Part shown: positions 1-64,000 of the stretch, in pieces
Layout of the letters: every line of letters starts with the position of its first letter
Position numbering within the stretch: the stretch's first letter is position 1
Source of the DNA: Bacteroidales bacterium
Lineage (GTDB): Bacteria > Bacteroidota > Bacteroidia > Bacteroidales > UBA3663
DNA: 64,000 nt
Direction: 5' to 3'
NCBI GenBank assembly: GCA_045627785.1
Contig: JAZQOF010000004.1
Span: forward strand, 53,948-117,947
Program-made: the position numbers and the translations under genes
The notes under the pieces: generated by a model
Database searches by the model: none
The model's input: only the letters and a program-made list of their open reading frames with translations
Told to the model about the DNA's origin: nothing

Positions 1-1
1 T

Positions 2-481
2 AATAGCCTGTCATACCTTTTGAAACCTATTGAAGAAGACGAACTTCGTCTTGCAATCAGAAAAACACAGGAACGACTTATTACTGATGTGAATCGTGGT
101 ATTCTCTTTCAGCAACTTACGCAAAATGCAAACTACCGTCAACGCATTATCTCAAGAAGCTACAATGGCGAAAAAGTTATTAATGTCTTTGATGTCAGTT
201 ATTTTGTCTCAGAACAGAAGAGTACATTTGCCGTTCTTTATGACGGTACTTCTCATCTGCTTGATATTTCATTAAGTGAACTTATAACCCAGCTTAATCC
301 TCATAATTTCATTCGTCCAAGCCGAAAATATATTGTACCTATCAATAACATTGATCGTTTTGAACAGGATATAAACGGTAAGGAAAGACTTATACTAAAA
401 GAAAACTCGGGTGTAGTTATAACTGTGAGCAGAGAGAAAAAACAGATGGTGCACAAAAGTCTGATGTCGATAACCAAATAA
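2..481 (+). CDS. LytTR-family response regulator, C-terminal part (5' end lies outside the window)
   Basis: The reading frame is open from the window edge (NSLSYLLKPIEEDEL...). YLLKP is the typical end of a receiver domain, and a LytTR-like DNA-binding region follows. Stop codon at 479-481. Confidence 0.7.
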   Translation, partial: NSLSYLLKPIEEDELRLAIRKTQERLITDVNRGILFQQLTQNANYRQRIISRSYNGEKVINVFDVSYFVSEQKSTFAVLYDGTSHLLDISLSELITQLNPHNFIRPSRKYIVPINNIDRFEQDINGKERLILKENSGVVITVSREKKQMVHKSLMSITK

Positions 482-483
482 TA

Positions 484-2394
484 TCATTTGATGCCGAATG
501 TCGTAGTAAGAACAACGAACTGTGTACGACGGTTGATCTGATCAGCTATTTCTTGTTTTTCTGGTTCAAGTGTAGAGATATATTCTTCGGTCAAAACCTG
601 ATCGATAGGAAAACCGTATCGCTCTGAGTATTTCTCATCGATGACAAATGGCTGTTCCTTGCCATAACCAACTGGTACTACTCGTGCCGGTTCGATACCA
701 TGGGAGATGAGATATTGGCACACAGATTCTGCTCGACGTGCCGACAAATTAAGATTGAACTCCTGAGAACCCACTCGGTCTGTGTGCGAAGAAAGTTCTA
801 TTTGCGTATATGGATTATCCTTGAGCAGAGAGACAAGTTCATCAAGACTTGGGAAACTCTCTTCTCTCAGAGTCGCTTTATTATAGTCGTAGAAAACATT
901 CTCTACAACAATCGGCTTTGAAATACAAGGCAATTGGAAGTCAACAATGTATTGAGCATCTTTTTCATCTCCGCTACTCATGAGTTGTGCCTTACGGTTA
1001 AGGTATCCGTTCTTGCCGCTCATCATTACATATTCGGTACTTCTGTCAATGCTTACCTCGTATGTCCCGTCTGGCTTTGTGACCGACTTGAAGTTCATAC
1101 CATTTCGTCCCACAACACGGACTATGGCTTCTGCTACAGGATTGTCTTCGTTGTCATAGACGGTTCCTTTGATACTAACCTTGATTGAAGGCAGTACAAA
1201 ACTATAGATCTTATCGTAACCCTTGCCATGATTACGGTTACTGCTGAACCAACCTTCCTGTTCTTCTTTTGTACTATGCATGAAAGTCATCCCGAAGTCA
1301 TCGGCTTGTGAATTGATAGGAGCAGGGAGATGTGCTACATGCCAGATACCCCATTCGTCTTCTCTGGCACTATATATGTCAAGACCACCGTATCCTTCTT
1401 TCTTTCCTTCGCTTGAGTAGTATAAGATACCTTGTGGAGACATTGTAGGGAACATCTCATCTCCTGCGGAATTGACTTCAGAACCGAGATTCTCGTATGC
1501 TCCGACTTTAGTGCCGTTGAGCGTTGCTCGCCAAATATCCAAACCTCCATATCCACCAGGTATATCACTCACGAAATATAGCCATCGTCCGTCTGGAGAG
1601 ACAGCTGGATGAGCGTAGGTATAGATTGAGTCTTTAGAGATAGTAAGTCGTTCTCCCTTTCCCCAAGAAGCCTCACTGCGACTTGAATAAAATATCTGTG
1701 GTTGGGTTGACATATCCTCACCGCCACCTGCTACCGAGAAGAACATGGTGTTGCCATCAGGAGAGAAGGATGGAGCACCTTCGTCATTGTTTGTATTAAG
1801 GGCTTCTCCGGCAGAAACAGGCTTTTGCCAAACACCATTCTCATCTTTCTTGGTTACCCATATATCGAAGTATTTTGTACCTGTTACATTGCTTTTGTCC
1901 TCACCGGTAACTTTTTCATTGTTGGTAGTATAATATAACTCTGTATCGTTTTCTCCCCAAATAGCAGGAGAGAATTCGGCTCTCGTTGTATTTACAAGAT
2001 TGAATTTCTTGATAGAATATCGGCTTGGAGAGACGTTCTTTAAAGCTGTAGTCTTCTGCTTTGTCAATGCCAATCTCATCTCGATATTTTCGATACTGTC
2101 TTTGTCACAACCATAACGCAAAGCTCGCTGATAATATGCACCAGCCTGTTGCCACCACATCAGTTCGTCGTAGCAGCAAGCCATATACCAGGCTAGTTCT
2201 CCTTTTAGCTTACGTTCTTTCTTGACATCTGTCTTTTTGTATAGTGTCTTGAACGACTGTGATGCCTTGTAATATTCACCGTTGCCATATTCATGAAGAG
2301 CCGTAGTAAGGTTGACGGTATGGCATGAATAAAGGATCAGAGTCAAAGACAATGATGATAGAAAGAATATATAGTTGCGAAGTATTTTGTGCAC
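484..2394 (-). CDS. OmpA-family lipoprotein with TolB/PD40-like beta-propeller repeats, a CarboxypepD_reg-like domain and a C-terminal OmpA peptidoglycan-binding domain
   Basis: 636-aa ORF. Lipoprotein signal (LTLILYSCH), repeated PD40-like segments (SPDG..LYF) and a C-terminal OmpA_C signature (ELSSHTDRVGSQEFNLNLSARRAESV). Confidence 0.75.
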   Translation of the reverse strand: MHKILRNYIFFLSSLSLTLILYSCHTVNLTTALHEYGNGEYYKASQSFKTLYKKTDVKKERKLKGELAWYMACCYDELMWWQQAGAYYQRALRYGCDKDSIENIEMRLALTKQKTTALKNVSPSRYSIKKFNLVNTTRAEFSPAIWGENDTELYYTTNNEKVTGEDKSNVTGTKYFDIWVTKKDENGVWQKPVSAGEALNTNNDEGAPSFSPDGNTMFFSVAGGGEDMSTQPQIFYSSRSEASWGKGERLTISKDSIYTYAHPAVSPDGRWLYFVSDIPGGYGGLDIWRATLNGTKVGAYENLGSEVNSAGDEMFPTMSPQGILYYSSEGKKEGYGGLDIYSAREDEWGIWHVAHLPAPINSQADDFGMTFMHSTKEEQEGWFSSNRNHGKGYDKIYSFVLPSIKVSIKGTVYDNEDNPVAEAIVRVVGRNGMNFKSVTKPDGTYEVSIDRSTEYVMMSGKNGYLNRKAQLMSSGDEKDAQYIVDFQLPCISKPIVVENVFYDYNKATLREESFPSLDELVSLLKDNPYTQIELSSHTDRVGSQEFNLNLSARRAESVCQYLISHGIEPARVVPVGYGKEQPFVIDEKYSERYGFPIDQVLTEEYISTLEPEKQEIADQINRRTQFVVLTTTFGIK

Positions 2395-2473
2395 AATTTA
2401 CATTATTTATATATTATATACGCCAAAACCTCGGATTTATTGTTTTCTGTTTGGCAAATATCTCAATATTCAT

Positions 2474-2481
2474 TATATTTG
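2474..2481 (+). promoter_or_regulatory. Bacteroidetes-type -7 promoter box TATATTTG upstream of the GH35 gene
   Basis: Exact match to TAnnTTTG, 25 nt upstream of the ATG at 2507. Motif only. Confidence 0.4.
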
Positions 2482-2506
2482 CGAAAAACTTAATTTTTAT
2501 TACTCA

Positions 2507-4498
2507 ATGAGACACTTAAAAACTATTCTAATCTCTTTGTTTGCATTTTGCATTGTCGGAATGAGCTATGCAAAGCCCTTGAAGCACACTTTTGAAGTAG
2601 GTAACAAAACTTTCTTACTCGACGGAAAGCCTTTTGTAGTTAAAGCTGCAGAGGTACATTATCCTCGCATTCCAAAAGAATATTGGGAGCATCGCATTCA
2701 AATGTGTAAGGCTTTAGGCATGAATGCAATCTGCATTTATATCTTCTGGAACGCTCATGAACCGGAAGAGAATGTATTTGATTTCTCTGGTAACAATGAT
2801 GTTGCTGAATTCGTTCGTCTTGCTCAGAAGAACGATATGTTTGTGATTGTTCGTCCTGGTCCATATGTTTGTGCAGAATGGGAGATGGGCGGTCTTCCTT
2901 GGTGGCTTATGAAGAAAGAAGACATCAAGCTTCGTGATCTTGACCCTTATTTCATGGAATCTGTCAAGCGTTTTGAATCCAAGGTAGCAGAACAGCTTGT
3001 TCCTCTTACTGTAGAGAATGGTGGTCCAATCATTATGGTTCAGGTTGAGAATGAATATGGATCATATGATGTCAATAAACCTTATGTAAGTGAAGTTAGA
3101 GATTGTCTCCGTAGTCTTGGCTGGGATAAGACCGTGATGTTCCAGTGCGACTGGTCAAGCAATTTCCAGCTTAATGGTTTGGACGATCTTCAGTGGACAA
3201 TGAATTTCGGTACAGGTGCTAATGTAAAGAAAGAGTTCAAGAAACTAGAAGAGCTTCGTCCGGATTCTCCAAAGATGTGTTCGGAGTTCTGGAGCGGATG
3301 GTTCGACGGTTGGGGAAGAGCACACGAGACACGTCCTGCAAAGGATATGGTCGAAGGTATTGCAACTATGCTCGACAATAATATCTCGTTCTCACTTTAC
3401 ATGACACATGGCGGTACTTCTTTCGGTCAATGGGCTGGTGCTAATGTCCCAGGATTTAAGCCTGACTGTACAAGCTATGACTATGATGCTCCAATCAACG
3501 AACAGGGTGCAGCAACACCTAAGTATTATGAACTGAGAGAATTGCTCCAGAAACACAGCGACAAGAATCTCCCTGCTGCTCCAAAAGCAAAACCAATTAT
3601 CTCTATTCCAGAGTTCACATTCACAGAGATGGCTCCAATCTTTGAGAACCTTCCTGCTTCTCAGAAATCTGAATATATTGTCTCAATGGAAGCAATGAAT
3701 CAAGGTTGGGGATCAATGATTTATTCTTGTGAATTGCCAAAGACCGATGCTCCTTCAATTCTGCATATTACCGATGTCTGTGACTTCGCTATGGTTTATG
3801 TAGATGGAGAATATATCGGTAAACTCTATCGTGGCGACAATGAAGAAGCCATAAGGATTCCTGCGACAAAGGAAGGTGCTAAGCTTGAGATCTTTGTAGA
3901 GGCAATGGGTCGTATCAACTATTCTAAGGCTATCTATGACAAGAAGGGCATCACACAGAAGGTTGAGTTGATAACAAAGGCTGGTTCGCATGACCTGACT
4001 TATTCTTTGAATAATTGGGATATTACTCTCTTGCCTTATGGTTATGATAAGGTAACAAACGTCAATTACAAGCCACTTGATCCTTACACATTGACTGTTA
4101 ATCCTCCTTCAACTCGTGTTCCTCGTAAGGCTACAGTTCGCGAAAAGGCTGGTTATTATAAGACTTCATTCAAACTCTCTAAGGTAGGCGATACATTCAT
4201 AGATATGTCTTCTTGGGGTAAGGGATTCGTTTGGGTGAATGGCCATTGTCTCGGTCGTTTCTGGAAGATCGGTCCTCAGCAGACTCTATATTGCCCAGGT
4301 TGCTGGTTGAAGAAGGGACAGAATGAAATTATTGTGATGGATATTCTTGGTCCAACAGAAGCTAAGACAGCAGGCCTTTCAGCTCCTATCCTTGATGTCT
4401 TAAACTTGGATAAAACTTCAGATGCAGTGAAGGTTGTCAAGGACAAGAAAACATCAAAGGTAGAGTATGCTGGAAATGATGCTGCTCCTGGTGCGTAA
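2507..4498 (+). CDS. Glycoside hydrolase family 35 beta-galactosidase (secreted)
   Basis: GH35 signature GGPIIMVQVENEYGSY and overall GH35 layout. I chose the ATG at 2507 (MRHLKTILISLFAFCIVGMSYA signal peptide) over the ORF-track start at 2375, which adds a non-protein-like AT-rich extension overlapping the promoter. Confidence 0.85.
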   Translation: MRHLKTILISLFAFCIVGMSYAKPLKHTFEVGNKTFLLDGKPFVVKAAEVHYPRIPKEYWEHRIQMCKALGMNAICIYIFWNAHEPEENVFDFSGNNDVAEFVRLAQKNDMFVIVRPGPYVCAEWEMGGLPWWLMKKEDIKLRDLDPYFMESVKRFESKVAEQLVPLTVENGGPIIMVQVENEYGSYDVNKPYVSEVRDCLRSLGWDKTVMFQCDWSSNFQLNGLDDLQWTMNFGTGANVKKEFKKLEELRPDSPKMCSEFWSGWFDGWGRAHETRPAKDMVEGIATMLDNNISFSLYMTHGGTSFGQWAGANVPGFKPDCTSYDYDAPINEQGAATPKYYELRELLQKHSDKNLPAAPKAKPIISIPEFTFTEMAPIFENLPASQKSEYIVSMEAMNQGWGSMIYSCELPKTDAPSILHITDVCDFAMVYVDGEYIGKLYRGDNEEAIRIPATKEGAKLEIFVEAMGRINYSKAIYDKKGITQKVELITKAGSHDLTYSLNNWDITLLPYGYDKVTNVNYKPLDPYTLTVNPPSTRVPRKATVREKAGYYKTSFKLSKVGDTFIDMSSWGKGFVWVNGHCLGRFWKIGPQQTLYCPGCWLKKGQNEIIVMDILGPTEAKTAGLSAPILDVLNLDKTSDAVKVVKDKKTSKVEYAGNDAAPGA

Positions 4499-4529
4499 TA
4501 TATATTTAATATTTCTTCTTATACTTTAA

Positions 4530-7019
4530 ATGATTACATTTCTATTATTTCTCTTCTTTGCACTGCCATTGACTTTATGTGCACAGTCTGACAATTCTTT
4601 GACTTTGCATTATAGTAAGCCTGCAAACTATTTCGAAGAGACTTTGGTGATAGGTAACGGCAATCTTGGTGCTGCTATTTATGGTGGAACGAACGAAGAT
4701 AGAATCTCGTTGAACGATGTCACTCTTTGGACTGGTGAGCCAGAAGGAGAACCATTCTCTCCTGATGCATACAAGAATATCCAGGCCATTCGTGAGGCTT
4801 TGTTTGCCGAAGACTATGCTAAGGCGAATGAGTTGAACAAGCAGATTCAAGGTCATTATAGCGAAAATTATCAGCCACTTGGTACATTGACTATCACTGA
4901 TCTTAAAGGGCATCAGGCAGCAGCTGATTATTTCCGTTCTTTGGACATCAAGAAGGCTATTGCAACTGATAAGTATTCAAAAGATGGTACTCTTTACACT
5001 AAGGAGTATTTCGCTTCTGCTCCCGATTCTGTTATTGTTATTAAACTTAAGGCAGAAGGTGGGAAAATCAATTCCCGTATCTCTTTCCATTCTCTTTTGC
5101 CTCATAGGATTCTTGCTTACAGAATGGATAACGCTAAGACGAAAGACCGTTTCCGTACACTTGACTTCGTTCCTGAAAAATCTGAAATAGGTGTTGCAGA
5201 GATGTGCATTGATGGCTATTCTGCTTTCACATCTTTGCCTGGATATTATGATGGAGAAGAAGAGAAGTTCCAATATGACGGCAAACGAGGTATTCATTTC
5301 CGTTCGCTTGTAAGAGTAATTGCTAAGGATGGTGCTGTAAAGTCTCCTTATACAGATGTTATTGATCTTGAAGATTGTTCTGAAGCAGTGATTCTCTTTA
5401 CGAACGTTACAAGCTTCAATGGACCTCATAAGGACCCTGTAACTGAAGGCCGCAAATATAAGAAAGATGCTAAGGCTCGTATGGAGGCTGCAGCAACAAA
5501 GACTTATGAAGAGCTTCTTGCAGCACATATCGAAGATTATCAGTCATTGTTCAATCGCCTTGACATTGACTTCGGACAAACAGATGCTGAGACTTTGGCT
5601 CTTGATACAGACGATCAGTTGAAGAAGAATGTAGATGATGCTACATTCAATCCGGATCTCGAAGAATTGTATTTCCAATTCGGTCGTTATCTGCTTATTT
5701 CATCTTCTCGTACAGCTGGTGTTCCTGCTAACCTGCAAGGTCTCTGGAATGAATATCTTACTCCACCTTGGAGCTCTAACTACACAACCAATATTAATGT
5801 AGAGGAGAACTATTGGCCTGCAGAAATCGCTAATCTCGGCGAACTTCAGGAAAACTCTATGATTGGTTGGATAAAGAATCTGCCAAAGAGTGGAGAGATC
5901 AGCGCTAAGAACTATTATGGTGTTCAAAAGGGTTGGAACCTCGGTCAGAACAGTGATATCTGGTGTATGACAAATCCTGTGGGTATGCGTGGAGGAGATC
6001 CTTGCTGGGCTTGTTGGACAATGGGCGGAGCATGGCTTTCTACCCACCTCTGGGAACATTATACCTTTACACTCGATAAGGAATATCTTGCATCAGTTTA
6101 TGATGTTATGAAAGGTGCTGCAGATTTCTGTCTTGAATGGATGATAGAGAAAGACGGTTATCTTATGACAGCTCCTTGTACTTCTCCGGAGAATGTTTAT
6201 GTGACAGACAAGGGTGTACATGCAGCTACGCTTTATGGAGGTTTCGCTGACATTGCCATGATCAAGGAATGTCTTCTTGATACTCGTGCAGCTGCTAAGG
6301 TTCTGGGCTATGACAAAGAATATATTGCACAGATTGATGCTGCACTGAAAAAGCTTCTTCCTTATAAGGTGGGATCTCGAGGAAACCTTCAGGAATGGTA
6401 TTATGACTGGGAAGATGAAGATTGGCAACATCGTCATCAGTCTCATCTCTTTGGACTTTTCCCAGGACATCATATTTCTTTGACAGATACTCCTGAACTT
6501 GCTAAGGCTTGTGCAAAGAGTCTTGAGATCAAAGGAGATAAGACTACAGGATGGAGCACAGGATGGCGTGTAAATCTCTTTGCACGACTTCAGGATGCTC
6601 CTCAAGCATATCATATCTATCGTAAGCTTTTGAAGTATGTTACTCCTGATGATTATCGTGGTGAAGATCGTGTGAAAGGTGGTGGTACATATCCAAATCT
6701 TCTTGACTCTCATAATCCGTTCCAGATTGATGGAAACTTTGGAGGTACTGCAGGTGTAATAGAAATGCTTGTACAGTCTTCATTCGAAAATGGAGTAACT
6801 CTTCTGCCTGCTCTTCCTGAGAATTGGAAGAAACAGGGACATCTGAATGGTGTTCGTGTGCGTGGCGGATTTGAACTTTCTTTCTCTTGGAAGAACGGAC
6901 GAATTACATCTCTTACTGCCAAGAATGTTACTTCGGAAAAGCGTAGCGTAAAGATCTCTTGCGGCAATCAGAAGTGGAATGTAAGTCTTGCTCCGGGAAA
7001 GAGTAAAAAGTGCTTATAA
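4530..7019 (+). CDS. Glycoside hydrolase family 95 alpha-L-fucosidase (alpha-1,2 type)
   Basis: 829 aa with a signal peptide. GH95-like blocks LNDVTLWTGEP, NLQGLWN, NINVEENYWPAE and FQIDGNFGGTAG. Confidence 0.85.
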   Translation: MITFLLFLFFALPLTLCAQSDNSLTLHYSKPANYFEETLVIGNGNLGAAIYGGTNEDRISLNDVTLWTGEPEGEPFSPDAYKNIQAIREALFAEDYAKANELNKQIQGHYSENYQPLGTLTITDLKGHQAAADYFRSLDIKKAIATDKYSKDGTLYTKEYFASAPDSVIVIKLKAEGGKINSRISFHSLLPHRILAYRMDNAKTKDRFRTLDFVPEKSEIGVAEMCIDGYSAFTSLPGYYDGEEEKFQYDGKRGIHFRSLVRVIAKDGAVKSPYTDVIDLEDCSEAVILFTNVTSFNGPHKDPVTEGRKYKKDAKARMEAAATKTYEELLAAHIEDYQSLFNRLDIDFGQTDAETLALDTDDQLKKNVDDATFNPDLEELYFQFGRYLLISSSRTAGVPANLQGLWNEYLTPPWSSNYTTNINVEENYWPAEIANLGELQENSMIGWIKNLPKSGEISAKNYYGVQKGWNLGQNSDIWCMTNPVGMRGGDPCWACWTMGGAWLSTHLWEHYTFTLDKEYLASVYDVMKGAADFCLEWMIEKDGYLMTAPCTSPENVYVTDKGVHAATLYGGFADIAMIKECLLDTRAAAKVLGYDKEYIAQIDAALKKLLPYKVGSRGNLQEWYYDWEDEDWQHRHQSHLFGLFPGHHISLTDTPELAKACAKSLEIKGDKTTGWSTGWRVNLFARLQDAPQAYHIYRKLLKYVTPDDYRGEDRVKGGGTYPNLLDSHNPFQIDGNFGGTAGVIEMLVQSSFENGVTLLPALPENWKKQGHLNGVRVRGGFELSFSWKNGRITSLTAKNVTSEKRSVKISCGNQKWNVSLAPGKSKKCL

Positions 7020-7037
7020 TATAAAACTTTTTTTTCG

Positions 7038-8117
7038 GTGAAATATCTGAAGTTTTTCTTTATACCCTTACTTTACCTTTTTATAGGTACATTTATTACT
7101 ATCGAACTCCTGAAGATTATTCTTAATGGGAGTTCGATAGGATATTTGACATTGCTTATTCCACTCACGGCATTTACTGTTTTGCTTACTGTGATCGGAA
7201 TAGTAAATGCTTGGGTTCAATATCGAGTATTGCGCGATGATATTCTCGTGCATAGCTATGATATTAAAGAAATGCTTTGGCTTTATCTTCGCTGCTGGCT
7301 GGTACTTGTCTGTGGAATAACTCTTTCTGTAGTATTCTACTGGTTGCACGATTTGTTACCTGACGTTATAAAGGATTTGACGGAATCTCTTTATTATCTG
7401 TTTTATTTGATCTGTGGATTCCTGACGTTTATGTCATTGCTGAGTATTATCCATAGAGAGAAACTGAACGAAATCAAGTTGCATAATACAGAGAACGAGA
7501 ATCAGTTGCTGAAGGCACAGCTGAATCCTCATTTCCTTTACAACACATTGAATAATATTGATGCACTTGTATGGATTGATCAGGAGAGAGCCTCAAAGGC
7601 TGTTACTACACTTTCTGACTTGATGCGATATCTCACATATAGCAGCAAACAAGATAAGATTTCGATTAAGGAAGAAGTTATACATTTACAACAGCTTGTG
7701 GATCTTCAGAAGCTTCGTTTGAGCAACGATAAGGCATTGACATTCGATATTGATATTGACAATGATGAAGAAAAGATCTCGCCATTAATGATGATACCTT
7801 TGGTAGAGAACTGCTTCAAACATTGTGGTAATATCAATGAAGATGATGCTGTTAAAATCTCACTTCAGTTGAAGAACGGAGAACTTGTATTCAAGACCGA
7901 TAATAATCAGAAAGACCCAGCTAAGGATAATTCTTCTGCTGAAGAAATAAAAGATAATAAAAGTACAATAATCAAATCAAAGGGTAAAAAGAAAAACAGC
8001 GGCATTGGACTCGTAGTCCTCCGTCGCCGTCTTTCACTTCTTTATAATAATCGCCACAGTTTACTCACAGAAAGTAAAGATAGGCGTTACGTTACTGTCC
8101 TTAGAATCAAACTCTGA
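7038..8117 (+). CDS. LytS/YehU-type sensor histidine kinase (membrane)
   Basis: About four N-terminal TM helices, then a His_kinase block (LKAQLNPHFLYNTLNNI) and a HATPase region (ENCFKH ... GIGL). GTG start 18 nt after the GH95 stop. Confidence 0.75.
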   Translation: MKYLKFFFIPLLYLFIGTFITIELLKIILNGSSIGYLTLLIPLTAFTVLLTVIGIVNAWVQYRVLRDDILVHSYDIKEMLWLYLRCWLVLVCGITLSVVFYWLHDLLPDVIKDLTESLYYLFYLICGFLTFMSLLSIIHREKLNEIKLHNTENENQLLKAQLNPHFLYNTLNNIDALVWIDQERASKAVTTLSDLMRYLTYSSKQDKISIKEEVIHLQQLVDLQKLRLSNDKALTFDIDIDNDEEKISPLMMIPLVENCFKHCGNINEDDAVKISLQLKNGELVFKTDNNQKDPAKDNSSAEEIKDNKSTIIKSKGKKKNSGIGLVVLRRRLSLLYNNRHSLLTESKDRRYVTVLRIKL

Positions 8118-10670
8118 TGGCATATCAACCATAATGTGTTTGTTCTGTACATCTCCTTGGTGCATAAGCAGATCTTCACAAAGAGCATCTTCGATATAAT
8201 TCTGAATTGCGCGTTTCAAAGGACGTGCTCCATAAAGTCGGTCATAGCCCTTGTCAGCCAAGAAATCTTTTACTCTGTCAGAAATCTCGATGTTATAACC
8301 CATTTCTGCAATTCTTTCGAGCGAAGACTTCAGTTCGATATCTACAATCTTTCTGATATCATCATGTGAGAGTTGGTCGAACGAGATTATATCATCAATT
8401 CTGTTGATAAACTCTGGAGAGAATGTCTTCTTAAGTTCTTTCTGAACAATTGCCTGAGCCATCTCGTTTTGATGAGAATCAGATCGTACACCAAAACCGA
8501 CACCAGTACCGAAGTCATTTATCTGACGACTTCCGATGTTTGAAGTCATGATAATAATACAGTTCTTAAAATCAACTTTTCTACCTGAGGCATCTGTAAG
8601 ATGGCCTTCGTCAAAGAGCTGAAGCATAAGATTGTATACTTCCTTGTCAGCCTTTTCTATCTCATCGAAGAGAACAACGCTATAAGGATGACGACGAACC
8701 TGTTCCGTGAGTTGTCCACCTTCGTCATATCCAACGTATCCAGGAGCAGCACCAATCAGTCGGCTTGTGCTGTATTTCTCCATGAATTCACTCATGTCTA
8801 TGCGGATGAGGCTGTTTTTAGTTGCAAACAGTTCGTCGGCAAGCTTCTTTGCGAGATAAGTCTTTCCGACACCTGTAGGACCTAAGAACAGGAAAGTACC
8901 GATTGGTTTTGAAGGGTCTTTCAATCCTACGCGGTTTCGCTGTATAGCTTTTACAACCTTTTCAATAGCCTTGTCTTGACCGATTACTTCATTCTGTAGG
9001 GTCTTGCGAAGTGCAAGGAGTTTTTCGGATTCACTCGATGCTACCTTGGACATTGGAATACCTGTAATCTGAGCTACTACTTCAGCGATCTTATCAGCGT
9101 TGACAGTTGGTCGCTCATCTTTCTGGTGAGATTTCCAGTTGTCTTGTTCTTCTTTCAGCTTGTGCTCAAGATTTCGTTGCTGATCGCGATATGTTGCTGC
9201 TTGCTCATACATCTGAGAAAGGATAGCTTCGTCTTTCAACCGCTTTACATCTTCGATTTCTGCTTCAAGTTTCTCGAAGGTATCAGGAACAACTGCACTG
9301 AAGAGATGCATTCTCGAACCTGCCTCATCCATTGCATCTATGGCTTTATCTGGGAAGTTGCGGTCTGAGATATATCTTTCGGTAAGAGTTACACAAGCTT
9401 GTAGTGCATCTTCTGTGTAAGTCACATTATGATGTTCCTCGTAACGATCTTTTATATTATGTAAAATAGCAAGAGTATCGGAAGGAGATGTCGGTTCCAC
9501 AAGAATTTTCTGGAATCGACGTTCTAGTGCACCATCTTTTTCGATTGTCTTACGATATTCATCAAGAGTCGTAGATCCGATACATTGAATCATACCGCGA
9601 CTTAAGGCTGGCTTAAGCATATTGGCTGCATCCATTGAACCTTGAGCATTTCCGGCACCAACCATTGTGTGGATCTCATCAATATAGAGAATCACTTCAG
9701 GATGGTCTTCGAGTTCACGAATGATGTTCTTCAGTCTTTCCTCAAATTGACCGCGATATTTTGTTCCTGCAACAAGTCCTGCCATATCGAGCGATACGAC
9801 TCTTTTATCTGCTAACAACCAAGAAACCTTCTTTTCAAAGATTCGTTGAGCTAAGCCTTCAACGATTGCGCTCTTACCAACACCTGGTTCACCAAGCAGA
9901 ATCGGATTGTTCTTCTTTCTGCGTGAAAGAATCTGTGCGAGTCGTTCTATTTCGACTTCTCTTCCGACTACAAGATCAAGTTTTCCTTCGGCAGCGGCAT
10001 TCGTCAAGTCGAAACCAAAAGCATCAAGTGTTGGTGTGTCGCTTTCTTTATCAGAGCCATTCGCAGAGCGAGGAGATGCTTTCTTTGTCTTATTTCCTGA
10101 ATAAGGAGCTTCATCTTCGTCTTCTTCATCCTCATCGTAAGAAGAAACTGCCTTTGGGCTTTCCTTCTGTGGAGTTTCTGGGCTCTTTGATATCAAATCG
10201 GATGCATTGAGATTATTCTGTTCTTCCGGCTTGATTTTCTCAAGATCTGCTACATGTTTGTAGAATGAACTATAATCTACATTATATTGCTGAAGTAACT
10301 GAGACAATTGGCAAGTCTCATCTTTAAGAATTGCCAATACCACGTGTTCTGAATCTATAGTATTCTGCTTAAGCATCCTTGCCTCGAGTTGCGACAACTT
10401 AAGAGTGCGGTCAGCTTCCCGGCATAAAGGATTCTGTTCGTCTGTATTATCTTCTAAAGACCTATGTTCGTATAAATTCCATTCAATATGCCTTTTCAAA
10501 TCATCGAGATTAACACCTTGGCGCAACAATGCCTGAACGGCAATGCTGTTTCCATCTCGTAGTATTCCCAATACGAAATGCTCTGGACGTATTTGGTTAT
10601 TCTTAAGTCTTACAGCCTCTTCTTTGCTGTATTCTAATATCTGTCGTAAGTGTTCTGTGAACTTGTTCAT
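8061..10670 (-). CDS. clpC: ATP-dependent Clp protease ATP-binding subunit ClpC (class I AAA+)
   Basis: Two Clp_N repeats, two Walker A sites (GEPGVGKS, GPTGVGKT), a short UVR-like middle region (ClpC rather than ClpB length) and a VGF ClpP-docking-like loop. Confidence 0.85.
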   Translation of the reverse strand: MNKFTEHLRQILEYSKEEAVRLKNNQIRPEHFVLGILRDGNSIAVQALLRQGVNLDDLKRHIEWNLYEHRSLEDNTDEQNPLCREADRTLKLSQLEARMLKQNTIDSEHVVLAILKDETCQLSQLLQQYNVDYSSFYKHVADLEKIKPEEQNNLNASDLISKSPETPQKESPKAVSSYDEDEEDEDEAPYSGNKTKKASPRSANGSDKESDTPTLDAFGFDLTNAAAEGKLDLVVGREVEIERLAQILSRRKKNNPILLGEPGVGKSAIVEGLAQRIFEKKVSWLLADKRVVSLDMAGLVAGTKYRGQFEERLKNIIRELEDHPEVILYIDEIHTMVGAGNAQGSMDAANMLKPALSRGMIQCIGSTTLDEYRKTIEKDGALERRFQKILVEPTSPSDTLAILHNIKDRYEEHHNVTYTEDALQACVTLTERYISDRNFPDKAIDAMDEAGSRMHLFSAVVPDTFEKLEAEIEDVKRLKDEAILSQMYEQAATYRDQQRNLEHKLKEEQDNWKSHQKDERPTVNADKIAEVVAQITGIPMSKVASSESEKLLALRKTLQNEVIGQDKAIEKVVKAIQRNRVGLKDPSKPIGTFLFLGPTGVGKTYLAKKLADELFATKNSLIRIDMSEFMEKYSTSRLIGAAPGYVGYDEGGQLTEQVRRHPYSVVLFDEIEKADKEVYNLMLQLFDEGHLTDASGRKVDFKNCIIIMTSNIGSRQINDFGTGVGFGVRSDSHQNEMAQAIVQKELKKTFSPEFINRIDDIISFDQLSHDDIRKIVDIELKSSLERIAEMGYNIEISDRVKDFLADKGYDRLYGARPLKRAIQNYIEDALCEDLLMHQGDVQNKHIMVDMPSEFDSKDSNVTPIFTFCE

Positions 10671-10752
10671 TAAATCTAAATTATATTTAGCTCAAATGAC
10701 TGCAAAAAAAATGCCAATGACAAAAAGTCATTAATTCTTTGGTTTGTAAAGC

Positions 10753-11298
10753 TTATCTGCTGATTTCTCTCATGTACTTCCTTGCTTCTTTCCATCGTGG
10801 GAAAAATATATCAATAACAGCGTGAAATTTAGGTCCGTGATTTGGGATTAAAAGATGTGCAAGTTCGTGTACTACAATATGTTCTATACACCAATCTGGA
10901 AGAAGAAGCAGATAAATGCTGAAATTAATCTGCTTAGTTCTAACATTACAGCATCCCCAACGGGAAATAAGCTTTTTGAATGTAATTTGAGATGCTTTGA
11001 CTCCCATGATTTGTTCGTATTTTGTAATCATTGGGAGAATCTTTTCCTCTAATCTGTTTTGTGTATCTAACTTTTGTTGTTTTGTGCTGTAAGGTAATTG
11101 GTCATAGAAATTGGAACGGGTTTCAAGACGTTCCTCCATTTTCTTCAGAGATCTTAAAGCCCATTCTTTGTTGTTCTCTATAAATTCTTCGACATCTTTT
11201 CGTGGTAATCCTAATGGCGCAGATACATGTATCTCTCCATTTTTCAGGATACGCATCGAAAGTCTTTTTACACGCTTATATGTAATAATACACTTCAT
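10753..11298 (-). CDS. YgjP/DUF45-like (M48/SprT-type) zinc metallohydrolase
   Basis: HEXXH site in HIVVHELAHLLIPNHGPKF, with N-terminal layout typical of YgjP-like proteins. Confidence 0.7.
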   Translation of the reverse strand: MKCIITYKRVKRLSMRILKNGEIHVSAPLGLPRKDVEEFIENNKEWALRSLKKMEERLETRSNFYDQLPYSTKQQKLDTQNRLEEKILPMITKYEQIMGVKASQITFKKLISRWGCCNVRTKQINFSIYLLLLPDWCIEHIVVHELAHLLIPNHGPKFHAVIDIFFPRWKEARKYMREISR

Positions 11299-11301
11299 TT
11301 A

Positions 11302-12150
11302 TTATAGACCGAGAAATGCTTTTATTTGTGGCATCATAGCTTTAGCAGTCTCGATTCCGAGGTCTCGGATTGCTTCCATTTTCTCCTTGTTTAATTCCGT
11401 TCGGCCAATATCAAGTTTAGAAGGAGGGAAGATTAGAAGTGTGTTGCCAAGTTTTTCTTGTTCAAGAACATAGTCTAATTCATTATTATACATTTCATGA
11501 CGATGTTCCATAGCATTTATTACATTAGGATACTTACTCATCATGAGCTTGAACAATGGCATCATTTTGGTTTTCTTCTTCCTGAATTCTCGAGGCTGAG
11601 TTAAAACCACTATGTTCTTTTTATATCCTTGCGACTGCCAGTATTTTAAAGGAATTGCGTCTGCCATTCCTCCGTCAAGTAGATTGTATCCATCGATTTT
11701 TACTGGCTTTGAGACTAGAGGAAGAGATGCAGATGCGCAGATCCAGTCTAATGAATAATCACTGACTTCGTCTAACTGTTTGTAAACAGGTTTTCCTGTC
11801 AAAATATCTGTGCAGACGACAGTATATTTCATCGGGTTTTGCTTGAAATTCTCTCTGTCGAAATAATCAATGTATGTAGGAACATAATGATAAGCATATT
11901 CTGCATTGATATATTCTCCTCTGAATATAAGATTTCTTATACTCATATATTTCTTGTCGTTTCTCAGAAGAGTGTTGTATCTTAATGCTCGTCCTCTTTG
12001 TCGTGACTTGTAATTACATCCAAAACAAGCACCTGCAGATACTCCAATCATGCCATCGACAGTAATTCCCTCATCGAGAAATGCATCAATTATTCCAGTT
12101 GAGAAGAGTCCTCTCATACCTCCTCCTTCAAGTACTAAACCTGTACGCAT
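11302..12150 (-). CDS. Patatin-like phospholipase family protein
   Basis: Oxyanion hole GGGMRG, nucleophile elbow GVSAGA and a DGG catalytic Asp block. Confidence 0.8.
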   Translation of the reverse strand: MRTGLVLEGGGMRGLFSTGIIDAFLDEGITVDGMIGVSAGACFGCNYKSRQRGRALRYNTLLRNDKKYMSIRNLIFRGEYINAEYAYHYVPTYIDYFDRENFKQNPMKYTVVCTDILTGKPVYKQLDEVSDYSLDWICASASLPLVSKPVKIDGYNLLDGGMADAIPLKYWQSQGYKKNIVVLTQPREFRKKKTKMMPLFKLMMSKYPNVINAMEHRHEMYNNELDYVLEQEKLGNTLLIFPPSKLDIGRTELNKEKMEAIRDLGIETAKAMMPQIKAFLGL

Positions 12151-12313
12151 ATCTTTATTTTTATTTACGCAAAAATAACAAAAAAAGATTTATTAGTGTG
12201 ATAAATGCGTTTTTATTTCTTGAAATAACATAATTTCTTTGATAATATTTGTGAAATTAAACACTATAAACTAAAAAAACACTTTTTATTGGCAAGGATT
12301 AGAAATTTTTATC

Positions 12314-12321
12314 TATCTTTG
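12314..12321 (+). promoter_or_regulatory. -7 promoter box TATCTTTG upstream of the STAS/RsbW-ABC-RelA/SpoT operon
   Basis: Exact TAnnTTTG match in a 207-bp AT-rich divergent intergenic region, 36 nt before the ATG at 12358. Confidence 0.45.
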
Positions 12322-12357
12322 TCTTGTTTATTGTATATTGATTTTACGTGAATACCA

Positions 12358-12765
12358 ATGAATAAAAAGATTGTCTTTAAGAACAAAATAGAAGAGGTAA
12401 CAAGAGTAGCCGAATTTGTTGAACAAGTCGGCGAAGAGCTTGAACTCTCATTCGCAGTAATAAACAGCATTCAACTTGCAATTGAAGAAGCTGTGGTAAA
12501 CGTGATTAATTACGCTTATCCAAAAGACAAAGAATGTGAGGCTTATCTGGAAGTCTCTAAAAAAGAAAATGCAGTTTATTTTGTTCTGTCTGATACAGGT
12601 GTCCCTTTTGATCCAACAGCTAAGTCTGATCCGGATTTGACACTTTCTGCTGATGAACGTCCTATTGGAGGTTTAGGAATATTCCTGGTGAAACAAATCA
12701 TGAATGAAGTCACTTATGAATATTCTGACGGAAAGAATAATCTCATAATGATAAAAAGAATTTGA
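12358..12765 (+). CDS. RsbW/SpoIIAB-like anti-sigma-type serine protein kinase (HATPase_c_2)
   Basis: 135 aa. N-box EEAVVNVINYAY, G1 SDTGVPFDP and G2 GGLGIFLV. Confidence 0.8.
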   Translation: MNKKIVFKNKIEEVTRVAEFVEQVGEELELSFAVINSIQLAIEEAVVNVINYAYPKDKECEAYLEVSKKENAVYFVLSDTGVPFDPTAKSDPDLTLSADERPIGGLGIFLVKQIMNEVTYEYSDGKNNLIMIKRI

Positions 12766-12788
12766 TAAACAATTTAATATTTTGAAAT

Positions 12789-13094
12789 ATGACTACAAAT
12801 ATAAACATTCAAGGTACAAACGCTGTTATTGAGCTCGAAGGTCGTCTTGATACACCAAGTTCACCAGCTGTTGAAGCAGAAGTAAACAAAGTTTCTGGAA
12901 ATGCAGAAGTCACAGAATGTACTGTAGATTGCAGCAAGCTTACTTATATTTCTTCTTCTGGTTTACGTATTCTTATCTCTTTGCATAAGAGCTTCTTGAA
13001 AAAACAGGGTAAGCTTACTATCAAAAGCCTTGCTCCTGAAATTAAGGAAGTATTTGATATGACAGGTTTATACAGCATCTTTACTATTGTATAA
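12789..13094 (+). CDS. STAS-domain anti-sigma-factor antagonist (SpoIIAA/RsbV-like)
   Basis: 101 aa. The canonical phospho-acceptor context TYISSSGLRIL corresponds to DSSGL in SpoIIAA/RsbV. Confidence 0.8.
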   Translation: MTTNINIQGTNAVIELEGRLDTPSSPAVEAEVNKVSGNAEVTECTVDCSKLTYISSSGLRILISLHKSFLKKQGKLTIKSLAPEIKEVFDMTGLYSIFTIV

Positions 13095-13153
13095 TAAATC
13101 TGTCGCTATTTATTAATTAGATTCTTGGTGTTTTAGTTAGACCGATTTTTTTA

Positions 13154-16084
13154 ATGAACGATCACGTACTTTCGGCATTAATAAATCTCTTCGCACTTTT
13201 TACGTCTTCTGCTGAACTTGATAAAGATAAGGCAAGAAAAAGTGTAATGAACTACCTCATAAGTTTCTTTTCAATAAGAAATTATGAGGAGTTTTTGGAT
13301 ATTTATGATGGTCTTTGTGACGTTTATGAAATGGGTCATTCCGATCTCGAAAAGATTATTCCTTCTATTGCAAACAAACTTACTGATCGCATTCCTAAAG
13401 TTGATCAGGCTTTATTGGTTTTGCGTTTCATGGAGTTCTCTTCTCAGAATCGTGAAGAATACATAAAACAGCGTTTCTTATTTGAGAAAGTTGCTAATAC
13501 ATTCAATGTAGAAGCAAAGACTTTTGAAGATTTCGATAGTTTTATTCAATCAAAGAAGAGTGAGAACGTAGGTGTAGAAAGTATCGAAGGTTCTGATTGT
13601 GTATTACGAGTTCTGCGTCTCCCTCAATATCATAAGGTAGTTACTGCCTTTGATGGAAACGTGCCAATCAAGATGAATGATATGCCAATTCATCCGGGCA
13701 TGTTTGTGATCTGGCCAGAGAATGGTATTATCAAATCTTCGAAATTTCAACCTAAATATTTTTCTCATGTAGCTGAATTGCTGGGTCAAAGTACTCGTCT
13801 CACTTCAATTCAAATGAGTGGACGAGATCTTGACTTTAGGTTTAAGAATAGCAACAACGGACTTCATAATTTCACATTCGATCTTCATTCTGGCGAATTC
13901 GTTGCTATAATGGGTGGAAGTGGTGTCGGCAAATCCACATTACTCAGTATTCTTAACGGATCACTAAGACCTCAGTCGGGCACTCTTTCTATCAATGGAC
14001 TTTCTCTTTATGATAATGTTGAGAGATTAAAGCCTTTTATAGGATTTGTACCTCAAGATGATCTTCTTATCGAAGAATTGACTGTGTATGAGAATCTTTT
14101 ATATACAGCTAAATTCTGTTTTGCTAATCTTTCCGAGAAGGAATTACGCGAAAAGGTTGACAATACATTAAAAGATCTCGGATTAAGTTCAATCCAACAT
14201 CTTAAGGTCGGATCTCCGTTGAATAAGACAATTTCCGGAGGGCAGAGAAAACGATTGAATATTGCGCTTGAGTTGATTCGAGAGCCGTCGATCCTTTTGC
14301 TAGATGAACCTACAAGCGGACTTTCTTCTGCGGATTCAGAGAAGGTCGTTTATCTTCTGAAAGAGCAGACTTATAAAGGAAAATTGGTGATAGTAAACAT
14401 TCACCAACCTTCTTCGGACATATATAAACTCTTCAATCGTCTTTGGATTCTTGATACTGGAGGATATCCGATTTTCGATGGTAATCCTATTGACGCTCCT
14501 ACAGAATTTAAGCAAGCAGCTGATTATACAGATGCTTTCAGTTCTGTTTGTCCAACATGCGGAAATATCAATCCGGAATTGGTATTGAACATTATCGATG
14601 AGAGAATTCTTGACAGCAATGGACAGTTAACAACTCGAAGAAAGAAATCTCCAGAAGATTGGCATGCAATATATAGGAGCAAAATCGGAGAGCTTGACGA
14701 TATCAAAGAAATAGCTTTGCCTGAATCAAATCAGAAGAAGCCAAATGCTCTTAAGCAGTTCTTCATTTATCTCAAACGTAATGTAAAGGCAAAACTTGCA
14801 GACCGACAGTTTCTCGCAATCGCTTTACTTGAAGCGCCAGTTCTTGCATGGATAGTTGCAAGGCTTTCTCGGTACGAAGGAGAAGATGGATATACTCTGT
14901 TTGAGAATATCAATATGATTTCATTCCTTTTTATGGCAATTATTGTCGCTGTATTTATGGGAATGAGTATCTGTGCAGAAGAAATATTCAAAGATCGTGC
15001 ATTGCTGAAACGAGAGAAATTCTTACAACTCTCGCATGGCGCATATATAACATCAAAGATATTTCAAGCAGCTGTAATTGCTGTTTTTCAGACAGGTTTA
15101 TTTATACTTGTTGCAAATAGTATAATGGAGATTCACGGACTTTGGATGCAATGGTGGCTGATATTGTTCTCATCTTCTTTCTTGGCTGCCCTTACAGGAT
15201 TGTTGCTTTCACAGACACTGAATTCTATTGTATCAATCTATATTACTATTCCACTTCTGCTTATTCCACAAATATTACTTTGCGGTGTGGTTATTGATTT
15301 CGATAGCCTCAATCATAACAGCAAGACTGGAAATGTGCCCGTTATTGCAGATTTGATTCCTACTCGTTGGTCTTTTGAGGCACTTGCTGTAACTCAAATG
15401 ACTGACAATGAATATACATCAAATTTCTTTGAGGAGCAAGCGGCACAATATGAATTACAGTTTGCCCGTCTAGGATTTTTGCATGAACTTGATGTTAAGG
15501 TCAAAGAAGCTAAGATCGACAAGCGACTTGGTAATGAAGATTGGGGCAAGTATCTGCCAATAGTCGTAAATGAAAGCAAGTTGTTTTCAGAAAGATGGGA
15601 TGTTGAACCATTCTCTGGTTTGGATCAGCTGACTATAGAAAGATTCACAGCTGAGGTTGCTGAAGATTATCGCTCTTGGGTTCAAAAGACAGATTCGATT
15701 CTCTTCAAGCGTAGTCAGGTTTATACTCGTATTATTGATAAGACAAAACAGATTCTAATTGATGATTTAGGATCTACCGGAAAACTGATTGATCTGCAAT
15801 ATAAAAGTTGTAACCAATCACTACAGGATCGCTTGGTTGGAATTGATGGACATAAACTTGTTCGTGTGGTTGGTGATCGTTTGGTCCCTTGTGCAGGACA
15901 AATCTATCTTAAGCCTTCAAGTCATATTGGTAGGGCTCCTTTTTATAGTCATGTCAAGATTCTTGGATCTCAGGAAGTTCCGACTCTTTGGTACAACCTT
16001 TGTGTTCTTGCAATAATGATGGTATTAGTATCTCTTATGCTTTATACCGATTGTCCTGGAAAATATATCAGAAATAATAAATAA
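13154..16084 (+). CDS. ABCG/ABC-2-type fused ATPase-permease with an extra ~225-aa N-terminal domain and a ~200-aa insertion before the last TM helix
   Basis: Walker A GGSGVGKST, signature ISGGQRKRL, Walker B ILLLDEPTSGL and an ABCG-type H-loop IHQPS. Five TM helices are followed by a long soluble segment and a final TM helix (LWYNLCVLAIMMVLVSLMLY). Confidence 0.8.
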   Translation: MNDHVLSALINLFALFTSSAELDKDKARKSVMNYLISFFSIRNYEEFLDIYDGLCDVYEMGHSDLEKIIPSIANKLTDRIPKVDQALLVLRFMEFSSQNREEYIKQRFLFEKVANTFNVEAKTFEDFDSFIQSKKSENVGVESIEGSDCVLRVLRLPQYHKVVTAFDGNVPIKMNDMPIHPGMFVIWPENGIIKSSKFQPKYFSHVAELLGQSTRLTSIQMSGRDLDFRFKNSNNGLHNFTFDLHSGEFVAIMGGSGVGKSTLLSILNGSLRPQSGTLSINGLSLYDNVERLKPFIGFVPQDDLLIEELTVYENLLYTAKFCFANLSEKELREKVDNTLKDLGLSSIQHLKVGSPLNKTISGGQRKRLNIALELIREPSILLLDEPTSGLSSADSEKVVYLLKEQTYKGKLVIVNIHQPSSDIYKLFNRLWILDTGGYPIFDGNPIDAPTEFKQAADYTDAFSSVCPTCGNINPELVLNIIDERILDSNGQLTTRRKKSPEDWHAIYRSKIGELDDIKEIALPESNQKKPNALKQFFIYLKRNVKAKLADRQFLAIALLEAPVLAWIVARLSRYEGEDGYTLFENINMISFLFMAIIVAVFMGMSICAEEIFKDRALLKREKFLQLSHGAYITSKIFQAAVIAVFQTGLFILVANSIMEIHGLWMQWWLILFSSSFLAALTGLLLSQTLNSIVSIYITIPLLLIPQILLCGVVIDFDSLNHNSKTGNVPVIADLIPTRWSFEALAVTQMTDNEYTSNFFEEQAAQYELQFARLGFLHELDVKVKEAKIDKRLGNEDWGKYLPIVVNESKLFSERWDVEPFSGLDQLTIERFTAEVAEDYRSWVQKTDSILFKRSQVYTRIIDKTKQILIDDLGSTGKLIDLQYKSCNQSLQDRLVGIDGHKLVRVVGDRLVPCAGQIYLKPSSHIGRAPFYSHVKILGSQEVPTLWYNLCVLAIMMVLVSLMLYTDCPGKYIRNNK

Positions 16085-16091
16085 AATTCTT

Positions 16092-16970
16092 ATGAAATCT
16101 ACTAAATTTTTAATTCATGTTGTCCTCTTTGGTTCAGCTATCATGTTTGGATCATGTTCAGGGTCTGCTAAGAAAGAAGCAGAAAAAGAAGCTAAGAAGC
16201 AAGTTCAGACAGTAAAGGCAGTTGTTATTGCTGAAGAGCTGAAAAAAGAGTGCGTTGAGATTTATAATCAAACAGCTTCTGAACAAAACAAGTTTATTGA
16301 GAATCTTGCAGAAATGAAATCGGAACTTGCTGATGTTCCAGTCAAGTTTTTTATGCCTTTGAATGTTGCGGGAAGAGCCCAGACTTTATGGCAGAAAGCA
16401 CAAGTATTAGGTTTCTATAATGTTGATAGAAATGTCGATAAGTTCTTGTTCGGAGGTAATAATGGAAATGCAGAACGTGAGGCATCAATGCTTTCTCTTG
16501 CGACAGATCTGAATCTCTCTACTGATTTTATTAATGGAGATGAATTGAATAGTGATAATCGTGCAGAGACATTGCAGAAGATCAATGATTTCAATACACA
16601 GATGTTTGCAAAGGCTTTGGATAATGACAACGCTCAGTTCGCAACCGTATCTATGGCGTATTCTATCATTGAATCCACAATCTGCAAGATCGGTTTGGCT
16701 AAGCTTTGGGACGATGAAGTAGACCAGCAGAAGATTTTTAATGTTGTGATCGAGCAAATGGAAATGTTGCGCAATTTTACAAAGCTTTACACAACTCTCA
16801 AACCATATTATGATTCTTTGTCACCACTTGAACCACTTGTTCAGAAGATCCAGAAGGTGGCAAATGCGGATAAGGGAACAGAACTTGATAACGCATTATA
16901 TGATTATATCTCTTATGCAAATGAGATGCGCGATCATGTTCTCACAGAGTTCAATCTTGTTGTAAAATAA
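16092..16970 (+). CDS. Hypothetical lipoprotein (helical, no recognised family)
   Basis: Signal peptide with lipobox (IMFGSCSGS). 8-nt gap from the ABC gene and 6 nt to the next gene. Confidence 0.6.
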   Translation: MKSTKFLIHVVLFGSAIMFGSCSGSAKKEAEKEAKKQVQTVKAVVIAEELKKECVEIYNQTASEQNKFIENLAEMKSELADVPVKFFMPLNVAGRAQTLWQKAQVLGFYNVDRNVDKFLFGGNNGNAEREASMLSLATDLNLSTDFINGDELNSDNRAETLQKINDFNTQMFAKALDNDNAQFATVSMAYSIIESTICKIGLAKLWDDEVDQQKIFNVVIEQMEMLRNFTKLYTTLKPYYDSLSPLEPLVQKIQKVANADKGTELDNALYDYISYANEMRDHVLTEFNLVVK

Positions 16971-16976
16971 TATTAT

Positions 16977-17858
16977 ATGTCAATCGAAGAGGTAGCGAGG
17001 AGAATTGAGAATGACCTGAAATGTCAACTCGACGGATGTGGAATCATGTTTCGCATGTTTTCGCGTGTCAAAACACCATTCTCTCTTGCGCATAAGATGA
17101 GTCTCAAAGGCGATAAGTATCGTAGCGGAAATGCAAAGATACAGGACGTCATTGGTTTACGAATCGTTGTATATTTCCCAGATGATGTCGAGATTGCCGA
17201 ATTGCTGGTTAATAAAAGCCCTGTTCTTGACAGATCTATCGATGATCCTGATTCCTGCACCTTTAAGCCTCAGCGATTGAATATTACCTGTCGAATACCT
17301 GAAGAGTATATCGACGATTTCCGTGCAGGACTACCTGAAGAGTTTGCGCCTTACATCGATGAGTCATATGAGGTTCAAATCAGAACGATTTTCTCGGAAG
17401 GATGGCATGAAGTTGAACATGATCTTCGATACAAATGTAAGGAAGATTGGGTCGGTTACGAAAACTATTCGCGCACATTAAATGGAGTGATTGCTACTCT
17501 TGAAACTGCCGAATGGAGCATGACTTCACTCTTCAAGCAAATGGCTTATGATAATTATTGCAATGGTAATTATTCTGCTATGCTTCGAAATCATCTTCGC
17601 ATTCGTATCAAAGGGAAAGGTCTTTCTCCAAAACTCTGCGAGTTCCTCAGAAATCATACAGATGTAGCTTTTTCTGTATATAATATGGATCGAATGGTTT
17701 TCTTGTTCAGCGTACTGCTTCATAAGAGCCGGATTACATTAGATTACGACACGGCATTGTTCTTGATCAACCGAATGGAAATACAGAATATGGATCTGAT
17801 GGCTCTTGAAGATGAAGAGACGAAAGATAAGATCGGTAGATATCTGAGAAACGAATAA
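16977..17858 (+). CDS. Stand-alone RelA/SpoT-domain protein (small alarmone synthetase-like nucleotide pyrophosphokinase fold)
   Basis: Synthetase-domain motifs RVKTPFSLAHKM, QDVIGLRIVVYF and YEVQIRTIFSEGWHEVEHDLRYK. No HD hydrolase, TGS or ACT region. About 110 aa of uncharacterised C-terminal extension. Confidence 0.75.
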   Translation: MSIEEVARRIENDLKCQLDGCGIMFRMFSRVKTPFSLAHKMSLKGDKYRSGNAKIQDVIGLRIVVYFPDDVEIAELLVNKSPVLDRSIDDPDSCTFKPQRLNITCRIPEEYIDDFRAGLPEEFAPYIDESYEVQIRTIFSEGWHEVEHDLRYKCKEDWVGYENYSRTLNGVIATLETAEWSMTSLFKQMAYDNYCNGNYSAMLRNHLRIRIKGKGLSPKLCEFLRNHTDVAFSVYNMDRMVFLFSVLLHKSRITLDYDTALFLINRMEIQNMDLMALEDEETKDKIGRYLRNE

Positions 17859-17920
17859 TTGGTACATTATTTATTTAAACCAATTATCAATTATAAATTA
17901 TCAATTATCATATAATTCTT

Positions 17921-18790
17921 ATGAACCGTTTAATCTCTTTTTTACTATTATTGTTTGTAGTTAATGAAGGGTTTGCACAATTCCCAGGATGGAAAATGCC
18001 AAAACGAGAAAAGAAAATTTATAGTCTTTCGGTAGGAAATCTCAAGATGGATATCGATGCAAACTGTGGAGGAAGAATTGTATCCCTTAAACATGATACA
18101 ACAGAGATAATCTCACAGATAGAGTTCCCAAATATGTTCGGAAGTACTTTCTGGACAAGTCCTCAGAAAGAATGGAATTGGCCTCCTGTTAAAGAACATG
18201 ATACAATGCCTTATACAGTGGAGGAGAAGGATGGAGGTCTTGTAATGACAAGTGAGTTGTCAGAGAAATTTCCAATCCGTATTGTTAAGACTTTCAAGAC
18301 AGAACCTTCTGATAATTCTTTCGTTGTCACTTATACAATGATTAATGAATCAGATACAGAAAGAAAAGTAGCACCTTGGGAGATTACACGAGTATTAAGT
18401 CAAGGATCTGTTTTCTTCGATGCTCCTGTTGAAGGAATCTGGCCTTCTGGACTTATGCCTTTCGAAAATAAGAATGGATATGCTTGGTTTGATATCAATC
18501 ATGATGAGACTCAAAACCGTAAGACTAATTCTGACGGTAAAGGTTGGCTCGCATATATTGACAAAGGACTTCTTCTCGTTAAGCGATTCAATGATCTGAC
18601 TCCAGAACAGCCTGCTCCAGGCGAAGCTGAAATTCAGGTTTATGTTCACCAAGGAAATGTCTATGTCGAACTTGAAAGTCAAGGCGAATACGTAACCCTT
18701 AAACCGGGTGAAAAGAGTGATTGGACCGTAAGATGGTATCTTGTTCCATTTACAGGTTTTGAAGACTTGAATAAGATCTTAAATCAATAA
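17921..18790 (+). CDS. Secreted hypothetical protein (possibly DUF4380/aldose-epimerase-like beta-sandwich)
   Basis: 289 aa with a signal peptide (LLLLFVVNEGFAQ). The GGRIVSL block is reminiscent of DUF4380; the family call is tentative. Confidence 0.5.
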   Translation: MNRLISFLLLLFVVNEGFAQFPGWKMPKREKKIYSLSVGNLKMDIDANCGGRIVSLKHDTTEIISQIEFPNMFGSTFWTSPQKEWNWPPVKEHDTMPYTVEEKDGGLVMTSELSEKFPIRIVKTFKTEPSDNSFVVTYTMINESDTERKVAPWEITRVLSQGSVFFDAPVEGIWPSGLMPFENKNGYAWFDINHDETQNRKTNSDGKGWLAYIDKGLLLVKRFNDLTPEQPAPGEAEIQVYVHQGNVYVELESQGEYVTLKPGEKSDWTVRWYLVPFTGFEDLNKILNQ

Positions 18791-18890
18791 TATTGGAATG
18801 TAGAGAATATATTTTTGCATGTTTTGCAATAAAATTACATTCCGTGCAAAAATATATTCTTCATTACAGATACATTTAATATAATATTTG

Positions 18891-18898
18891 TATATTTG
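18891..18898 (+). promoter_or_regulatory. -7 promoter box TATATTTG upstream of the tRNA pair
   Basis: Exact TAnnTTTG match 20 nt upstream of the tRNA-Thr 5' end. Confidence 0.5.
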
Positions 18899-18918
18899 CA
18901 CCGCAAAAAACGAAACAA

Positions 18919-18992
18919 GCCTCTTTAGCTCAGTTGGCCAGAGCACGTGATTTGTAATCTCGGGGTCGTTGGTTCGAATCCGACAAGAGGCT
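18919..18992 (+). tRNA. tRNA-Thr (anticodon UGU)
   Basis: Folded by hand. Acceptor GCCTCTT/AAGAGGC, D arm GCTC..GAGC, anticodon loop TTTGTAA and T arm GTTGG-TTCGAAT-CCGAC. One T:T mismatch in the anticodon stem. Confidence 0.9.
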
Positions 18993-19020
18993 CAAAGATG
19001 GAGTTAATCTATTTTTTGAT

Positions 19021-19092
19021 GGTCCATTCGTCTATCGGTTAGGACGAGAGATTTTCATTCTCTAAAGAGCAGTTCGACTCTGCTATGGACTA
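19021..19092 (+). tRNA. tRNA-Glu (anticodon UUC)
   Basis: Folded by hand. Acceptor GGTCCAT/ATGGACT (one G:U pair), D arm GTCT..GGAC, anticodon stem AGAGA/TCTCT with loop TTTTCAT, and T arm AGCAG-TTCGACT-CTGCT. Confidence 0.9.
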
Positions 19093-19100
19093 CAGAATCG

Positions 19101-19128
19101 ACTCAAACTTAGGTTTGGGTCTTTTTTG
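19101..19128 (+). terminator. Rho-independent terminator after the tRNA pair
   Basis: Stem ACTCAAAC / GTTTGGGT (one G:U pair), loop TTAG, followed by CTTTTTTG. Confidence 0.6.
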
Positions 19129-19154
19129 TATAAGTACAAGAATTTTTGTTGTAT

Positions 19155-19255
19155 ACATTATGGTGAACCTGAAAAAGGTTTGAAAGTGGAAATCCGGTGA
19201 GATTCTGGAGCTGTGCCCGCAACTGTGATTAAGTCAGAATACCCGCCATAATAAA
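19155..19255 (+). promoter_or_regulatory. Cobalamin (B12) riboswitch aptamer
   Basis: Conserved core GGAAATCCGGTGAGATTCTGGAGCTGTGCCCGCAACTGT and a B12-box-like AAGTCAGAATACCCGCC (19231-19247). P1 pairing TTATGG (19158-19163) with CCATAA (19246-19251). Lies directly upstream of a TonB-dependent receptor gene. Confidence 0.85.
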
Positions 19256-19288
19256 GTTTTAACTACAAGTCTCGGGGGCAAGGTTTGT

Positions 19289-21247
19289 TTGAAACGAACG
19301 ATGAGAAGAATATTGCTATGCGTATTGCTTCATGCTTTCGCATTTGTTTTGTGTGCTGAAGATTTGCACATAGATACTTTACGAACAAAACAATTACAAG
19401 AGGTTTCTGTCGATCGACCTTTTGAATCTTATCATTCACAAATTACTACTTCAACTCCTTTGTTTGTCCTATCGTCCGAAGATTTTAGTTCTCTCGGATT
19501 ACAGGATATTGCTCAAGCATTAAAGATTGCCAATGGCGTCTCGGTAAAAGATTATGGTGGAATGGGTGGAATGAAGACCGTTTCTGTCAGAAATCTTGGC
19601 GCAGAACATACGGGTGTTGTCTATGATGGCGTACCTGTAAGTAATTGCCAGGCTGGACAGATCGACATTTCAAGATTCTCGACCGATAATCTTCAATCAA
19701 TTCGAATGGGAATTGGCTCTCCAATAGATATGCTTTCTCCTGCGTCAATTGAGCCTTTTAGTGGAAATCTTTTGTTGCAGACTGATCCTCAATCACCTTC
19801 ATATATTAAGGCTTCGTATGGTTCGTTTAATACGGTTAAAGCTACTTCAAAGATTAATGTTTATAATCGGAATGGCTATTCTCTTTATAGTTTGTTGAAC
19901 TATAATCACACGGATGGAGATTATCCTTTTACATTATCCAATGGATCGTTGAAGACACGGGAAAAACGTAAAAATGCTAATATAAATACCTTTAATGCAG
20001 AAGTGAACTTTTCTGCACAGTCTTTTCTTGACACAAAAATCTATTACTTTTACAGTGATCGTCATTTGCCTGGTAATATCACTTTGTATGATGACTGGGC
20101 AAATGAACGATTGTATGACGAGAATTTTTTCGTTCAGAGCAAATTTAATCATAAACTAAAGGAGCCGTTTGAAGTTCAAGGATTGATCAAGTATAATCAT
20201 TCATGGAACAGATATTTCGATGGAAAAGAGTCGGTCGAAAACAGTAAGGTGATGCATAACTATGTCTATAGACAAAATGAAGTATATGCTTCGTTTGGAG
20301 TTAGTTATAAAGTCAAATCTTTACAAGACAAACTTCAGTTTTCTTTAGTCGGCGACGAACTATGGAATACTCTCAAGACGAATATTCCCGAATATGATTC
20401 CAAGTATAGGAATACGACTTATATTACTCTTCGTTCGAAGTTCACTAACGATAGGATTCAAGCGATTACAAGCTTAGTTTATACTCATCTTAATGAGTCG
20501 AACGTGCAATACAGTTTTGATCCGAATGTTTCTCTTAGTTACAAGGTATTCAATCAAAGAGATTTCTTTTTGAGAGCTTCTTGGCGAAAGGCATTTCGTT
20601 TGCCGACATTCAATGATATGTATTATTACAGAATAGGAAATCATGATCTTCGTCCGGAGAAAACAGATGAGATGAATTTTGGTTTCACATATTCGGATAA
20701 CTATTCTTTCGGTGAAGTTTCTTTTACCGCCGACGTTTTCTACAACCGTGTGAAAGATATGATTGTCGCAGTTCCTACGACATTTGCCTGGAAGATGTCG
20801 AACTATGGAAAAGTTAGAATCAAAGGCGTTAATCTGAATGCAGAGTATCATCACAAATCTGTTTTCCTTTCTGTCGGATATAGTTATAATGATGTAAGAA
20901 ATGTGACAAATAAAGAATCTGATTATTATAATTCTCAGGTTCCATATACCTCAAAGCATAGCGGAAATGCAGCTTTGATATGGAAGAATTCTTATGTCGA
21001 TTTCGGTTATAGTATGGATTGGATGGGAGAGAGATATTCATCTTTGATGCACGACAAGAGATATAAGTTAAATGCTTATGTCGATCAGTCTTTGACGCTT
21101 TCTCATTGCTTTAATTACCGTAAATTCGCTATCGAAACTTCACTTTCCTGCAGGAATATTTTCGATCAACAATATGAGATTATACAATTCTACCCAATGC
21201 CGGGCAGACAAATAGAAATGCAAACTAAAATTATATTAAACAAATGA
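19289..21247 (+). CDS. btuB: TonB-dependent outer-membrane receptor, BtuB-like vitamin B12 transporter
   Basis: Plug-domain motifs (VSVRNLG, VVYDGVP), a small ~650-aa barrel size like BtuB, and an upstream cobalamin riboswitch. The ORF-track start is a TTG at 19289; the ATG at 19301 (MRRILLCVLL) is equally plausible. Confidence 0.8.
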   Translation: MKRTMRRILLCVLLHAFAFVLCAEDLHIDTLRTKQLQEVSVDRPFESYHSQITTSTPLFVLSSEDFSSLGLQDIAQALKIANGVSVKDYGGMGGMKTVSVRNLGAEHTGVVYDGVPVSNCQAGQIDISRFSTDNLQSIRMGIGSPIDMLSPASIEPFSGNLLLQTDPQSPSYIKASYGSFNTVKATSKINVYNRNGYSLYSLLNYNHTDGDYPFTLSNGSLKTREKRKNANINTFNAEVNFSAQSFLDTKIYYFYSDRHLPGNITLYDDWANERLYDENFFVQSKFNHKLKEPFEVQGLIKYNHSWNRYFDGKESVENSKVMHNYVYRQNEVYASFGVSYKVKSLQDKLQFSLVGDELWNTLKTNIPEYDSKYRNTTYITLRSKFTNDRIQAITSLVYTHLNESNVQYSFDPNVSLSYKVFNQRDFFLRASWRKAFRLPTFNDMYYYRIGNHDLRPEKTDEMNFGFTYSDNYSFGEVSFTADVFYNRVKDMIVAVPTTFAWKMSNYGKVRIKGVNLNAEYHHKSVFLSVGYSYNDVRNVTNKESDYYNSQVPYTSKHSGNAALIWKNSYVDFGYSMDWMGERYSSLMHDKRYKLNAYVDQSLTLSHCFNYRKFAIETSLSCRNIFDQQYEIIQFYPMPGRQIEMQTKIILNK

Positions 21248-22338
21248 AAAAGAAACTTTTATTGCCATTGATGGCTGTTTTTTGTCTGGCTTCATGTTCA
21301 GACGATGATGTAACAAAAGAACCAGAGTATATTGCTCCTTGGGATATTTATTTCCTCAATGAAGGTTCTTGGGGAATGAACGATGCTTCAATCACTACTT
21401 ACAACGAAACTTCCAAGGTTTATTTCGAAGATCTTTATTATTCTTCAAATGACAAGAAACTTGGCGATGTTGCTCAGGATATTGTCTATGGCGACAATCA
21501 TTGTTTGTATGTTGCAGTTTCAGAGTCAAGATACATTGCCAAGCTTGATGCAAACTGCAAAGAGTTGACAAGATATAAGACTTCCGATACAGAAATGCAG
21601 CCTCGTAGCCTTTTGCTCAAGGACGGATTCCTCTATGCATCTTTCTACGGAACTGAAACTGAAGGTGGTATCGTCGCAAAGATGGATACAGCTACATTGG
21701 CAGTTGTTCAAAGAGTAAGTGTCGGTTCTTATCCAGAGCAGATTGCCGAAATCAATGGCGTGATTGCTGTCTGCAATTCCGGTTATGGTTACGGAAACAC
21801 ACTCAGTATGATTGATGTGAATAGTTTCTCAGTAAAGAAAGAACTTGCTCTTCCTCACATGAATCCTCAGGATATCGTTGTTTGCAACGGTAAGTTCTAT
21901 TGTAATACTACAGAATACGATGAATTCTGGAATTCTGTCAGCAGAATTATTGAAGTTGATCCAGTTAGTTTCGGAACAAAGGAAATTGCTGAAGCTTTCT
22001 ATATGTGTCCAGTTGGAGATCAGTTGCTTATGATTAAGCAATCAACAAACTACTATACAACTCCTTATACATACGAAAATACTTTCTATACTTTCGATTC
22101 AAAGACAGGAAAAGTAACCGAAGGAAAGAAAGACGAAACAGGTACATTCAAGCTTTACGATCGTGGAATTTACGGAATGTTCTGTAGTCCTGACCAAAAG
22201 AAACTCTATGTTTGTGTAAGCAATCAGGAAGGTTCTGCTTATGTCAATAGTGATGTCTTTGTATTTGATTTGAGTGGCAAACAGCTTGATGTTTTCAAGG
22301 CAGGAGTTCTTACAAGTAAGGTTTGTTTTGCGAAATAG
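21244..22338 (+). CDS. Surface lipoprotein, YncE-type beta-propeller; candidate BtuG-like cobalamin-binding protein
   Basis: Lipobox (VFCLASCSDDD), propeller-like repeats (YFLNEGSWGMNDASIT..., LGDVAQDI..., YVAVSESRYIAKLD) and an ATGA start/stop overlap with btuB. The BtuG assignment is inferred from context. Confidence 0.5.
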   Translation: MKKKLLLPLMAVFCLASCSDDDVTKEPEYIAPWDIYFLNEGSWGMNDASITTYNETSKVYFEDLYYSSNDKKLGDVAQDIVYGDNHCLYVAVSESRYIAKLDANCKELTRYKTSDTEMQPRSLLLKDGFLYASFYGTETEGGIVAKMDTATLAVVQRVSVGSYPEQIAEINGVIAVCNSGYGYGNTLSMIDVNSFSVKKELALPHMNPQDIVVCNGKFYCNTTEYDEFWNSVSRIIEVDPVSFGTKEIAEAFYMCPVGDQLLMIKQSTNYYTTPYTYENTFYTFDSKTGKVTEGKKDETGTFKLYDRGIYGMFCSPDQKKLYVCVSNQEGSAYVNSDVFVFDLSGKQLDVFKAGVLTSKVCFAK

Positions 22339-22518
22339 CTCATCTGACTAAGAAGATTAATATAATCTGAACTGCTTTGTTTCATTTTCATGCGTCGATG
22401 GTGCATAATAAAAAATAGAATTGTAATCGGAGCAAGAAGATAAGAACAATATTATAAACTTATTGTTTTTGAAGTAAGAAGATTATAGAAAATCAAATTA
22501 AGAATTATAATAAAAGTG

Positions 22519-22558
22519 CGTCGACATCAACACTTGAAAACAGTTGTTGATGTCGACG
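22519..22558. repeat. Perfect 14-bp inverted repeat with a 12-nt loop
   Basis: CGTCGACATCAACA (22519-22532) and TGTTGATGTCGACG (22545-22558) are exact reverse complements. Lies immediately 5' of the 42-bp repeat array. Confidence 0.9.
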
Positions 22559-22560
22559 TT

Positions 22561-22728
22561 CGTCGATTACATTTCCGGACTTCCGGAAGTCCAATCTTCA
22601 ATCGTCGAAGACATTTCCGGACTTCCGGAAATCAAATCTGCAACCTACGAAGACATTTCCGGAAAGTCGGAAGTCCAATCTGCAACCGTCGAAGACATTT
22701 CCGGAAAGTCGGAAATCAAATCTACGAT
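22561..22728. repeat. Tandem array of four 42-bp repeats (intergenic, REP-like, palindrome-containing)
   Basis: Units at 22561, 22603, 22645 and 22687 share ...CGAAGACATTTCCGG-[ACTTCC|AAAGTC]-GGAA-[GTCCAATCT|ATCAAATCT]. Unit 1 contains the perfect 16-bp palindrome GGACTTCCGGAAGTCC. Confidence 0.9.
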
Positions 22729-22827
22729 TGGGAATTTGTATTTTATAAATACAGACATAAGAAATCCTTTCTTTAACGATAGTTTCAAAAACTTAGACAA
22801 AAGTTTTGCTTTTTTCGATAAAAAAAT

Positions 22828-22835
22828 TATCTTTG
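22828..22835 (+). promoter_or_regulatory. -7 promoter box TATCTTTG upstream of hisA
   Basis: Exact TAnnTTTG match 29 nt upstream of the hisA ATG. Confidence 0.45.
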
Positions 22836-22864
22836 CGCATGTAAAATAGTATTTAGAAATCCTT

Positions 22865-23587
22865 ATGATAGACATTATTCCAGCAATAGATATTATCGAC
22901 GGACAGCTTGTGCGTCTCAAGCAAGGCGATTACAACGAGAAAACTGTGTATAGTCAGAATCCGCTTGAGGTAGCAAAGAAATTCGAGGATGTCGGAATAA
23001 AAAGATTGCATGTAGTAGATTTAGACGGCGCAAAAGCAAAACATATTGTTAATTATAAAACTCTTGAAACTCTCGCCACTAAGACTAATCTTGTGATAGA
23101 TTTCGGTGGAGGAATCAAGAGCGATGAAGATGTAAAGATTGCTTTCGATTCAGGTGCTTCATACATTACTGGCGGATCTATCGCAGTTAATCGACCTCAG
23201 CTTTTCCTTTCTTGGCTTGAGACTTACGGTTCGGACAAGATTATTCTTGGTGCCGATTTGAAAGACGGAAGGATTGCAACTACAGGTTGGACAGAATCGA
23301 GCGATGCAAAATGGCAGAGTTTCATTCAGAGTTATGTCTCAAGAGGTGTGCGAAGAGTGATCTCGACGGATATTTCGAAGGATGGTATGATGGTTGGTCC
23401 GAATATCATGCTTTACAGCGATATGATGGAACAATTCCCAGAACTTCATGTCACAGCTTCCGGTGGTGTAAGTTGCATTTCAGATATCAAGCAGCTCGAC
23501 GAAGCAGGTGTTCCTGCAGTAATCGTTGGTAAGGCAATCTATGAAGGACATATTACTCTTAACGACCTTATAGAATATGCTCGCTAA
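22865..23587 (+). CDS. hisA: ProFAR isomerase HisA: 1-(5-phosphoribosyl)-5-[(5-phosphoribosylamino)methylideneamino]imidazole-4-carboxamide isomerase
   Basis: N-terminal [18 protein letters not shown] and a (beta/alpha)8 HisA pattern. Followed by hisF and hisIE. Confidence 0.93.
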
Positions 23588-24335
23588 AAGAATTATTCCT
23601 TGCCTGGATGTCAAAGACGGAAAGACCGTCAAAGGCGTTCAGTTCGTCAACTTCCGAGATGCAGGCGATCCTGTGGAACTCGGCAAGCAATACAGCGAAA
23701 TGGGTGCCGATGAACTTGTTTATCTCGACATCACAGCTTCACACGAAGGTCGTCATACATTCACCGAACTTGTAAAGCGAATCGCTGAGGAAGTGAATAT
23801 TCCTTTTACCGTTGGTGGTGGAATCAGCGAGATTCACGATGTCGAACGACTTCTTTCGGCTGGCGCAGATAAGGTTTCTGTCAATAGTGCAGCCATTCGT
23901 CGTCCTGAACTTATCACCGAGATTGCAAAACGATTCGGATCACAGGAATGTGTCTGTGCCATCGATGCAAGATGTGAAGAAGATGGAACTTGGCGATGCT
24001 ATCTGAATGGAGGTAGAATCCCAACAGAAAGAGGATTGTTTGAATGGGCACACGAAGCTCAGGAAAGAGGCGCAGGTGAGATTCTTTTCACTTCGATGAA
24101 TCATGACGGAGAGAAGAAAGGATTTGCCAACGAAGCTCTTGCAACGTTGCATGCAACGCTTTCGATTCCAGTAATCGCAAGTGGAGGCGCAGGAACAATG
24201 GAACATTTCCGCGACGCATTTACTGTTGGTCATGCTGATGCAGCACTTGCAGCTTCAGTATTCCATTTCAATGAGATCCCAATGAGAGAACTAAAGAACT
24301 ATTTACATAACGAAGGTATTTCAGTCAGATTATGA
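23577..24335 (+). CDS. hisF: Imidazole glycerol phosphate synthase cyclase subunit HisF
   Basis: [27 protein letters not shown] and [10 protein letters not shown] are classic HisF blocks. Confidence 0.95.
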
Positions 24336-24967
24336 AAATCGATTTCAACAAGATGAACGGCCTTGTGCCAGCAATCATTCAAGACGCTCAAACCGACAAG
24401 GTACTTATGCTCGGTTTTATGAACGAAGAAGCTTATAACAAGACAGTTGAGACAGGAAAGGTAACTTTCTGGTCTCGCTCACGCAATACACTTTGGACAA
24501 AAGGAGAGACTTCGGGCAACTTCCTCAATGTAGTTGAGATTCTCAACGACTGTGACGAAGATACATTGCTCATCAAGGCAAATCCTGTAGGTCCTGTCTG
24601 TCACACAGGTGCTGATACTTGTTGGGGAGAAAAGAATCCTCATACTGAAGCAACAAACAAGGAGAATGCCCTTCTTTTCCTCTCGGAATTGCAGGACTTC
24701 ATTGAGAAGCGCCACGAAGAAATGCCGGAAGGAAGCTACACTACTTCACTCTTCAAGGACGGTTTGAACAGAATGGCTCAGAAAGTCGGCGAAGAGGCTC
24801 TCGAACTTGTTATTGAGGCTTGCAATGGCACAAACGAACGTATGATTTACGAAGGATCGGATATGCTTTATCACCTCATCGTTCTGATGACAAGCAAAGG
24901 ACTTCGTATTGAAGAACTTGCAGCAGAACTTCGTGAAAGACATAATCCGGCTTGGAAGAAGCACTAA
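24332..24967 (+). CDS. hisIE: Bifunctional phosphoribosyl-AMP cyclohydrolase / phosphoribosyl-ATP pyrophosphatase HisIE
   Basis: HisI block (VPAIIQD..., [21 protein letters not shown]) fused to a HisE MazG-like C-terminus ([10 protein letters not shown]). Confidence 0.93.
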
Positions 24968-25006
24968 GATTCTTCCATCTGCTTTCAACTGAAAAGAATC
25001 GACAAT

Positions 25007-25813
25007 ATGATCAGATACCAAGGAGTAACAATCGAACGTGGATCACAAACTCTTTTCTCAGAAATTGATTTCAAGGTAGAAGAGGGAGAGTTTGTATATT
25101 TGATAGGTAAAGTAGGTGCGGGAAAGAGTTCCTTGCTCAAGACAATCTATGCCGAACTACCTATTTCGAGCGGATCGGCTCGTGTTTTCGAATACGATCT
25201 TACTCATCTGAAAAAGAATGAGATTCCATATCTGCGTCGTCAACTTGGTATCATCTTCCAGGATTTCCAACTTTTGTACGATCGTACTGTGCAGGAGAAT
25301 CTTGACTTTGTGCTGAAAGCAACTGGTTGGAAAAATAAGGAGGATAGAGAAGAACGAATCAACGAAGTGCTCGATCTTGTCGATATGAAAGCAAAGGCGT
25401 GGCGTATGCCGAATACTCTTTCGGGTGGTGAACAACAGCGTGTTGCGATTGCAAGAGCATTCCTCAACAAACCGAAAGTGATTCTTGCCGACGAACCGAC
25501 CGGAAACCTTGATCCGGAAACAGGACATAATATTGTCTCTCTGCTTTATGAGGTTTCAAAGAGTCAGCATACGGCAGTCGTTATTTCAACACACAATATG
25601 AAGTTCCTGACGGAATTCCCAGGAAGGGTTCTTAAGGTCGAGGATGAGACACTTACAGAGCAGAATACTGAGGAAGCTCAGGAAGAAACTCAAAGCGAGA
25701 TGATTCAGGATCAAATCGACAGCAATATGTCTGAAGACCATTGCTCACCACAAGATACTGAACCTGAAGTGTCAGATTGTAACGAGCAATCTGATCAAAC
25801 ACTTTCCGAGTGA
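25007..25813 (+). CDS. ftsE: FtsE-like cell-division ABC ATPase with a ~50-aa acidic C-terminal tail
   Basis: Walker [10 protein letters not shown], signature LSGGEQQRV and Walker [12 protein letters not shown]. The tail after ...[10 protein letters not shown] is low-complexity and overlaps the convergent gene. Confidence 0.75.
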
Positions 25814-26114
25814 TTGCGACAGACGAAGCTTTGTATTCAACGATTACTTTCGCTTTTCCGAATTCGTCGAAGACAACCGTGTCGCATCGTTTTTCTGTAA
25901 GACCCACTTTGATCGAAACCTCGTTTCCGATTCTTCCTTTAGGGAATTTACAGATGGTAATGAGATAATTGACAAAATGTTGTCTTACCCATTCTTCGGG
26001 AGTGAGTCGAACATATTTCTTTCTTTGAGAGTCAAAGATCTCTTCTTGTCCTGAAGCATTTTTCCGGACGTGACACTCAAAAGGAGGAAGATTTAAAGTA
26101 GTATTGAAATTCAT
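25653..26114 (-). CDS. Stand-alone HsdR N-terminal (restriction-endonuclease-like fold) domain protein
   Basis: 153 aa. The pattern ...LTPEEWVRQHFVNYLI...RCDTVVF...IVEYK... is typical of the small HsdR_N-domain proteins found divergent from holA in Bacteroidota. Confidence 0.6.
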   Translation of the reverse strand: MNFNTTLNLPPFECHVRKNASGQEEIFDSQRKKYVRLTPEEWVRQHFVNYLITICKFPKGRIGNEVSIKVGLTEKRCDTVVFDEFGKAKVIVEYKASSVAITRKVFDQIARYNLTLQVQYLVVSNGLQTYCCRFDPESSRFEFLPELPQYSAL

Positions 26115-26141
26115 AGTGCAAAGATAAGAAAATAATTGGTA

Positions 26142-27164
26142 ATGGCAGCAAAAAAACAGGATTTTTCTTCAATCTGTAATGATATAAGCAAGCAAGTTTT
26201 TGCTCCTGTTTATCTTCTTCACGGAGAAGAGTCTTTTTTTATTGACAAAATTGCCAAACTATTATACGAAAATACTCTGACTGAAGACGAAAGAGACTTT
26301 AATCTGACTCAGTTCTATGGTGCAGATTTGACCGATATGGTTGAAGTAATCTCTGCTTGTCGTCGTTATCCGATGATGGCTGAACGTCAGGTCGTCATCC
26401 TCAATGAACTTCAGGCATTCAATAATCGTTCGCGTGCCATTGAATCATTAACTCTTTATTTGGAACATCCACTGGAAAGTACAATCTTTGTCATAATTTA
26501 CAAGACAAAGAAAATGACTGGTGATATTCCTAAGCTTATTGCCGACAAAGGTGGAGTAGTTTTCTATAGCGAAAAGGTTCGAGATTATATGTTGCCGAAA
26601 GTAGTGAAACCTTATATCGAAGAGAAAGGCTTTGCTATTGACGAAAAAGCTTTGGAATTCTTGTGTAACTGTATCGGTTCTGATCTTAGCCGAATGTTTC
26701 ATGAGATCGACAAGTTGAAACTTAACATCCAGGGAAATAAGATTACACAGGCAGATATTGCAAAACATATTGGTGTATCGAAGGATTTCAATGTCTGGGA
26801 ATTGCAATCGGCAATAGGAGCGAAGGATTTCCATAAAGTAGAGATGATAAGGAAATACTTTGCCGCAAATCCTAAGGCAAGTCCTTTGGTTGTGACTTTG
26901 TCAGTTCTTTTCGGATTCTTCTCTAACTTGATGTTGGCTCATTACTGCCAGGATAAAAGCGTTAATGGTTTGATGGATAGACTTAAGTTGTCTTATCCTG
27001 CTGCGAAAGACATGGTTGTGGCAATGAAGAACTATAACGCCTGGAAAACTATGAGTAATATTTCAGTTATAAGAGATTACGATGCAAAATGCAAAGGCGC
27101 CAGAGAAGTGAGCCTTTCTGATGCAGATGCCCTTCAAGAACTGCTGTACAACATAATGAACTGA
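26142..27164 (+). CDS. holA: DNA polymerase III delta subunit HolA
   Basis: About 340 aa. N-terminal PVYLLHGEESFFIDK and overall delta-subunit layout. I chose the ATG at 26142 (the ORF-track TTG is at 26136). Confidence 0.75.
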   Translation: MAAKKQDFSSICNDISKQVFAPVYLLHGEESFFIDKIAKLLYENTLTEDERDFNLTQFYGADLTDMVEVISACRRYPMMAERQVVILNELQAFNNRSRAIESLTLYLEHPLESTIFVIIYKTKKMTGDIPKLIADKGGVVFYSEKVRDYMLPKVVKPYIEEKGFAIDEKALEFLCNCIGSDLSRMFHEIDKLKLNIQGNKITQADIAKHIGVSKDFNVWELQSAIGAKDFHKVEMIRKYFAANPKASPLVVTLSVLFGFFSNLMLAHYCQDKSVNGLMDRLKLSYPAAKDMVVAMKNYNAWKTMSNISVIRDYDAKCKGAREVSLSDADALQELLYNIMN

Positions 27165-27235
27165 TAAAAATTAATATTTTTATACTTTATTTGCCTTTTT
27201 TGGAACAATTTTTTTTCTTAATCGTTTATTATTCG

Positions 27236-27243
27236 TAACTTTG
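27236..27243 (+). promoter_or_regulatory. -7 promoter box TAACTTTG upstream of the 655-aa TPR protein gene
   Basis: TAnnTTTG match 52 nt before the ATG at 27296. Confidence 0.35.
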
Positions 27244-27295
27244 CCTAGAATTTGTATCCATTATTACTGGTCTAGGAACCTTTGAACACTTATTC

Positions 27296-29263
27296 ATGAA
27301 GCTGAAAACTTTATATTGTATTATCTTATTAACATTGCTTTCAACATTCTGCTATGCTCAGTCAACGCAGAAGGGAATAGTGCTTGAATACAATGGACCA
27401 GACAAGAAAACTCCTTTGGCAAATGTAGAAATTGTTGTTAACAATGCAGGTTCTACTGTGTCTGATAAGAATGGAGAGTTCATATTGCAATTCCGTACAC
27501 TTATTGCCGGCGATAAGATTACAATTCGTCGTGTGGAAAAAACCGGATATGAATTGTTCAATACCGATATCGTTTCTCAGTTTGTGATTACTAATGACGA
27601 ACCGATTACAATCGTCATGTGTAAGACTGATAAACTTCATAATCTTCGCAATACTTATACTTCAAATGCTCATAAGCGTTTGGAAGAGTCTTATTCTGCA
27701 GAAAGCTCGTCATTGAAAGAATCTTTTCAGAATGGTTTTATTACAGAGATTGAATTTGAAAAGAAAAAGAAAGATCTTCAAAACAGATATGATGAGATGT
27801 TGGAAAACATCGATAATTATATCGAGCGTTTCACACGTCTTGATTTGAGCGAGCTGAACGATTTGGATAAGTCGGTTATTGAACATGTTCGTCAAGGAAA
27901 TATTCTCGATGCAATAAAAGTGTATGACTCTGCCAATCTGATGAATTCTTATTTGTCTCAGTCGAAGGAACTTCAGCAATTGACAGCAGCTGAGCAAAAA
28001 GTATCTTCAGTCGTAGATAGCAGACAACAGAGAATTTCTTCACTTAAATCGTCTATCAGAAATCAGATCAATGTCCTTTGGCTTGCTGGAGGTTCAGAAA
28101 ACTTTAAGAAAATATTGAATCTTACTAAGGATATGGCGGATGCTAATCCTTATGATAGAGATGCACAGATAGAGTATGGAGATCTTTGCTATAATTCGCA
28201 CAGGTTTGATGAGGCATTAGAGTATTATAATAAAGCATTCGATGCTTCGAATAATGATGTCTTGAAAGAAGCACAGGTAAGAATTAAGCGTGGCGCTGTG
28301 TATTCGAAAATGAACGACATCGATAATGGAACTTGGGAGAGTATTACAGGACTTCATGATATTGACAGCCTTTTAGGAGTAAAGCAGGATTCTGATATTT
28401 ATCTTATTGAAAGAGTATTCTCACAAGTTAATATTGCTAATAACTTCCTGCGCAAGAAAGATCTTGTAAATGCCAAGGCATATTATTCTTGGGCATTATC
28501 GGAAATGCAACTTTTGATGGAGTTGGATTCTATAAGGTATATGAGACCTTATGGAGAAGTATTGTCTGATTATGGGCATGCTTTAGCTCTGTCTGGCGAT
28601 TCAATAGAAGCGGAACAAAAATTGTTGTCGGCGATTGATGTCTTTGGAAGATTGTTCCAGGAATCTCCAAAATCTTATTCCGGTTCTCTTGCAAAAGCTT
28701 ACGATTATTTAGCAGAGATGTACTTTGATGAAAGAAAGTCAGAAATAGCCGAGAAGAACTTCTGGACAGCACTTTCATATTATCAGCAGGCTTGTGAGTA
28801 CAATTCAGAGTTTTATCTTGGTCTTGCTGGTGTATGTCTTCAGAAGCTCGGAAGATTGCATATAAGTGAAAAGAGGTACGAAAGAGCAATGAATGTATTC
28901 AACAAATCAATTGATTTGATCAATATGGCTTCTGAGCACAATCCTTATGAATATAAAGACAGAATCGCTAATGCCAATCTTGCTAAGGGAACTGTTTATT
29001 GGCTCAATGGTGATTATGAAAATACACTCAAACAGGATCTTTTAGCGGAAGAACTATACGCAGAAATATTTGAGCACACTGACCAATTGTATAATAGTAA
29101 CATCGGACAGTGTGCAGTATATTCAGGAGATTGCTATTTCAAACTCGGTGATTATGGCAATGCTTTGAAATGCTATGAGCGTGCATATAACTATGATAAG
29201 AAAGATAGTTATCTGTACAAGATGAAAAGAATGCAGAATTTTATTGTATTGTTCGGCAATTAG
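27296..29263 (+). CDS. Secreted protein with a CarboxypepD_reg-like N-domain, a coiled-coil and TPR repeats (function unknown)
   Basis: Signal peptide, then KGIVLEY...VEIVVNNAGSTVSDKNGEFILQF, then repeated TPR-like A..Y..A segments. Its stop codon overlaps the stop codon of the convergent MBOAT gene (29260-29263). Confidence 0.6.
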   Translation: MKLKTLYCIILLTLLSTFCYAQSTQKGIVLEYNGPDKKTPLANVEIVVNNAGSTVSDKNGEFILQFRTLIAGDKITIRRVEKTGYELFNTDIVSQFVITNDEPITIVMCKTDKLHNLRNTYTSNAHKRLEESYSAESSSLKESFQNGFITEIEFEKKKKDLQNRYDEMLENIDNYIERFTRLDLSELNDLDKSVIEHVRQGNILDAIKVYDSANLMNSYLSQSKELQQLTAAEQKVSSVVDSRQQRISSLKSSIRNQINVLWLAGGSENFKKILNLTKDMADANPYDRDAQIEYGDLCYNSHRFDEALEYYNKAFDASNNDVLKEAQVRIKRGAVYSKMNDIDNGTWESITGLHDIDSLLGVKQDSDIYLIERVFSQVNIANNFLRKKDLVNAKAYYSWALSEMQLLMELDSIRYMRPYGEVLSDYGHALALSGDSIEAEQKLLSAIDVFGRLFQESPKSYSGSLAKAYDYLAEMYFDERKSEIAEKNFWTALSYYQQACEYNSEFYLGLAGVCLQKLGRLHISEKRYERAMNVFNKSIDLINMASEHNPYEYKDRIANANLAKGTVYWLNGDYENTLKQDLLAEELYAEIFEHTDQLYNSNIGQCAVYSGDCYFKLGDYGNALKCYERAYNYDKKDSYLYKMKRMQNFIVLFGN

Positions 29264-31158
29264 AACTGGAAATAGATAAATGGTTGCATTTCTGCAGTTA
29301 CAAACTGATAGCAGATAATGATTACCGAAACCACAATTAATGCCATCACAGGCAACGGAAGTTTTGCAAAGCAAATTCTGTATTTCCTTTTCATTCTACT
29401 TGGCAGCCAGTGAATAATCATTCCCATTACGAAAAGAAGGAATATGTTGTGATAAGCCATAATAACATCCCAGACGTTTACATTCCATTGTGTTCCGATA
29501 CTATTTATCATATCCTTCGCAATGTTCCATGCTGTTTCGTTTGCTACTGCTGGATCAAGGTTTGAGCCTGAACGGAAGAAGAGTCGCGTAAATGTAATGA
29601 ATGTAAATGTAACGAGTATTGACCAACCTCGATTAAGCCATTCAAAAGGATTGCTTCCGCCACACATATTATATATATAGCGAATCCATGCACTTATTGC
29701 TATAAATGCGGAGAAAAACAAAAGCAGATTCCAGAGTGGTAATGGGAAGAATATTCTCAATCCTATGAAGAGTGCTGCAAGTCCTGTTGGAATAATTGCT
29801 CGAGTAAGCAGAGACATGTCTCTCCAGAACTTGAATATTACCATTCCGACACCATTCAAACCACCCCAAATCATAAAATTCATGCTTGCTCCATGCCATA
29901 GACCGCCAAGCAACATTGTAATCATAGAATTCAGATTAGCATAAATATGACGACGTTTTTCTGGATGACGCATAGCAGTGAAAATAGTAAGAACTGCTAT
30001 TGCAAGTACTATTAATCCTACGATTAGACTACCAGAAAGAACTAGAGCGGCAAGTGTAATTGTTGTAATCCAAAAGTATGTGCCGAATGTAATGTTTCTA
30101 TTACCACCAAGTGGAATATAAAGATAAGTTTGTAACCAGCGAGACAAGGAAATATGCCAACGTTTCCAGAAGTTTCCGGCATTCTGTGCTTTGTAAGGCG
30201 AATTAAAGTTCAATGGGAGATAGAAGCCCATCAAAAGTGACAGACCTATAGCAATATCTGTGTAACCAGAGAAATCCGCATAGACTTGGAGAGAATAGAA
30301 GAAGAGTGCGCAAAGATTCTCAAATCCTCCGAAGAACTGAGGATTATTGAATACTCTGTCGATGAAGTTTACTGCAAGATAGTCGCTAAGTATGATCTTT
30401 TTGGTCAGACCATTCAGAATCCAGAATACAGCTATGCCGAATTGCAGACGACTTAATGCATATTTTCTATAGAGCTGTGGAATGAAATCGCTTGCTTTGA
30501 CGATTGGTCCTGCAACCAATTGTGGGAAGAAACTAACATAAAATCCGAAGTCCAGAATGTTACGGACAGGTTTTACAAATCCTTTGAATACATCGGCAGT
30601 GTAACTGATGATTTGGAAGGTATAGAAGGAAATACCAACAGGAAGTATAATTCGGTCAACGCTGAAGAAAGAACTGCCTGTAGCTTTGTTTGCAATTTCT
30701 GCGGCAATGTTTGTTACTTCTATTGTTGTGCCGAATAATTGGTTAAAAACGTCGGCAAAGAAATAGCTGTATTTGAAATAACAAAGAATGCTTAAATCGA
30801 TGCAAACAGACAAGCAGAGTAATAGTTTGGCCTTTAGTTCTTGAATTGGTCTTTCTGAATGTGGTTTGTCAAAACTTTCAGGACTCCATTTGAGTTTGTA
30901 GATTCCTTGGGCGATGAAGAAATCTGAGATGGTAACGAATATTAATAAACCGACGAACAATCCGCTTGTCTTGTAATAGAATAGCAGACTGACAAAAAAT
31001 AAATAGCTGTTGCGTAATAGTCTTTTGTCTTTGAACAATGCAAAGAATGCAAAAACTATTGCAAAGAACGCCCAAAACTGAAACTGTGTGAATAATAGAG
31101 GAGAGTTCGGGTCGAAGGAAAAGATATTTAATATGTATGTAAATAATTGCTGTAACAT
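29260..31158 (-). CDS. MBOAT-family membrane O-acyltransferase (AlgI/PatA/DltB-like) with an extended C-terminal membrane region
   Basis: Conserved MBOAT His block FWKRWHISLSRWLQTYLYIPLGGNR. Polytopic; 632 aa is longer than I recall for AlgI-type proteins. Confidence 0.85.
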   Translation of the reverse strand: MLQQLFTYILNIFSFDPNSPLLFTQFQFWAFFAIVFAFFALFKDKRLLRNSYLFFVSLLFYYKTSGLFVGLLIFVTISDFFIAQGIYKLKWSPESFDKPHSERPIQELKAKLLLCLSVCIDLSILCYFKYSYFFADVFNQLFGTTIEVTNIAAEIANKATGSSFFSVDRIILPVGISFYTFQIISYTADVFKGFVKPVRNILDFGFYVSFFPQLVAGPIVKASDFIPQLYRKYALSRLQFGIAVFWILNGLTKKIILSDYLAVNFIDRVFNNPQFFGGFENLCALFFYSLQVYADFSGYTDIAIGLSLLMGFYLPLNFNSPYKAQNAGNFWKRWHISLSRWLQTYLYIPLGGNRNITFGTYFWITTITLAALVLSGSLIVGLIVLAIAVLTIFTAMRHPEKRRHIYANLNSMITMLLGGLWHGASMNFMIWGGLNGVGMVIFKFWRDMSLLTRAIIPTGLAALFIGLRIFFPLPLWNLLLFFSAFIAISAWIRYIYNMCGGSNPFEWLNRGWSILVTFTFITFTRLFFRSGSNLDPAVANETAWNIAKDMINSIGTQWNVNVWDVIMAYHNIFLLFVMGMIIHWLPSRMKRKYRICFAKLPLPVMALIVVSVIIICYQFVTAEMQPFIYFQF

Positions 31159-31178
31159 TTCTTCTTGTTGTTCAGATC

Positions 31179-32555
31179 TTATTCAGCATTTCTTTTGATA
31201 AAGTAATCGTCGACGATGGCATTATACATTAAATCGCCAACGAGCTGATAGCCTTCTCGTGTAAAATGGATATGGTCTTTTTTCATCAGATTCTCTTTTA
31301 GCCATTTATCTGATGAACCTAATCCGCCCATTATTGCATAGACATCAAACACACATCCATTATATTCTTTTGCAAGGTCTGTGAATGCTTGTTGAACCTT
31401 CGCTGTATTTGGGTTGAAGGTCTTTTTCCTTCCTCTTCTTTTCTTTCTAGGAAGATTAAGATAACAGTCGTTGTTTGTTATGAAAAGGAATGAACAATCC
31501 TGGTTCACAGACTGTATTCGTCGTATTAATGTGCGGTAGTCAGATTTGAATACTTCAGGATCAAATTCATCGACTGGCACATTAGCGTCGTTGATTCCTA
31601 TTCCGAAGATTACAAGATCGGGTGGAAGTAAAGAAAGGTCTTGTGTGAATTTTGTGCAACGTAACCATGAAGGAACGGCTGCACCGTTTACACCAGACTC
31701 TGAATATGTGATACCATCTCGTTCGCTAAGAGGCATTATTCCTCTTAATGTAAATGTATTTGTTTCGGAAACTCCTTTGAATGCTATTTGGAACGTTGTT
31801 TTTTCTGATCCGAGATCGAAAATATAAGCTTCAGGATTTCCTCCTTTTTCTGTATAGTAAATAGTATCTGATTCAGAGATAATGAATGGAAAAACACTAG
31901 CCGAAGAACTTTCTCCAATTATTTTTATTTTTGAAAAAGCCCATCTTCTGTCTCCTCTGAAATCAAAAGAAATAGAATCTTTACTGTCTTTGGCAATTGC
32001 AGCAGCACCCGAAAGTCCAAGTTCTGCATCAGGCTGTTGTGACACACATCTTGATTTTCCCCAATCGCCGGAATATGTCACATAGTAGTTCCAAGGACCA
32101 TTGCTCTTAAGAACTTTGAAAGGAAAGATAAGTCCTCTATCGCCTATCGTTGCATCACCCCAACGTGAGAAATTACTTCTCATCTGACCAGAAAGATCTC
32201 CTGCTTGAACATGGCTTCCTCCAATATGCAAGATGTTTACGTTACCTCCATCTGCAAGCATTTTATCAAGTTGTGTATAGAAATGCTCCATACCAATTCT
32301 AGAACCAGGATATTTCAAATATCCTTCTGCAGAATCGTTGACACAAGTATAATTGTTAGAAACCGGAACTTTCAACCAGTCTATGATCTTCTGTTCAAAG
32401 TTGGTCAGAGTCAATAGAAATGCTATCAGACATGCTAAAACGGTCATAGTTTCTAAAGCGATAATATTTGTAATAAACATCGAATGTGCCATAAAGAATC
32501 TCAGATATCTGACGAGATCCCTTGGTTGTGAAATGGATATAATCTTCACCAGCAA
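31179..32555 (-). CDS. SGNH/GDSL-family hydrolase or acyltransferase, membrane-anchored
   Basis: Block III FGIGINDAN and block V KDHIHFTREG, with a TM anchor TVLACLIAFLLTL. The true start is probably internal (Met codons at 32492, 32480 or 32447), because the maximal ORF overlaps the upstream gene by 161 nt. Confidence 0.7.
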   Translation of the reverse strand: MLVKIISISQPRDLVRYLRFFMAHSMFITNIIALETMTVLACLIAFLLTLTNFEQKIIDWLKVPVSNNYTCVNDSAEGYLKYPGSRIGMEHFYTQLDKMLADGGNVNILHIGGSHVQAGDLSGQMRSNFSRWGDATIGDRGLIFPFKVLKSNGPWNYYVTYSGDWGKSRCVSQQPDAELGLSGAAAIAKDSKDSISFDFRGDRRWAFSKIKIIGESSSASVFPFIISESDTIYYTEKGGNPEAYIFDLGSEKTTFQIAFKGVSETNTFTLRGIMPLSERDGITYSESGVNGAAVPSWLRCTKFTQDLSLLPPDLVIFGIGINDANVPVDEFDPEVFKSDYRTLIRRIQSVNQDCSFLFITNNDCYLNLPRKKRRGRKKTFNPNTAKVQQAFTDLAKEYNGCVFDVYAIMGGLGSSDKWLKENLMKKDHIHFTREGYQLVGDLMYNAIVDDYFIKRNAE

Positions 32556-33837
32556 GTTGTGGTCGTGCCTTTACCCATTGTACCATTGAACCTTTTCCTC
32601 CCATAGCACTAAACATATCCCAATATGCTGCGCCGGCTTCATTTACAGCCTTTTGTAATGTTGAAACGAATTCGGGCAAGTGAGGATATGTTTGCATAGT
32701 TCCTCCGATTGAAGTGGCCATGTCAGAAGGCCCGATATAAAGAATTTTTGCGAGAGGTACAATCTTGTGGAAGAACTCAATCTGCTTTTTTGTCTGATTA
32801 CAGAAAGACTGGATGCTTTCAGATTTCTTAGTGTAGGGAACAGAGTTGCCTCCATATTGAAGGATGATTAATGCCACATTCTCATCTTTGTAAAAACTCT
32901 CAATCGAGTTACGGTCAATGTTTGTGAATATTGTTCCAGAACAACCACGCATTGCAACATTATCCATTACAATGCCATTCATGCCGTCAAGCTGTATTGT
33001 GTGGACATCCATTACTCCACTTGCAACAAGGTAGCCATTCTTTGCTGGTTTTGGAAGGATTGCTTCATATAGTCTTACTCCGCCTTGACTCTTTGTAGTG
33101 TCGCAAGTTAATGGAATATTCTTTCCTCCTGCATTGAATGAGAAAGAACCGCTTCCTTGCATTCTTACACGGATTCGCTGGAATGTCTGAGCGTGAGGAT
33201 AATCTTCTGCAGAGCGAGTGCGGAATGAAACTACAGTAGTAGTATCAACGTGTGCGACTTGTGCCATTGGTCCATAACGACGATGTCTGGCACGACGATC
33301 TTGTGGTCCGTAAACTATATAGCTTGGAATTCTATCTTGAGGATTAATGCTTTGTGCGCACGTATATGTCGCACCAGTCATTGGAACAAGTGTCTTCATT
33401 CCGACGCCACTTCCTCCAAACTGACTTTGGAATCTCTCTCGGAGATATGATGTCATTCTGTCCTCTTCGAGTTGGGAATCTCCGTAATGAACAATTCGGA
33501 CAACTTCATTTTTGCTATTCTCTAGTTTTAAGAATAGATCGTCGAAGAATGTAACGTCATTATTAGGAAAATAAAACCTCGATTCGCTGTTGTTTATGTA
33601 GCTTAGATATTCTCCGTCTTTTGAATTTACTAATGCTTGTAAACGTTGTTGATATAATTCCTCTGGACTTAGTTCCGGTTCCTGTGGAGTTCCTTTTGTT
33701 GCTAATACTTCACTTAAGGAAGGAAACTCAAGAACAACTGGTCCTGCTTTCAATCCTTCTGTTGGGAATATAAAAGAAACAAATGCTAATATTCCTAATA
33801 CAGAGAATATGAATAAAACAATTTTGTATGCTTTCAT
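32395..33837 (-). CDS. SGNH/GDSL-family hydrolase or acyltransferase, signal-anchored
   Basis: Block I VHYGDSQLEED, a mid-block LQYGGN and block V EDYIHFTTKG. N-terminal anchor IVLFIFSVLGILAFVSFIF. Confidence 0.7.
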   Translation of the reverse strand: MKAYKIVLFIFSVLGILAFVSFIFPTEGLKAGPVVLEFPSLSEVLATKGTPQEPELSPEELYQQRLQALVNSKDGEYLSYINNSESRFYFPNNDVTFFDDLFLKLENSKNEVVRIVHYGDSQLEEDRMTSYLRERFQSQFGGSGVGMKTLVPMTGATYTCAQSINPQDRIPSYIVYGPQDRRARHRRYGPMAQVAHVDTTTVVSFRTRSAEDYPHAQTFQRIRVRMQGSGSFSFNAGGKNIPLTCDTTKSQGGVRLYEAILPKPAKNGYLVASGVMDVHTIQLDGMNGIVMDNVAMRGCSGTIFTNIDRNSIESFYKDENVALIILQYGGNSVPYTKKSESIQSFCNQTKKQIEFFHKIVPLAKILYIGPSDMATSIGGTMQTYPHLPEFVSTLQKAVNEAGAAYWDMFSAMGGKGSMVQWVKARPQLAGEDYIHFTTKGSRQISEILYGTFDVYYKYYRFRNYDRFSMSDSISIDSDQL

Positions 33838-33844
33838 TCTTTAC

Positions 33845-34294
33845 TTAATATCTAATAAACTTCAATCGTAGAAGATTACTTTGAAGAATCATTTCTTCAC
33901 CATCCAATCGTTCAACAACAAATTGTTCAGTTAAAGCGTTTATTCCAAAAGGTCGTAGTAGATTTACGTCTTCAGTTTTTTCTTCTGCTTGCTCTCTATG
34001 ATGATTGATGTAAGGATCAAAGGTTTTTAAGATTGTTCCTTCGTGAGAGAATCTCATAAATATATTCTGATTCTTTTGAGTTTTGTCTTCCAGACTCAAA
34101 AGTTTGTCTTGAACACTCCAGAATATTCCTTCATGCTTATAATCTATTGTAGGACAATTGACTCCAATGGAATCTACCGAAACAAGATGCCACATGCCAT
34201 CAAGATCTCCATTGTCCGAGATCTCGAAACCGCTACAGGCAAATAGTGTTACAGTAATATATATATATAATGTATATAATATTTTATTCTTCAT
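33845..34294 (-). CDS. Small lipoprotein, lipocalin-like (tentative)
   Basis: Lipobox TLFACSG followed by a DLDGMWHL (GxW) motif, in a 149-aa beta-rich sequence. Confidence 0.45.
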   Translation of the reverse strand: MKNKILYTLYIYITVTLFACSGFEISDNGDLDGMWHLVSVDSIGVNCPTIDYKHEGIFWSVQDKLLSLEDKTQKNQNIFMRFSHEGTILKTFDPYINHHREQAEEKTEDVNLLRPFGINALTEQFVVERLDGEEMILQSNLLRLKFIRY

Positions 34295-34306
34295 TCGTCG
34301 TTTTTA

Positions 34307-35839
34307 TTAGTAAGCTATCTTATATATGACTGAGAATTGAACTCCGTTGTTGTTACCAAGGATCTGTCCGTTATCGAGTCCGTAAGAAAGTTTCAGATTC
34401 ATACCATCTAACCATTTCCTGCAATCGTATTGGAATTCTGTAAGCAGACTGAAGTTCTTGCGATGTTCGTCATAAGGATAACGATATGTGCCAAGACCTT
34501 TCTGCCATGTTGCTAAAATTCGATAAGACAGGTCTTCACAGATATTTCCGTCCAACCCGAAATGCCAAGCGTAGAAACGATTGTTCTTTATCCATAGGTC
34601 ACCATCTTCATTGTTGATAGGAGATAGGTACAAAGGGTTTCCTATAACTTGACCGTAATATTGCCAACCTGGATAGTATTCGTGATTGTAATAGTTGTCT
34701 TGTCCTCCTATCTGATCATAGATTGTTTCACTATGGTCATGATAAACAGGTCCGCTTTGGAAACGAGTGTTTATGAATTCAGCAACAAAATTCCTGATGT
34801 AGTTTTGGTTTTTGAAATTGAGCTCGAGTCCTATTAATCCATCTTTTACAGGATAAACATAGTATTTACTATCTCTTTTTTCCCAATCTCCGTCTTTTCC
34901 ATATCCATATCTGCCAAGATGGTAGAATGCAGAGTGGTCGTCAAAGAAATGTTCTCCGTATATACTTATATTTACTGGATCAAATTTGTAGGTGAATCTT
35001 GCCAACCAGCTTCCTAGATGATTTCCTTCGGAATTTATATAACCTATTTCATCTTCTCTGAAATCACTTCCTCCAGGAATGAAGGCATGCCAGAATCCTT
35101 TTATTCCGCTTTCGCCTTTGAAACTATAGAATTTTCCTTCTCCGTCAAACCAATTTACATCGCCACCGAATATAGCAGCCATTTCCAATCCAAGTTCAAC
35201 GCTGAAAGGCTTTTCATCTTTTCCAATTTTCAGGTAACCTGCCTTATTGTGATACAAAGCAGATTCTGTCCATTTATTTTGCTGGTTGGTAAAATCTTTT
35301 TGCCAAGAACCATCAGTCATAAGACCATAAGCGATGAATCCTTTTAATGAGAGCCATTTGTTTAATCCAGGAATCGGCCAATATTCTTCAAGACCTATTC
35401 TCACTTGTGGAATAGGATGTGCATTGATACCTAAAGTCTGTGAACCAGATGAGAGTGTCTGATTCTTCAATTCCATTTTTTGCTGTTTGCTACCAATAGT
35501 CAAAGTTCCTCTTTTGTATCTTCCTTCAAAATACAGTTGTTGAAGAAAAACAGGAGAACTATAATTGTATGCAGCAACAAGATCCAATCCATAGCCGATG
35601 CCCCATTTCTTCTGGTCATCGTTCTTGATATCTCTCTTTATGGCAGCTCTCAGATAGCCGTTCGATCCTTTTATTGAACTAAGACCATATTTGTTGGCAT
35701 TCAGCCACAGTGGTGTTTTGCCGTTGCTGGCAGATATCTGCATTTCGTATTCAGTCTCTATTCCTTCGAATATAGACTTGTTTTGTGCCGATATAATCGT
35801 CGCAGAAAGAATAATGTATAAAAAGAATAGTTTACGCAC
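34307..35839 (-). CDS. Outer-membrane beta-barrel protein, capsule-assembly Wzi-like (tentative)
   Basis: Signal peptide, an N-terminal block TPLWLNANKYGLSS, alternating aromatic/Gly-rich strands and a C-terminal aromatic residue (..YKIAY). Confidence 0.45.
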   Translation of the reverse strand: MRKLFFLYIILSATIISAQNKSIFEGIETEYEMQISASNGKTPLWLNANKYGLSSIKGSNGYLRAAIKRDIKNDDQKKWGIGYGLDLVAAYNYSSPVFLQQLYFEGRYKRGTLTIGSKQQKMELKNQTLSSGSQTLGINAHPIPQVRIGLEEYWPIPGLNKWLSLKGFIAYGLMTDGSWQKDFTNQQNKWTESALYHNKAGYLKIGKDEKPFSVELGLEMAAIFGGDVNWFDGEGKFYSFKGESGIKGFWHAFIPGGSDFREDEIGYINSEGNHLGSWLARFTYKFDPVNISIYGEHFFDDHSAFYHLGRYGYGKDGDWEKRDSKYYVYPVKDGLIGLELNFKNQNYIRNFVAEFINTRFQSGPVYHDHSETIYDQIGGQDNYYNHEYYPGWQYYGQVIGNPLYLSPINNEDGDLWIKNNRFYAWHFGLDGNICEDLSYRILATWQKGLGTYRYPYDEHRKNFSLLTEFQYDCRKWLDGMNLKLSYGLDNGQILGNNNGVQFSVIYKIAY

Positions 35840-36671
35840 CTTCTATTATTGGATAATTGTTTTCTACATGACCGATAGGACAATCAAAATACATAGGAAT
35901 ATTGTAAGGACCTATCATGTCGCGCATAGTATCATATAAATTCTTTGGCATTTCAGGGTCTTCGTCGCATCCTGTGAACTGACCTATTATGATGCCTTTT
36001 ATTTTGTCAAAGATGTTTCCCAATCGCAATTGGTTCATCATTCTGTCAACCTTGTATGGAGATTCCTGTATGTCTTCGATAAATAGTATTTTATCTTGAT
36101 AGTCAAAATCATATTCAGTGCCATGTAATCCTGAAAGAACAGCAAGATTTCCACCAATTATCGGAAAAGTAAAATCTGCATCTATTATTGCACCAAACTG
36201 GGAGTTGAACGGTATGTTATATAAAGCGTTTTTATCATCGTCCATAGCATCAAGTATTTCCTTGATTGCTAATGATGTCGGATCTGTCGGCTTTTCTCCC
36301 AAGTGTTTCATCATGTGACAATGAACGCTTCGTATACCTGCTTTTTGCCAAAGTGCATGAAGTGCAGTTATGTCGCTATATCCGAAAACAGGTTTGTTTG
36401 ATTCTTTTATCAAATCCAAGGGAATCTTGTCAAGAATCTGCATACATCCGTATCCGCCTCTTGACGCGTATATGACATCTACATCAGGATCTTTCAATGC
36501 TTCAATGATATCATTTGCGCGATCTTCAGCTGTACCTGCAAATCTGCCGTACTTATCTTTCGCATGCTTTGATAAAGTAACATTGTGTCCCCAGGAACAT
36601 AATGTTTCAACACCTTTATCAATTACTTCAGGAGCACAATGTCCGGCAGGTGAGATTATTCTTATTTTCAT
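35832..36671 (-). CDS. ldcA: LD-carboxypeptidase (muramoyltetrapeptide carboxypeptidase, peptidase S66)
   Basis: Nucleophile motif VFGYSDITAL, a C-terminal FDCPIGHV catalytic His region, and length of 279 aa. Confidence 0.8.
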   Translation of the reverse strand: MKIRIISPAGHCAPEVIDKGVETLCSWGHNVTLSKHAKDKYGRFAGTAEDRANDIIEALKDPDVDVIYASRGGYGCMQILDKIPLDLIKESNKPVFGYSDITALHALWQKAGIRSVHCHMMKHLGEKPTDPTSLAIKEILDAMDDDKNALYNIPFNSQFGAIIDADFTFPIIGGNLAVLSGLHGTEYDFDYQDKILFIEDIQESPYKVDRMMNQLRLGNIFDKIKGIIIGQFTGCDEDPEMPKNLYDTMRDMIGPYNIPMYFDCPIGHVENNYPIIEGA

Positions 36672-36713
36672 ATGAACTTTCTGTAATAAGAATCATCGTA
36701 TCTTAATAGAATA

Positions 36714-37859
36714 TTACAATCTGGTTGTAACGGCACGAAGCATTTCGTCTTTCCAAGGCTTGAAATCTCCTGCGAGAATATGTTGTCTTGCCTCGCCAAC
36801 AAGCCACAGGTAGAATGCAAGATTGTGAATAGATGCAATCTGAAGTGCTAAGAATTCCTGCGCATGGAAAAGATGACGCAGATATGCTTTGCTGTAGATT
36901 CTATCAACCTCACAAGGTCCGTCTTCCAGTATTGGAGAAAAGTCGTTTGCCCATTTTGCATTTTTCATATTCATAATACCATGCTTTGTAAAGAGCATAC
37001 CATTTCGTCCATTGCGAGTAGGCATAACGCAGTCGAACATATCTACACCTCGTTCTATTGCTTCAAGGATATTTGCAGGTGTACCTACACCCATAAGATA
37101 ACGAGGTCGTGTTGTTGGAAGAATCTCATTAACGACTTCGATCATCTCGTACATTTTCTCTGTAGGTTCTCCGACCGCAAGTCCACCGATAGCGTTACCT
37201 TCTACATCCATAGCAGCAATCTTTTCAGCAGCGCGACGACGAAGATCTGGGAATGTGCAACCTTGAACGATAGGGAAGAGGCTTTGGTGATATCCATAAA
37301 GTCCGTTTCCGTTTTCGTCTTCTGTTTCCTTATAGCGTTTGAAACAACGATCAAGCCATCTTTCTGTTAAACCAAGCGATTTTTCTGCATATTTGTAATC
37401 AGAATCACCAGGAGGACACTCATCGAAAGCCATCATGATATCTGCTCCAATAACTCTTTCGATATCCATCACACGCTCTGGTGTAAATAAATGCTTGGAC
37501 CCATCTATATGACTACGGAAAGTGCAGCCTTCTTCTGAAATCTTTCTGTTGTCTGCTAAAGAGAATACCTGAAAACCTCCAGAATCGGTTAGGATAGGAC
37601 GATCCCAAGTATTAAATTTATGAAGTCCTCCCGCTTGCTGGAGAATATCAAGACCTGGGCGCAGATAGAGATGATATGTGTTGCCGAGAATAATCTGAGC
37701 CTTTACTTCTTCTTTCAGTTCGTGAAAATGGAGACATTTTACACTGCCTACAGTTCCCACAGGCATGAATATAGGAGTTTGTATTTTACCGTGATCAGTA
37801 GTAATTTCTCCGGCTCTTGCCCAGCTGTTTTTATCTGTTGCTTGTAATTCGAAAGTCAT
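36714..37859 (-). CDS. tgt: tRNA-guanine transglycosylase (queuine tRNA-ribosyltransferase)
   Basis: Near-canonical Tgt sequence (TDSGGFQVFSL, MAFDEC, GLAVGE, Zn site CxC..C..H region). Confidence 0.95.
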   Translation of the reverse strand: MTFELQATDKNSWARAGEITTDHGKIQTPIFMPVGTVGSVKCLHFHELKEEVKAQIILGNTYHLYLRPGLDILQQAGGLHKFNTWDRPILTDSGGFQVFSLADNRKISEEGCTFRSHIDGSKHLFTPERVMDIERVIGADIMMAFDECPPGDSDYKYAEKSLGLTERWLDRCFKRYKETEDENGNGLYGYHQSLFPIVQGCTFPDLRRRAAEKIAAMDVEGNAIGGLAVGEPTEKMYEMIEVVNEILPTTRPRYLMGVGTPANILEAIERGVDMFDCVMPTRNGRNGMLFTKHGIMNMKNAKWANDFSPILEDGPCEVDRIYSKAYLRHLFHAQEFLALQIASIHNLAFYLWLVGEARQHILAGDFKPWKDEMLRAVTTRL

Positions 37860-38500
37860 TTTCTGTTTGCAGTTTTTCTGTTAGCGTCAATTACCTTCTT
37901 GATATAATACACAAAACATATCATTACAATAATGATGATTCCAATCTTCACGTATCCGCTATATTCCTGAACTTTTGCTATCAAAACTTCTTCAGGCATA
38001 GATTTGCCTAATATTGCTCCGAGTCCAGCAAGAACTGCATTCCAAACAGCAGCTCCAAGTGTTGTAAAGAAGATGAATGTTGACATCTTTAACTTCGAGA
38101 GTCCTGCAGGAATTGAAATCAATTGACGAATAACAGGAATCAAGCGACCGATAAATGTTCCTATTGCTCCATGATCTGCAAAATATTTTTCAGACTTCTC
38201 AACACCATCGCGATCGATGAGAAGCATATGAGAAATATTTGTGTCAGCAAACTTGTATATTATAGGTCGACCTAACCAATATGCTAAAAAGTAGTTTACT
38301 AATGCACCAATGACTGCACCGATTGTGCCAAACAAGATGATGAGAGGAATGCTCATCGTACCTTGGTTGATTGCAATATATGCAGCAGGGATAATAACTA
38401 CTTCTGAAGGAAATGGGATAAAGGAACTCTCAATTGCCATAAAAAGAGTCACAACCCAATAGTTCATATTATCAGCAATCCAAATATATAATTCTTCCAT
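37856..38500 (-). CDS. DedA-family membrane protein
   Basis: DedA/SNARE-associated signature (ESSFIPFPSEVVIIPAGY-like, GRLIPVIRQLISIPAG). Confidence 0.8.
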   Translation of the reverse strand: MEELYIWIADNMNYWVVTLFMAIESSFIPFPSEVVIIPAAYIAINQGTMSIPLIILFGTIGAVIGALVNYFLAYWLGRPIIYKFADTNISHMLLIDRDGVEKSEKYFADHGAIGTFIGRLIPVIRQLISIPAGLSKLKMSTFIFFTTLGAAVWNAVLAGLGAILGKSMPEEVLIAKVQEYSGYVKIGIIIIVMICFVYYIKKVIDANRKTANRK

Positions 38501-38502
38501 AT

Positions 38503-39828
38503 TTATAATTTCTCTATTTCTTTAACTGCTTCATAGTCGCCAATACTCAGGAAATATTCTTTCATCAGTACTATTGTGTTTTTTTCTGTTGGTTTCATTG
38601 ACAATAGTTTCCTGAATTCTGTATCAGCTACATCGTATTTCTTTATTCCCAGAGCAAGTTCTGCTTTTGCTAAAACAAAATTCTTAGAACTCGGCTTTAT
38701 TTTTATAAGTTTGTCAAGAATGTCCAAAGCTTCATCAAAATGATGCATTGTCGATAGGATGGAAGCTTTTAGTGACAGATAAGAAGTGTTTCTTTTCTTG
38801 ATTTTTATGGCGGCGTTAATTATTTCCAGAGCCTTAGGTAAATCTCCTTTGTCCAAAAGTAATTGAGTATACTCGAACATAACCTCATGGTTGTCTGGCA
38901 TCCTTTTTATAAGTTTTTCATAACATTCTATTGCTTTGTCTGTCTCATCTATTCTGGCATAGCATTGAGCAAGCAAATCGTATGTCATGGAAATCTGCGC
39001 CTGAATCTCCTGAGGCGAAATTGCTATTTCTTCGTGAACAAGCTCTCCTTCAAAGAATTTTTTGCAAATTTCGAGTGATTTTATTGCTTCATCATAGTTA
39101 AGTCTTTCTGCAATCAGAATAAAACCTCTAACAAAATGTAATAGTGGATTTGTCGGATCTATGGCAATACCAAATTCGCAAGCCTCTTCACATTTGTCGA
39201 TAAGCTTTAATTCAAATGTACATCTTGCAAGATCTTGCCAAGTATAAATATCGTATGCATCGATATCCAAAGATCTCTCAAGAACGACGATTGCATTCTC
39301 AAATTCGTTAAGATCCATATACATAGCACCAACTCGAGCAAGAGCTTCAGGGTTGTCATCTATGTATTTTGCTGCGGCTTGTAATGCCCGAAATTTTCCG
39401 AAAGAAGATATTTCCTTCCACATCTCGTCAATATTATTTACGAAGTCTATTGATGAGATTTCTTTTCGATGAAGCCTAGCTGCTAATCGTCTTATAGCAC
39501 TCAAATCTTTTCCATCAACAACATCAAATGCGAATTTTAATGTTTCAGTTGATTCCGTTCCATCGTTTATATATGGTTCAAAAAGACTTTTAGCTTCATC
39601 AACATGAAGGGTATGTATAAGTAGTAATACTTTCAGTTTTACAAGATCTTCGTTGTTCGGATGTTGTTTGAGACCTTGATTTATTACATCTATTGCTTCG
39701 AGCATGTTGAAATCATCGAGCAAATCATAAACGATCTGCTCGATTTCATCACTTTCGAAATAAGGAAAAACGTTTCGGGATTGTTCTGCCTTATATCTGT
39801 AATAAGCATCTGATTTTTTTGAACCCAT
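38503..39828 (-). CDS. Tetratricopeptide-repeat protein (cytoplasmic, function unknown)
   Basis: 441 aa of repeated 34-aa TPR-like units (A..Y/F..AL...P). Confidence 0.6.
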   Translation of the reverse strand: MGSKKSDAYYRYKAEQSRNVFPYFESDEIEQIVYDLLDDFNMLEAIDVINQGLKQHPNNEDLVKLKVLLLIHTLHVDEAKSLFEPYINDGTESTETLKFAFDVVDGKDLSAIRRLAARLHRKEISSIDFVNNIDEMWKEISSFGKFRALQAAAKYIDDNPEALARVGAMYMDLNEFENAIVVLERSLDIDAYDIYTWQDLARCTFELKLIDKCEEACEFGIAIDPTNPLLHFVRGFILIAERLNYDEAIKSLEICKKFFEGELVHEEIAISPQEIQAQISMTYDLLAQCYARIDETDKAIECYEKLIKRMPDNHEVMFEYTQLLLDKGDLPKALEIINAAIKIKKRNTSYLSLKASILSTMHHFDEALDILDKLIKIKPSSKNFVLAKAELALGIKKYDVADTEFRKLLSMKPTEKNTIVLMKEYFLSIGDYEAVKEIEKL

Positions 39829-39837
39829 TTATCTCGA

Positions 39838-41598
39838 TTACTTTGAGTCTTTCAAAGTCACAGTACGGTTAAACACAAGATGTTCTGGTGTTGAGTCGTA
39901 GTCAACTGTATAGTAACCAATACGCTGGAACTGTAGATAGTCGAGAGGCTTACGAGTAGCACACCACTTTTCGACATAAGCGGTCTTAACTTCGAGAGAA
40001 TTAGGATTGAGGTATGGACGCATTGCCTCAATGCCACGAAGATCACCATTCTCCTTTGAGTAGTTGGCAACCTCATCACGAGGATTCTCAACAAGCCAGA
40101 GACGATCATAGTTACGAATCTCTGCCTCGATACAATGGTTGCAAGATACCCAGTGGATAGTCTTGCCTTTGATCTTCATATTAGCATTCTCCTGACCTGT
40201 CTTTGTATCTGGGATAAGCTCTGCATAGATCTCAACGATATTCCCGTTCTCATCCTTCTTGCAGCAGTTTTCTTCCGGACAACGGATAATGTATGAGTTT
40301 TTCAAACGAACTTCCTTACCAGGGCCGAGACGGAAGAACTTCTTAGGAGCATCCTCCATGAAATCTTCGCGTTCAATCCATAGCTCTCGACTGAACTCAA
40401 TCTGGTGAGTGTTTCCTTCCATTATAACGTTGCCCTCAGCATCCTTGAGCTCAGGATTGTTTACTGCCTCATACACTTCAACCTCGCCCTCTGGGAAGTT
40501 TGTGATTATGAGCTTAACTGGGTCGATGACTGCACTTACACGCAAAGAACGCTTGTTAAGGTCATCACGAACAGCACTCTCAAAGAGTGACATCTGATTC
40601 AAAGCATCAAATGTAGTATAACCAATCTTATCGATGAAAGAGAGGATACCTTCTGGCGAATAACCACGACGACGATAACCGCAAATCGTCGGCATACGTG
40701 GATCGTCCCAACCATTTACTACACCTTCCTTAACCAAAACGAGAAGATTACGCTTTGAAAGAAGGATATGAGTAAGGTTCAGCTTATTGAACTCAGTCTG
40801 ACGAGGACGATTGTCATCCAAAGGCTTATCGTCACCTGCGACTTGCTTTGCCCAATCGACAAAGAGATCGTAAAGTGGACGGTGAGGCACAAATTCGAGA
40901 GTGCAGAGTGAGTGAGTTACACCTTCCCAATAATCGCACTGACCATGAGTATAGTCGTACATCGGATAAGCATTCCACTTGTTACCTGTACGCCAATGAG
41001 GGATATTAAGCACGCGATACATGATTGGATCGCGGAAGTGCATATTATCTGAAGCCATATCGATCTTAGCACGAAGGACCATCTTACCAGGCTCAACGTT
41101 ACCAGAGTTCATCTCTTCAAATAACTTCAAGCTCTCTTCAATAGGACGATTGCGGTAAGGCGATTCTGTACCTGGCTGAGTTGGAGTACCCTTCTGTGCA
41201 GCAATCTGCTCAGAAGTCTGTTCGTCAACATAAGCCTTGCCTTCCTTGATAAGAGCTACTGCAAGATCCCAGAGCTGCTGGAAATAATCGGAAGCATAAA
41301 GGATTTTGCCCCACTTAAATCCGAGCCACTCAATATCACGCTTGATTGCCTCAACGTATTCTGTATCTTCCTTCTGTGGATTTGTGTCGTCCATTCGGAG
41401 ATTACAAACACCTCCATACTGTTTTGCGATACCAAAGTCAAGAGCAATAGCTTTTGCATGACCGATGTGAAGATAACCATTTGGTTCTGGCGGGAAACGT
41501 GTCTGTACTCGCTTTCCGTTCTTACCTGCTTCAAGATCTGCATCGATTTTTGCCTCGATGAAATTCTTACTTTTCTTCTCGATTGTAGATTCTGCCAT
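39838..41598 (-). CDS. glnS: Glutamine--tRNA ligase
   Basis: Class I HIGH motif (FPPEPNGYLHIGHAKAI), a KMSKS-like VLSKR variant (LLSKRNL) and a GlnRS-type C-terminal beta-barrel region. Confidence 0.9.
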   Translation of the reverse strand: MAESTIEKKSKNFIEAKIDADLEAGKNGKRVQTRFPPEPNGYLHIGHAKAIALDFGIAKQYGGVCNLRMDDTNPQKEDTEYVEAIKRDIEWLGFKWGKILYASDYFQQLWDLAVALIKEGKAYVDEQTSEQIAAQKGTPTQPGTESPYRNRPIEESLKLFEEMNSGNVEPGKMVLRAKIDMASDNMHFRDPIMYRVLNIPHWRTGNKWNAYPMYDYTHGQCDYWEGVTHSLCTLEFVPHRPLYDLFVDWAKQVAGDDKPLDDNRPRQTEFNKLNLTHILLSKRNLLVLVKEGVVNGWDDPRMPTICGYRRRGYSPEGILSFIDKIGYTTFDALNQMSLFESAVRDDLNKRSLRVSAVIDPVKLIITNFPEGEVEVYEAVNNPELKDAEGNVIMEGNTHQIEFSRELWIEREDFMEDAPKKFFRLGPGKEVRLKNSYIIRCPEENCCKKDENGNIVEIYAELIPDTKTGQENANMKIKGKTIHWVSCNHCIEAEIRNYDRLWLVENPRDEVANYSKENGDLRGIEAMRPYLNPNSLEVKTAYVEKWCATRKPLDYLQFQRIGYYTVDYDSTPEHLVFNRTVTLKDSK

Positions 41599-41643
41599 TG
41601 TTTTATATCTTCTTGTTATTTAATTATCTTTTTTTATTGCGCG

Positions 41644-41651
41644 CAAATTTA
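41644..41651 (-). promoter_or_regulatory. -7 promoter box (TAAATTTG on the minus strand) upstream of glnS
   Basis: Plus-strand CAAATTTA. Lies 45 nt upstream of the glnS ATG. Confidence 0.4.
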
Positions 41652-41771
41652 ATAAATAATGTGTAATATTCAAAATTGCCTTCTGTTTATTCGTCAATCT
41701 TAAAGTATTTTTTGAGTTTAATGATTGTAATGCTTATTATATATTATAATAAACTGATTCCATTTAGAGGT

Positions 41772-43484
41772 TTATTTATTACAAACATCGCATTTCTGGC
41801 ATGTATGATCTATGTCTTCTCCGAAATATTTAAGAAGTTGTACCATTCGGCATTCTTCGTCATTATCGATATAATTTATCATTGCATTGATGCGTTGTTC
41901 CTGTCGGGCTTTTCTGTCTTCATAAATGTAATGAGAAATCCGGATTTCCTCATTTTCAAGTCTTGGTGTCAGATAAATGATTGCAGGAGTTTGCCTTGCT
42001 GGAACATAATGAAGAATATGGTGCTTTGAAAGCAGTAATAATTGCTGATAAAGCTGTTGCTGATCCAAACCTGTCTTTGCCATTATGTCTTCCTCTCTGA
42101 TAAAAACATAGTCAGCAAATACACCAGTATATAAACGTAAGATCGAGTTTATGACTTTTTGAGAATCTTTATCATATTTGTCGAGATGATATAATGATTC
42201 TCGACTACATGTGAACATGAGTCTTGAGTGTCGGTCAGGTTCTTCGTTGTATACAATATAACCTGCTTGTTGCAATAGTTTTAATGCATAATATACTGGA
42301 GAAACAGCCAATTTATATGCCCAGCAAAAACGCATTATGTCGAATTCAAACATTGAGTTATAACCAGCTCCAATTGCTATTTGGAAAAAGTTCGCAAGAC
42401 GTTGATAAACCATTCTGACATATTCTCTTTCAGGATATTCATCAGCTAAATGCTTCATCAGGTTTAGCTTGTCTTTTCTATCTGTCAAGATCCAAGCATC
42501 GGAATGCTGTAAGTCTCTACCTGCTCGTCCTGCTTCTTGGAAATATTCCTCTGGAGAAGAAGGTAGGTCAAGATGTATTACTAGACGAACATTTGGTTTG
42601 TCTATGCCCATACCAAAAGCATTAGTTGCGACAATAATTGGAGTGTTGCCGACCATCCATTGCTCTTGTCTTTCTTCTTTTTCTTTTGCAGATAATCCTG
42701 CATGGTAGAAATTTGCGCTAAAACCTTCTCGTACTAATGTGTCCGCAACCTCTTTTGTTTTCTTCCGGCTTCTAACATAAACAATTGCTGCACCTTCTTT
42801 CAGAAAAGAGAGTAGTTCAAGCATTTTCCCGAGTTTGTCTTCTACTTTCGCAACATGATATATTAAATTCGGTCGTTCAAAGGATGCCTTGTATGTGTTA
42901 GCATCTTTCTTGAATGCAAGTTTGTCTTTTATATCTTCTACAACAATATTTGTTGCTGTCGCTGTAAGAGCCAAACAAGGCGTGTTGGCTGGTAACAACT
43001 GTCGGAAATCCTTTATTCTTAAATATGGTGGACGAAAATCATATCCCCATTGCGAAATACAATGTGCTTCATCTACAACTAATAGACGAACATCCATATA
43101 TTGGAGTTTTGCTTTGAATAGCTGCGTCTCAAGACGTTCAGGAGATAGATACAGAAACTGATATTTCTGAAGTATGACTCTCTCGTAGGTTTCTAATACT
43201 TCCTGATGAGTCATGCCCATGAATACAGATGCTGCTTTGATCCCTTTTTCTGTCAAGTGATCAATCTGATCTTTCATTAATGAGATGAGAGGTGTGATAA
43301 CTATGCAAAGACCACCTAAAGCAATAGCTGGAACTTGAAATGTAATACTTTTTCCTCCTCCTGTAGGTAATAAGCCTAAAGTATCATGTCCAGAAAGAAC
43401 CGAGGCTATGATTTCTTCCTGCAGTGGTCGGAATGAATCATAGCCCCAATATTGTTTTAGTATTTCGTGTATAGATTTATTCAT
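41772..43484 (-). CDS. RecQ-family DEAH-box DNA helicase paralog (no HRDC; zinc-cysteine cluster at the extreme C-terminus)
   Basis: FRPLQEEII, PTGGGKS, VVDEAHCISQWGYDFRP, ALTATAT and QEAGRAGRD. C-terminal CRMVQLLKYFGE...HTCQKCDVCNK. Confidence 0.85.
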   Translation of the reverse strand: MNKSIHEILKQYWGYDSFRPLQEEIIASVLSGHDTLGLLPTGGGKSITFQVPAIALGGLCIVITPLISLMKDQIDHLTEKGIKAASVFMGMTHQEVLETYERVILQKYQFLYLSPERLETQLFKAKLQYMDVRLLVVDEAHCISQWGYDFRPPYLRIKDFRQLLPANTPCLALTATATNIVVEDIKDKLAFKKDANTYKASFERPNLIYHVAKVEDKLGKMLELLSFLKEGAAIVYVRSRKKTKEVADTLVREGFSANFYHAGLSAKEKEERQEQWMVGNTPIIVATNAFGMGIDKPNVRLVIHLDLPSSPEEYFQEAGRAGRDLQHSDAWILTDRKDKLNLMKHLADEYPEREYVRMVYQRLANFFQIAIGAGYNSMFEFDIMRFCWAYKLAVSPVYYALKLLQQAGYIVYNEEPDRHSRLMFTCSRESLYHLDKYDKDSQKVINSILRLYTGVFADYVFIREEDIMAKTGLDQQQLYQQLLLLSKHHILHYVPARQTPAIIYLTPRLENEEIRISHYIYEDRKARQEQRINAMINYIDNDEECRMVQLLKYFGEDIDHTCQKCDVCNK

Positions 43485-45297
43485 GAATGTTTAACAGAGA
43501 ACTATTTGTTCCTACAACATCACCATCGTCTTTCGAATGAATGAGTAAGGCGAGGACAGATGCGATATTGTTGGTCTCACTCTCTTTTATGTCTTTGACC
43601 AAAAGTTGAATGTTGTTATTTGAATAAGTATTCTCTTCAATCGTAAATACTATATCAAATGGCTTTCCGCTCTTGACAATATCAAATTTGTCAGCCATGT
43701 TAAATGCAATTCCACTATGTGTGAAATTTGTTTCCGGATCATACATCTCAAGTCGTATGTGTTCGAGTTCTTTTCCGACGAGACGACTTCCTCCGTGATC
43801 TTTGATTTTTCGGCAGACAAATAAAGGCTTGTTGTTGCCAGGACCGAAAGGAGCGAGGATCTTTAAGCTCTTGAACAAGCGATTTGTTACTTCGCGGAAT
43901 TTCACTTCCATGTCAATGTCCAGATGCTGTTGCTGCTGAGCGTCAGTAATATGATCTTCAACCCATTTCTCAATACGTTCCTCGAGTTCGGCAATATTTT
44001 CTTCCTTCAATGTTAAGCCAGCTGCATATGTGTGTCCACCGAAGTTTTCTACCAAGTCTCGGCAAGAATCAATAGCACTGTAAACATCAAAACCTTGTAT
44101 TGAACGAGCAGAACCACTTGCAAATCCACAAGCGGAAGTGAGTACAATTGCAGGACGATAGAAATGTTCAGTAAGGCGACTTGCTACAATTCCAATTACA
44201 CCTTTGTGCCATTCCGGATTATAGACCAAAACAGATTTCTTTTCCGAAAGATCCATTGCATTTACCATTGCCAATGCTTCTTCCGTAATCCTCTTATCAA
44301 GTTCCTTTCTTGTTTCGTTGTATTTTGCAATATGATCTGCGCTTATCTTTGCTGTGTCCTTATCTTTTGCAATAAGCAAATCAACAGCTTCTTTTCCGCA
44401 CATCATACGTCCAGATGCATTGATGCGAGGACCGATTTTGAAGACAATATCAGAATTCGTAATTGTCTTTCCTGTCAATCCGCATTGGTCGATGATGCAT
44501 TGAATACCTTCGCAAGGACTTTCGTTGAGACGGCGTAATCCATTATAAGACAACACTCTGTTCTCACCAGTCATTGGAACTATATCAGTAGCGATACTCA
44601 TTGCACATAAATCGAGCAATGGATAAATCATTGCCAATTCGTTGAGACCATTGTTGCGAGCGAAAGCCTGCATGAACTTTAATCCGACGCCACACGCAGA
44701 AAGATGAGGATAAGGATATTCGTCGTCAACACGTTTCGGGTCAAGGACAGCTACAGCTTCTGGAAGTTCATCATCTGGTTTATGGTGATCACAGATAATA
44801 AAATCGATGCCTTTAGACTTGGCATATCTGACCATATTAATGGCTTTGATGCCGCAATCCAAAGTTATTACGAGTTTTACTCCAGTGTCGTATGCGTAGT
44901 CGATTCCTTTTTCAGATATACCATATCCGTCATCGTAACGATCTGGAATATAATAGTCTAATGCGGAATAGAAATTGCGTAAGAAACGATATACCAAAGC
45001 AACGGCACTTGTGCCATCGACATCGTAATCTCCGTAAATGAGTATTTTCTCTTTACGTCCTATAGCTTCGTTCAGTCTTTGAACGGCTTTATCCATATCC
45101 TTCATGAGGAATGGATCATGCAACCCTGTCGAGAGTTGCGGTCTAAAGAAGTGTCGTGCTTCTTCTGCATTTGTCACACCTCGCTGAACGAGCAGATGGG
45201 CGACAATCGGATTGAGTTTTAATTCAGATATTAATCCATCCTTGATCTCTTTCTGTTCGTTTGTGAGAGTACGACAATTCCATTGGTAATTGGTCAT
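43477..45297 (-). CDS. recJ: Single-stranded-DNA-specific exonuclease RecJ
   Basis: DHH motifs (IYGDYDVDGT, ITLDCG, ICDHH) and a DHHA1 motif (GGHTYAAG). Confidence 0.92.
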   Translation of the reverse strand: MTNYQWNCRTLTNEQKEIKDGLISELKLNPIVAHLLVQRGVTNAEEARHFFRPQLSTGLHDPFLMKDMDKAVQRLNEAIGRKEKILIYGDYDVDGTSAVALVYRFLRNFYSALDYYIPDRYDDGYGISEKGIDYAYDTGVKLVITLDCGIKAINMVRYAKSKGIDFIICDHHKPDDELPEAVAVLDPKRVDDEYPYPHLSACGVGLKFMQAFARNNGLNELAMIYPLLDLCAMSIATDIVPMTGENRVLSYNGLRRLNESPCEGIQCIIDQCGLTGKTITNSDIVFKIGPRINASGRMMCGKEAVDLLIAKDKDTAKISADHIAKYNETRKELDKRITEEALAMVNAMDLSEKKSVLVYNPEWHKGVIGIVASRLTEHFYRPAIVLTSACGFASGSARSIQGFDVYSAIDSCRDLVENFGGHTYAAGLTLKEENIAELEERIEKWVEDHITDAQQQQHLDIDMEVKFREVTNRLFKSLKILAPFGPGNNKPLFVCRKIKDHGGSRLVGKELEHIRLEMYDPETNFTHSGIAFNMADKFDIVKSGKPFDIVFTIEENTYSNNNIQLLVKDIKESETNNIASVLALLIHSKDDGDVVGTNSSLLNIHE

Positions 45298-46360
45298 TAT
45301 CTATTTTTTTATAATTAAACGAGAGAAGAGATTCCTGACGCACTGGCAGAAGCCAAGCTTTCTGGAATGGGGTAGTAGTACGCACTTCTTCAAGGTATTT
45401 CTCACCTTCAGCGCGATCAGTGAATGTTTTCAAATATAAACGGAAACGTCCGTCTTTCTCGAGGATACCGACATTCTCGTATCCTTCGCTGTTTCTTTTC
45501 TTGACAAAATGTTCGGCTTCTGTCGAAGATGTACAACTTCCAATGATTATATAATATAGTTTTGAAGGAGTTGTTGTATTCAAAGTTTGAGTCTCGGTTT
45601 CAACTTTTGGCTCTTCTGTTACTGTTTCTTCTTTTGGAGTTTCTTCTATGATTTCTTTTGGAGTATTTGCTTCAACTTCCGAGAGTGTTAATTCGGTTTC
45701 CCATAATTCGTCCCAGTTTTGTGCTGTTGGAGTGTTTGGACACAATTTGTCCAAAACTATCTCGGAGTCAAACAAAGATGCATATTCGTAAATATTGGAC
45801 TTCTTGTCGAAATCGTTATCTACTAAGAAACAGAGTAAAAGTGCAACGACAGCAGCAACTCGTTTTACCCAATATGTTGGAATAGAAACAACTTCTACAG
45901 TATCTTTCTTGCTGCCGAAAGACTTGTTTCTATCTTCTTCGATTTCTTTCCATGTCTTAATTTCTAATGCATTCAATCCATAGGATTCTGTATCAAATGG
46001 AATCTGCTTAGCGTTTTTTAGAGTAAGATGATGGTCAGAATCGTATGAGAGTGTTCCTAAGTTGCCAAGTTTGTAGGAATTGTTTCTGCCAAGCTGGTTC
46101 TTGATGTTTGCTACTTCAAATTGAATTTGAGAAGTCGCTTGTTCGAATGACAGATTGTTGGCTTCCATATATGCATTTGCTAACATGCCGTCATTCTTAG
46201 TCAAAAATCTATTTAAGTGCACTTCATAATGGGATGGAGTGTAAATATGATTTTTGTAGGATGCATCAATTTCTCTCAACAAGAATCCACCAATGCCAGG
46301 CACATAAGCGTAGTGTCTGGTCATCAAAGTGTATTCTATGTATGTCGAAAATGAGTACAT
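45224..46360 (-). CDS. HU-like N-terminal domain / SPOR C-terminal domain protein
   Basis: N-terminal YVPGIGGFLLR block, a central TM helix (VAAVVALLLCFLV) and a C-terminal SPOR-like YYIIIGSCTSSTEAEHFVKK...RLYLKTF. The 3' end overlaps the recJ start by 74 nt. Confidence 0.6.
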   Translation of the reverse strand: MYSFSTYIEYTLMTRHYAYVPGIGGFLLREIDASYKNHIYTPSHYEVHLNRFLTKNDGMLANAYMEANNLSFEQATSQIQFEVANIKNQLGRNNSYKLGNLGTLSYDSDHHLTLKNAKQIPFDTESYGLNALEIKTWKEIEEDRNKSFGSKKDTVEVVSIPTYWVKRVAAVVALLLCFLVDNDFDKKSNIYEYASLFDSEIVLDKLCPNTPTAQNWDELWETELTLSEVEANTPKEIIEETPKEETVTEEPKVETETQTLNTTTPSKLYYIIIGSCTSSTEAEHFVKKRNSEGYENVGILEKDGRFRLYLKTFTDRAEGEKYLEEVRTTTPFQKAWLLPVRQESLLSFNYKKIDNDQLPMELSYSHKRTERDQGWINI

Positions 46361-46431
46361 GTTGTTATGTTATATTCGTGCAAATATAATAAAAAACTTG
46401 AAAAACAAGAAATTTTCGAAAAAAAATGTGC

Positions 46432-47283
46432 TTATTTTTTCAATCTATTGTACATATCTATTGCAGCAGACTCAGGAAGACCAAGTTCTATTGCTTTATT
46501 TAAGTCTCTGCGAGCATATTCTTTATCGTTCTTTGCCATTCGGATTTTGGCTCTCATGAAATAGGAAAGAGGGTCTTTCCCGTTCATCTCAATGCTCTTG
46601 TTTATATCTTGTAAGGCAGCTGCAAAACGTCTGCTCAGGTAATAGACTTCAGCTCGATCTCTCAGCAAACTCCAACTCTTTGGATTGGCTTTTATCAATG
46701 CATCGTAAAGTTCTACAGCCATTGCGTTTTCGCCCATGACTTTGTAAACTTGTGCCATTCCAAGTCTGGATTTTGCACTCTTCGGATTAAGTTGGTCAAT
46801 GCGCTCTAAATCGATTCTTGCACCTAATGTGTCCTGCCTCATCAGACGACAAAGAGCACGTTCGTAAAGTGCCTCTTCGTCTTTGTCGTTTCTGGTCAAT
46901 ATAACCGTATAGTCTTCAATGGCTTTGTCATATTCTTCCATCTCTGAAAAAAGAGATGCTCTTGATGAGTAAGCAATGGAATTATCTTCAAGAAGAGAGA
47001 TTGCACAAGAGTAGGAAATCTCGGCGTCCTTATATTTTTTCTGTTGACGTTGTATTGTTCCGAGATTTACGAACAGCAATCCGTTGCCAGGGTTTGCAGG
47101 TTCCAATCTCATAGCATTTTTCAGATACTCTTCTGCGTCCGATATTTTGTCCTCGTCTAAGGCATCGAAACTTGCAGTTATCCAACCTTCATAGGTTTTT
47201 ATGGTATCTGTTTGCGCATACATATTGAAATGCAATGAAATCAAAAACAAAAACAATACATATGATAGTCGTCTATTATTCAT
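46432..47283 (-). CDS. Secreted tetratricopeptide-repeat protein
   Basis: TPR units throughout. I chose the start at 47283 (MNNRRLSYVLFLFLISLHFNMYAQ signal peptide) rather than the ORF-track start at 47346. Confidence 0.6.
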   Translation of the reverse strand: MNNRRLSYVLFLFLISLHFNMYAQTDTIKTYEGWITASFDALDEDKISDAEEYLKNAMRLEPANPGNGLLFVNLGTIQRQQKKYKDAEISYSCAISLLEDNSIAYSSRASLFSEMEEYDKAIEDYTVILTRNDKDEEALYERALCRLMRQDTLGARIDLERIDQLNPKSAKSRLGMAQVYKVMGENAMAVELYDALIKANPKSWSLLRDRAEVYYLSRRFAAALQDINKSIEMNGKDPLSYFMRAKIRMAKNDKEYARRDLNKAIELGLPESAAIDMYNRLKK

Positions 47284-47302
47284 CTTTTTCTTTAATTTTG
47301 TG

Positions 47303-47310
47303 CAAATATA
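47303..47310 (-). promoter_or_regulatory. -7 promoter box (TATATTTG on the minus strand) for the TPR gene
   Basis: Plus-strand CAAATATA. Lies 19 nt upstream of the ATG at 47283. Part of a divergent promoter pair. Confidence 0.4.
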
Positions 47311-47333
47311 ATTGAAAATGTCGAATAATTGAT

Positions 47334-47341
47334 TATCTTTG
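47334..47341 (+). promoter_or_regulatory. -7 promoter box TATCTTTG for the plus-strand gene run starting at 47364
   Basis: Exact TAnnTTTG match 22 nt upstream of the ATG. Confidence 0.45.
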
Positions 47342-47363
47342 CACATCTTTTAATAAATATTAT

Positions 47364-48182
47364 ATGATTAAGTTTTGGAAATACATTTTGAATAAGAAAT
47401 TGACGCTGTTGGCTATTATGCTGATGTCGCTTTCTTCTTGTAGTTCCATCATTCATCAGCAATCTTCGAAGATCATTAAAATTGATTCGATCAATACAAT
47501 TGAATCAGATACAACTGTAGCTTTGTTCTCTTCTTATGAGAATCCTAATTGTCATTTGAGGTTTAAGCTGGATGTTCCTGTAAAAGCCTATTCCCAAAAG
47601 ACAGTTGAAGCAGCAGAACTTATGATTATTACTTTGATAAACGAGAAATATATTCATGAGACTTCATCTCTGGAAGAAGTGATGAGATTATATACAAAAG
47701 AATATATTTTCAATTATCTCAAAAATGGGATTAACTCACAGACAGAAAGTGAGGATGATCAAACTGATTCAGAAGAATGGATGAATTATGAGGAACGATT
47801 CAGAGGAAAGGTTTTGTTCAATGACAAAAACATTTTTTCTTATTCACTCCGGAATTTTTCATTTTCAGGAGGTGCTCATGAGAATATAACAAATAATGTT
47901 TCTTCTCTTGATTTAAAAACCAATAAAATAATTACTCTGGATTATCTTTTCACAGATGAAAATCTAAAAAAGATTCATGATTTGATTATTGAGAATCTTA
48001 ATAAAGAATTTCAACTGTTGACAGATGAGATTGACGTAGTTCCTAATTTCTATTTGTCGGACGAAGGTATTACTTTTGTCTATAATCCTCTCGATATAGC
48101 AGCGTATTCCGATGGAGAGTTAAAGACGACTTTGTCTTGGAACGTCGTCGAACCTCTTCTCAAGTATAACCCAATCAATTAA
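47364..48182 (+). CDS. Lipoprotein with DUF4163/DUF3298-like (RsiV-type) domains
   Basis: Lipobox LSSCSS. The GGAHENITNN...LDLKTNKIITLDYLF block is characteristic of DUF3298-type proteins. Confidence 0.55.
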   Translation: MIKFWKYILNKKLTLLAIMLMSLSSCSSIIHQQSSKIIKIDSINTIESDTTVALFSSYENPNCHLRFKLDVPVKAYSQKTVEAAELMIITLINEKYIHETSSLEEVMRLYTKEYIFNYLKNGINSQTESEDDQTDSEEWMNYEERFRGKVLFNDKNIFSYSLRNFSFSGGAHENITNNVSSLDLKTNKIITLDYLFTDENLKKIHDLIIENLNKEFQLLTDEIDVVPNFYLSDEGITFVYNPLDIAAYSDGELKTTLSWNVVEPLLKYNPIN

Positions 48183-48185
48183 ACA

Positions 48186-48809
48186 ATGGATTTTGTCAAA
48201 TATTTTCCAGAATTAACAGAAAAGCAGATCGAGCAATATGCAGCTTTAAAGGAGTTGTATACAGATTGGAATGCAAAAATTAATGTTATTTCCCGAAAAG
48301 ACATTGAGAATCTCTACGAACATCATGTTCAGCATTCGTTAGCTATATCGAAATTTGTTGAAGAGACTCTTGGAGGTTGGAAAGCTGATTCTACAATTGT
48401 TGACGTTGGTTGCGGCGGTGGTTTTCCTGGAATTCCTTTGGCGATTATGTATCCGGATTGTCATTTCCTGTTGGTCGATCGAATTGGAAAGAAAGTTAAA
48501 GTCGCACAGGAAATAGCAAAATCGATAGGATTGACAAATGTTGATTTCCGTCACGCCGGCATCGAAGAAGTTAAAGACACTTTTAACTATTCTGTCAGTC
48601 GTGCAGTAATGAATCTTCCTGATCTTCTAAAACTTGTAAAAAGAGTTACGAGAAATGGCTTGATATGTTTGAAAGGCGGAGCCTTGGACGAAGAAATGAC
48701 TCCGGCAATTGCCAGGAATACGGTAATCAAGGACATTAAGGATTATTTTGACGAAGAATTCTTTGAGACTAAAAAAGTTGTCTATACAGTTATTCCAAAT
48801 AAGAAATGA
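48186..48809 (+). CDS. rsmG: 16S rRNA (guanine527-N7)-methyltransferase RsmG
   Basis: N-terminal L..Y..L...WN.KINV..., HHVQHSL, and the SAM motif VDVGCGGGFPGIPLAI. Confidence 0.88.
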   Translation: MDFVKYFPELTEKQIEQYAALKELYTDWNAKINVISRKDIENLYEHHVQHSLAISKFVEETLGGWKADSTIVDVGCGGGFPGIPLAIMYPDCHFLLVDRIGKKVKVAQEIAKSIGLTNVDFRHAGIEEVKDTFNYSVSRAVMNLPDLLKLVKRVTRNGLICLKGGALDEEMTPAIARNTVIKDIKDYFDEEFFETKKVVYTVIPNKK

Positions 48810-49456
48810 AAATAAAAGTTTTTATCAATAACGAATTCGGTGAGAATTGTTATGTCGCTTTTGACGAAATGTCTAAAGAGGCAATAATCATTGATCCGGG
48901 TATGGTTACTGAAAAAGAACAGCAAAAGGTTGGATCGTTTGTTAAGGACAATGAATTGACCATCAAACATATTCTTTTGACACATAGTCATGTTGATCAT
49001 GTTTATGGTTGCAGTTATTGTGTAAAGGAATTCGGATTGGGAATAACTGGATGTCTGGAAGATCAGTTGAGTTTGCCGTCAGCTCATTTACAAGCTCAAT
49101 TGTTTGGAGTTACAGATTGTGGAACTGTTCCTTCTATTACGACAAATATCGGAGAAGGAGACACTTTGCACTTTGGCAATTTGGATATTAAGGTTATAGA
49201 TTGTCCAGGTCATAGTCATCATGGTCTATGTTTCTATATTCCTCAATCAAAAGTTGTTTTCACTGGAGATGTTTTGTTTAACATGAGTGTCGGCAGATCT
49301 GATTTTGGCCCTAAATTTGGTGGGGACGGTGCAAAACTGATTGAAAACATTAAGAGCAAACTGCTCACGCTTCCGAGTGATGTGGATGTTTATCCAGGAC
49401 ATGGACCTCGTACGGCAATAGAACTTGAAATTAAAAGAAATCCATATTTGATTTGA
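48806..49456 (+). CDS. MBL-fold metallo-hydrolase (glyoxalase II-like)
   Basis: HSHVDH metal motif, with GHSHHG and GHG blocks. Confidence 0.8.
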   Translation: MKIKVFINNEFGENCYVAFDEMSKEAIIIDPGMVTEKEQQKVGSFVKDNELTIKHILLTHSHVDHVYGCSYCVKEFGLGITGCLEDQLSLPSAHLQAQLFGVTDCGTVPSITTNIGEGDTLHFGNLDIKVIDCPGHSHHGLCFYIPQSKVVFTGDVLFNMSVGRSDFGPKFGGDGAKLIENIKSKLLTLPSDVDVYPGHGPRTAIELEIKRNPYLI

Positions 49457-49457
49457 T

Positions 49458-49634
49458 ATGCATATTCCTCAAGATCCGGAAATGCTTTATAGCATGATAA
49501 ATATGAAGCTTAGAGATTCCTATGATTCTTTCAGCTCACTTTGCGAAGATGAAGATATAGATGAACAAATGGTTGAATCTGTTCTTAATAAAGCAGGATA
49601 TTTTTATAACAAAGAAATAAATCAATTCAGATGA
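49458..49634 (+). CDS. Small conserved protein (58 aa), DUF4250-like
   Basis: Absent from the ORF track, probably because of its short length. Read by hand: MHIPQDPEMLYSMINMKLRDSYDSFSSLCEDEDIDEQMVESVLNKAGYFYNKEINQFR. It fills the gap exactly and its stop overlaps the yicC ATG (ATGA). Confidence 0.6.
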   Translation: MHIPQDPEMLYSMINMKLRDSYDSFSSLCEDEDIDEQMVESVLNKAGYFYNKEINQFR

Positions 49635-50527
49635 TATATTCAATGACAGGTTTCGGCAAGGCTGTTGCTGAAATTAAAAATAAGAAGGTTACAGTTGAAA
49701 TCAAGTCGCTCAATAGCAAGCAGCTTGATCTCAATGTAAAATGTGCTTACCAATATCGTGAGAAGGAAATGGAGTTCCGTCAGATGGTTCAGAAGGCGTT
49801 GCAAAGAGGCAAGGTTGATATGTCTATTACTGTCGAACTCAATGTTGCTGATAGTGCACCACGTGTAAACACAGAATTGTTGAAGGTTTATAAGGCTCAG
49901 TTCGAATCTGCTCGTCATGAGCTTAATCTTGCACAACCTGGACTTGATCCGGAATCATCGGCTCTTTATCTCCAGCTCCTTATGAGAATGCCTAATGCGA
50001 TTCTTACAGAAACTGCAGAAGTAGAGGAAGATGAGCTCATTGAAGTTTCAAAGACTGTTGAAAAAGCAATTTCTGCTCTTATTGATTTCAGAAAGCAGGA
50101 AGGAGAATCATTGTATAATGTATTTACTTCGAAGGTTAATAATATTGGAGCTCTTTTGAAAAGCGTTGAACCATACGAGAAGGAAAGAACTGAAAAGATC
50201 CGTCAATCTCTTTTAGATAAGCTCTCTCAGTTGCCTGCTGATTACGATAAGAATCGTTTCGAGCAAGAGTTGATCTACTATATTGAGAAACTCGATATCA
50301 ATGAAGAGAAACATCGTCTTGATAACCATCTCAAGTATTTCGTTGAAACTATGGATGGCAATGAAGAGAATGGAGCAGGTAAGAAGCTCGGTTTCATTGC
50401 ACAAGAGATGGGACGAGAAATAAATACACTCGGAAGTAAATCTAATCATGCAGAGATGCAGCGAATCGTCGTTAAGATGAAAGATGAACTCGAGCAGATT
50501 AAGGAACAGGTATTGAATGTATTATAA
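49631..50527 (+). CDS. yicC: YicC-family stress-induced protein (endoribonuclease YicC)
   Basis: N-terminal SMTGFGKA and the C-terminal DUF1732 block KLGFIAQEMGREINTLGSKSN. Confidence 0.85.
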   Translation: MIYSMTGFGKAVAEIKNKKVTVEIKSLNSKQLDLNVKCAYQYREKEMEFRQMVQKALQRGKVDMSITVELNVADSAPRVNTELLKVYKAQFESARHELNLAQPGLDPESSALYLQLLMRMPNAILTETAEVEEDELIEVSKTVEKAISALIDFRKQEGESLYNVFTSKVNNIGALLKSVEPYEKERTEKIRQSLLDKLSQLPADYDKNRFEQELIYYIEKLDINEEKHRLDNHLKYFVETMDGNEENGAGKKLGFIAQEMGREINTLGSKSNHAEMQRIVVKMKDELEQIKEQVLNVL

Positions 50528-50530
50528 ACT

Positions 50531-51094
50531 ATGGGAAAACTAATTATATTCAGTGCTCCATCTGGAAGTGGTAAATCGACTTTGGTTAACCATCTGTTGA
50601 GTCAGCCGGATGCAAAATATGCTTTCAGTGTCTCTTGTACAAGTCGTGCTCCTCGTGGTACAGAACAACATGGGAAAGAATACTATTTCCTTTCTCCAGA
50701 AGAGTTCCGTCAGCGTATTGCTAACGATGAGTTCCTGGAGTATGAGGAAGTATATGCTGATAAATTCTATGGCACGTTGAAGAGTGAGGTCGAAAGACTT
50801 TCTAACGAAGGTTACACCGTTCTTTTTGATGTGGATGTCAAGGGTGGAATTAATATTAAGAAGTTCTATGGAGACAGGGCTTTAAGCATATTCGTTCAAC
50901 CTCCTTCAATTGAAGAGCTTTCTCGTCGTTTGCATGGAAGAGGAACTGATACAGAGGAAGTGATTCAGACGCGTCTTGCAAAAGCAGAATATGAACTAAC
51001 TTTCGCTTCTCAGTTCGATAGAATAATAGTCAATGATGATCTTGAAACTGCAAAGGCTGAATTGTTGACTGTTGTTGATAGCTTCTTGAAATGA
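50531..51094 (+). CDS. gmk: Guanylate kinase
   Basis: P-loop SAPSGSGKST, plus SCTSRAPRGTE..GKEYYF and EYEEVY blocks. Confidence 0.92.
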   Translation: MGKLIIFSAPSGSGKSTLVNHLLSQPDAKYAFSVSCTSRAPRGTEQHGKEYYFLSPEEFRQRIANDEFLEYEEVYADKFYGTLKSEVERLSNEGYTVLFDVDVKGGINIKKFYGDRALSIFVQPPSIEELSRRLHGRGTDTEEVIQTRLAKAEYELTFASQFDRIIVNDDLETAKAELLTVVDSFLK

Positions 51095-51675
51095 AAATAG
51101 GAATTTATTCGGGTTCGTTTAATCCTGTTCATATCGGACATGTTGCTTTAGCTGATTATATTATCGGACAAGGTATTGTCGATGAGATATGGATGATTCG
51201 TTCTCCTCAGAATCCGCTTAAGGTATCTTCGTCACTTCTTTCCGATGAACATCGGGCAAAGATGCTAGAAATTGCTATCAAAGATCATAAAGGGTTAAGA
51301 ATGTCTACAATTGAGGACACCCTTCCAAGACCAAATTATACTATAAATACTCTGATTGCATTAAAAGAACAGAATCCGTTTGATGATTTCTATTTGATTG
51401 TTGGTGCAGACAATTGGCTGATATTTGATAAATGGCGTGATTGGGAAAAGATATTATCAGATTTCCACTTGATCGTTTATCCTCGTCCAGGTTATGAAAT
51501 GCCGGAAATAGATACAGTTAAGTTTCCTACTGTTCAATATGTAGATGCGCCACAATATGACATTTCATCTACCGAAATACGAAAACTGATATCAGATAAT
51601 CAATCTGTAGAGGATTTGATAAGTCCAGAAGTTGATAAATACATAAAAGAAAATAGTCTATATGGCAATGTTTGA
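51091..51675 (+). CDS. nadD: Nicotinate-nucleotide adenylyltransferase
   Basis: GSFNPVHIGH (HxGH), with ISSTEIR near the C-terminus. Confidence 0.88.
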   Translation: MKIGIYSGSFNPVHIGHVALADYIIGQGIVDEIWMIRSPQNPLKVSSSLLSDEHRAKMLEIAIKDHKGLRMSTIEDTLPRPNYTINTLIALKEQNPFDDFYLIVGADNWLIFDKWRDWEKILSDFHLIVYPRPGYEMPEIDTVKFPTVQYVDAPQYDISSTEIRKLISDNQSVEDLISPEVDKYIKENSLYGNV

Positions 51676-52192
51676 TGAAAAAGAAACAATATATGCATCA
51701 TCTGTAATTGATTTTATTACAGTGTCAGCAGAATATTGCGTAACTCTTGAAAAGAATGAACCGATTGAGAAATTGGATTTCGTTTCTAAGATCACTAAAC
51801 TATTGCCATTAATATATGTAAAGGCGTCAACTCTTCCAAATATCGAGGAAGAAGACTTCGAGTTGCAGGATTATGTAACTGAAGAAGATTATAATTTCGT
51901 TCAGAATCGTGTGTGGAGTATATTGAAAGAGGATGATGAATATCTTGAAGTATTTGCTCCTGATTTTCAATATAGCGAAGCTCCAATTATGGCAACAATA
52001 AGTGAGAATCTTGCAGATATCTATCAGGACCTGAAGAATTTCATTTCGGTATATGCTGATAGAAATGAAGAGTGCATGGAAGCAGCTTTGTTCAAAGTTC
52101 AAGATAACTTCAAGAACTATTGGGGACAAAAGCTCGTCAATGCAATGAGACCTTTACATGAATGTCTTTATAAGGAACGCTCGTTTGAATAA
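51662..52192 (+). CDS. Conserved hypothetical protein (DUF5063-like, tentative)
   Basis: 176-aa acidic helical protein overlapping the nadD stop by 14 nt. The family name is recalled from similar Bacteroidota neighbourhoods and is not verified. Confidence 0.5.
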   Translation: MAMFDEKETIYASSVIDFITVSAEYCVTLEKNEPIEKLDFVSKITKLLPLIYVKASTLPNIEEEDFELQDYVTEEDYNFVQNRVWSILKEDDEYLEVFAPDFQYSEAPIMATISENLADIYQDLKNFISVYADRNEECMEAALFKVQDNFKNYWGQKLVNAMRPLHECLYKERSFE

Positions 52193-52199
52193 ATAGTTT

Positions 52200-52799
52200 A
52201 TGCAAGCTAAAATATCTAAAGAAGAATTAGAATCACTGCCAAAGGTTGATTTTTCAGGAACAATCAAAGTTATTAATGACTTTGAACAGGCTAAAATTGC
52301 TGTTCAAGAAATTAAGGATGCGCATACTTTGATTGGGTTTGATACAGAAACACGTCCGTCGTTTACAAAAGGTGTCGTTTATAAGGTTTCGCTTATTCAA
52401 TTATCTGTTGGAAATACAGCATATCTCTTTCGCCTGAATAAGATGAAAGGAATGTCTCCTGAACTTAAGGATTTACTTTGTGACAGTAATTATATTAAGG
52501 TAGGTCTTTCTACGCCAGATGATTTTCATAATCTGAGAAAATGGGATGATAGTCTTAAGCAAAAGGGCGTAATTGAAATACAGGATCATGTTAAGAAGTA
52601 TGGAATTGAAGACATGAGTCTTGCTAAGGTGTATGGTATTCTCTTCCGCAAGAAGATCTCAAAGAAACAACGCCTTACTAATTGGGATGCTGATGAATTA
52701 ACCGATAAACAGCAGCAATATGCTGCGCTTGATGCAGTAGCTTGTGTTGAGATTTATAATGAGCTGCTCAAAATGGGGCAGAAGATCATTTCTCAATAA
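52200..52799 (+). CDS. 3'-5' exonuclease (DEDDy, RNase D / WRN-exonuclease-like domain)
   Basis: ExoI IGFDTET, an ExoII-like block and ExoIII YAALDAVACVEIY. Confidence 0.75.
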   Translation: MQAKISKEELESLPKVDFSGTIKVINDFEQAKIAVQEIKDAHTLIGFDTETRPSFTKGVVYKVSLIQLSVGNTAYLFRLNKMKGMSPELKDLLCDSNYIKVGLSTPDDFHNLRKWDDSLKQKGVIEIQDHVKKYGIEDMSLAKVYGILFRKKISKKQRLTNWDADELTDKQQQYAALDAVACVEIYNELLKMGQKIISQ

Positions 52800-52832
52800 T
52801 CTGTTTTCTTTATTTATTATACCAAATAAAAC

Positions 52833-52864
52833 GGCCAATCACATACTCACGTATCTGATTGGCC
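52833..52864. terminator. Hairpin between convergent genes (likely terminator, best fit for minus-strand secG)
   Basis: 9-bp stem GGCCAATCA / TGATTGGCC with a 14-nt loop. On the minus strand it is followed by GTTTTATTTGG. Confidence 0.4.
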
Positions 52865-52922
52865 TAAATTGATGATGATTTGGAATAGGAGAAAAATGCT
52901 AATTAATTTGTTTGTTCAGCAT

Positions 52923-53276
52923 TTATTCTGCATCAGCAGCTTCTGCAGGAGTCTCTACAGAAGGCTCGTCAACAGTGTTTGTTGTGTTCTCTGGCAATGC
53001 TGGAAGAGCTACACCAGATTGTTCACGAATTGCACTCTGTTCAGAGCCACTGTTAACATGTGAGAAAAATACTGTACATACAATACAGAGAATAGCAATA
53101 ACACCCATAAGTGTCCAAGTTGCTTTCTCCAAGAAATCTGCAGTCTTAGGAGCACCCATAACCTGATTAGAAGACTGGAACTGAGCAGCGAGACCACCAC
53201 CCTTAGACTTCTGAACAAGTACAAGAGCAATCAAGAGTACAGAGATAATTACGATAATTACTGTAATAATTGCCAT
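52923..53276 (-). CDS. secG: Preprotein translocase subunit SecG
   Basis: Two TM helices with the diagnostic LVQKSKGGGL loop. C-terminal low-complexity tail. Confidence 0.8.
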   Translation of the reverse strand: MAIITVIIVIISVLLIALVLVQKSKGGGLAAQFQSSNQVMGAPKTADFLEKATWTLMGVIAILCIVCTVFFSHVNSGSEQSAIREQSGVALPALPENTTNTVDEPSVETPAEAADAE

Positions 53277-53287
53277 ATGTATATTTT

Positions 53288-54040
53288 TTAATGATTTTCT
53301 ATATTGTTTTCTTCTCCTTTTTGATACGATAGAACTGTTTCTAAGTATCTAATTTGGTCCGCAAAGTAAGTATATTTTTTTGAATATTTCAAATTTAAAG
53401 ACGAAAAAATAGCGATTGCCTGTTCATATTTATGCTGTTTGACATATATCTTGGCCAAACTCTCACTCAAAAATGCCTTTTCTCGTATCTTTTTAAGTGC
53501 TAAAACGTCATCTTCTTCGTAGTCAGAATCATCAGAAAGGATTGCTTTTGGAACAAAAAGTTCGCCATTCTCTTCTGCTTGGATGAAGCTGTCAATGATG
53601 CTTTGCTGGTCGTCTTCTTCGTCAGTATTTGTATCTTCTAAATCATCGAGGTTATACGATGAAACTGGCATCGAATTGATATCATAAGGCAGACTATCAG
53701 AAGGCGTTTCTCCGAGATTGTCCAGATACATATCAATAAGAGCAAAGTCATCATTGATTTCATTTGTCTCTTTTTGCCTGTTTCCTTCGATTTCGTTTAG
53801 AAGAGTTATCCATTCAAATTCTCCATGACTTACGAGCTGACATAACTTTAATCTGTCTGGCATAGCTACAGCTGCCCGTTGCAACTGATCTTTGAATTTT
53901 ACAGAATGGACATTTGCTAAGGCAATTGTGTACAATAGATGTAATGATTGACAATAAGGATATTTGTCGATCATTTCCTGCAAGACATCCGCGTCTTTGG
54001 AATCCAGTTTGTCTATTTTACCAATTAGCGACTGTAGCAT
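53288..54040 (-). CDS. Hypothetical protein (acidic central region, TPR-like C-terminus)
   Basis: 250-aa ORF packed between the LptE-like gene and secG. No family recognised. Confidence 0.5.
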   Translation of the reverse strand: MLQSLIGKIDKLDSKDADVLQEMIDKYPYCQSLHLLYTIALANVHSVKFKDQLQRAAVAMPDRLKLCQLVSHGEFEWITLLNEIEGNRQKETNEINDDFALIDMYLDNLGETPSDSLPYDINSMPVSSYNLDDLEDTNTDEEDDQQSIIDSFIQAEENGELFVPKAILSDDSDYEEDDVLALKKIREKAFLSESLAKIYVKQHKYEQAIAIFSSLNLKYSKKYTYFADQIRYLETVLSYQKGEENNIENH

Positions 54041-54533
54041 TGAAGATCTGTTCTACTAATTCCTTAACCATTTCTTCGCATAAACCATCCTGGACATCTG
54101 TCAAAAGGAGTGTAGCGTCAAAGTCACGATATGCCGAGAAGTCTTTTTCGAAATTCTCAGTAGAGTTATGTTTATTTACGAATTTTACTTTAACTTTGAT
54201 TGTAAGTCGTGTCTGTGCAGCATAAGCATCTGCTTTTACGGCTTGTGGAGTCAATGAATATCCGGTAATGGCACCGCTTAATTGCAAGTCACCATCGCTT
54301 CTAACCTGTTCAAGTTTGGTTTGGTTTGCATACTTGGCAGTCAACTCGTCGTTGAAATTAACGGCCAACGGAGCATATACCAAAGGTGCTTTGATAGGGA
54401 AGGTTTCAAAACTTATTGTTTTGGTCAATGCATAGTCAATAGATGCTCCATTCAGTTTGTAGCTTATGAGGCAAGATGTAACTAAATGCGCAAAAAGTAA
54501 AAAAACGCAGATTCTGATTATGTTTCTATGCAT
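54018..54533 (-). CDS. LptE-like LPS-assembly lipoprotein (tentative)
   Basis: Lipobox LVTSC, ~170-aa size, and position between the sigma-54 activator gene and secG, as I recall for Bacteroidota LptE. Confidence 0.5.
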   Translation of the reverse strand: MHRNIIRICVFLLFAHLVTSCLISYKLNGASIDYALTKTISFETFPIKAPLVYAPLAVNFNDELTAKYANQTKLEQVRSDGDLQLSGAITGYSLTPQAVKADAYAAQTRLTIKVKVKFVNKHNSTENFEKDFSAYRDFDATLLLTDVQDGLCEEMVKELVEQIFNATVANW

Positions 54534-54539
54534 TGTCGT

Positions 54540-55712
54540 TTACAATAAATTATAGTCCTGGATCTTTCTGTGAATTGTTCTTTCTGAGATTCCTAACTCT
54601 TCCGCTGCCTTGCGTTTGTTGCCGGCATTTCTGTCAAGGGCACTCTTGATAGCTTCTCTTTCCATCGACTCAAGTGTCTGAGTCTTGCTTACTACAGCTG
54701 GAACCTCTTCGCCTTCCATTTCAATTACTTCTTCCTTTGCAGCAGGTAAGGCATGATTAGCAAAAGTCTCGTGCTGTGGTTCTGTCTGCAATCCAAGATG
54801 CTTTCTCACATCCTCCAATTGATTCTTCATATTGAAGACAAGCTTGTAAAGCATTTCTTTTTCTCCAGGAGCAAAGCTTCCGCCTGCAGTATTGCTTTCT
54901 TCGTGAATTGATACGCCTGAATCGAATACCGGAAGGTATCTTGAAAGTATTTCTGGTGTAACTAATCTTTCTGTCTCAACAATGGAAATATTCTCAACGA
55001 CATGAAGCAGTTGTCTCACATTTCCTGGCCAAGTATAAGCAGAAAGCTTAATGCGAGCCTCCGGAGTAAGTTGTATTGCCGGCATTTTATATTTGTCAGC
55101 AATATCACCCGAGAATTTATTGAAAAGTAAATTGATATCTTCCTGTCGTTCGCGAAGAGAAGGTACATTGATGGTGATAGTGCTGAGACGATAGAAGAGA
55201 TCTTCGCGGAATGTTCCCTTCGAGATGGCTTTCTGTAGGTCGACATTCGTTGCAGCAACAATTCTGACATCCGTCTTTCTGACTTCGCCAGATCCCATTC
55301 TGTAATATTCACCTGTTTCGATTACTCTCAGGAGTCGAGCTTGTGTGGCAAGAGGAAGTTCTCCGATTTCATCAAGGAAGATTGTTCCTCCGTCGGCTTC
55401 TTCAAAGTAACCTTTTCTGTCGTTCAATGCTCCAGTAAATGCACCTTTGATATGTCCGAACAATTCGCTGTCAATAGTTCCTTCAGGCAATCCTCCACAG
55501 TTCACAGCAATGCATTTCTTTGATCTGCGTGGACTGTTATTGTGGATTATCTTGTGGAATACTTCCTTACCTGATCCGTTTTCACCACAAACCAATACAT
55601 TTACATCAAACGGCGCAGCTTGTACTGCAACGTTTACTGCATGTAAAAGGAGTGGACTTCTGCCCACTATCTGATAGCTTTGTAGTATTGATTCTATGTT
55701 GATTTTTGCCAT
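54540..55712 (-). CDS. Sigma-54-dependent transcriptional activator consisting only of an AAA+ domain and a Fis-type HTH (no receiver or sensor domain)
   Basis: Walker A GENGSGKE, the GAFTGA sigma-54 contact loop, Walker B FLDEIGEL and a C-terminal HTH (NKRKAAEELGISERTIHRKI). Confidence 0.85.
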   Translation of the reverse strand: MAKINIESILQSYQIVGRSPLLLHAVNVAVQAAPFDVNVLVCGENGSGKEVFHKIIHNNSPRRSKKCIAVNCGGLPEGTIDSELFGHIKGAFTGALNDRKGYFEEADGGTIFLDEIGELPLATQARLLRVIETGEYYRMGSGEVRKTDVRIVAATNVDLQKAISKGTFREDLFYRLSTITINVPSLRERQEDINLLFNKFSGDIADKYKMPAIQLTPEARIKLSAYTWPGNVRQLLHVVENISIVETERLVTPEILSRYLPVFDSGVSIHEESNTAGGSFAPGEKEMLYKLVFNMKNQLEDVRKHLGLQTEPQHETFANHALPAAKEEVIEMEGEEVPAVVSKTQTLESMEREAIKSALDRNAGNKRKAAEELGISERTIHRKIQDYNLL

Positions 55713-55791
55713 AATTGATGCAAAGATACTTTATTTTTCAGTTATTTGTTCAAAATACACTCTAAAAATTCAGTAGAATAAGATATTTTTA

Positions 55792-55799
55792 TATCTTTG
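55792..55799 (+). promoter_or_regulatory. -7 promoter box TATCTTTG upstream of the kinase-RapZ fusion gene
   Basis: Exact TAnnTTTG match 16 nt upstream of the ATG at 55816. Confidence 0.45.
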
Positions 55800-55815
55800 A
55801 GGAAAAATATAGAAT

Positions 55816-57234
55816 ATGGTTCAGCTATATAACGATACTTTTGGTAAATCTCCAGCATACATAAATAAGCTTTCCGGTTCTGGTTCAAACAGGGTTTATT
55901 ATCGCCTGACTGATGAGAATGAGAATTCAGTGATTGGAGTGAAAGGAGAGAGCCTCAAGGAGAATCTGGCATTCCTTTCTTTGGCAGATCAGATGTACTC
56001 AAAAGGCATCTCTGTTCCAAAAGTTATTGCTGTTTCAGCCGATAAAATGTCTTACCTTCAAGTGGATCTTGGAAGTGTCTCACTTTATGATCTTATTGAA
56101 AAAGGCAGAAAAGAAAATAGTCTTTGGGATGACAATATCATTTCCATCCTGAAACAGATTATGGTCGATCTTCCCAAAATCCAGTTCGAAACTGCAGAAG
56201 GTTATGATTTCAGCAAGTCTGTTAGGGAAGAAGAGTTTTGTGAGAATTCTATAAACTGGGATTTGAACTATTTCAAGTATTGTTTCTTGAAACTCACTAA
56301 AATCCCATTCGACGAAATGAAGCTCGAAGTGGAGTTCGAGAGCATTAAGAAAACTCTCTTATCTTCTTATAAAGAGACAAATACCAAGTCTTTCCTGTAT
56401 AGAGATTTCCAGAGTCGCAATGTGATGGTTAAAGATCAGAAACCATACTACATAGATTTTCAGGGCGGATTTGCAGGACCTTTCTATTATGATGTTGCTT
56501 CCTTTCTTTGGCAGACAAGAGCTGCATATCCGGAAGATCTCAGAAATGAATTGATAAAGATTTATTATGCATCTCTTCAGAAGTATTATGCCATTTCCTT
56601 TGAGGCATTTTCTTCAAATCTTCAGCAGTTTGTTATCTTCCGTCTGCTTCAGGTTCTTGGCGCTTATGGATATCGAGGATTATTTGAGCATAAGGTTGCT
56701 TTCATAACACCAATTTGTCAGACATTAAAGAGCCTATTGGAATACAATCAGTATCCTTATATCCGTTCTTTGATTGAAGAAATTGCCAAGCTTCCTCAAT
56801 TCCAGGAACAACCGGCAAAAGGACAACTTGTAGTACGAGTTACAAGTTTCAGTTTCAAGAAAGGAATTCCAGAAGACTATTCTGGTAATGGAGGTGGATT
56901 TGTGTTTGATTGTCGTGCTCCTCATAATCCAGGCCGTTATCCTGAATATAAGAAGATTACAGCTCTTGAGAAACCTGTTATTGATTTCCTGGAGTCAAAT
57001 GATGAAATGCCAAGATTCATGCAACATGTCTATGGTTTAGTTGATCCTGCCGTTGAGACATATCTTCGTCGCGAATTTACTTCGCTCATGGTCAATTTCG
57101 GATGTACAGGAGGTCAGCATCGTTCGGTTTATGCAGCACAGCATCTTGCAGATCATCTTGCTGAAAAATATCCGGATGCAAAAATTATTCTGACTCATCG
57201 TGAACAGAATATCTATAAAGAATATAACTCTTAA
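55816..57234 (+). CDS. Fusion protein: APH-fold (AmgK-like) sugar kinase domain plus a RapZ-type C-terminal domain
   Basis: The N-terminal ~330 aa has the catalytic loop LYRDFQSRNVMV and a DFQG Mg-binding motif. The C-terminal ~140 aa carries RVTSFSFKKGIPED, FVFDCRAPHNPGRY and GCTGGQHRSVYAAQHLADHL, which resemble the RapZ/YvcJ C-terminal domain. Confidence 0.7.
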   Translation: MVQLYNDTFGKSPAYINKLSGSGSNRVYYRLTDENENSVIGVKGESLKENLAFLSLADQMYSKGISVPKVIAVSADKMSYLQVDLGSVSLYDLIEKGRKENSLWDDNIISILKQIMVDLPKIQFETAEGYDFSKSVREEEFCENSINWDLNYFKYCFLKLTKIPFDEMKLEVEFESIKKTLLSSYKETNTKSFLYRDFQSRNVMVKDQKPYYIDFQGGFAGPFYYDVASFLWQTRAAYPEDLRNELIKIYYASLQKYYAISFEAFSSNLQQFVIFRLLQVLGAYGYRGLFEHKVAFITPICQTLKSLLEYNQYPYIRSLIEEIAKLPQFQEQPAKGQLVVRVTSFSFKKGIPEDYSGNGGGFVFDCRAPHNPGRYPEYKKITALEKPVIDFLESNDEMPRFMQHVYGLVDPAVETYLRREFTSLMVNFGCTGGQHRSVYAAQHLADHLAEKYPDAKIILTHREQNIYKEYNS

Positions 57235-57245
57235 ACAAATATTAT

Positions 57246-58271
57246 ATGATCCAGTTTCAATGTGATTATAATGAAGGCTGTCATCCAAAGATTTTGGAGC
57301 GCCTTATGGAAACCAACTTTGAACAAACTGTAGGCTATGGAAATGATCAGCATTGTGCAAATGCCCGAAAGCTGATCCGTGAGATTTGTGAAGCTCCAAA
57401 TGCTGATGTTCATTTCCTTGTTGGTGGAACCCAGACAAATGCAACAATTATCTCTTCAATCCTTAAGCCTTATCAATGTGTGATTTGTGCCGATACTGGA
57501 CATATCAATGTTCATGAAACAGGCGCAATCGAACATGGAGGACATAAATGTTTTGCTCTTCCAGGAAAAGATGGTTTGATCACAGCAAGTCAGATTGAAA
57601 AAGTCCTTAAGACACATTTTGAAGATGACGAACCGGAACATTGTGTTCAGCCAGGTCTTGTTTATATATCGTTCTCAAGCGAATATGGCACAATTTACTC
57701 GAGCACAGAGTTGCAATTGATTAGTGAGGTATGTCATAGCTATGGTATTCCTTTGATGATCGATGGAGCAAGAATGGGTTATGCTCTTATGAGCGAAGAA
57801 TGTGATATTACACTTCCTGAACTTGCTCAGCTCGCAGATGTTTTCTATCTTGGAGGAACAAAGCAAGGTGCTCTCTTTGGTGAAGCTGTTGTAATAATGA
57901 ACGATAATCTTAAGAAAGATTTCCGATACAATATCAAGCAAGGTGGAGGAATGCTTGCAAAAGGTAGATTGCTTGGAATACAATTCGAAACTCTCTTCAC
58001 CGATAATCTTTATTTCGACATTGCTCGTCATGCTGATCACGAAGCAATGCGAATCAAGAAAGCTCTTCAGGAAAATGGTTATCCATTCTTGATTGAAAGT
58101 CCAACCAATCAGCAGTTCCCAATTCTTCCAAATGATTTGATAGAAGAATTAAGTAAGGATTTCCTTTTCTCAGCGTGGGAGAAAGTTGATGAAGATCATA
58201 CTTGCATTCGAATCTGTACGTCGTGGGCAACAAAACCGGAGAACGTCGATAAACTCATTGCAATGTTATAA
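57246..58271 (+). CDS. Threonine aldolase-family PLP enzyme (beta-eliminating lyase fold)
   Basis: 341 aa. The blocks GNDQHC...R, VGGTQTNA, DGARM and GGTKQG (PLP Lys) are typical of low-specificity threonine aldolases. Confidence 0.7.
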   Translation: MIQFQCDYNEGCHPKILERLMETNFEQTVGYGNDQHCANARKLIREICEAPNADVHFLVGGTQTNATIISSILKPYQCVICADTGHINVHETGAIEHGGHKCFALPGKDGLITASQIEKVLKTHFEDDEPEHCVQPGLVYISFSSEYGTIYSSTELQLISEVCHSYGIPLMIDGARMGYALMSEECDITLPELAQLADVFYLGGTKQGALFGEAVVIMNDNLKKDFRYNIKQGGGMLAKGRLLGIQFETLFTDNLYFDIARHADHEAMRIKKALQENGYPFLIESPTNQQFPILPNDLIEELSKDFLFSAWEKVDEDHTCIRICTSWATKPENVDKLIAML

Positions 58272-58282
58272 AAGAAAACTAA

Positions 58283-58430
58283 AAAGTCCAATTTCCAAAC
58301 GGAGATTGGACTTTTGACTTTTAAAAAATGTAATTTCCGATTGGAGATTTGATTTCCGACTTCTCGGAAGCCCGATTCCCGAACGGGAATTTGATTTCCG
58401 ACTTTCCCGAAGTCCGATTCCCGATCGGGA
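58283..58430. repeat. Second array of the 42-bp repeat family, in inverted orientation relative to 22561-22728
   Basis: Well-formed units at 58347-58388 and 58389-58430, with a degenerate unit at 58305-58346 and a partial one before it. Positions 58389-58407 are the exact reverse complement of 22703-21. Contains the perfect 18-bp palindrome GATTCCCGATCGGGAATC. Confidence 0.85.
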
Positions 58431-58437
58431 ATCGTAT

Positions 58438-60105
58438 TTACCAGTTCCACCAGCTCTTATAATCGACCTCCGAAAACATTTCAGCTTTTAAATAGTGAGT
58501 ATCGACGTCCTTTCCTAACAGGAACTTATCGACGAATGCTTCAACCTCAGGCTTTTGTTCGTTCGGAAGCATGCAATGCATGTGTCCGCCTTGGATTGAG
58601 AATCCCATGCGATCTTCGATGCCGAATCTCTTCCATACTTCTCTTGCAGCAAGACAAGAAACATAACCTGATTGATCGGCAAGCCATTCATAGTCTGTGT
58701 TGCCAAGTACGAGGAGTGCTCGTGGTGCAATCAAAGCGCATAGCTCATGATGATCGATCGGAAGATATTTCACATTCTCAACTTCGTACTTCTTCATATC
58801 TTCGATGAACCAAGAGTAGTTTGTTCGTCCCAAAGTCTCAACATTGCCAAGTGTCTCTGAAACTCGCCAAGCGGCAGCGCCACCACCTCCAGGTTCTTGT
58901 GCGATAGTTAATGCGATTCTTTCGTCAAATGCGCCTGACCATAATGCCATCTTTCCGGCAAATGAACATCCTGTGATTGCAAGATGCTTTGTGTCGATGC
59001 GGCATTCTTCTGCACAGATTTCGAGTCCGTCGATCAAACGACTAACACCCCAAGGCCAAGCAGAATATGAACCCATATATTCGAGTTCAGGATAGAGTTT
59101 GTTGATAGGTTCTGTTCCTCTTTTCTGTGTATGACTTGTGACTTGTGTAAAGTCAAATTTGATCATAGCAATATTGCGGGATTCGAAGATATCTGCAGGC
59201 AGACTTCCGCTTCCTCCGAATCCGATTCCAATAACAGCAGGAACTGGTCCATCAACATCTTTTGGATAGGAGATAGGGAAGCGCATTGTTAATGTCTCTT
59301 CCTTCTCTGTTACCTCTACAACAAGAGTATCGACATCCATATGAGCCTTAACCTGAGATCTCTTTACACTTGGTTTTGTGCCAACTTCATAATGCTGGAA
59401 CATTGCAAGAATCTCATTACGGCGTTGTTCCCACTGAGAGAAATCCGCTATTTCCTCGTTTGTGCTTGCTAGCAAAAATGGATTTGGAAGAAGTTCCTGA
59501 GGTTTGCTTTCTTCTAATAAAGGAAAAACTGGAGCAGGAAAATGTGCTCCAGTATTCTCTTTGTTATATACTAAAGGAATCTGTTTCTGATAATTGTAGA
59601 TCTTCGTACGAAGTTCTTCAGTTGTGATGGCTGATTCTATGATAACGCCTTCTGGAGAAACGAGGAAGAAGGTAGGAATCCAATGAAGTTTATAATCTTT
59701 ATAAACAGGATCTTCGCGTGTACTCTTCAGATTACTGATTTGAGTCCAAGGGAAGTTCTCTTTTTCAAGAAGATTAACCCAAGATTCTTTTTTATAATCG
59801 AAAGAAACACTTAAGAACTCAACTTCTTTTTTATCTTCACCTAACTTCCAGTCTTTGATTTCGTTGTACAAATTCTTCAATTCTGGAATTTCACGACGGC
59901 AATCACCACACCATGAAGCCCAGAAATCTATTATGACATATTTGCCTTTGAAGTCAGACAATGAAATCACTTTTCCATCTGGAGTAGAAGCTGTAATTTC
60001 AGGTGCAGCTTCTCCTGGTTTCAGATCAGGAATGTATTTGCTCATATCCTGAGCAAATGTAACTTGTGCTAATAATGCTACAGCTAACAAAAGAATTTTT
60101 CTCAT
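58438..60105 (-). CDS. Secreted fusion protein: TlpA-like thioredoxin domain plus a CE15 (glucuronoyl esterase-like) domain
   Basis: Signal peptide. Thioredoxin block IIDFWASWCGDCRREIPEL (CxxC). C-terminal block ITGCSFAGKMALWSGAFDERIALTIAQEPGGGGAAAWRVSE resembles the CE15 GCSRxG...Q.SG.GG..C.R core. Confidence 0.65.
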   Translation of the reverse strand: MRKILLLAVALLAQVTFAQDMSKYIPDLKPGEAAPEITASTPDGKVISLSDFKGKYVIIDFWASWCGDCRREIPELKNLYNEIKDWKLGEDKKEVEFLSVSFDYKKESWVNLLEKENFPWTQISNLKSTREDPVYKDYKLHWIPTFFLVSPEGVIIESAITTEELRTKIYNYQKQIPLVYNKENTGAHFPAPVFPLLEESKPQELLPNPFLLASTNEEIADFSQWEQRRNEILAMFQHYEVGTKPSVKRSQVKAHMDVDTLVVEVTEKEETLTMRFPISYPKDVDGPVPAVIGIGFGGSGSLPADIFESRNIAMIKFDFTQVTSHTQKRGTEPINKLYPELEYMGSYSAWPWGVSRLIDGLEICAEECRIDTKHLAITGCSFAGKMALWSGAFDERIALTIAQEPGGGGAAAWRVSETLGNVETLGRTNYSWFIEDMKKYEVENVKYLPIDHHELCALIAPRALLVLGNTDYEWLADQSGYVSCLAAREVWKRFGIEDRMGFSIQGGHMHCMLPNEQKPEVEAFVDKFLLGKDVDTHYLKAEMFSEVDYKSWWNW

Positions 60106-60122
60106 ATAGGTATTCTTTAATT

Positions 60123-61895
60123 TTATTTGGCAATGTAAGGTAATAGCATTTGTACATCTTTAGGACCAACAGTATCGGCAAAGCCTTCTGGGATAACTTT
60201 CCAAGTACCGATTGGCTTAGTTGTGATATGCTGATGCTTTGAGATGTATTCCGACATATAATATGTGAAAGTATTCGGCGTTTCAGACAATGTGTGATAT
60301 GCAATGTCTTCCTTTGTCCAATTCAAACCTTTTGTAATGAATCCTCCACCACCGGCAGCCTGATAAGAATTGATTGCAACTGTATAAAGTCTGTTGTAGT
60401 AGAATGGACTTCCGTCGGCCATTGATATAATATTTACTCTTTGGCCCAACGGTTTTGTAATATCAACAACATAGTTAATTCCTCCTGCAGAAGAATAGTT
60501 ATATTGAGGAGTGAGAAGTTCTGGACCCCAACGACCAACTAACATCTTTCCATTGTTATCAAATTTGAATGCAAGCAAATGTCCATGATTATTGTTCATC
60601 GTTGCAAACTGACGATCATAGCCATACTCAAGATAGTTCTTGATGTCGTATCCGTTCATCCACATCTTGTGGATCTGATTGTCATATTTATATAATGTAA
60701 AGAGTGTACGTAATGTGATTGGTCCGACTGGAAGATTGTGGAATGTGGAAAGGGTAGAAGTGAGACTGATTTCTGCACCTGTAATATCCATCTGTACTTG
60801 ATGGATGAAGTCCATTGAATTTGTTTGTTTGTATAAAGAGTTGACCAAGTCGAATTCTTCGTCGAGCACACCAAGACTCTTGTCGAGGAATGCGTTGACC
60901 GTATCAACTGCGTAACCGAAACGATCAAGATATTCCTTATCGAGCTCGATGTCTTTAAGATGAACTATCTTGGTTTCTGTCTGTTTCTCGAGTTTGTTTA
61001 TACTTCTCTTAAGTGAGATGTTGATTCTTCCCAAATCTTTACCATCTGGTCCTGGTTGAAGAATGTAAAGAGTGTCATTGTCTTTAGTTGGAACCTTCAA
61101 TTGATTAACTCGATGGTCATGACCGAGTAAAAGTAAATCGATATCTTGTAAACTTTCTGCAAGATATTTCAAGCCTTCTTGAATAGAGTCGCTCTTTTGA
61201 ATGAACTCGAAGTTTGTCAAACCTGTATGAAGAATACCAACTATATAATCGACATTCTGATTATTCTTGATATTGTGAATCCATTTCTGGGTACTCTCAA
61301 GTAACTCGTCGAATTCCATGTGAGGAATAAGACTCTTCGGAACCTGTTCGTATGTTTCAGGAGTTATAAGACCGAATAGTCCGATCTTGAAACCGTTTAC
61401 ATTGAAGATTTTATAAGATCTGAACATCGAACGGTTCAATCTTGTATCAACAACATTTCCTCCGAGACGAGGCATGACAAGTTCTTTGTCAATCTTTGCC
61501 ATTCCTTCTTCTCCGATTTCCATATCGTGGTTTCCGTAAACGAGAGCATTGTATCTCAAGTAGTTTGAGACATCGCTAACAATATGGTTGGTGTAAGGAC
61601 TTCTGTAATTGTAGAAGTGCATTGCAGGCGTTCCTTGATAGTAGTCTCCACCATCGAAAAGCAATACTTTCTCCTTGCCATATTCTTCTCTCATCTGTTT
61701 AATATATGTAGAAGCATTGGCAAGGCTTGAAGCTGCCGGTCGTTTACGGTTGAAATCGTAAGGTAAAACGCTTCCGTGAACGTCGGTAGTATAAAGAATA
61801 ACTACATCGGTGCTTTCTTCAACCTGTTCTTTTGAACAAGAAGTCGAAACTACACATAGTAGTAGAAAGACAACAATGTAGTTAAATATTCTCAT
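60123..61895 (-). CDS. Bifunctional metallophosphatase / 5'-nucleotidase (UshA-like), lipoprotein
   Basis: Lipobox VSTSCS, calcineurin-like motifs (TTDVHG, DGGDYYQG, GNHD, GHDH) and a C-terminal 5'-nucleotidase substrate-binding domain. Confidence 0.75.
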   Translation of the reverse strand: MRIFNYIVVFLLLCVVSTSCSKEQVEESTDVVILYTTDVHGSVLPYDFNRKRPAASSLANASTYIKQMREEYGKEKVLLFDGGDYYQGTPAMHFYNYRSPYTNHIVSDVSNYLRYNALVYGNHDMEIGEEGMAKIDKELVMPRLGGNVVDTRLNRSMFRSYKIFNVNGFKIGLFGLITPETYEQVPKSLIPHMEFDELLESTQKWIHNIKNNQNVDYIVGILHTGLTNFEFIQKSDSIQEGLKYLAESLQDIDLLLLGHDHRVNQLKVPTKDNDTLYILQPGPDGKDLGRINISLKRSINKLEKQTETKIVHLKDIELDKEYLDRFGYAVDTVNAFLDKSLGVLDEEFDLVNSLYKQTNSMDFIHQVQMDITGAEISLTSTLSTFHNLPVGPITLRTLFTLYKYDNQIHKMWMNGYDIKNYLEYGYDRQFATMNNNHGHLLAFKFDNNGKMLVGRWGPELLTPQYNYSSAGGINYVVDITKPLGQRVNIISMADGSPFYYNRLYTVAINSYQAAGGGGFITKGLNWTKEDIAYHTLSETPNTFTYYMSEYISKHQHITTKPIGTWKVIPEGFADTVGPKDVQMLLPYIAK

Positions 61896-61907
61896 ATTAA
61901 GAGTAAA

Positions 61908-64000
61908 TTAGTTTGCTATTTCAGAGATGAACTTGATACGAACCAATCGGATTTCACGTTCTTCATAGAAACTGCCGTTTTCTTTGTAAGCAGCCTCAAG
62001 ATTATCATCTTTTGTTTCCTTGAAGTACTGATACAGCTCTTCAACATCTTCATGATCCATCACATCTTCGAGGAAGTAATCAATATTCAAACGTGTTCCG
62101 CTTGATATGATTGCTTCAATTTCTGTGAGCATATCATCGAAATCGAGGTGAAGTGACTCTGCAATGTCGTCCAAAGGAATTCTTCGGTCAATTGACTGGA
62201 TAATTGCGACTTTGATCTTAGACTTATTGGCAACTGTACGTACTCGGAAGTCTTCCGGTCTTTCGATATCGTTCTCTTCGCAGTGTTTCTTGATCAAAGC
62301 ACAGAATTCTTCTCCATACCTCTTGGCTTTTCCTGCACCTACACCTGGAACATTCTGAAGTTCTTCAATAGAAATAGGGTAGGTTGTTGCCATTGCTTCA
62401 AGAGAAGGATCCTGGAAGATGACATATGGTGGAAGATTGAGACGTTTTGCTACTTCCTTACGAAGGTCTTTCAACATTCCATAAAGAGCTTCATCGGCAG
62501 CTGCTGAAGCGCCGCTTCCCTTCATCTCTACTTCGTTTGAAGAATCATCCTCGTCACTTTCAACTACAATATTAAATGACTTAGGATTGTTCAAGAACTT
62601 CTTTCCGGCAGCAGTTACTTTCAATGTACCATATGACTCGATATCTCTTACAAGATATTTTGCGAGAAGTGCCTGATGAATAACATTGTGCCAAGTATCT
62701 GGGACTTCGTCGTTTCCGCTTCCGAAGCATTCGAGTTCATCATGTTTGTTGAATGCAACTTCATCTGTCTTGATACCTTCAAGAACAGTTACGATATAAT
62801 CCTGCTTGCACTTTTCTTTTACCGAGAGGATTGTCTCGATTACAGCGCAAAGCAATTCCTTTGCTTCGATGTGTTTCTTCGGCTTTCTGCAATTATCGCA
62901 GTTGCCACATTCGTCATCCTTATAGTCTTCACCGAAATAGTGGAGCAGATGTTTGCGACGACAAATACTTGTTTCTGCATAAGCCTGTGTTTCACGCAAA
63001 AGAAGTTTGCCGATCTCTTTTTCAGAGTCGATCTTATTCTGCATGAACTTCTCGAGCTTGTAGAGATCCTTGTCGCAATAGAAAGCTATACATTCGCCTT
63101 CGCCGCCATCTCGACCAGCACGACCAGTTTCCTGATAGTATCCTTCAAGACTCTTTGGCATATCGTAGTGGATCACATATCTTACGTCCGGTTTGTCGAT
63201 ACCCATACCAAATGCGATTGTAGCGACAATGACATCGACACGTTCCATAAGGAAGTCGTCTTGATATTGAGAGCGAATGTCACTATCCATACCAGCATGA
63301 TATGGACGACAAGTGATGCTGTTTGCTGTCAATACTTCAGCAAACTCTTCAACTTTCTTGCGGCTTAAACAATATATAATACCAGATTTGCCAGGACGCT
63401 GCTTGATGTATTTGATAATCTCGCGATCGATATTATCTGTCTTAAGGCGTACTTCGTAATAAAGGTTTGGACGATTGAATGAAGACTTGAATACAGTTGC
63501 TTTCTGTATGCTCAGATTCTTCATAATATCGTGCTGTACCTTTACAGTTGCAGTTGCAGTAAGTGCAATCACAGGACGACTGCCTATCTTGTTGATAATA
63601 GGACGTATATTACGATATTCTGGACGGAAGTCGTGACCCCATTCAGAAATACAATGAGCTTCGTCAATAGCGAAGAAAGAAATCTTAATTGAACTAAGGA
63701 AATCGACATTCTCCTGTTTGGTCAAAGACTCTGGAGCTACATAAAGCAGCTTTGTCTTTCCGTTAACGATATCCTCCTTAACTTGATCAATTGCAGATTT
63801 ATTGAGAGAAGAATTAATAAAATGAGCTACGTTATCATCCTCACTGAAGTTTCGCATCGCATCGACTTGGTTTTTCATCAATGCAATGAGAGGAGAGATT
63901 ACAATTGCTGTGCCTTCCATTAAGAGTGACGGTAACTGATAGCAAAGAGATTTTCCACCACCAGTTGGCATCAATACGAAAGTATCGTTGCCATCCATAA
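61908..64000 (-). CDS. recQ: ATP-dependent DNA helicase RecQ (full type with RQC and HRDC); N-terminal ~40 aa lie outside the window
   Basis: PTGGGKS, AIDEAHCISEWGHDFRP, ALTATAT, QETGRAGRD, a Zn cluster CRRKHLLHYFGE...CGNCDNC and an HRDC region (LRKEVAKRLNLPPYVIFQDPSL). The frame is open to the window edge. Confidence 0.92.
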   Translation of the reverse strand, partial: MDGNDTFVLMPTGGGKSLCYQLPSLLMEGTAIVISPLIALMKNQVDAMRNFSEDDNVAHFINSSLNKSAIDQVKEDIVNGKTKLLYVAPESLTKQENVDFLSSIKISFFAIDEAHCISEWGHDFRPEYRNIRPIINKIGSRPVIALTATATVKVQHDIMKNLSIQKATVFKSSFNRPNLYYEVRLKTDNIDREIIKYIKQRPGKSGIIYCLSRKKVEEFAEVLTANSITCRPYHAGMDSDIRSQYQDDFLMERVDVIVATIAFGMGIDKPDVRYVIHYDMPKSLEGYYQETGRAGRDGGEGECIAFYCDKDLYKLEKFMQNKIDSEKEIGKLLLRETQAYAETSICRRKHLLHYFGEDYKDDECGNCDNCRKPKKHIEAKELLCAVIETILSVKEKCKQDYIVTVLEGIKTDEVAFNKHDELECFGSGNDEVPDTWHNVIHQALLAKYLVRDIESYGTLKVTAAGKKFLNNPKSFNIVVESDEDDSSNEVEMKGSGASAAADEALYGMLKDLRKEVAKRLNLPPYVIFQDPSLEAMATTYPISIEELQNVPGVGAGKAKRYGEEFCALIKKHCEENDIERPEDFRVRTVANKSKIKVAIIQSIDRRIPLDDIAESLHLDFDDMLTEIEAIISSGTRLNIDYFLEDVMDHEDVEELYQYFKETKDDNLEAAYKENGSFYEEREIRLVRIKFISEIAN

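Follow-up and report, generated by a model that had tools for sequence, protein, structure and literature searches.

A candidate Bacteroidales operon combining an ABCG-type exporter, a putatively sigma-independent partner switch and a small-alarmone-synthetase-like protein

Five adjacent genes within a 64-kb stretch of Bacteroidales DNA (64,000 nucleotides, hereafter the window) encode an RsbW/SpoIIAB-type kinase (K), a STAS protein (S), an ABC exporter (ABC), a lipoprotein (L) and a RelA/SpoT-fold protein (R). In our reading, to which we assign a probability of about 0.5, a single operon joins an exporter unit, a sigma-independent partner switch and a small-alarmone-synthetase (SAS)-like enzyme, and phosphorylation of S would, by analogy with known partner switches, control the SAS, the transporter or both. 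Bacteroidales are the dominant order of the gut and the rumen. To our knowledge, the post-translational regulation of single-domain alarmone synthetases is largely unknown outside Firmicutes, and essentially unstudied in Bacteroidales. If phosphorylation of the STAS protein switches the SAS, this would be a new output class for partner-switching systems, linking the dCache-based detection of extracytoplasmic ligands with alarmone signalling; in gut and rumen members of the order, envelope or nutrient cues would then feed into stringent-type signalling independently of the ribosome. It would also offer a testable handle on a conserved, uncharacterised pair of ABCG-like exporter and lipoprotein.

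Gene organization and upstream region

The five open reading frames are aligned on the + strand in the order K (12358-12765, 135 aa), S (12789-13094, 101 aa), ABC (13154-16084, 976 aa), L (16092-16970, 292 aa) and R (16977-17858, 293 aa). Their coordinates give intergenic gaps of 23, 59, 7 and 6 nt, exactly as described in the first-pass annotation. A terminator scan found no terminator-like site on the + strand inside the cluster, and the identical gene order with the same flanks is present in a relative of 92% identity (L172). The K-S-ABC-L-R cluster is probably co-transcribed as one operon. The next gene (17921-18790, DUF4380/mutarotase-like) was considered as a sixth member, but was left out of the module because its homolog lies on the opposite strand in locus L008.

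Upstream from K is a putative AT-rich divergent promoter region of 207 bp (12151-12357); the GC content is about 0.29 over the 400-bp stretch that includes this spacer (12000-12399). A Bacteroidetes-type -7 box, TATCTTTG, is located at 12314-12321 on the + strand, 36 nt before the ATG of K, while TATTTTTG at 12170-12177 on the - strand faces the patatin gene across the divergent region. The spacer and the box noted earlier are both present, but the motif is not above chance: TAnnTTTG occurs 67 times in the window against 60 +/- 7 expected, with no enrichment, so that the -7 box alone is weak evidence, compatible with a promoter. A scan for sigma-70 promoters was uninformative, the host being a member of Bacteroidetes.

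Properties of the encoded proteins

The stand-alone protein K, a predicted serine kinase, matched HATPase_c_2 of Pfam (PF13581, 1.7e-25), and its N, G1 (LSDTGVPFD) and G2 (GGLGIF) boxes are RsbW-like by inspection, in agreement with the initial assignment as an RsbW/SpoIIAB-type kinase. Its scores against the NCBIfam equivalogs were 52 bits for RsbW (cutoff 145) and 41 bits for SpoIIAB (cutoff 135). K is homologous to the C-terminal domain of dCache-HAMP-PP2C-kinase fusion proteins in relatives; with residues 651-786 of the fusion protein of locus L010 it shares 48% identity (E 7e-34). The predicted phosphoprotein S consists of a single domain with profile matches to STAS (PF01740, 3.3e-17) and STAS_2 only; in NCBIfam it scored 71 bits for the anti-sigma-factor-antagonist superfamily (TIGR00377, cutoff 53) and 51.5 bits for the SpoIIAA equivalog (cutoff 115). 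The acceptor context ISSSGL, recognized earlier in this protein, falls within YISSSGL at residues 53-59, and YISSSGLR is kept, with minor substitutions, across 35 S homologs. Ser56 of this motif (nt 12954-12956) is the predicted phospho-acceptor, which we take to align with Ser58 of SpoIIAA.

Neither a sigma factor nor a PP2C gene had been seen in or beside the cluster, and for the window and the scanned flanks this was borne out. Six-frame searches of the whole 64-kb window detected no PP2C, remnants included, and no second STAS or kinase; profile scans of the cluster and of the flanking genes covered revealed no sigma domain, and tblastn of the window with an ECF sigma query was likewise negative. 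No sigma factor gene adjoined the cluster in the Pfam-annotated related neighbourhoods, where the lone sigma gene, coding for an ECF sigma, was located in L009 at about 8 kb from R. With respect to PP2C, however, the statement does not extend to relatives, where a dCache-HAMP-SpoIIE (PP2C) membrane sensor is fused to K or encoded next to it. The absence of PP2C is therefore a trait of the window's lineage alone, and the partner switch there could be degenerate.

For ABC, Pfam located ABC_tran (6.6e-33) at residues 237-388 and then ABC2_membrane (2.3e-16) at 535-748, the same order of nucleotide-binding (NBD) before transmembrane domain (TMD) as originally proposed. Along the + strand the protein comprises a family-specific, cytoplasmic N-domain with a helical bundle and a small beta domain (residues 1-215, nt 13154-13798), the NBD (residues about 220-510, nt 13811-14683), the six-helix ABC-2 TMD (residues about 532-750, nt 14747-15403) and a long C-terminal extension of helical and beta structure with a final TM helix (residues 759-976, nt 15428-16081). 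The top Foldseek matches of its AF2 model (pLDDT 86.9) were ABCG5/G8, ABCG2, ABCG1 and plant ABCGs (E 1e-24 to 1e-22, target TM 0.76-0.79). As judged from domain order and the modelled fold, ABC is an ABCG/ABC-2 (type V) exporter, encoded as a half-transporter. It is not a member of the eukaryotic subfamily TIGR00955, since its score is 242 against a cutoff of 736. The likeness to ABCG5/G8, ABCG2 and ABCG1 thus lies in domain order and type V (ABCG) fold, whereas identity is 20-24%, and only the Bacteroidales family has the 215-aa N-domain and a 220-aa C-terminal extension that contributes a seventh TM helix. This family also has an obligate lipoprotein partner.

Full-length orthologs of ABC are found across Bacteroidales. 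A profile of the N-domain gave nothing significant against PDB and Pfam; a TerB-like reading came from one member only (E 0.2) and was discarded as unsupported. Mycobacterial Rv1747, an FHA-regulated exporter of the ABCG class, offers a bacterial precedent for control via an N-terminal phospho-signalling domain. L carries a hydrophobic segment followed by Cys22, and a pattern match detected the signal segment with Cys in 85 of the 86 L homologs, visual inspection adding the remaining one, which upholds the lipoprotein call. Its AF2 model is all helical (pLDDT 78, pTM 0.78); a fold search of this model against PDB gave no match (best E 0.54), and L has no Pfam family.

R was correctly recognized as a RelA/SpoT synthetase-fold protein: it matched RelA_SpoT (PF04607) at residues 29-156 with 5.6e-14 and 52.8 bits against a cutoff of 27. 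The synthetase domain (about 25-160) is followed by a family-specific helical C-terminal domain (about 160-293). The motifs RxKxxxSxxxK, DxxGxR, ExQxRT and HxxxYK are invariant in 18 R homologs. With these catalytic motifs, R is small-alarmone-synthetase-like and may make an alarmone or another pyrophosphorylated nucleotide. The guanine-binding G-loop of SAS enzymes is GYxSxH; at this acceptor motif the window family has the non-canonical TFKPQRLN, and R2, the SAS-like protein of Prevotella described below, retains FGYNSLH. The departure from GYxSxH counts against our reading, as does the reported inactivity of the SAS-like Rv1366 of M. tuberculosis (PMC8622095). The nearest solved relatives are SAS of the RelQ/RelP type (E 4e-8), which share the synthetase domain and its catalytic motifs. 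They differ in that only about 130 residues align with R, in the extra C-terminal domain of 130 aa and in the G-loop, and R scored 32 bits for the YjbM equivalog (cutoff 320). A total of 2341 R homologs was collected, with 210 clusters at 50% identity and E<1e-30. No fusion to STAS or kinase was found among the 10 long R-family members scanned. One long R-family protein carries a weak HD_4 domain.

Linkage of the five genes in Bacteroidales

Species-representative genomes were scanned with ABC as the anchor, giving 80 loci, 57 of them flanked by 4 kb or more on each side. L is located beside ABC at all 57 well-flanked loci and at 78 of the 80 overall; ABC and L form an invariant pair across Bacteroidales, mostly without the switch. 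Within 4 kb of ABC, S and K are each encoded at 18 of the 57 loci, PP2C at 16 and R at 7, and the partner switch flanks the pair in about one third of species. All 7 R-bearing loci also carry S and K, and the switch is present without R at 11 or more well-flanked species loci. The ABC-linked switch usually includes a dCache-HAMP-PP2C sensor-phosphatase, either fused to K or adjoining it. Up to 5 kb from ABC, STAS genes have a density of 3.56 per 100 kb, compared with 0.18 further out, a 20-fold enrichment. Among the 28 ABC loci with S or K, 19 distinct arrangements were counted. In L171, at 73% ABC identity, glycoside hydrolase genes spanning 8 kb interrupt the cluster. Prevotella shows the arrangement [dCache-HAMP-PP2C-K]-ABC-L-S-R2, in which 3-6 nt separate S from R2. 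R2 and R share 32% identity over the catalytic domain only and have unrelated C-termini, indicating that an R-type enzyme has joined the cluster in two lineages, each time from a different SAS subfamily.

The reciprocal scan, anchored on R, was made in metagenomes, and clusters whose identity to the window R is 52% or more were taken as close. K, S or PP2C genes lie within 5 kb, with ABC and L absent, in 8 of 22 close clusters, in orders including R-K-S, S-[PK]-R, R-S and R-SBP-P-K-S (P, PP2C). In L009, the gene after R encodes an S that departs from the S of the L011 ABC cluster at 2 alignment positions. No K, S or PP2C gene was found within that distance of R in the 16 more distant clusters. 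As no switch gene accompanies 35 of the 57 ABC-L loci inside the 4-kb limit, nor 14 of the 22 close R clusters, many of these 14 on short contigs, the linkage is facultative: the five genes are not an indivisible unit, and R is optional and often located elsewhere. The first-pass annotation would have been refuted by a lack of synteny in relatives; instead, the parts recur together in many genomes, far more often than the local background would predict and in varied orders, and a functional link between the switch, the ABC-L pair and the RelA/SpoT-fold enzyme is therefore well supported. Paralogs of the switch also adjoin other transporters, namely CitMHS, SDF, an NMT1-type ABC importer and C39 ABC exporters, so that this hub may regulate transport in general; the recurrent pairing with transporters (ABCG, CitMHS, NMT1-ABC, SDF) suggests general STAS control of transporters in Bacteroidales.

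Known systems, proposed mechanism and alternatives

The cluster was at first thought to match no described system, but its logic corresponds to that of SiaABCD of Pseudomonas aeruginosa, and SypE/SypA and HenR/All4160 are sigma-free as well. In SiaABCD, the PP2C SiaA and the kinase SiaB set the phosphorylation state of SiaC, which switches the diguanylate cyclase SiaD independently of any sigma factor (PMC7278518). Common to both are a PP2C membrane sensor, an RsbW-like kinase, a small adaptor and a co-encoded nucleotide synthase, all sigma-free, and SiaA is the best NCBIfam match of the sensor-phosphatase half of the relatives' fusion. That match, however, reaches 69.5 bits where the cutoff is 700. 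As adaptor, the window encodes a classical STAS protein (PF01740) whose predicted acceptor is a Ser, whereas SiaC belongs to a family separate from classical STAS. The candidate effector is a RelA/SpoT-type pyrophosphokinase rather than a GGDEF cyclase, the cluster includes an ABCG-type exporter and a lipoprotein, and the phosphatase is absent from the window. The system thus resembles SiaABCD in logic and is not a member of it.

Non-sigma targets of STAS phosphoproteins are also described for SypA of Vibrio fischeri and BtrV of Bordetella (PMC8256260), and for All4160 of Anabaena (PMC13555669). SypE, like the Bacteroidales fusions, unites kinase and PP2C in one protein, but senses through a receiver domain in place of dCache-HAMP; the targets of SypE/SypA, BtrU/V/W and HenR/All4160 are polysaccharide, type III secretion and glycosyltransferase functions, and include no SAS or ABCG-type transporter. 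With RsbV-RsbW-SigB and SpoIIAA-SpoIIAB-SigF of Bacillus, the cluster shares folds, phospho-serine context and S-K gene pairing, and the order S-[P]K-R in L122 mirrors spoIIAA-spoIIAB-sigF; in contrast, no sigma gene is present here and the RsbW, SpoIIAB and SpoIIAA scores are far below the cutoffs. Rv1364c/Rv1365c/Rv1366 of Mycobacterium tuberculosis likewise place a multidomain PP2C-kinase-STAS regulator near an SAS-like gene, adjacency being taken from locus numbers only, but Rv1364c is described as tuning SigF, and Rv1366, a predicted SAS, is reported to be catalytically inactive (PMC8622095). We found no functional link described for that neighbourhood, and no description of the present circuit in the literature on STAS proteins and partner switching in Bacteroides or with alarmone synthetases.

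By analogy with SiaABCD and SypE/SypA, K would phosphorylate S on Ser56. In relatives, a periplasmic dCache sensor would act through HAMP to drive PP2C to dephosphorylate S upon binding of an extracytoplasmic ligand. One phospho-form of S would then bind and switch the co-encoded effectors. The first candidate is R, whose output of alarmone or pyrophosphorylated nucleotide would be altered; the cytoplasmic N-domain or the NBD of the ABC exporter may be a second target, alone or in addition. In the lineage of the window the sensor-phosphatase gene appears to have been lost from the cluster, in which case resetting S would fall to a PP2C from another locus, or kinase and ATP status alone would drive the module. 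A more specific version, a SiaABCD-like phosphorelay of dCache sensor-PP2C, kinase and STAS protein with the SAS as direct output, with or without the ABCG-type exporter, and with an alarmone or pyrophosphorylated nucleotide in place of c-di-GMP, is put forward tentatively, the odds being somewhat against it.

The switch might control transport only, S or K binding the NBD or N-domain of ABC in the style of MlaB-MlaF, a known STAS-ABC pair, with R as an unrelated housekeeping SAS neighbour. The at least 11 switch-bearing loci that lack R and the paralogs beside CitMHS, SDF and NMT1-ABC transporters agree with this, and the unique N-domain is a possible docking site; yet all 80 ABC orthologs have that domain, including those with no switch in the vicinity. 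R homologs stand beside K/S/PP2C in the 8 clusters without ABC and L, in several orders, and a second SAS subfamily directly follows S in Prevotella. S scored only 20.3 bits for MlaB (NF033618, cutoff 90), and no MlaD/MlaE-like gene is present in the cluster. On balance, control of transport alone seems unlikely. Mere juxtaposition, with K and S controlling a distant sigma factor or other regulator and with ABC-L and R independent and co-packed in this lineage only, is hard to reconcile with the 20-fold enrichment of STAS genes, the proximity preserved through 19 arrangements, the independent linkage of switch and R in other contexts and the recruitment of two SAS subfamilies. We regard it as very improbable, even though the exact five-gene order is limited to close relatives (L172), the cluster is split in L171 and the majority of ABC-L loci lack the switch.

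That R is the toxSAS of a toxin-antitoxin or anti-phage defence module, with a neighbouring gene as antitoxin, is hardly conceivable. Single-domain RelA/SpoT enzymes do include such toxins and fused defence proteins (10.1101/2021.04.30.441581; PMC9712102), but the PDB relatives of R are RelP/RelQ and not CapRel, FaRel or Tas1, R is a widespread, vertically conserved chromosomal gene, its upstream neighbour L is an exported lipoprotein, implausible as an antitoxin, and profile scans of the cluster and flanks found no hydrolase or antitoxin-like neighbour. PADLOC gave no match for K, S, L or R and only generic ABC ATPase matches, and the defence-system reading was rejected.

The linkage data have no direction, and they would equally fit a circuit in which R acts upstream, its nucleotide product being sensed by S or K and biasing the switch, with the transporter, or a LuxR-type regulator in Prevotella, as output. 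The ATP dependence of RsbW-type kinases counts in its favour. So does the binding of GTP by SpoIIAA, reported in a paper that a STAS review refers to (PMC8256260). Since the nucleotide synthase is located downstream in SiaABCD, the closest worked-out analogue, we consider this direction quite improbable, and retain the reading in which phosphorylation of S would control the SAS, the transporter or both. In the Prevotella operons, a LuxR/GerE HTH gene lies directly after R2, and its product could be the true output there.

Gene organization and protein features of the cluster

Five ORFs on the + strand constitute the cluster: an RsbW-type kinase (K, 12358-12765; Pfam HATPase_c_2, 1.7e-25), a STAS protein (S, 12789-13094; STAS, 3.3e-17), a 976-aa ABCG-fold exporter (ABC, 13154-16084; ABC_tran at residues 237-388, followed by ABC2_membrane at 535-748), a lipoprotein (L, 16092-16970; no Pfam family) and a RelA/SpoT synthetase-domain protein (R, 16977-17858; RelA_SpoT at residues 29-156, 5.6e-14). 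The spacers are 23, 59, 7 and 6 nt in this order, and the terminator scan detected no + strand terminator-like hairpin within the cluster. ORF calls and Pfam searches agreed with the first-pass annotation for the strand, coordinates, gaps and domains of all five. The 207-nt intergenic region 5' of K is common to a divergent patatin gene, and the 400-bp stretch containing it (12000-12399) has a GC content of about 0.29. TATCTTTG is located at 12314-12321, 36 nt 5' of the K ATG. Since TAnnTTTG occurs in the window no more often than by chance (67 matches vs 60 +/- 7 expected), this element is compatible with a promoter, but is no proof of one.

K shares 48% identity (E 7e-34) with the C-terminal domain of larger proteins (750-830 aa) encoded by related genomes, whose architecture is dCache-HAMP-SpoIIE(PP2C)-HATPase_c_2, a sensor-phosphatase fused to the kinase (hereafter [PK]). 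In NCBIfam, K and S were nearest to RsbW/SpoIIAB and the anti-sigma-antagonist superfamily, with scores far under the equivalog cutoffs. S carries YISSSGLR, a motif that 35 homologs from the retrieved loci share apart from small changes; its Ser56 is at the position equivalent to SpoIIAA Ser58. The lack of PP2C noted in the first-pass annotation holds for the window, which contains no PP2C gene by six-frame search, but not for a number of relatives, in which a sensor-PP2C is fused to or beside the kinase (16 of 57 ABC loci, P or PP2C denoting SpoIIE-type phosphatases). Stand-alone kinases without nearby PP2C were also found elsewhere, in L020, L021, L031, L034, L046, L062, L100 and L109.

The AF2 model of ABC is confident (pLDDT 86.9), and begins with a cytoplasmic N-domain peculiar to the family, made up of a helical bundle (residues 3-131) and a small beta domain (139-200). 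It is followed by the NBD, the ABC-2 TMD and a long helical/beta C-terminal extension closed by an extra TM helix. The N-domain gave no match in Pfam or PDB; in the fold search the core was superposed on ABCG5/G8, ABCG2, ABCG1 and plant ABCGs (E ~1e-24, target TM 0.76-0.79). L begins with a hydrophobic leader followed by Cys22, a pattern matched in 85 of 86 homologs and recognized by eye in the 86th; its predicted structure consists of helices throughout (pLDDT 78), and the fold search against PDB found no solved structural relative.

The synthetase motifs RxKxxxSxxxK, DxxGxR, ExQxRT and HxxxYK are kept in R and invariant across its family, and the nearest solved structures are small alarmone synthetases (SAS) of the RelQ/RelP type (E 4e-8), R carrying its own 130-aa helical C-terminal domain. 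At the canonical G-loop (GYxSxH) position, residues 95-102 are TFKPQRLN, with T-F-x-P-x-R-L-N being family-invariant, so that the acceptor may be a substrate other than GDP/GTP. Long family members of 590-680 aa (P0333, P0337, P0340 and ~30 other representatives) consist of an R-like region and about 300 residues without Pfam match, and in P0322, a member of 427 aa, the synthetase is followed by a weak HD_4 (alarmone-hydrolase-type) domain.

Linkage of switch, exporter and synthetase in related genomes

ABC orthologs of full length (960-990 aa) with 46% identity or more were found in Prevotella, Bacteroidaceae, Muribaculaceae, Alistipes and Parabacteroides. ORFs were called for 80 species-representative ABC loci and searched with profiles for K, S, PP2C, L and R, the neighbourhood counts being restricted to the 57 in which ABC is flanked by 4 kb or more on each side. 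L adjoins ABC in all 57, while S, K, PP2C and R lie within 4 kb of ABC in 18, 18, 16 and 7 loci, respectively; S and K are both present in each of the 7 loci having R. The density of STAS genes is 3.56 per 100 kb within 5 kb of ABC against 0.18 beyond (20x). Among 28 loci with S or K, 19 distinct arrangements were detected, such as [PK]-ABC-L-S-R, L-ABC-[PK]-S, S<-ABC-L-[PK]< and S-K-ABC-L. As proximity is kept through so many rearrangements, the gene orders argue for selection on linkage rather than common descent of one layout. In Parabacteroides (L078:13954-17847 and L080), another type of partner-switch input, convergent with ABC-L, is composed of a response regulator of REC-SpoIIE(PP2C) architecture, a pair of histidine kinases, an RsbW-type kinase that stands alone and a STAS protein.

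The layout of the window was compared with its closest relatives. In L172 (92% identity), both the five genes and their flanks are the same. In L171 and L008 (73% ABC identity), K-S-L'-ABC is separated from L-R by an 8-kb block of carbonic anhydrase, GH31 and two GH43 genes (L171:665-14274 and L008); of the two lipoprotein paralogs, the one before ABC has 279 aa and the one before R 293 aa. L011, the nearest species-level representative (60%), has the order L-ABC-[sensor-PP2C]-K-S. From these layouts, the compact phosphatase-less K-S-ABC-L-R operon is a recent, lineage-specific arrangement of more widely linked parts.

Eight Prevotella species have [dCache-HAMP-PP2C-K]-ABC-L-S-R2 or a version of it in which the kinase stands alone, with only 3-6 nt between S and R2. 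R2 (~366 aa) contains a RelA_SpoT domain with the G-loop GYxSxH as in canonical (p)ppGpp synthetases, but is only 32% identical to R in the catalytic core and unrelated in the C-terminal half, and so two different SAS subfamilies have joined the same cluster in two lineages. In the Prevotella clusters, a gene that is absent from the window begins 0-3 nt past R2 (L013:15178-15777; also L015, L023, L027, L032, L034 and L088); its 199-aa product ends in a GerE/LuxR HTH (1.4e-18), while the N-terminal half carries no annotation.

A metagenome scan was anchored on the R family, with clusters grouped by identity to R. K, S or PP2C was located within 5 kb of R, without ABC and L, in 8 of 22 sequence clusters of at least 52% identity, and in 0 of 16 more distant ones. 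The orders include R-K-S (L100, L109), S-[PK]-R (L122), R-S (L099), R-SBP-P-K-S (L101) and, as one tight operon, R-permease-ATPase-S-NMT1-P-K (L119); in L009, the gene after R is an S differing at 2 alignment positions from that of the L011 ABC cluster. It is thus with the partner switch itself that R is linked, rather than with any one transporter. Paralogous dCache-HAMP-PP2C(-kinase)/STAS modules were also observed beside CitMHS citrate-type carriers, an SDF dicarboxylate symporter, an NMT1-type ABC importer and C39-peptidase ABC exporters (L006:14091-18889; L099:4097-7314; L119:4576-13666; L001:886-9805), which suggests that switch-transporter pairing is general in Bacteroidales.

Proposed mode of control and alternatives

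No sigma factor gene accompanies the modules in any Pfam-annotated neighbourhood, the sole exception being an ECF sigma gene in L009, at a distance of about 8 kb from R; the canonical output of the partner switch is thus missing. The closest worked-out logic is SiaABCD of P. aeruginosa, in which the membrane PP2C SiaA and the kinase SiaB set the phospho-state of SiaC, an adaptor whose binding activates a diguanylate cyclase (PMC7278518). In NCBIfam, the sensor-phosphatase half of the fusion protein from Bacteroidales also had SiaA as its top match, with a score below threshold. SypE/SypA, BtrUVW (PMC8256260) and HenR/All4160 (PMC13555669) are further sigma-free partner switches. Given the missing sigma output and these precedents, we propose that the phospho-state of S would be set by K plus, where present, the dCache-HAMP-PP2C sensor, and that S would in turn bind directly to R, to the ABC exporter or to both, and thereby control them. 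Linkage is what was observed; phosphorylation, binding partners, signal direction and the R product are what we infer.

Several observations stand against this model: most ABC-L loci have no switch nearby, nor do most R loci; among 10 long R-family members, none was a fusion of R with a STAS or kinase domain; and the phosphatase is missing from the window. In Prevotella, the LuxR/GerE HTH protein directly after R2 may give the switch a transcriptional output, which could be the real one there. That the switch controls transport only, with R as a passenger, we consider unlikely; switch genes do lie beside R where ABC and L are lacking. A position of R upstream of the switch is less probable still, and incidental juxtaposition of the genes slightly less again, the kept proximity arguing for selection. 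It is very improbable that R is a toxSAS or part of a defence module, because PADLOC gave no specific matches for the cluster proteins and no toxSAS-like relatives of R were found among solved structures.

The earlier interpretation is partly supported: the link of the partner switch to transporter and RelA/SpoT enzyme is recurrent, and a described logic, that of SiaABCD, does match it. Partner switches with non-sigma outputs are already known as a kind. Full-text searches yielded no paper tying partner switching or STAS proteins to Bacteroides, or joining partner switching, STAS and alarmone synthetase; as far as we found, the variant in which the switch-associated effectors are a SAS plus an ABCG-type exporter and its lipoprotein is undescribed. 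A possible parallel is M. tuberculosis, in which the SAS-like Rv1366 and the regulator Rv1364c have neighbouring locus numbers, adjacency being read from the numbering only.

Flanking genes

Homologous Clp genes were noticed in two places: in the metagenome contig L004 (7485-10894), the R homolog begins 2 nt past a ClpB/ClpC-type AAA+ chaperone gene, and in the window a gene for an 869-aa Clp ATPase lies 6 kb upstream on the other strand (8061-10670, -). This may be a synteny remnant or coincidence. A 289-aa secreted DUF4380/mutarotase-like ORF (17921-18790) is located 62 nt 3' of R and, as the spacer has no + strand TAnnTTTG, may share the R transcript; it is probably outside the module, since its homolog in L008 is on the opposite strand. 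Further downstream are tRNA-Thr(TGT) (18919-18993), tRNA-Glu(TTC) (19021-19093) and a cobalamin riboswitch (19144-19264). The riboswitch immediately precedes the gene of a TonB-dependent receptor (19289-21247) and an ORF of 364 aa (span 19289-22338), probably a B12 uptake locus separate from the five-gene cluster.

Follow-up and report, generated by a model that had tools for sequence, protein, structure and literature searches.

Organization of the gene run

The window analysed here, a 64,000-nt stretch of a Bacteroidales genome to which all positions refer, contains a dense run of minus-strand genes that extends from glnS to an MBOAT gene with no gap larger than 42 nt. Within this run, ldcA (35832-36671) encodes an LD-carboxypeptidase (Peptidase_S66; the N-terminal and the C-terminal S66 domain of Pfam both match at about 2e-34); it is a context gene only, and overlaps the next gene by 8 nt. 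That gene (34307-35839) encodes a predicted Wzi-family outer-membrane beta-barrel of 510 aa with a GTG start and a signal peptide, and is followed after 12 nt by the gene for its partner, a Lipocalin_8 lipoprotein (33845-34294; 149 aa, lipobox Cys20). Seven nucleotides further on lies the first of two SGNH genes, SGNH_A (32395-33837; 480 aa), whose product is a membrane-anchored Ape1 paralogue and a candidate O-acetyltransferase partner of the MBOAT. The second, SGNH_B (31179-32492), encodes a secreted Ape1-type SGNH protein that is probably an O-acetylpeptidoglycan esterase. Its start is uncertain, the candidates being a TTG at 32555, which gives the longest ORF (458 aa), and in-frame ATG codons at 32492, 32480 and 32447; whichever is used, the two SGNH genes share 53 nt or more at the 3′ end of SGNH_A. 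After a further gap of 20 nt comes the gene for a PatA-like MBOAT acetyltransferase (29260-31158; 632 aa), in which we recognize His335 and a C-terminal FIYFQF (residues 627-632) that includes Tyr629. All six genes are on the minus strand. The re-derived coordinates agree with the preliminary description of this DNA, both for five tightly packed minus-strand genes with their gaps, overlaps and motifs and for the uninterrupted run from glnS to the MBOAT gene.

Because Bacteroidetes promoters differ, the run was searched for the Bacteroidetes TAnnTTTG -7 box in preference to a sigma-70 scan. Only one consensus -7 box was found in the run, upstream of glnS, and none between the five genes. Since the lipocalin gene and SGNH_A are 7 nt apart and the sole consensus -7 box lies upstream of glnS, the Wzi/lipocalin pair and the trio of SGNH and MBOAT genes may be co-transcribed in this genome.

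The two SGNH proteins

The Pfam family Lipase_GDSL_2 matches SGNH_B at 2.9e-15 and SGNH_A at 1e-3, the latter under the gathering score. The Ser/Asp/His triad and the oxyanion residues are nevertheless complete in both proteins, consisting of S121, G298, N331, D432 and H435 in SGNH_A and of S93, G270, N301, D406 and H409 in SGNH_B (numbered from Met22), and all of these residues are invariant in the respective families. A profile of the SGNH_B family aligns end to end with Ape1 of N. meningitidis (4k3u, E 2.4e-39) and also matches Ape1 of C. jejuni (8gkd, 4e-34); the corresponding values for the SGNH_A family are 1.6e-33 and 7e-18. Judged from these profile alignments, SGNH_A and SGNH_B are both full-length Ape1 homologues. 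The predicted fold of SGNH_A leads to the same assignment: its AlphaFold model (pLDDT 89) consists of a helix at residues 3-23, a helical linker and an SGNH domain into which a beta-sandwich is inserted, and Foldseek ranked two Ape1 structures at the top (E 7e-22 to 1e-20, TM 0.77-0.82), the next match being at 1e-6.

PatB (8tlb) was matched by the SGNH_A family profile at an E of only about 0.1, over block V, and is absent from the Foldseek top 50 for the SGNH_A model. Furthermore, the transferases PatB and OatA are distinguished by a non-canonical block II in which Ser or Asn replaces Gly, and PatB-family proteins also have beta-hairpin wings and no insert. Neither SGNH protein of the trio has such a block II. 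The Gly is kept in both, and the block II motif of SGNH_B, GxNGA, is the same as that of Ape1. A PatB-type enzyme is absent from the cluster. Nor did Pfam return any match to AlgF or to SGNH-like proteins of the AlgX/AlgJ type, the best solved SGNH relatives being Ape1. The comparison with PatB, Ape1, AlgJ and AlgX that the preliminary description had proposed thus comes down on Ape1, end to end, for both proteins. The same description gave both of them an N-terminal membrane anchor. This stands for SGNH_A but is doubtful for SGNH_B, whose start is uncertain and most of whose orthologues have, instead of an anchor, a signal peptide that ends in AQ and can be cleaved.

In the subfamily scheme of Weadge et al. 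(2005, PMC1199599), roughly 100 aa that follow motif I are missing from Ape1c. SGNH_B does not fit this definition, as about 177 aa separate its block I Ser from its block II Gly and the protein aligns with the whole of Ape1, insert included. Because SGNH_B keeps the insert, the labels Ape1b for SGNH_A and Ape1c for SGNH_B are assigned by gene position only.

The MBOAT protein

The product of the MBOAT gene matches Pfam MBOAT at 1.4e-18, and its best solved relative is DltB. The catalytic His block reported earlier is borne out by an alignment of orthologues, in which W334-H335 is invariant, as is the C-terminal FIYFQF (F627-F632). This tail fits the FxYxxF motif, which is present in nearly all of 80 related MBOATs. 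The motif was defined in work on PatA, in which this tail is the site of the acetyl-tyrosine intermediate (Anderson et al. 2025, PMC12148441). In a quick tree built from 82 related MBOATs and annotated with their gene context, the protein falls in a clade of 36 rows (SH-aLRT 100); Ape1-like neighbours are present in 32 of these rows and absent in none. The unusual length remarked on previously is real by comparison with other orthologues (632 against 500-560 aa), but long forms of 613-643 aa are common to a whole Bacteroidales subclade. The extra residues form hydrophobic insertions at about 355-405 and 447-505, together with short loops, and add no domain.

Relationship to known O-acetylation clusters

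An O-acetylpeptidoglycan (OAP) cluster with the order ape1b-ape1c-pat was predicted for Bacteroides and Porphyromonas, with examples in B. thetaiotaomicron (NP_811595/4/3), B. fragilis and P. gingivalis (Weadge, Pfeffer and Clarke 2005, PMC1199599). Here SGNH_A, SGNH_B and the MBOAT gene follow one another in just this way, and the trio keeps the order in 29 of the 39 assessable loci across Bacteroidota; two Bacteroidaceae loci (L069 and L071) contain the same trio, with MBOATs 34-36% identical to the one described here. The likeness to the predicted cluster extends to the three gene types, their order with the MBOAT last, the pair of Ape family 1 SGNH proteins and the Bacteroidales host. The present cluster differs in the long form of its MBOAT (632 aa, with the hydrophobic insertions), in the insert that follows motif I in both SGNH proteins, which the published Ape1c is without, and in its upstream neighbours; by their arrangement, the three genes are putative orthologues of the named accessions.

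The PatA/PatB/Ape1 systems of Neisseria and Campylobacter (PMC12148441) share with the trio the catalytic His and the C-terminal FxYxxF acetyl-Tyr shuttle, a periplasmic Ape1-type esterase and one SGNH partner carried on an N-terminal membrane helix and linker. Unlike in those systems, the SGNH genes here come before the MBOAT gene, a reversed order, and there is no PatB-family protein; the anchored partner instead has the Ape1 fold, beta-sandwich insert included, and keeps the canonical Gly of block II. The alginate system AlgI/AlgJ/AlgF/AlgX likewise pairs an MBOAT with two SGNH-like proteins, one of them anchored and the other soluble, but the SGNH proteins of the trio match Ape1 and not the AlgX/AlgJ type, and neither AlgF nor alginate synthesis genes accompany them.

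Taken together, the MBOAT and two SGNH genes (29260-33837) very probably constitute a Bacteroidetes-type OAP cluster, ape1b-ape1c-pat, to which the Wzi/lipocalin pair does not belong. The trio is in this sense already known, having been predicted in 2005; it is another member of that cluster and no new system. The earlier proposal of an envelope-glycan O-acetylation machine holds for these three genes, on the evidence of Ape1 homology, His335, the FxYxxF tail and the conserved order. Such clusters matter because O-acetylation of peptidoglycan governs resistance to lysozyme, the control of autolysins and how immune-active fragments of the wall are set free. The walls of gut Bacteroidales are heavily acetylated; our literature search found no genetic test of the predicted genes for the phylum, and no experiment tying trio genes to peptidoglycan in any Bacteroidota.

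A possible division of labor between the SGNH proteins

A mechanism for the trio can be modelled on PatA/PatB. By this analogy, the MBOAT would take an acetyl group from cytoplasmic acetyl-CoA, and His335 would catalyze its transfer to Tyr629 of the C-terminal FIYFQF on the periplasmic face. The serine of an SGNH protein would then accept the acetyl group and pass it to the C6 hydroxyl of MurNAc in peptidoglycan. We propose that the membrane-anchored Ape1 paralogue, SGNH_A, may act as the transferase, and that the secreted SGNH_B, the closer relative of Ape1, may then serve as the esterase that strips acetyl groups so that lytic transglycosylases can cut. In Campylobacter and Neisseria, loss of ape1 raises the level of peptidoglycan O-acetylation.

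We give an even chance to the assignment of SGNH_A as the transferase. In its AlphaFold model the layout is PatB-like, with a membrane helix and linker. Six loci also have SGNH_A as their sole SGNH gene, and in two without SGNH_B it forms a fusion with the MBOAT. What counts against the assignment is the canonical block II Gly, which SGNH_A keeps where PatB and OatA have Ser or Asn. The comparative evidence suggests that in Bacteroidota an Ape1-fold protein, and not PatB, carries out the transferase step. The more specific proposition, that Bacteroidota have no PatB and that the anchored Ape1 paralogue SGNH_A (Ape1b) became the peptidoglycan O-acetyltransferase without the oxyanion-hole change of PatB and OatA, is tentative, and we place it a little short of even. 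If SGNH_A is the transferase, the scaffold of an esterase would have been converted to transferase function, a case of non-orthologous replacement.

Natural fusions were considered as a pointer to the SGNH partner of the MBOAT. A search that covered 1.84 billion proteins returned both kinds, SGNH_A-MBOAT, of which locus L057 is an example, and SGNH_B-MBOAT (P0125, P0127, P0129, P0132 and P0133), so the approach was rejected as undiscriminating. One locus (L060) has SGNH_B only. Given the SGNH_B fusions and this locus, the fusion and sole-partner data therefore do not cleanly single out SGNH_A.

These same observations bear on an alternative in which the substrate is still peptidoglycan but the acetyl group would be relayed as proposed for alginate acetylation, from the MBOAT to SGNH_A, then to soluble SGNH_B and on to the wall, or in which SGNH_B would be the transferase and SGNH_A would have another role; in both versions the cluster would be without a dedicated esterase. 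AlgJ and AlgX have a layout of one anchored and one soluble protein that SGNH_A and SGNH_B resemble, and this counts for the relay, as do the complete catalytic sets of both SGNH proteins, the occurrence of both kinds as MBOAT fusions and the locus with SGNH_B only. Against it, SGNH_A alone suffices in the eight loci mentioned above (six with a separate gene and two with a fusion), and SGNH_B is the nearer relative of a proven esterase, block II included. On this balance we regard such an alternative as rather unlikely.

The probable substrate

Ape1 homology by itself does not fix the substrate of the trio. Ape1-like SGNH domains also occur in capsule-acting phage enzymes (PMC12115436), and bacterial MBOAT-SGNH systems all have the FxYxxF tail; both points would suit a trio with a different target glycan, such as capsule, LPS or a polysaccharide that is secreted, in the manner of the AlgI and WssH systems. 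Several features of gene context argue against this. A gene for a lytic transglycosylase with SLT and LysM domains lies directly upstream of the trio in 14 of the 39 assessable loci. No glycosyltransferase or export genes were found around the trio, and it is the second MBOAT of the genome that sits in a sugar-nucleotide/glycan locus. Moreover, the peptidoglycan of Bacteroides is heavily O-acetylated, with measured values of 69% in B. fragilis and 27% in B. thetaiotaomicron (PMC1199599) and a range of 56-66% in a later review (PMC11382707), and no OatA-type AT3-SGNH fusion was found as a candidate for this modification in the window's genome, which is 90% complete. A substrate other than peptidoglycan is thus improbable.

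Peptidoglycan is the best-supported substrate, on the combined evidence of full-length Ape1 homology and the recurrent LysM lytic transglycosylase gene upstream of the trio. The preliminary description had also favored peptidoglycan, but from the adjacency of ldcA; the substrate stands and that argument does not. ldcA adjoins the trio only in this genome and in two relatives (G011 and L147), and because the adjacency is unconserved beyond this one lineage, we rejected it as evidence for peptidoglycan.

The Wzi/lipocalin pair

The first gene of the five was predicted earlier to encode a beta-barrel, and the AlphaFold model of its product (pLDDT 77, pTM 0.77) indeed has about 18 long strands. 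Foldseek matched the model best to barrels of 18 strands, namely AlgE, OccD/OprD and chitoporin (E about 1e-12). By its predicted fold, the protein is a real outer-membrane beta-barrel. Its family was assigned from Pfam Caps_assemb_Wzi (PF14052; 1.3e-13, 51.2 bits against a cut-off of 30.1), and a database record names a relative a 'capsule assembly Wzi family protein'. Wzi of E. coli K30 is an outer-membrane lectin for group 1 capsule, and the protein resembles it in passing the Pfam cut-off and in its predicted barrel of about 18 strands. In contrast, there is no detectable sequence match to it: the family profile matched no PDB sequence at E values up to 10, the solved E. coli Wzi included, and the solved Wzi is missing from the 50 best Foldseek matches to the model. 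The putative Wzi assignment is thus made solely on the Pfam score and the predicted fold. Two further differences from E. coli K30 are that no wza-wzb-wzc genes lie nearby and that the barrel has a constant Lipocalin_8 partner.

The partner matches Pfam Lipocalin_8 at 2.6e-34, and its lipobox Cys20 is invariant in the family. All 22 of the Lipocalin_8 genes examined adjoin a Wzi-family gene on the same strand. To our knowledge, a Lipocalin_8 lipoprotein partner has not been described for Wzi, and a literature search for the pair in Bacteroidales returned nothing relevant.

The preliminary description had taken the barrel and lipoprotein as accessory parts of the acetylation machinery, a view that the comparison with other genomes does not support. 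The pair was found at none of 80 sampled MBOAT loci. In four genomes of the same genus (G010, G013, G015 and G005) it lies on contigs other than that of the trio, and four more (G003, G006, G008 and G014) have the pair but yielded no trio-type MBOAT. Adjacency to the trio is confined to this Prevotella species and the two close relatives G011 and L147, so that the five-gene order, suggested earlier as a check across Bacteroidota, is kept only in this lineage. That all five genes form one surface-polysaccharide O-acetylation machine, with the barrel and lipoprotein as its outer-membrane parts, is highly improbable: the tight packing (gaps of 12 and 7 nt) with no consensus promoter between the genes, the arrangement kept in G011 and L147 and the polysaccharide genes near the pair elsewhere would fit such a machine, but the co-location is limited to one shallow lineage and gives way to different contigs within the genus, some genomes yielded the pair and no trio and others the trio and no pair, and of 101 genomes sampled from across the order just 11 yielded Lipocalin_8, whereas the trio is widespread. 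The locus probably contains two unrelated modules, side by side in one dense gene run. The pair probably acts on a surface polysaccharide; its neighbors elsewhere include Wzz-like, MatE/Wzx-like and GT4 genes. As obligate neighbors of Wzi-family genes, the Lipocalin_8 lipoproteins define a small uncharacterized outer-membrane module that is worth testing in capsule biology.

Organization of the gene run

Five consecutive minus-strand open reading frames follow ldcA (35832-36671, minus strand, Pfam Peptidase_S66): genes for a Wzi-like protein (34307-35839, Caps_assemb_Wzi), a lipocalin-like protein (33845-34294, Lipocalin_8), two SGNH proteins that we call SGNH_A (32395-33837) and SGNH_B (31179-32555), both matched by Pfam GDSL/SGNH profiles, SGNH_A more weakly than SGNH_B, and a membrane-bound acyltransferase of the MBOAT family (29260-31158, Pfam MBOAT). 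The gaps of 12, 7 and 20 nt, the two overlaps and the run of few gaps from glnS to the MBOAT gene all agree with the preliminary description. A consensus Bacteroidetes -7 box (TAnnTTTG), TAAATTTG, lies at 41644-41651, 46 nt upstream of glnS, and is the only consensus match within the ten-gene minus-strand run that glnS opens and the MBOAT gene closes. This arrangement suggests one long ten-gene transcript; because the box is the sole match, the SGNH_A-SGNH_B-MBOAT trio and the Wzi-like/Lipocalin_8 pair may share a transcript in this genome. A convergent plus-strand TPR gene (27296-29263, 655 aa) overlaps the MBOAT stop by 4 nt with its own stop (29260-29263), and the junction has no room for a terminator.

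The trio belongs to a known O-acetylpeptidoglycan cluster

The gene order SGNH_A, SGNH_B, MBOAT is that of ape1b, ape1c and pat in the O-acetylpeptidoglycan (OAP) cluster described for B. thetaiotaomicron, B. fragilis and P. gingivalis (Weadge, Pfeffer and Clarke 2005, PMC1199599). The trio is thus already known as a bioinformatically defined cluster, of which the window holds one more member. Peptidoglycan O-acetylation was measured at 27% in B. thetaiotaomicron and 69% in B. fragilis (PMC1199599); according to a 2024 review, the range in three Bacteroides species is 56-66% (PMC11382707).

Four more genomes in the genus have the same gene order, and it recurs in four further families elsewhere in the order. 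We also scored 80 named loci from species-representative genomes with purpose-built HMMs. The trio stood in the same order in 29 of the 39 assessable loci; six of the 39 had SGNH_A and the MBOAT only, two (L057 and L058) had SGNH_A and the MBOAT fused in a single ORF, one had SGNH_B only and one had neither SGNH protein. The sampled loci come from taxa that include Bacteroidales, Flavobacteriales, Chitinophagales, Cytophagales, Chlorobiota and Cloacimonadota. Variant arrangements were also seen, namely SGNH_A, MBOAT, SGNH_B in one family of the phylum (L133, L136, L138-L141, L143) and, in two genomes (L118, L128), SGNH_A ahead of a tandem pair of MBOAT genes. Two loci with labels from outside Bacteroidota, L037 (Kurthia senegalensis) and L041 (Fibrobacter sp.), carry a Bacteroidales-type trio with an MBOAT 55% identical to that of the window; these labels likely reflect binning contamination or mislabelling.

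In 14 loci the gene immediately upstream, on the same strand, encodes an SLT+LysM lytic transglycosylase, a placement also seen in three families of the order. Lytic transglycosylases require a free C6 hydroxyl, which O-acetylation blocks, and for this reason the linkage points to peptidoglycan as the substrate of the trio. At one locus the SLT+LysM gene adjoining the trio (L013:13702-15342) has GS in place of the catalytic ES motif; IIESALNP is kept in the second copy there (15346-16824) and in L014:14897-16486 and L015:2940-4517. Loss of the catalytic motif is therefore limited to some lineages.

Both SGNH proteins are relatives of Ape1

When the two SGNH proteins were compared with the peptidoglycan O-acetylesterase Ape1 and the transferase PatB, as the preliminary description had proposed, both matched Ape1. 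In single-sequence searches their best solved relatives were the Ape1 structures of N. meningitidis (4k3u) and C. jejuni (8gkd/8gld); the identity of 8GKD as Ape1 is confirmed by PMC12115436 and borne out by the structure entry titles in the Foldseek output. The SGNH_B family profile matched Ape1 end to end (E 2.4e-39) and that of SGNH_A reached E 1.6e-33, with PatB (8tlb) at only about 0.1 in the family-profile search. The AlphaFold model of SGNH_A (pLDDT 89) has a membrane helix (residues 3-23), a helical linker and then an SGNH domain with a beta-sandwich insert; Foldseek placed the two Ape1 structures on top (E 7e-22 to 1e-20, TM up to 0.82), with the first match after them at only E 1e-6.

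That SGNH_A is the transferase and SGNH_B the esterase is, in our judgement, an even proposition. In its favour, SGNH_A resembles PatB in its layout of a membrane helix and a linker; six loci have SGNH_A as their sole SGNH gene, and two that lack SGNH_B have it fused to the MBOAT; and SGNH_B is the closer of the two to Ape1, its motifs in blocks I, II, III and V being identical to those of the esterase, including the block II GxNGA. A relay between the two proteins, or the reverse assignment of their roles, we consider less likely. Some observations count against SGNH_A as the transferase. One locus has SGNH_B only, and the block II Ser or Asn that marks PatB and the transferase OatA occurs in neither SGNH family; SGNH_A keeps Gly298 of block II, with the preceding Asn replaced by an invariant Arg297. 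When the L057 fusion was used to query 1.84 billion proteins, SGNH_B-MBOAT fusions (P0125, P0127, P0129, P0132, P0133) came up as well as SGNH_A-MBOAT fusions (P0121, P0122). The fusions (L057:8549-11530, L058:8489-11500 and proteins P0121-P0258) place an Ape1-like SGNH domain N-terminal to the MBOAT in one ORF; they are 900-1050 aa long, are of both SGNH types and all end in FIYFxF.

The MBOAT and its clade

The MBOAT of the trio has the catalytic residue His335 and ends in FIYFQF. This tail fits the motif FxYxxF, on whose Tyr PatA carries acetyl (PMC12148441). In a quick tree of 82 MBOATs it falls in a clade of 36 rows (SH-aLRT 100), of which 32 have Ape1-like neighbours and none is without them. 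The window's genome is a 3.15-Mb draft that is 90% complete, and the names borne by close homologues assign it to Prevotella. It has one other MBOAT (G000:C36:140323-141723, also L113:6324-7724; 466 aa), set in a glycan locus that also encodes NeuB, a cytidylyltransferase, an EptA-like protein of sulfatase fold and a CotH-like protein. The gene that follows encodes a 301-aa protein without a Pfam match that may be a partner of this MBOAT. No AT3-SGNH fusion of the OatA type was found in this genome, whose AT3 frames all measure 328-392 aa.

A separate module of Wzi-like barrel and Lipocalin_8 lipoprotein

For the Wzi-like protein AlphaFold predicts a barrel of about 18 strands (pLDDT 77, pTM 0.77), in keeping with the proposal that the first gene encodes a beta-barrel. 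In fold it comes closest to AlgE, OccD/OprD, chitoporin and MOMP; no likeness to solved Wzi was detectable with the family profile against the PDB or among the 50 best Foldseek matches of the model. The lipobox Cys is invariant in the lipocalin-like family. Among 101 genomes that sample the order, Lipocalin_8 was found in only 11. In a survey covering the window (33845-35839), G019, G436, G477, G494, G501 and G506, all 22 Lipocalin_8 genes lay beside a same-strand Wzi-family gene, which could come before or after (10/10 in the genus, 4/4 in G019 and 8/8 in five further families). The two form an uncharacterised obligate pair.

The pair is a neighbouring module independent of the trio. The two lie on different contigs in four genomes (G010, G013, G015, G005); the pair is present in G003, G006, G008 and G014, where a trio-type MBOAT was not found; and in the 80 MBOAT loci no Wzi-like, Lipocalin_8 or ldcA gene lies within 10 kb. 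Among the genomes of the genus and order, only the nearest relative, G011, has the Wzi-like and lipocalin genes beside the trio; the full glnS-to-MBOAT synteny is also kept in a third relative, L147, whose Wzi-like protein is 77% identical. The five-gene order is therefore not conserved in Bacteroidota: the trio is widespread, and among the genomes examined the full set is confined to the window's genome, G011 and L147. The idea of an envelope-glycan O-acetylation cluster is supported for the trio, with its Ape1 homology, His335 and FxYxxF motif, and is not supported for the barrel and lipoprotein as novel accessory parts. Elsewhere the pair has a Wzz-like and a MatE/Wzx-like gene as neighbours (G018), a GT4 initiating transferase nearby in several genomes, YceG in G019 and GH2 genes in one locus.
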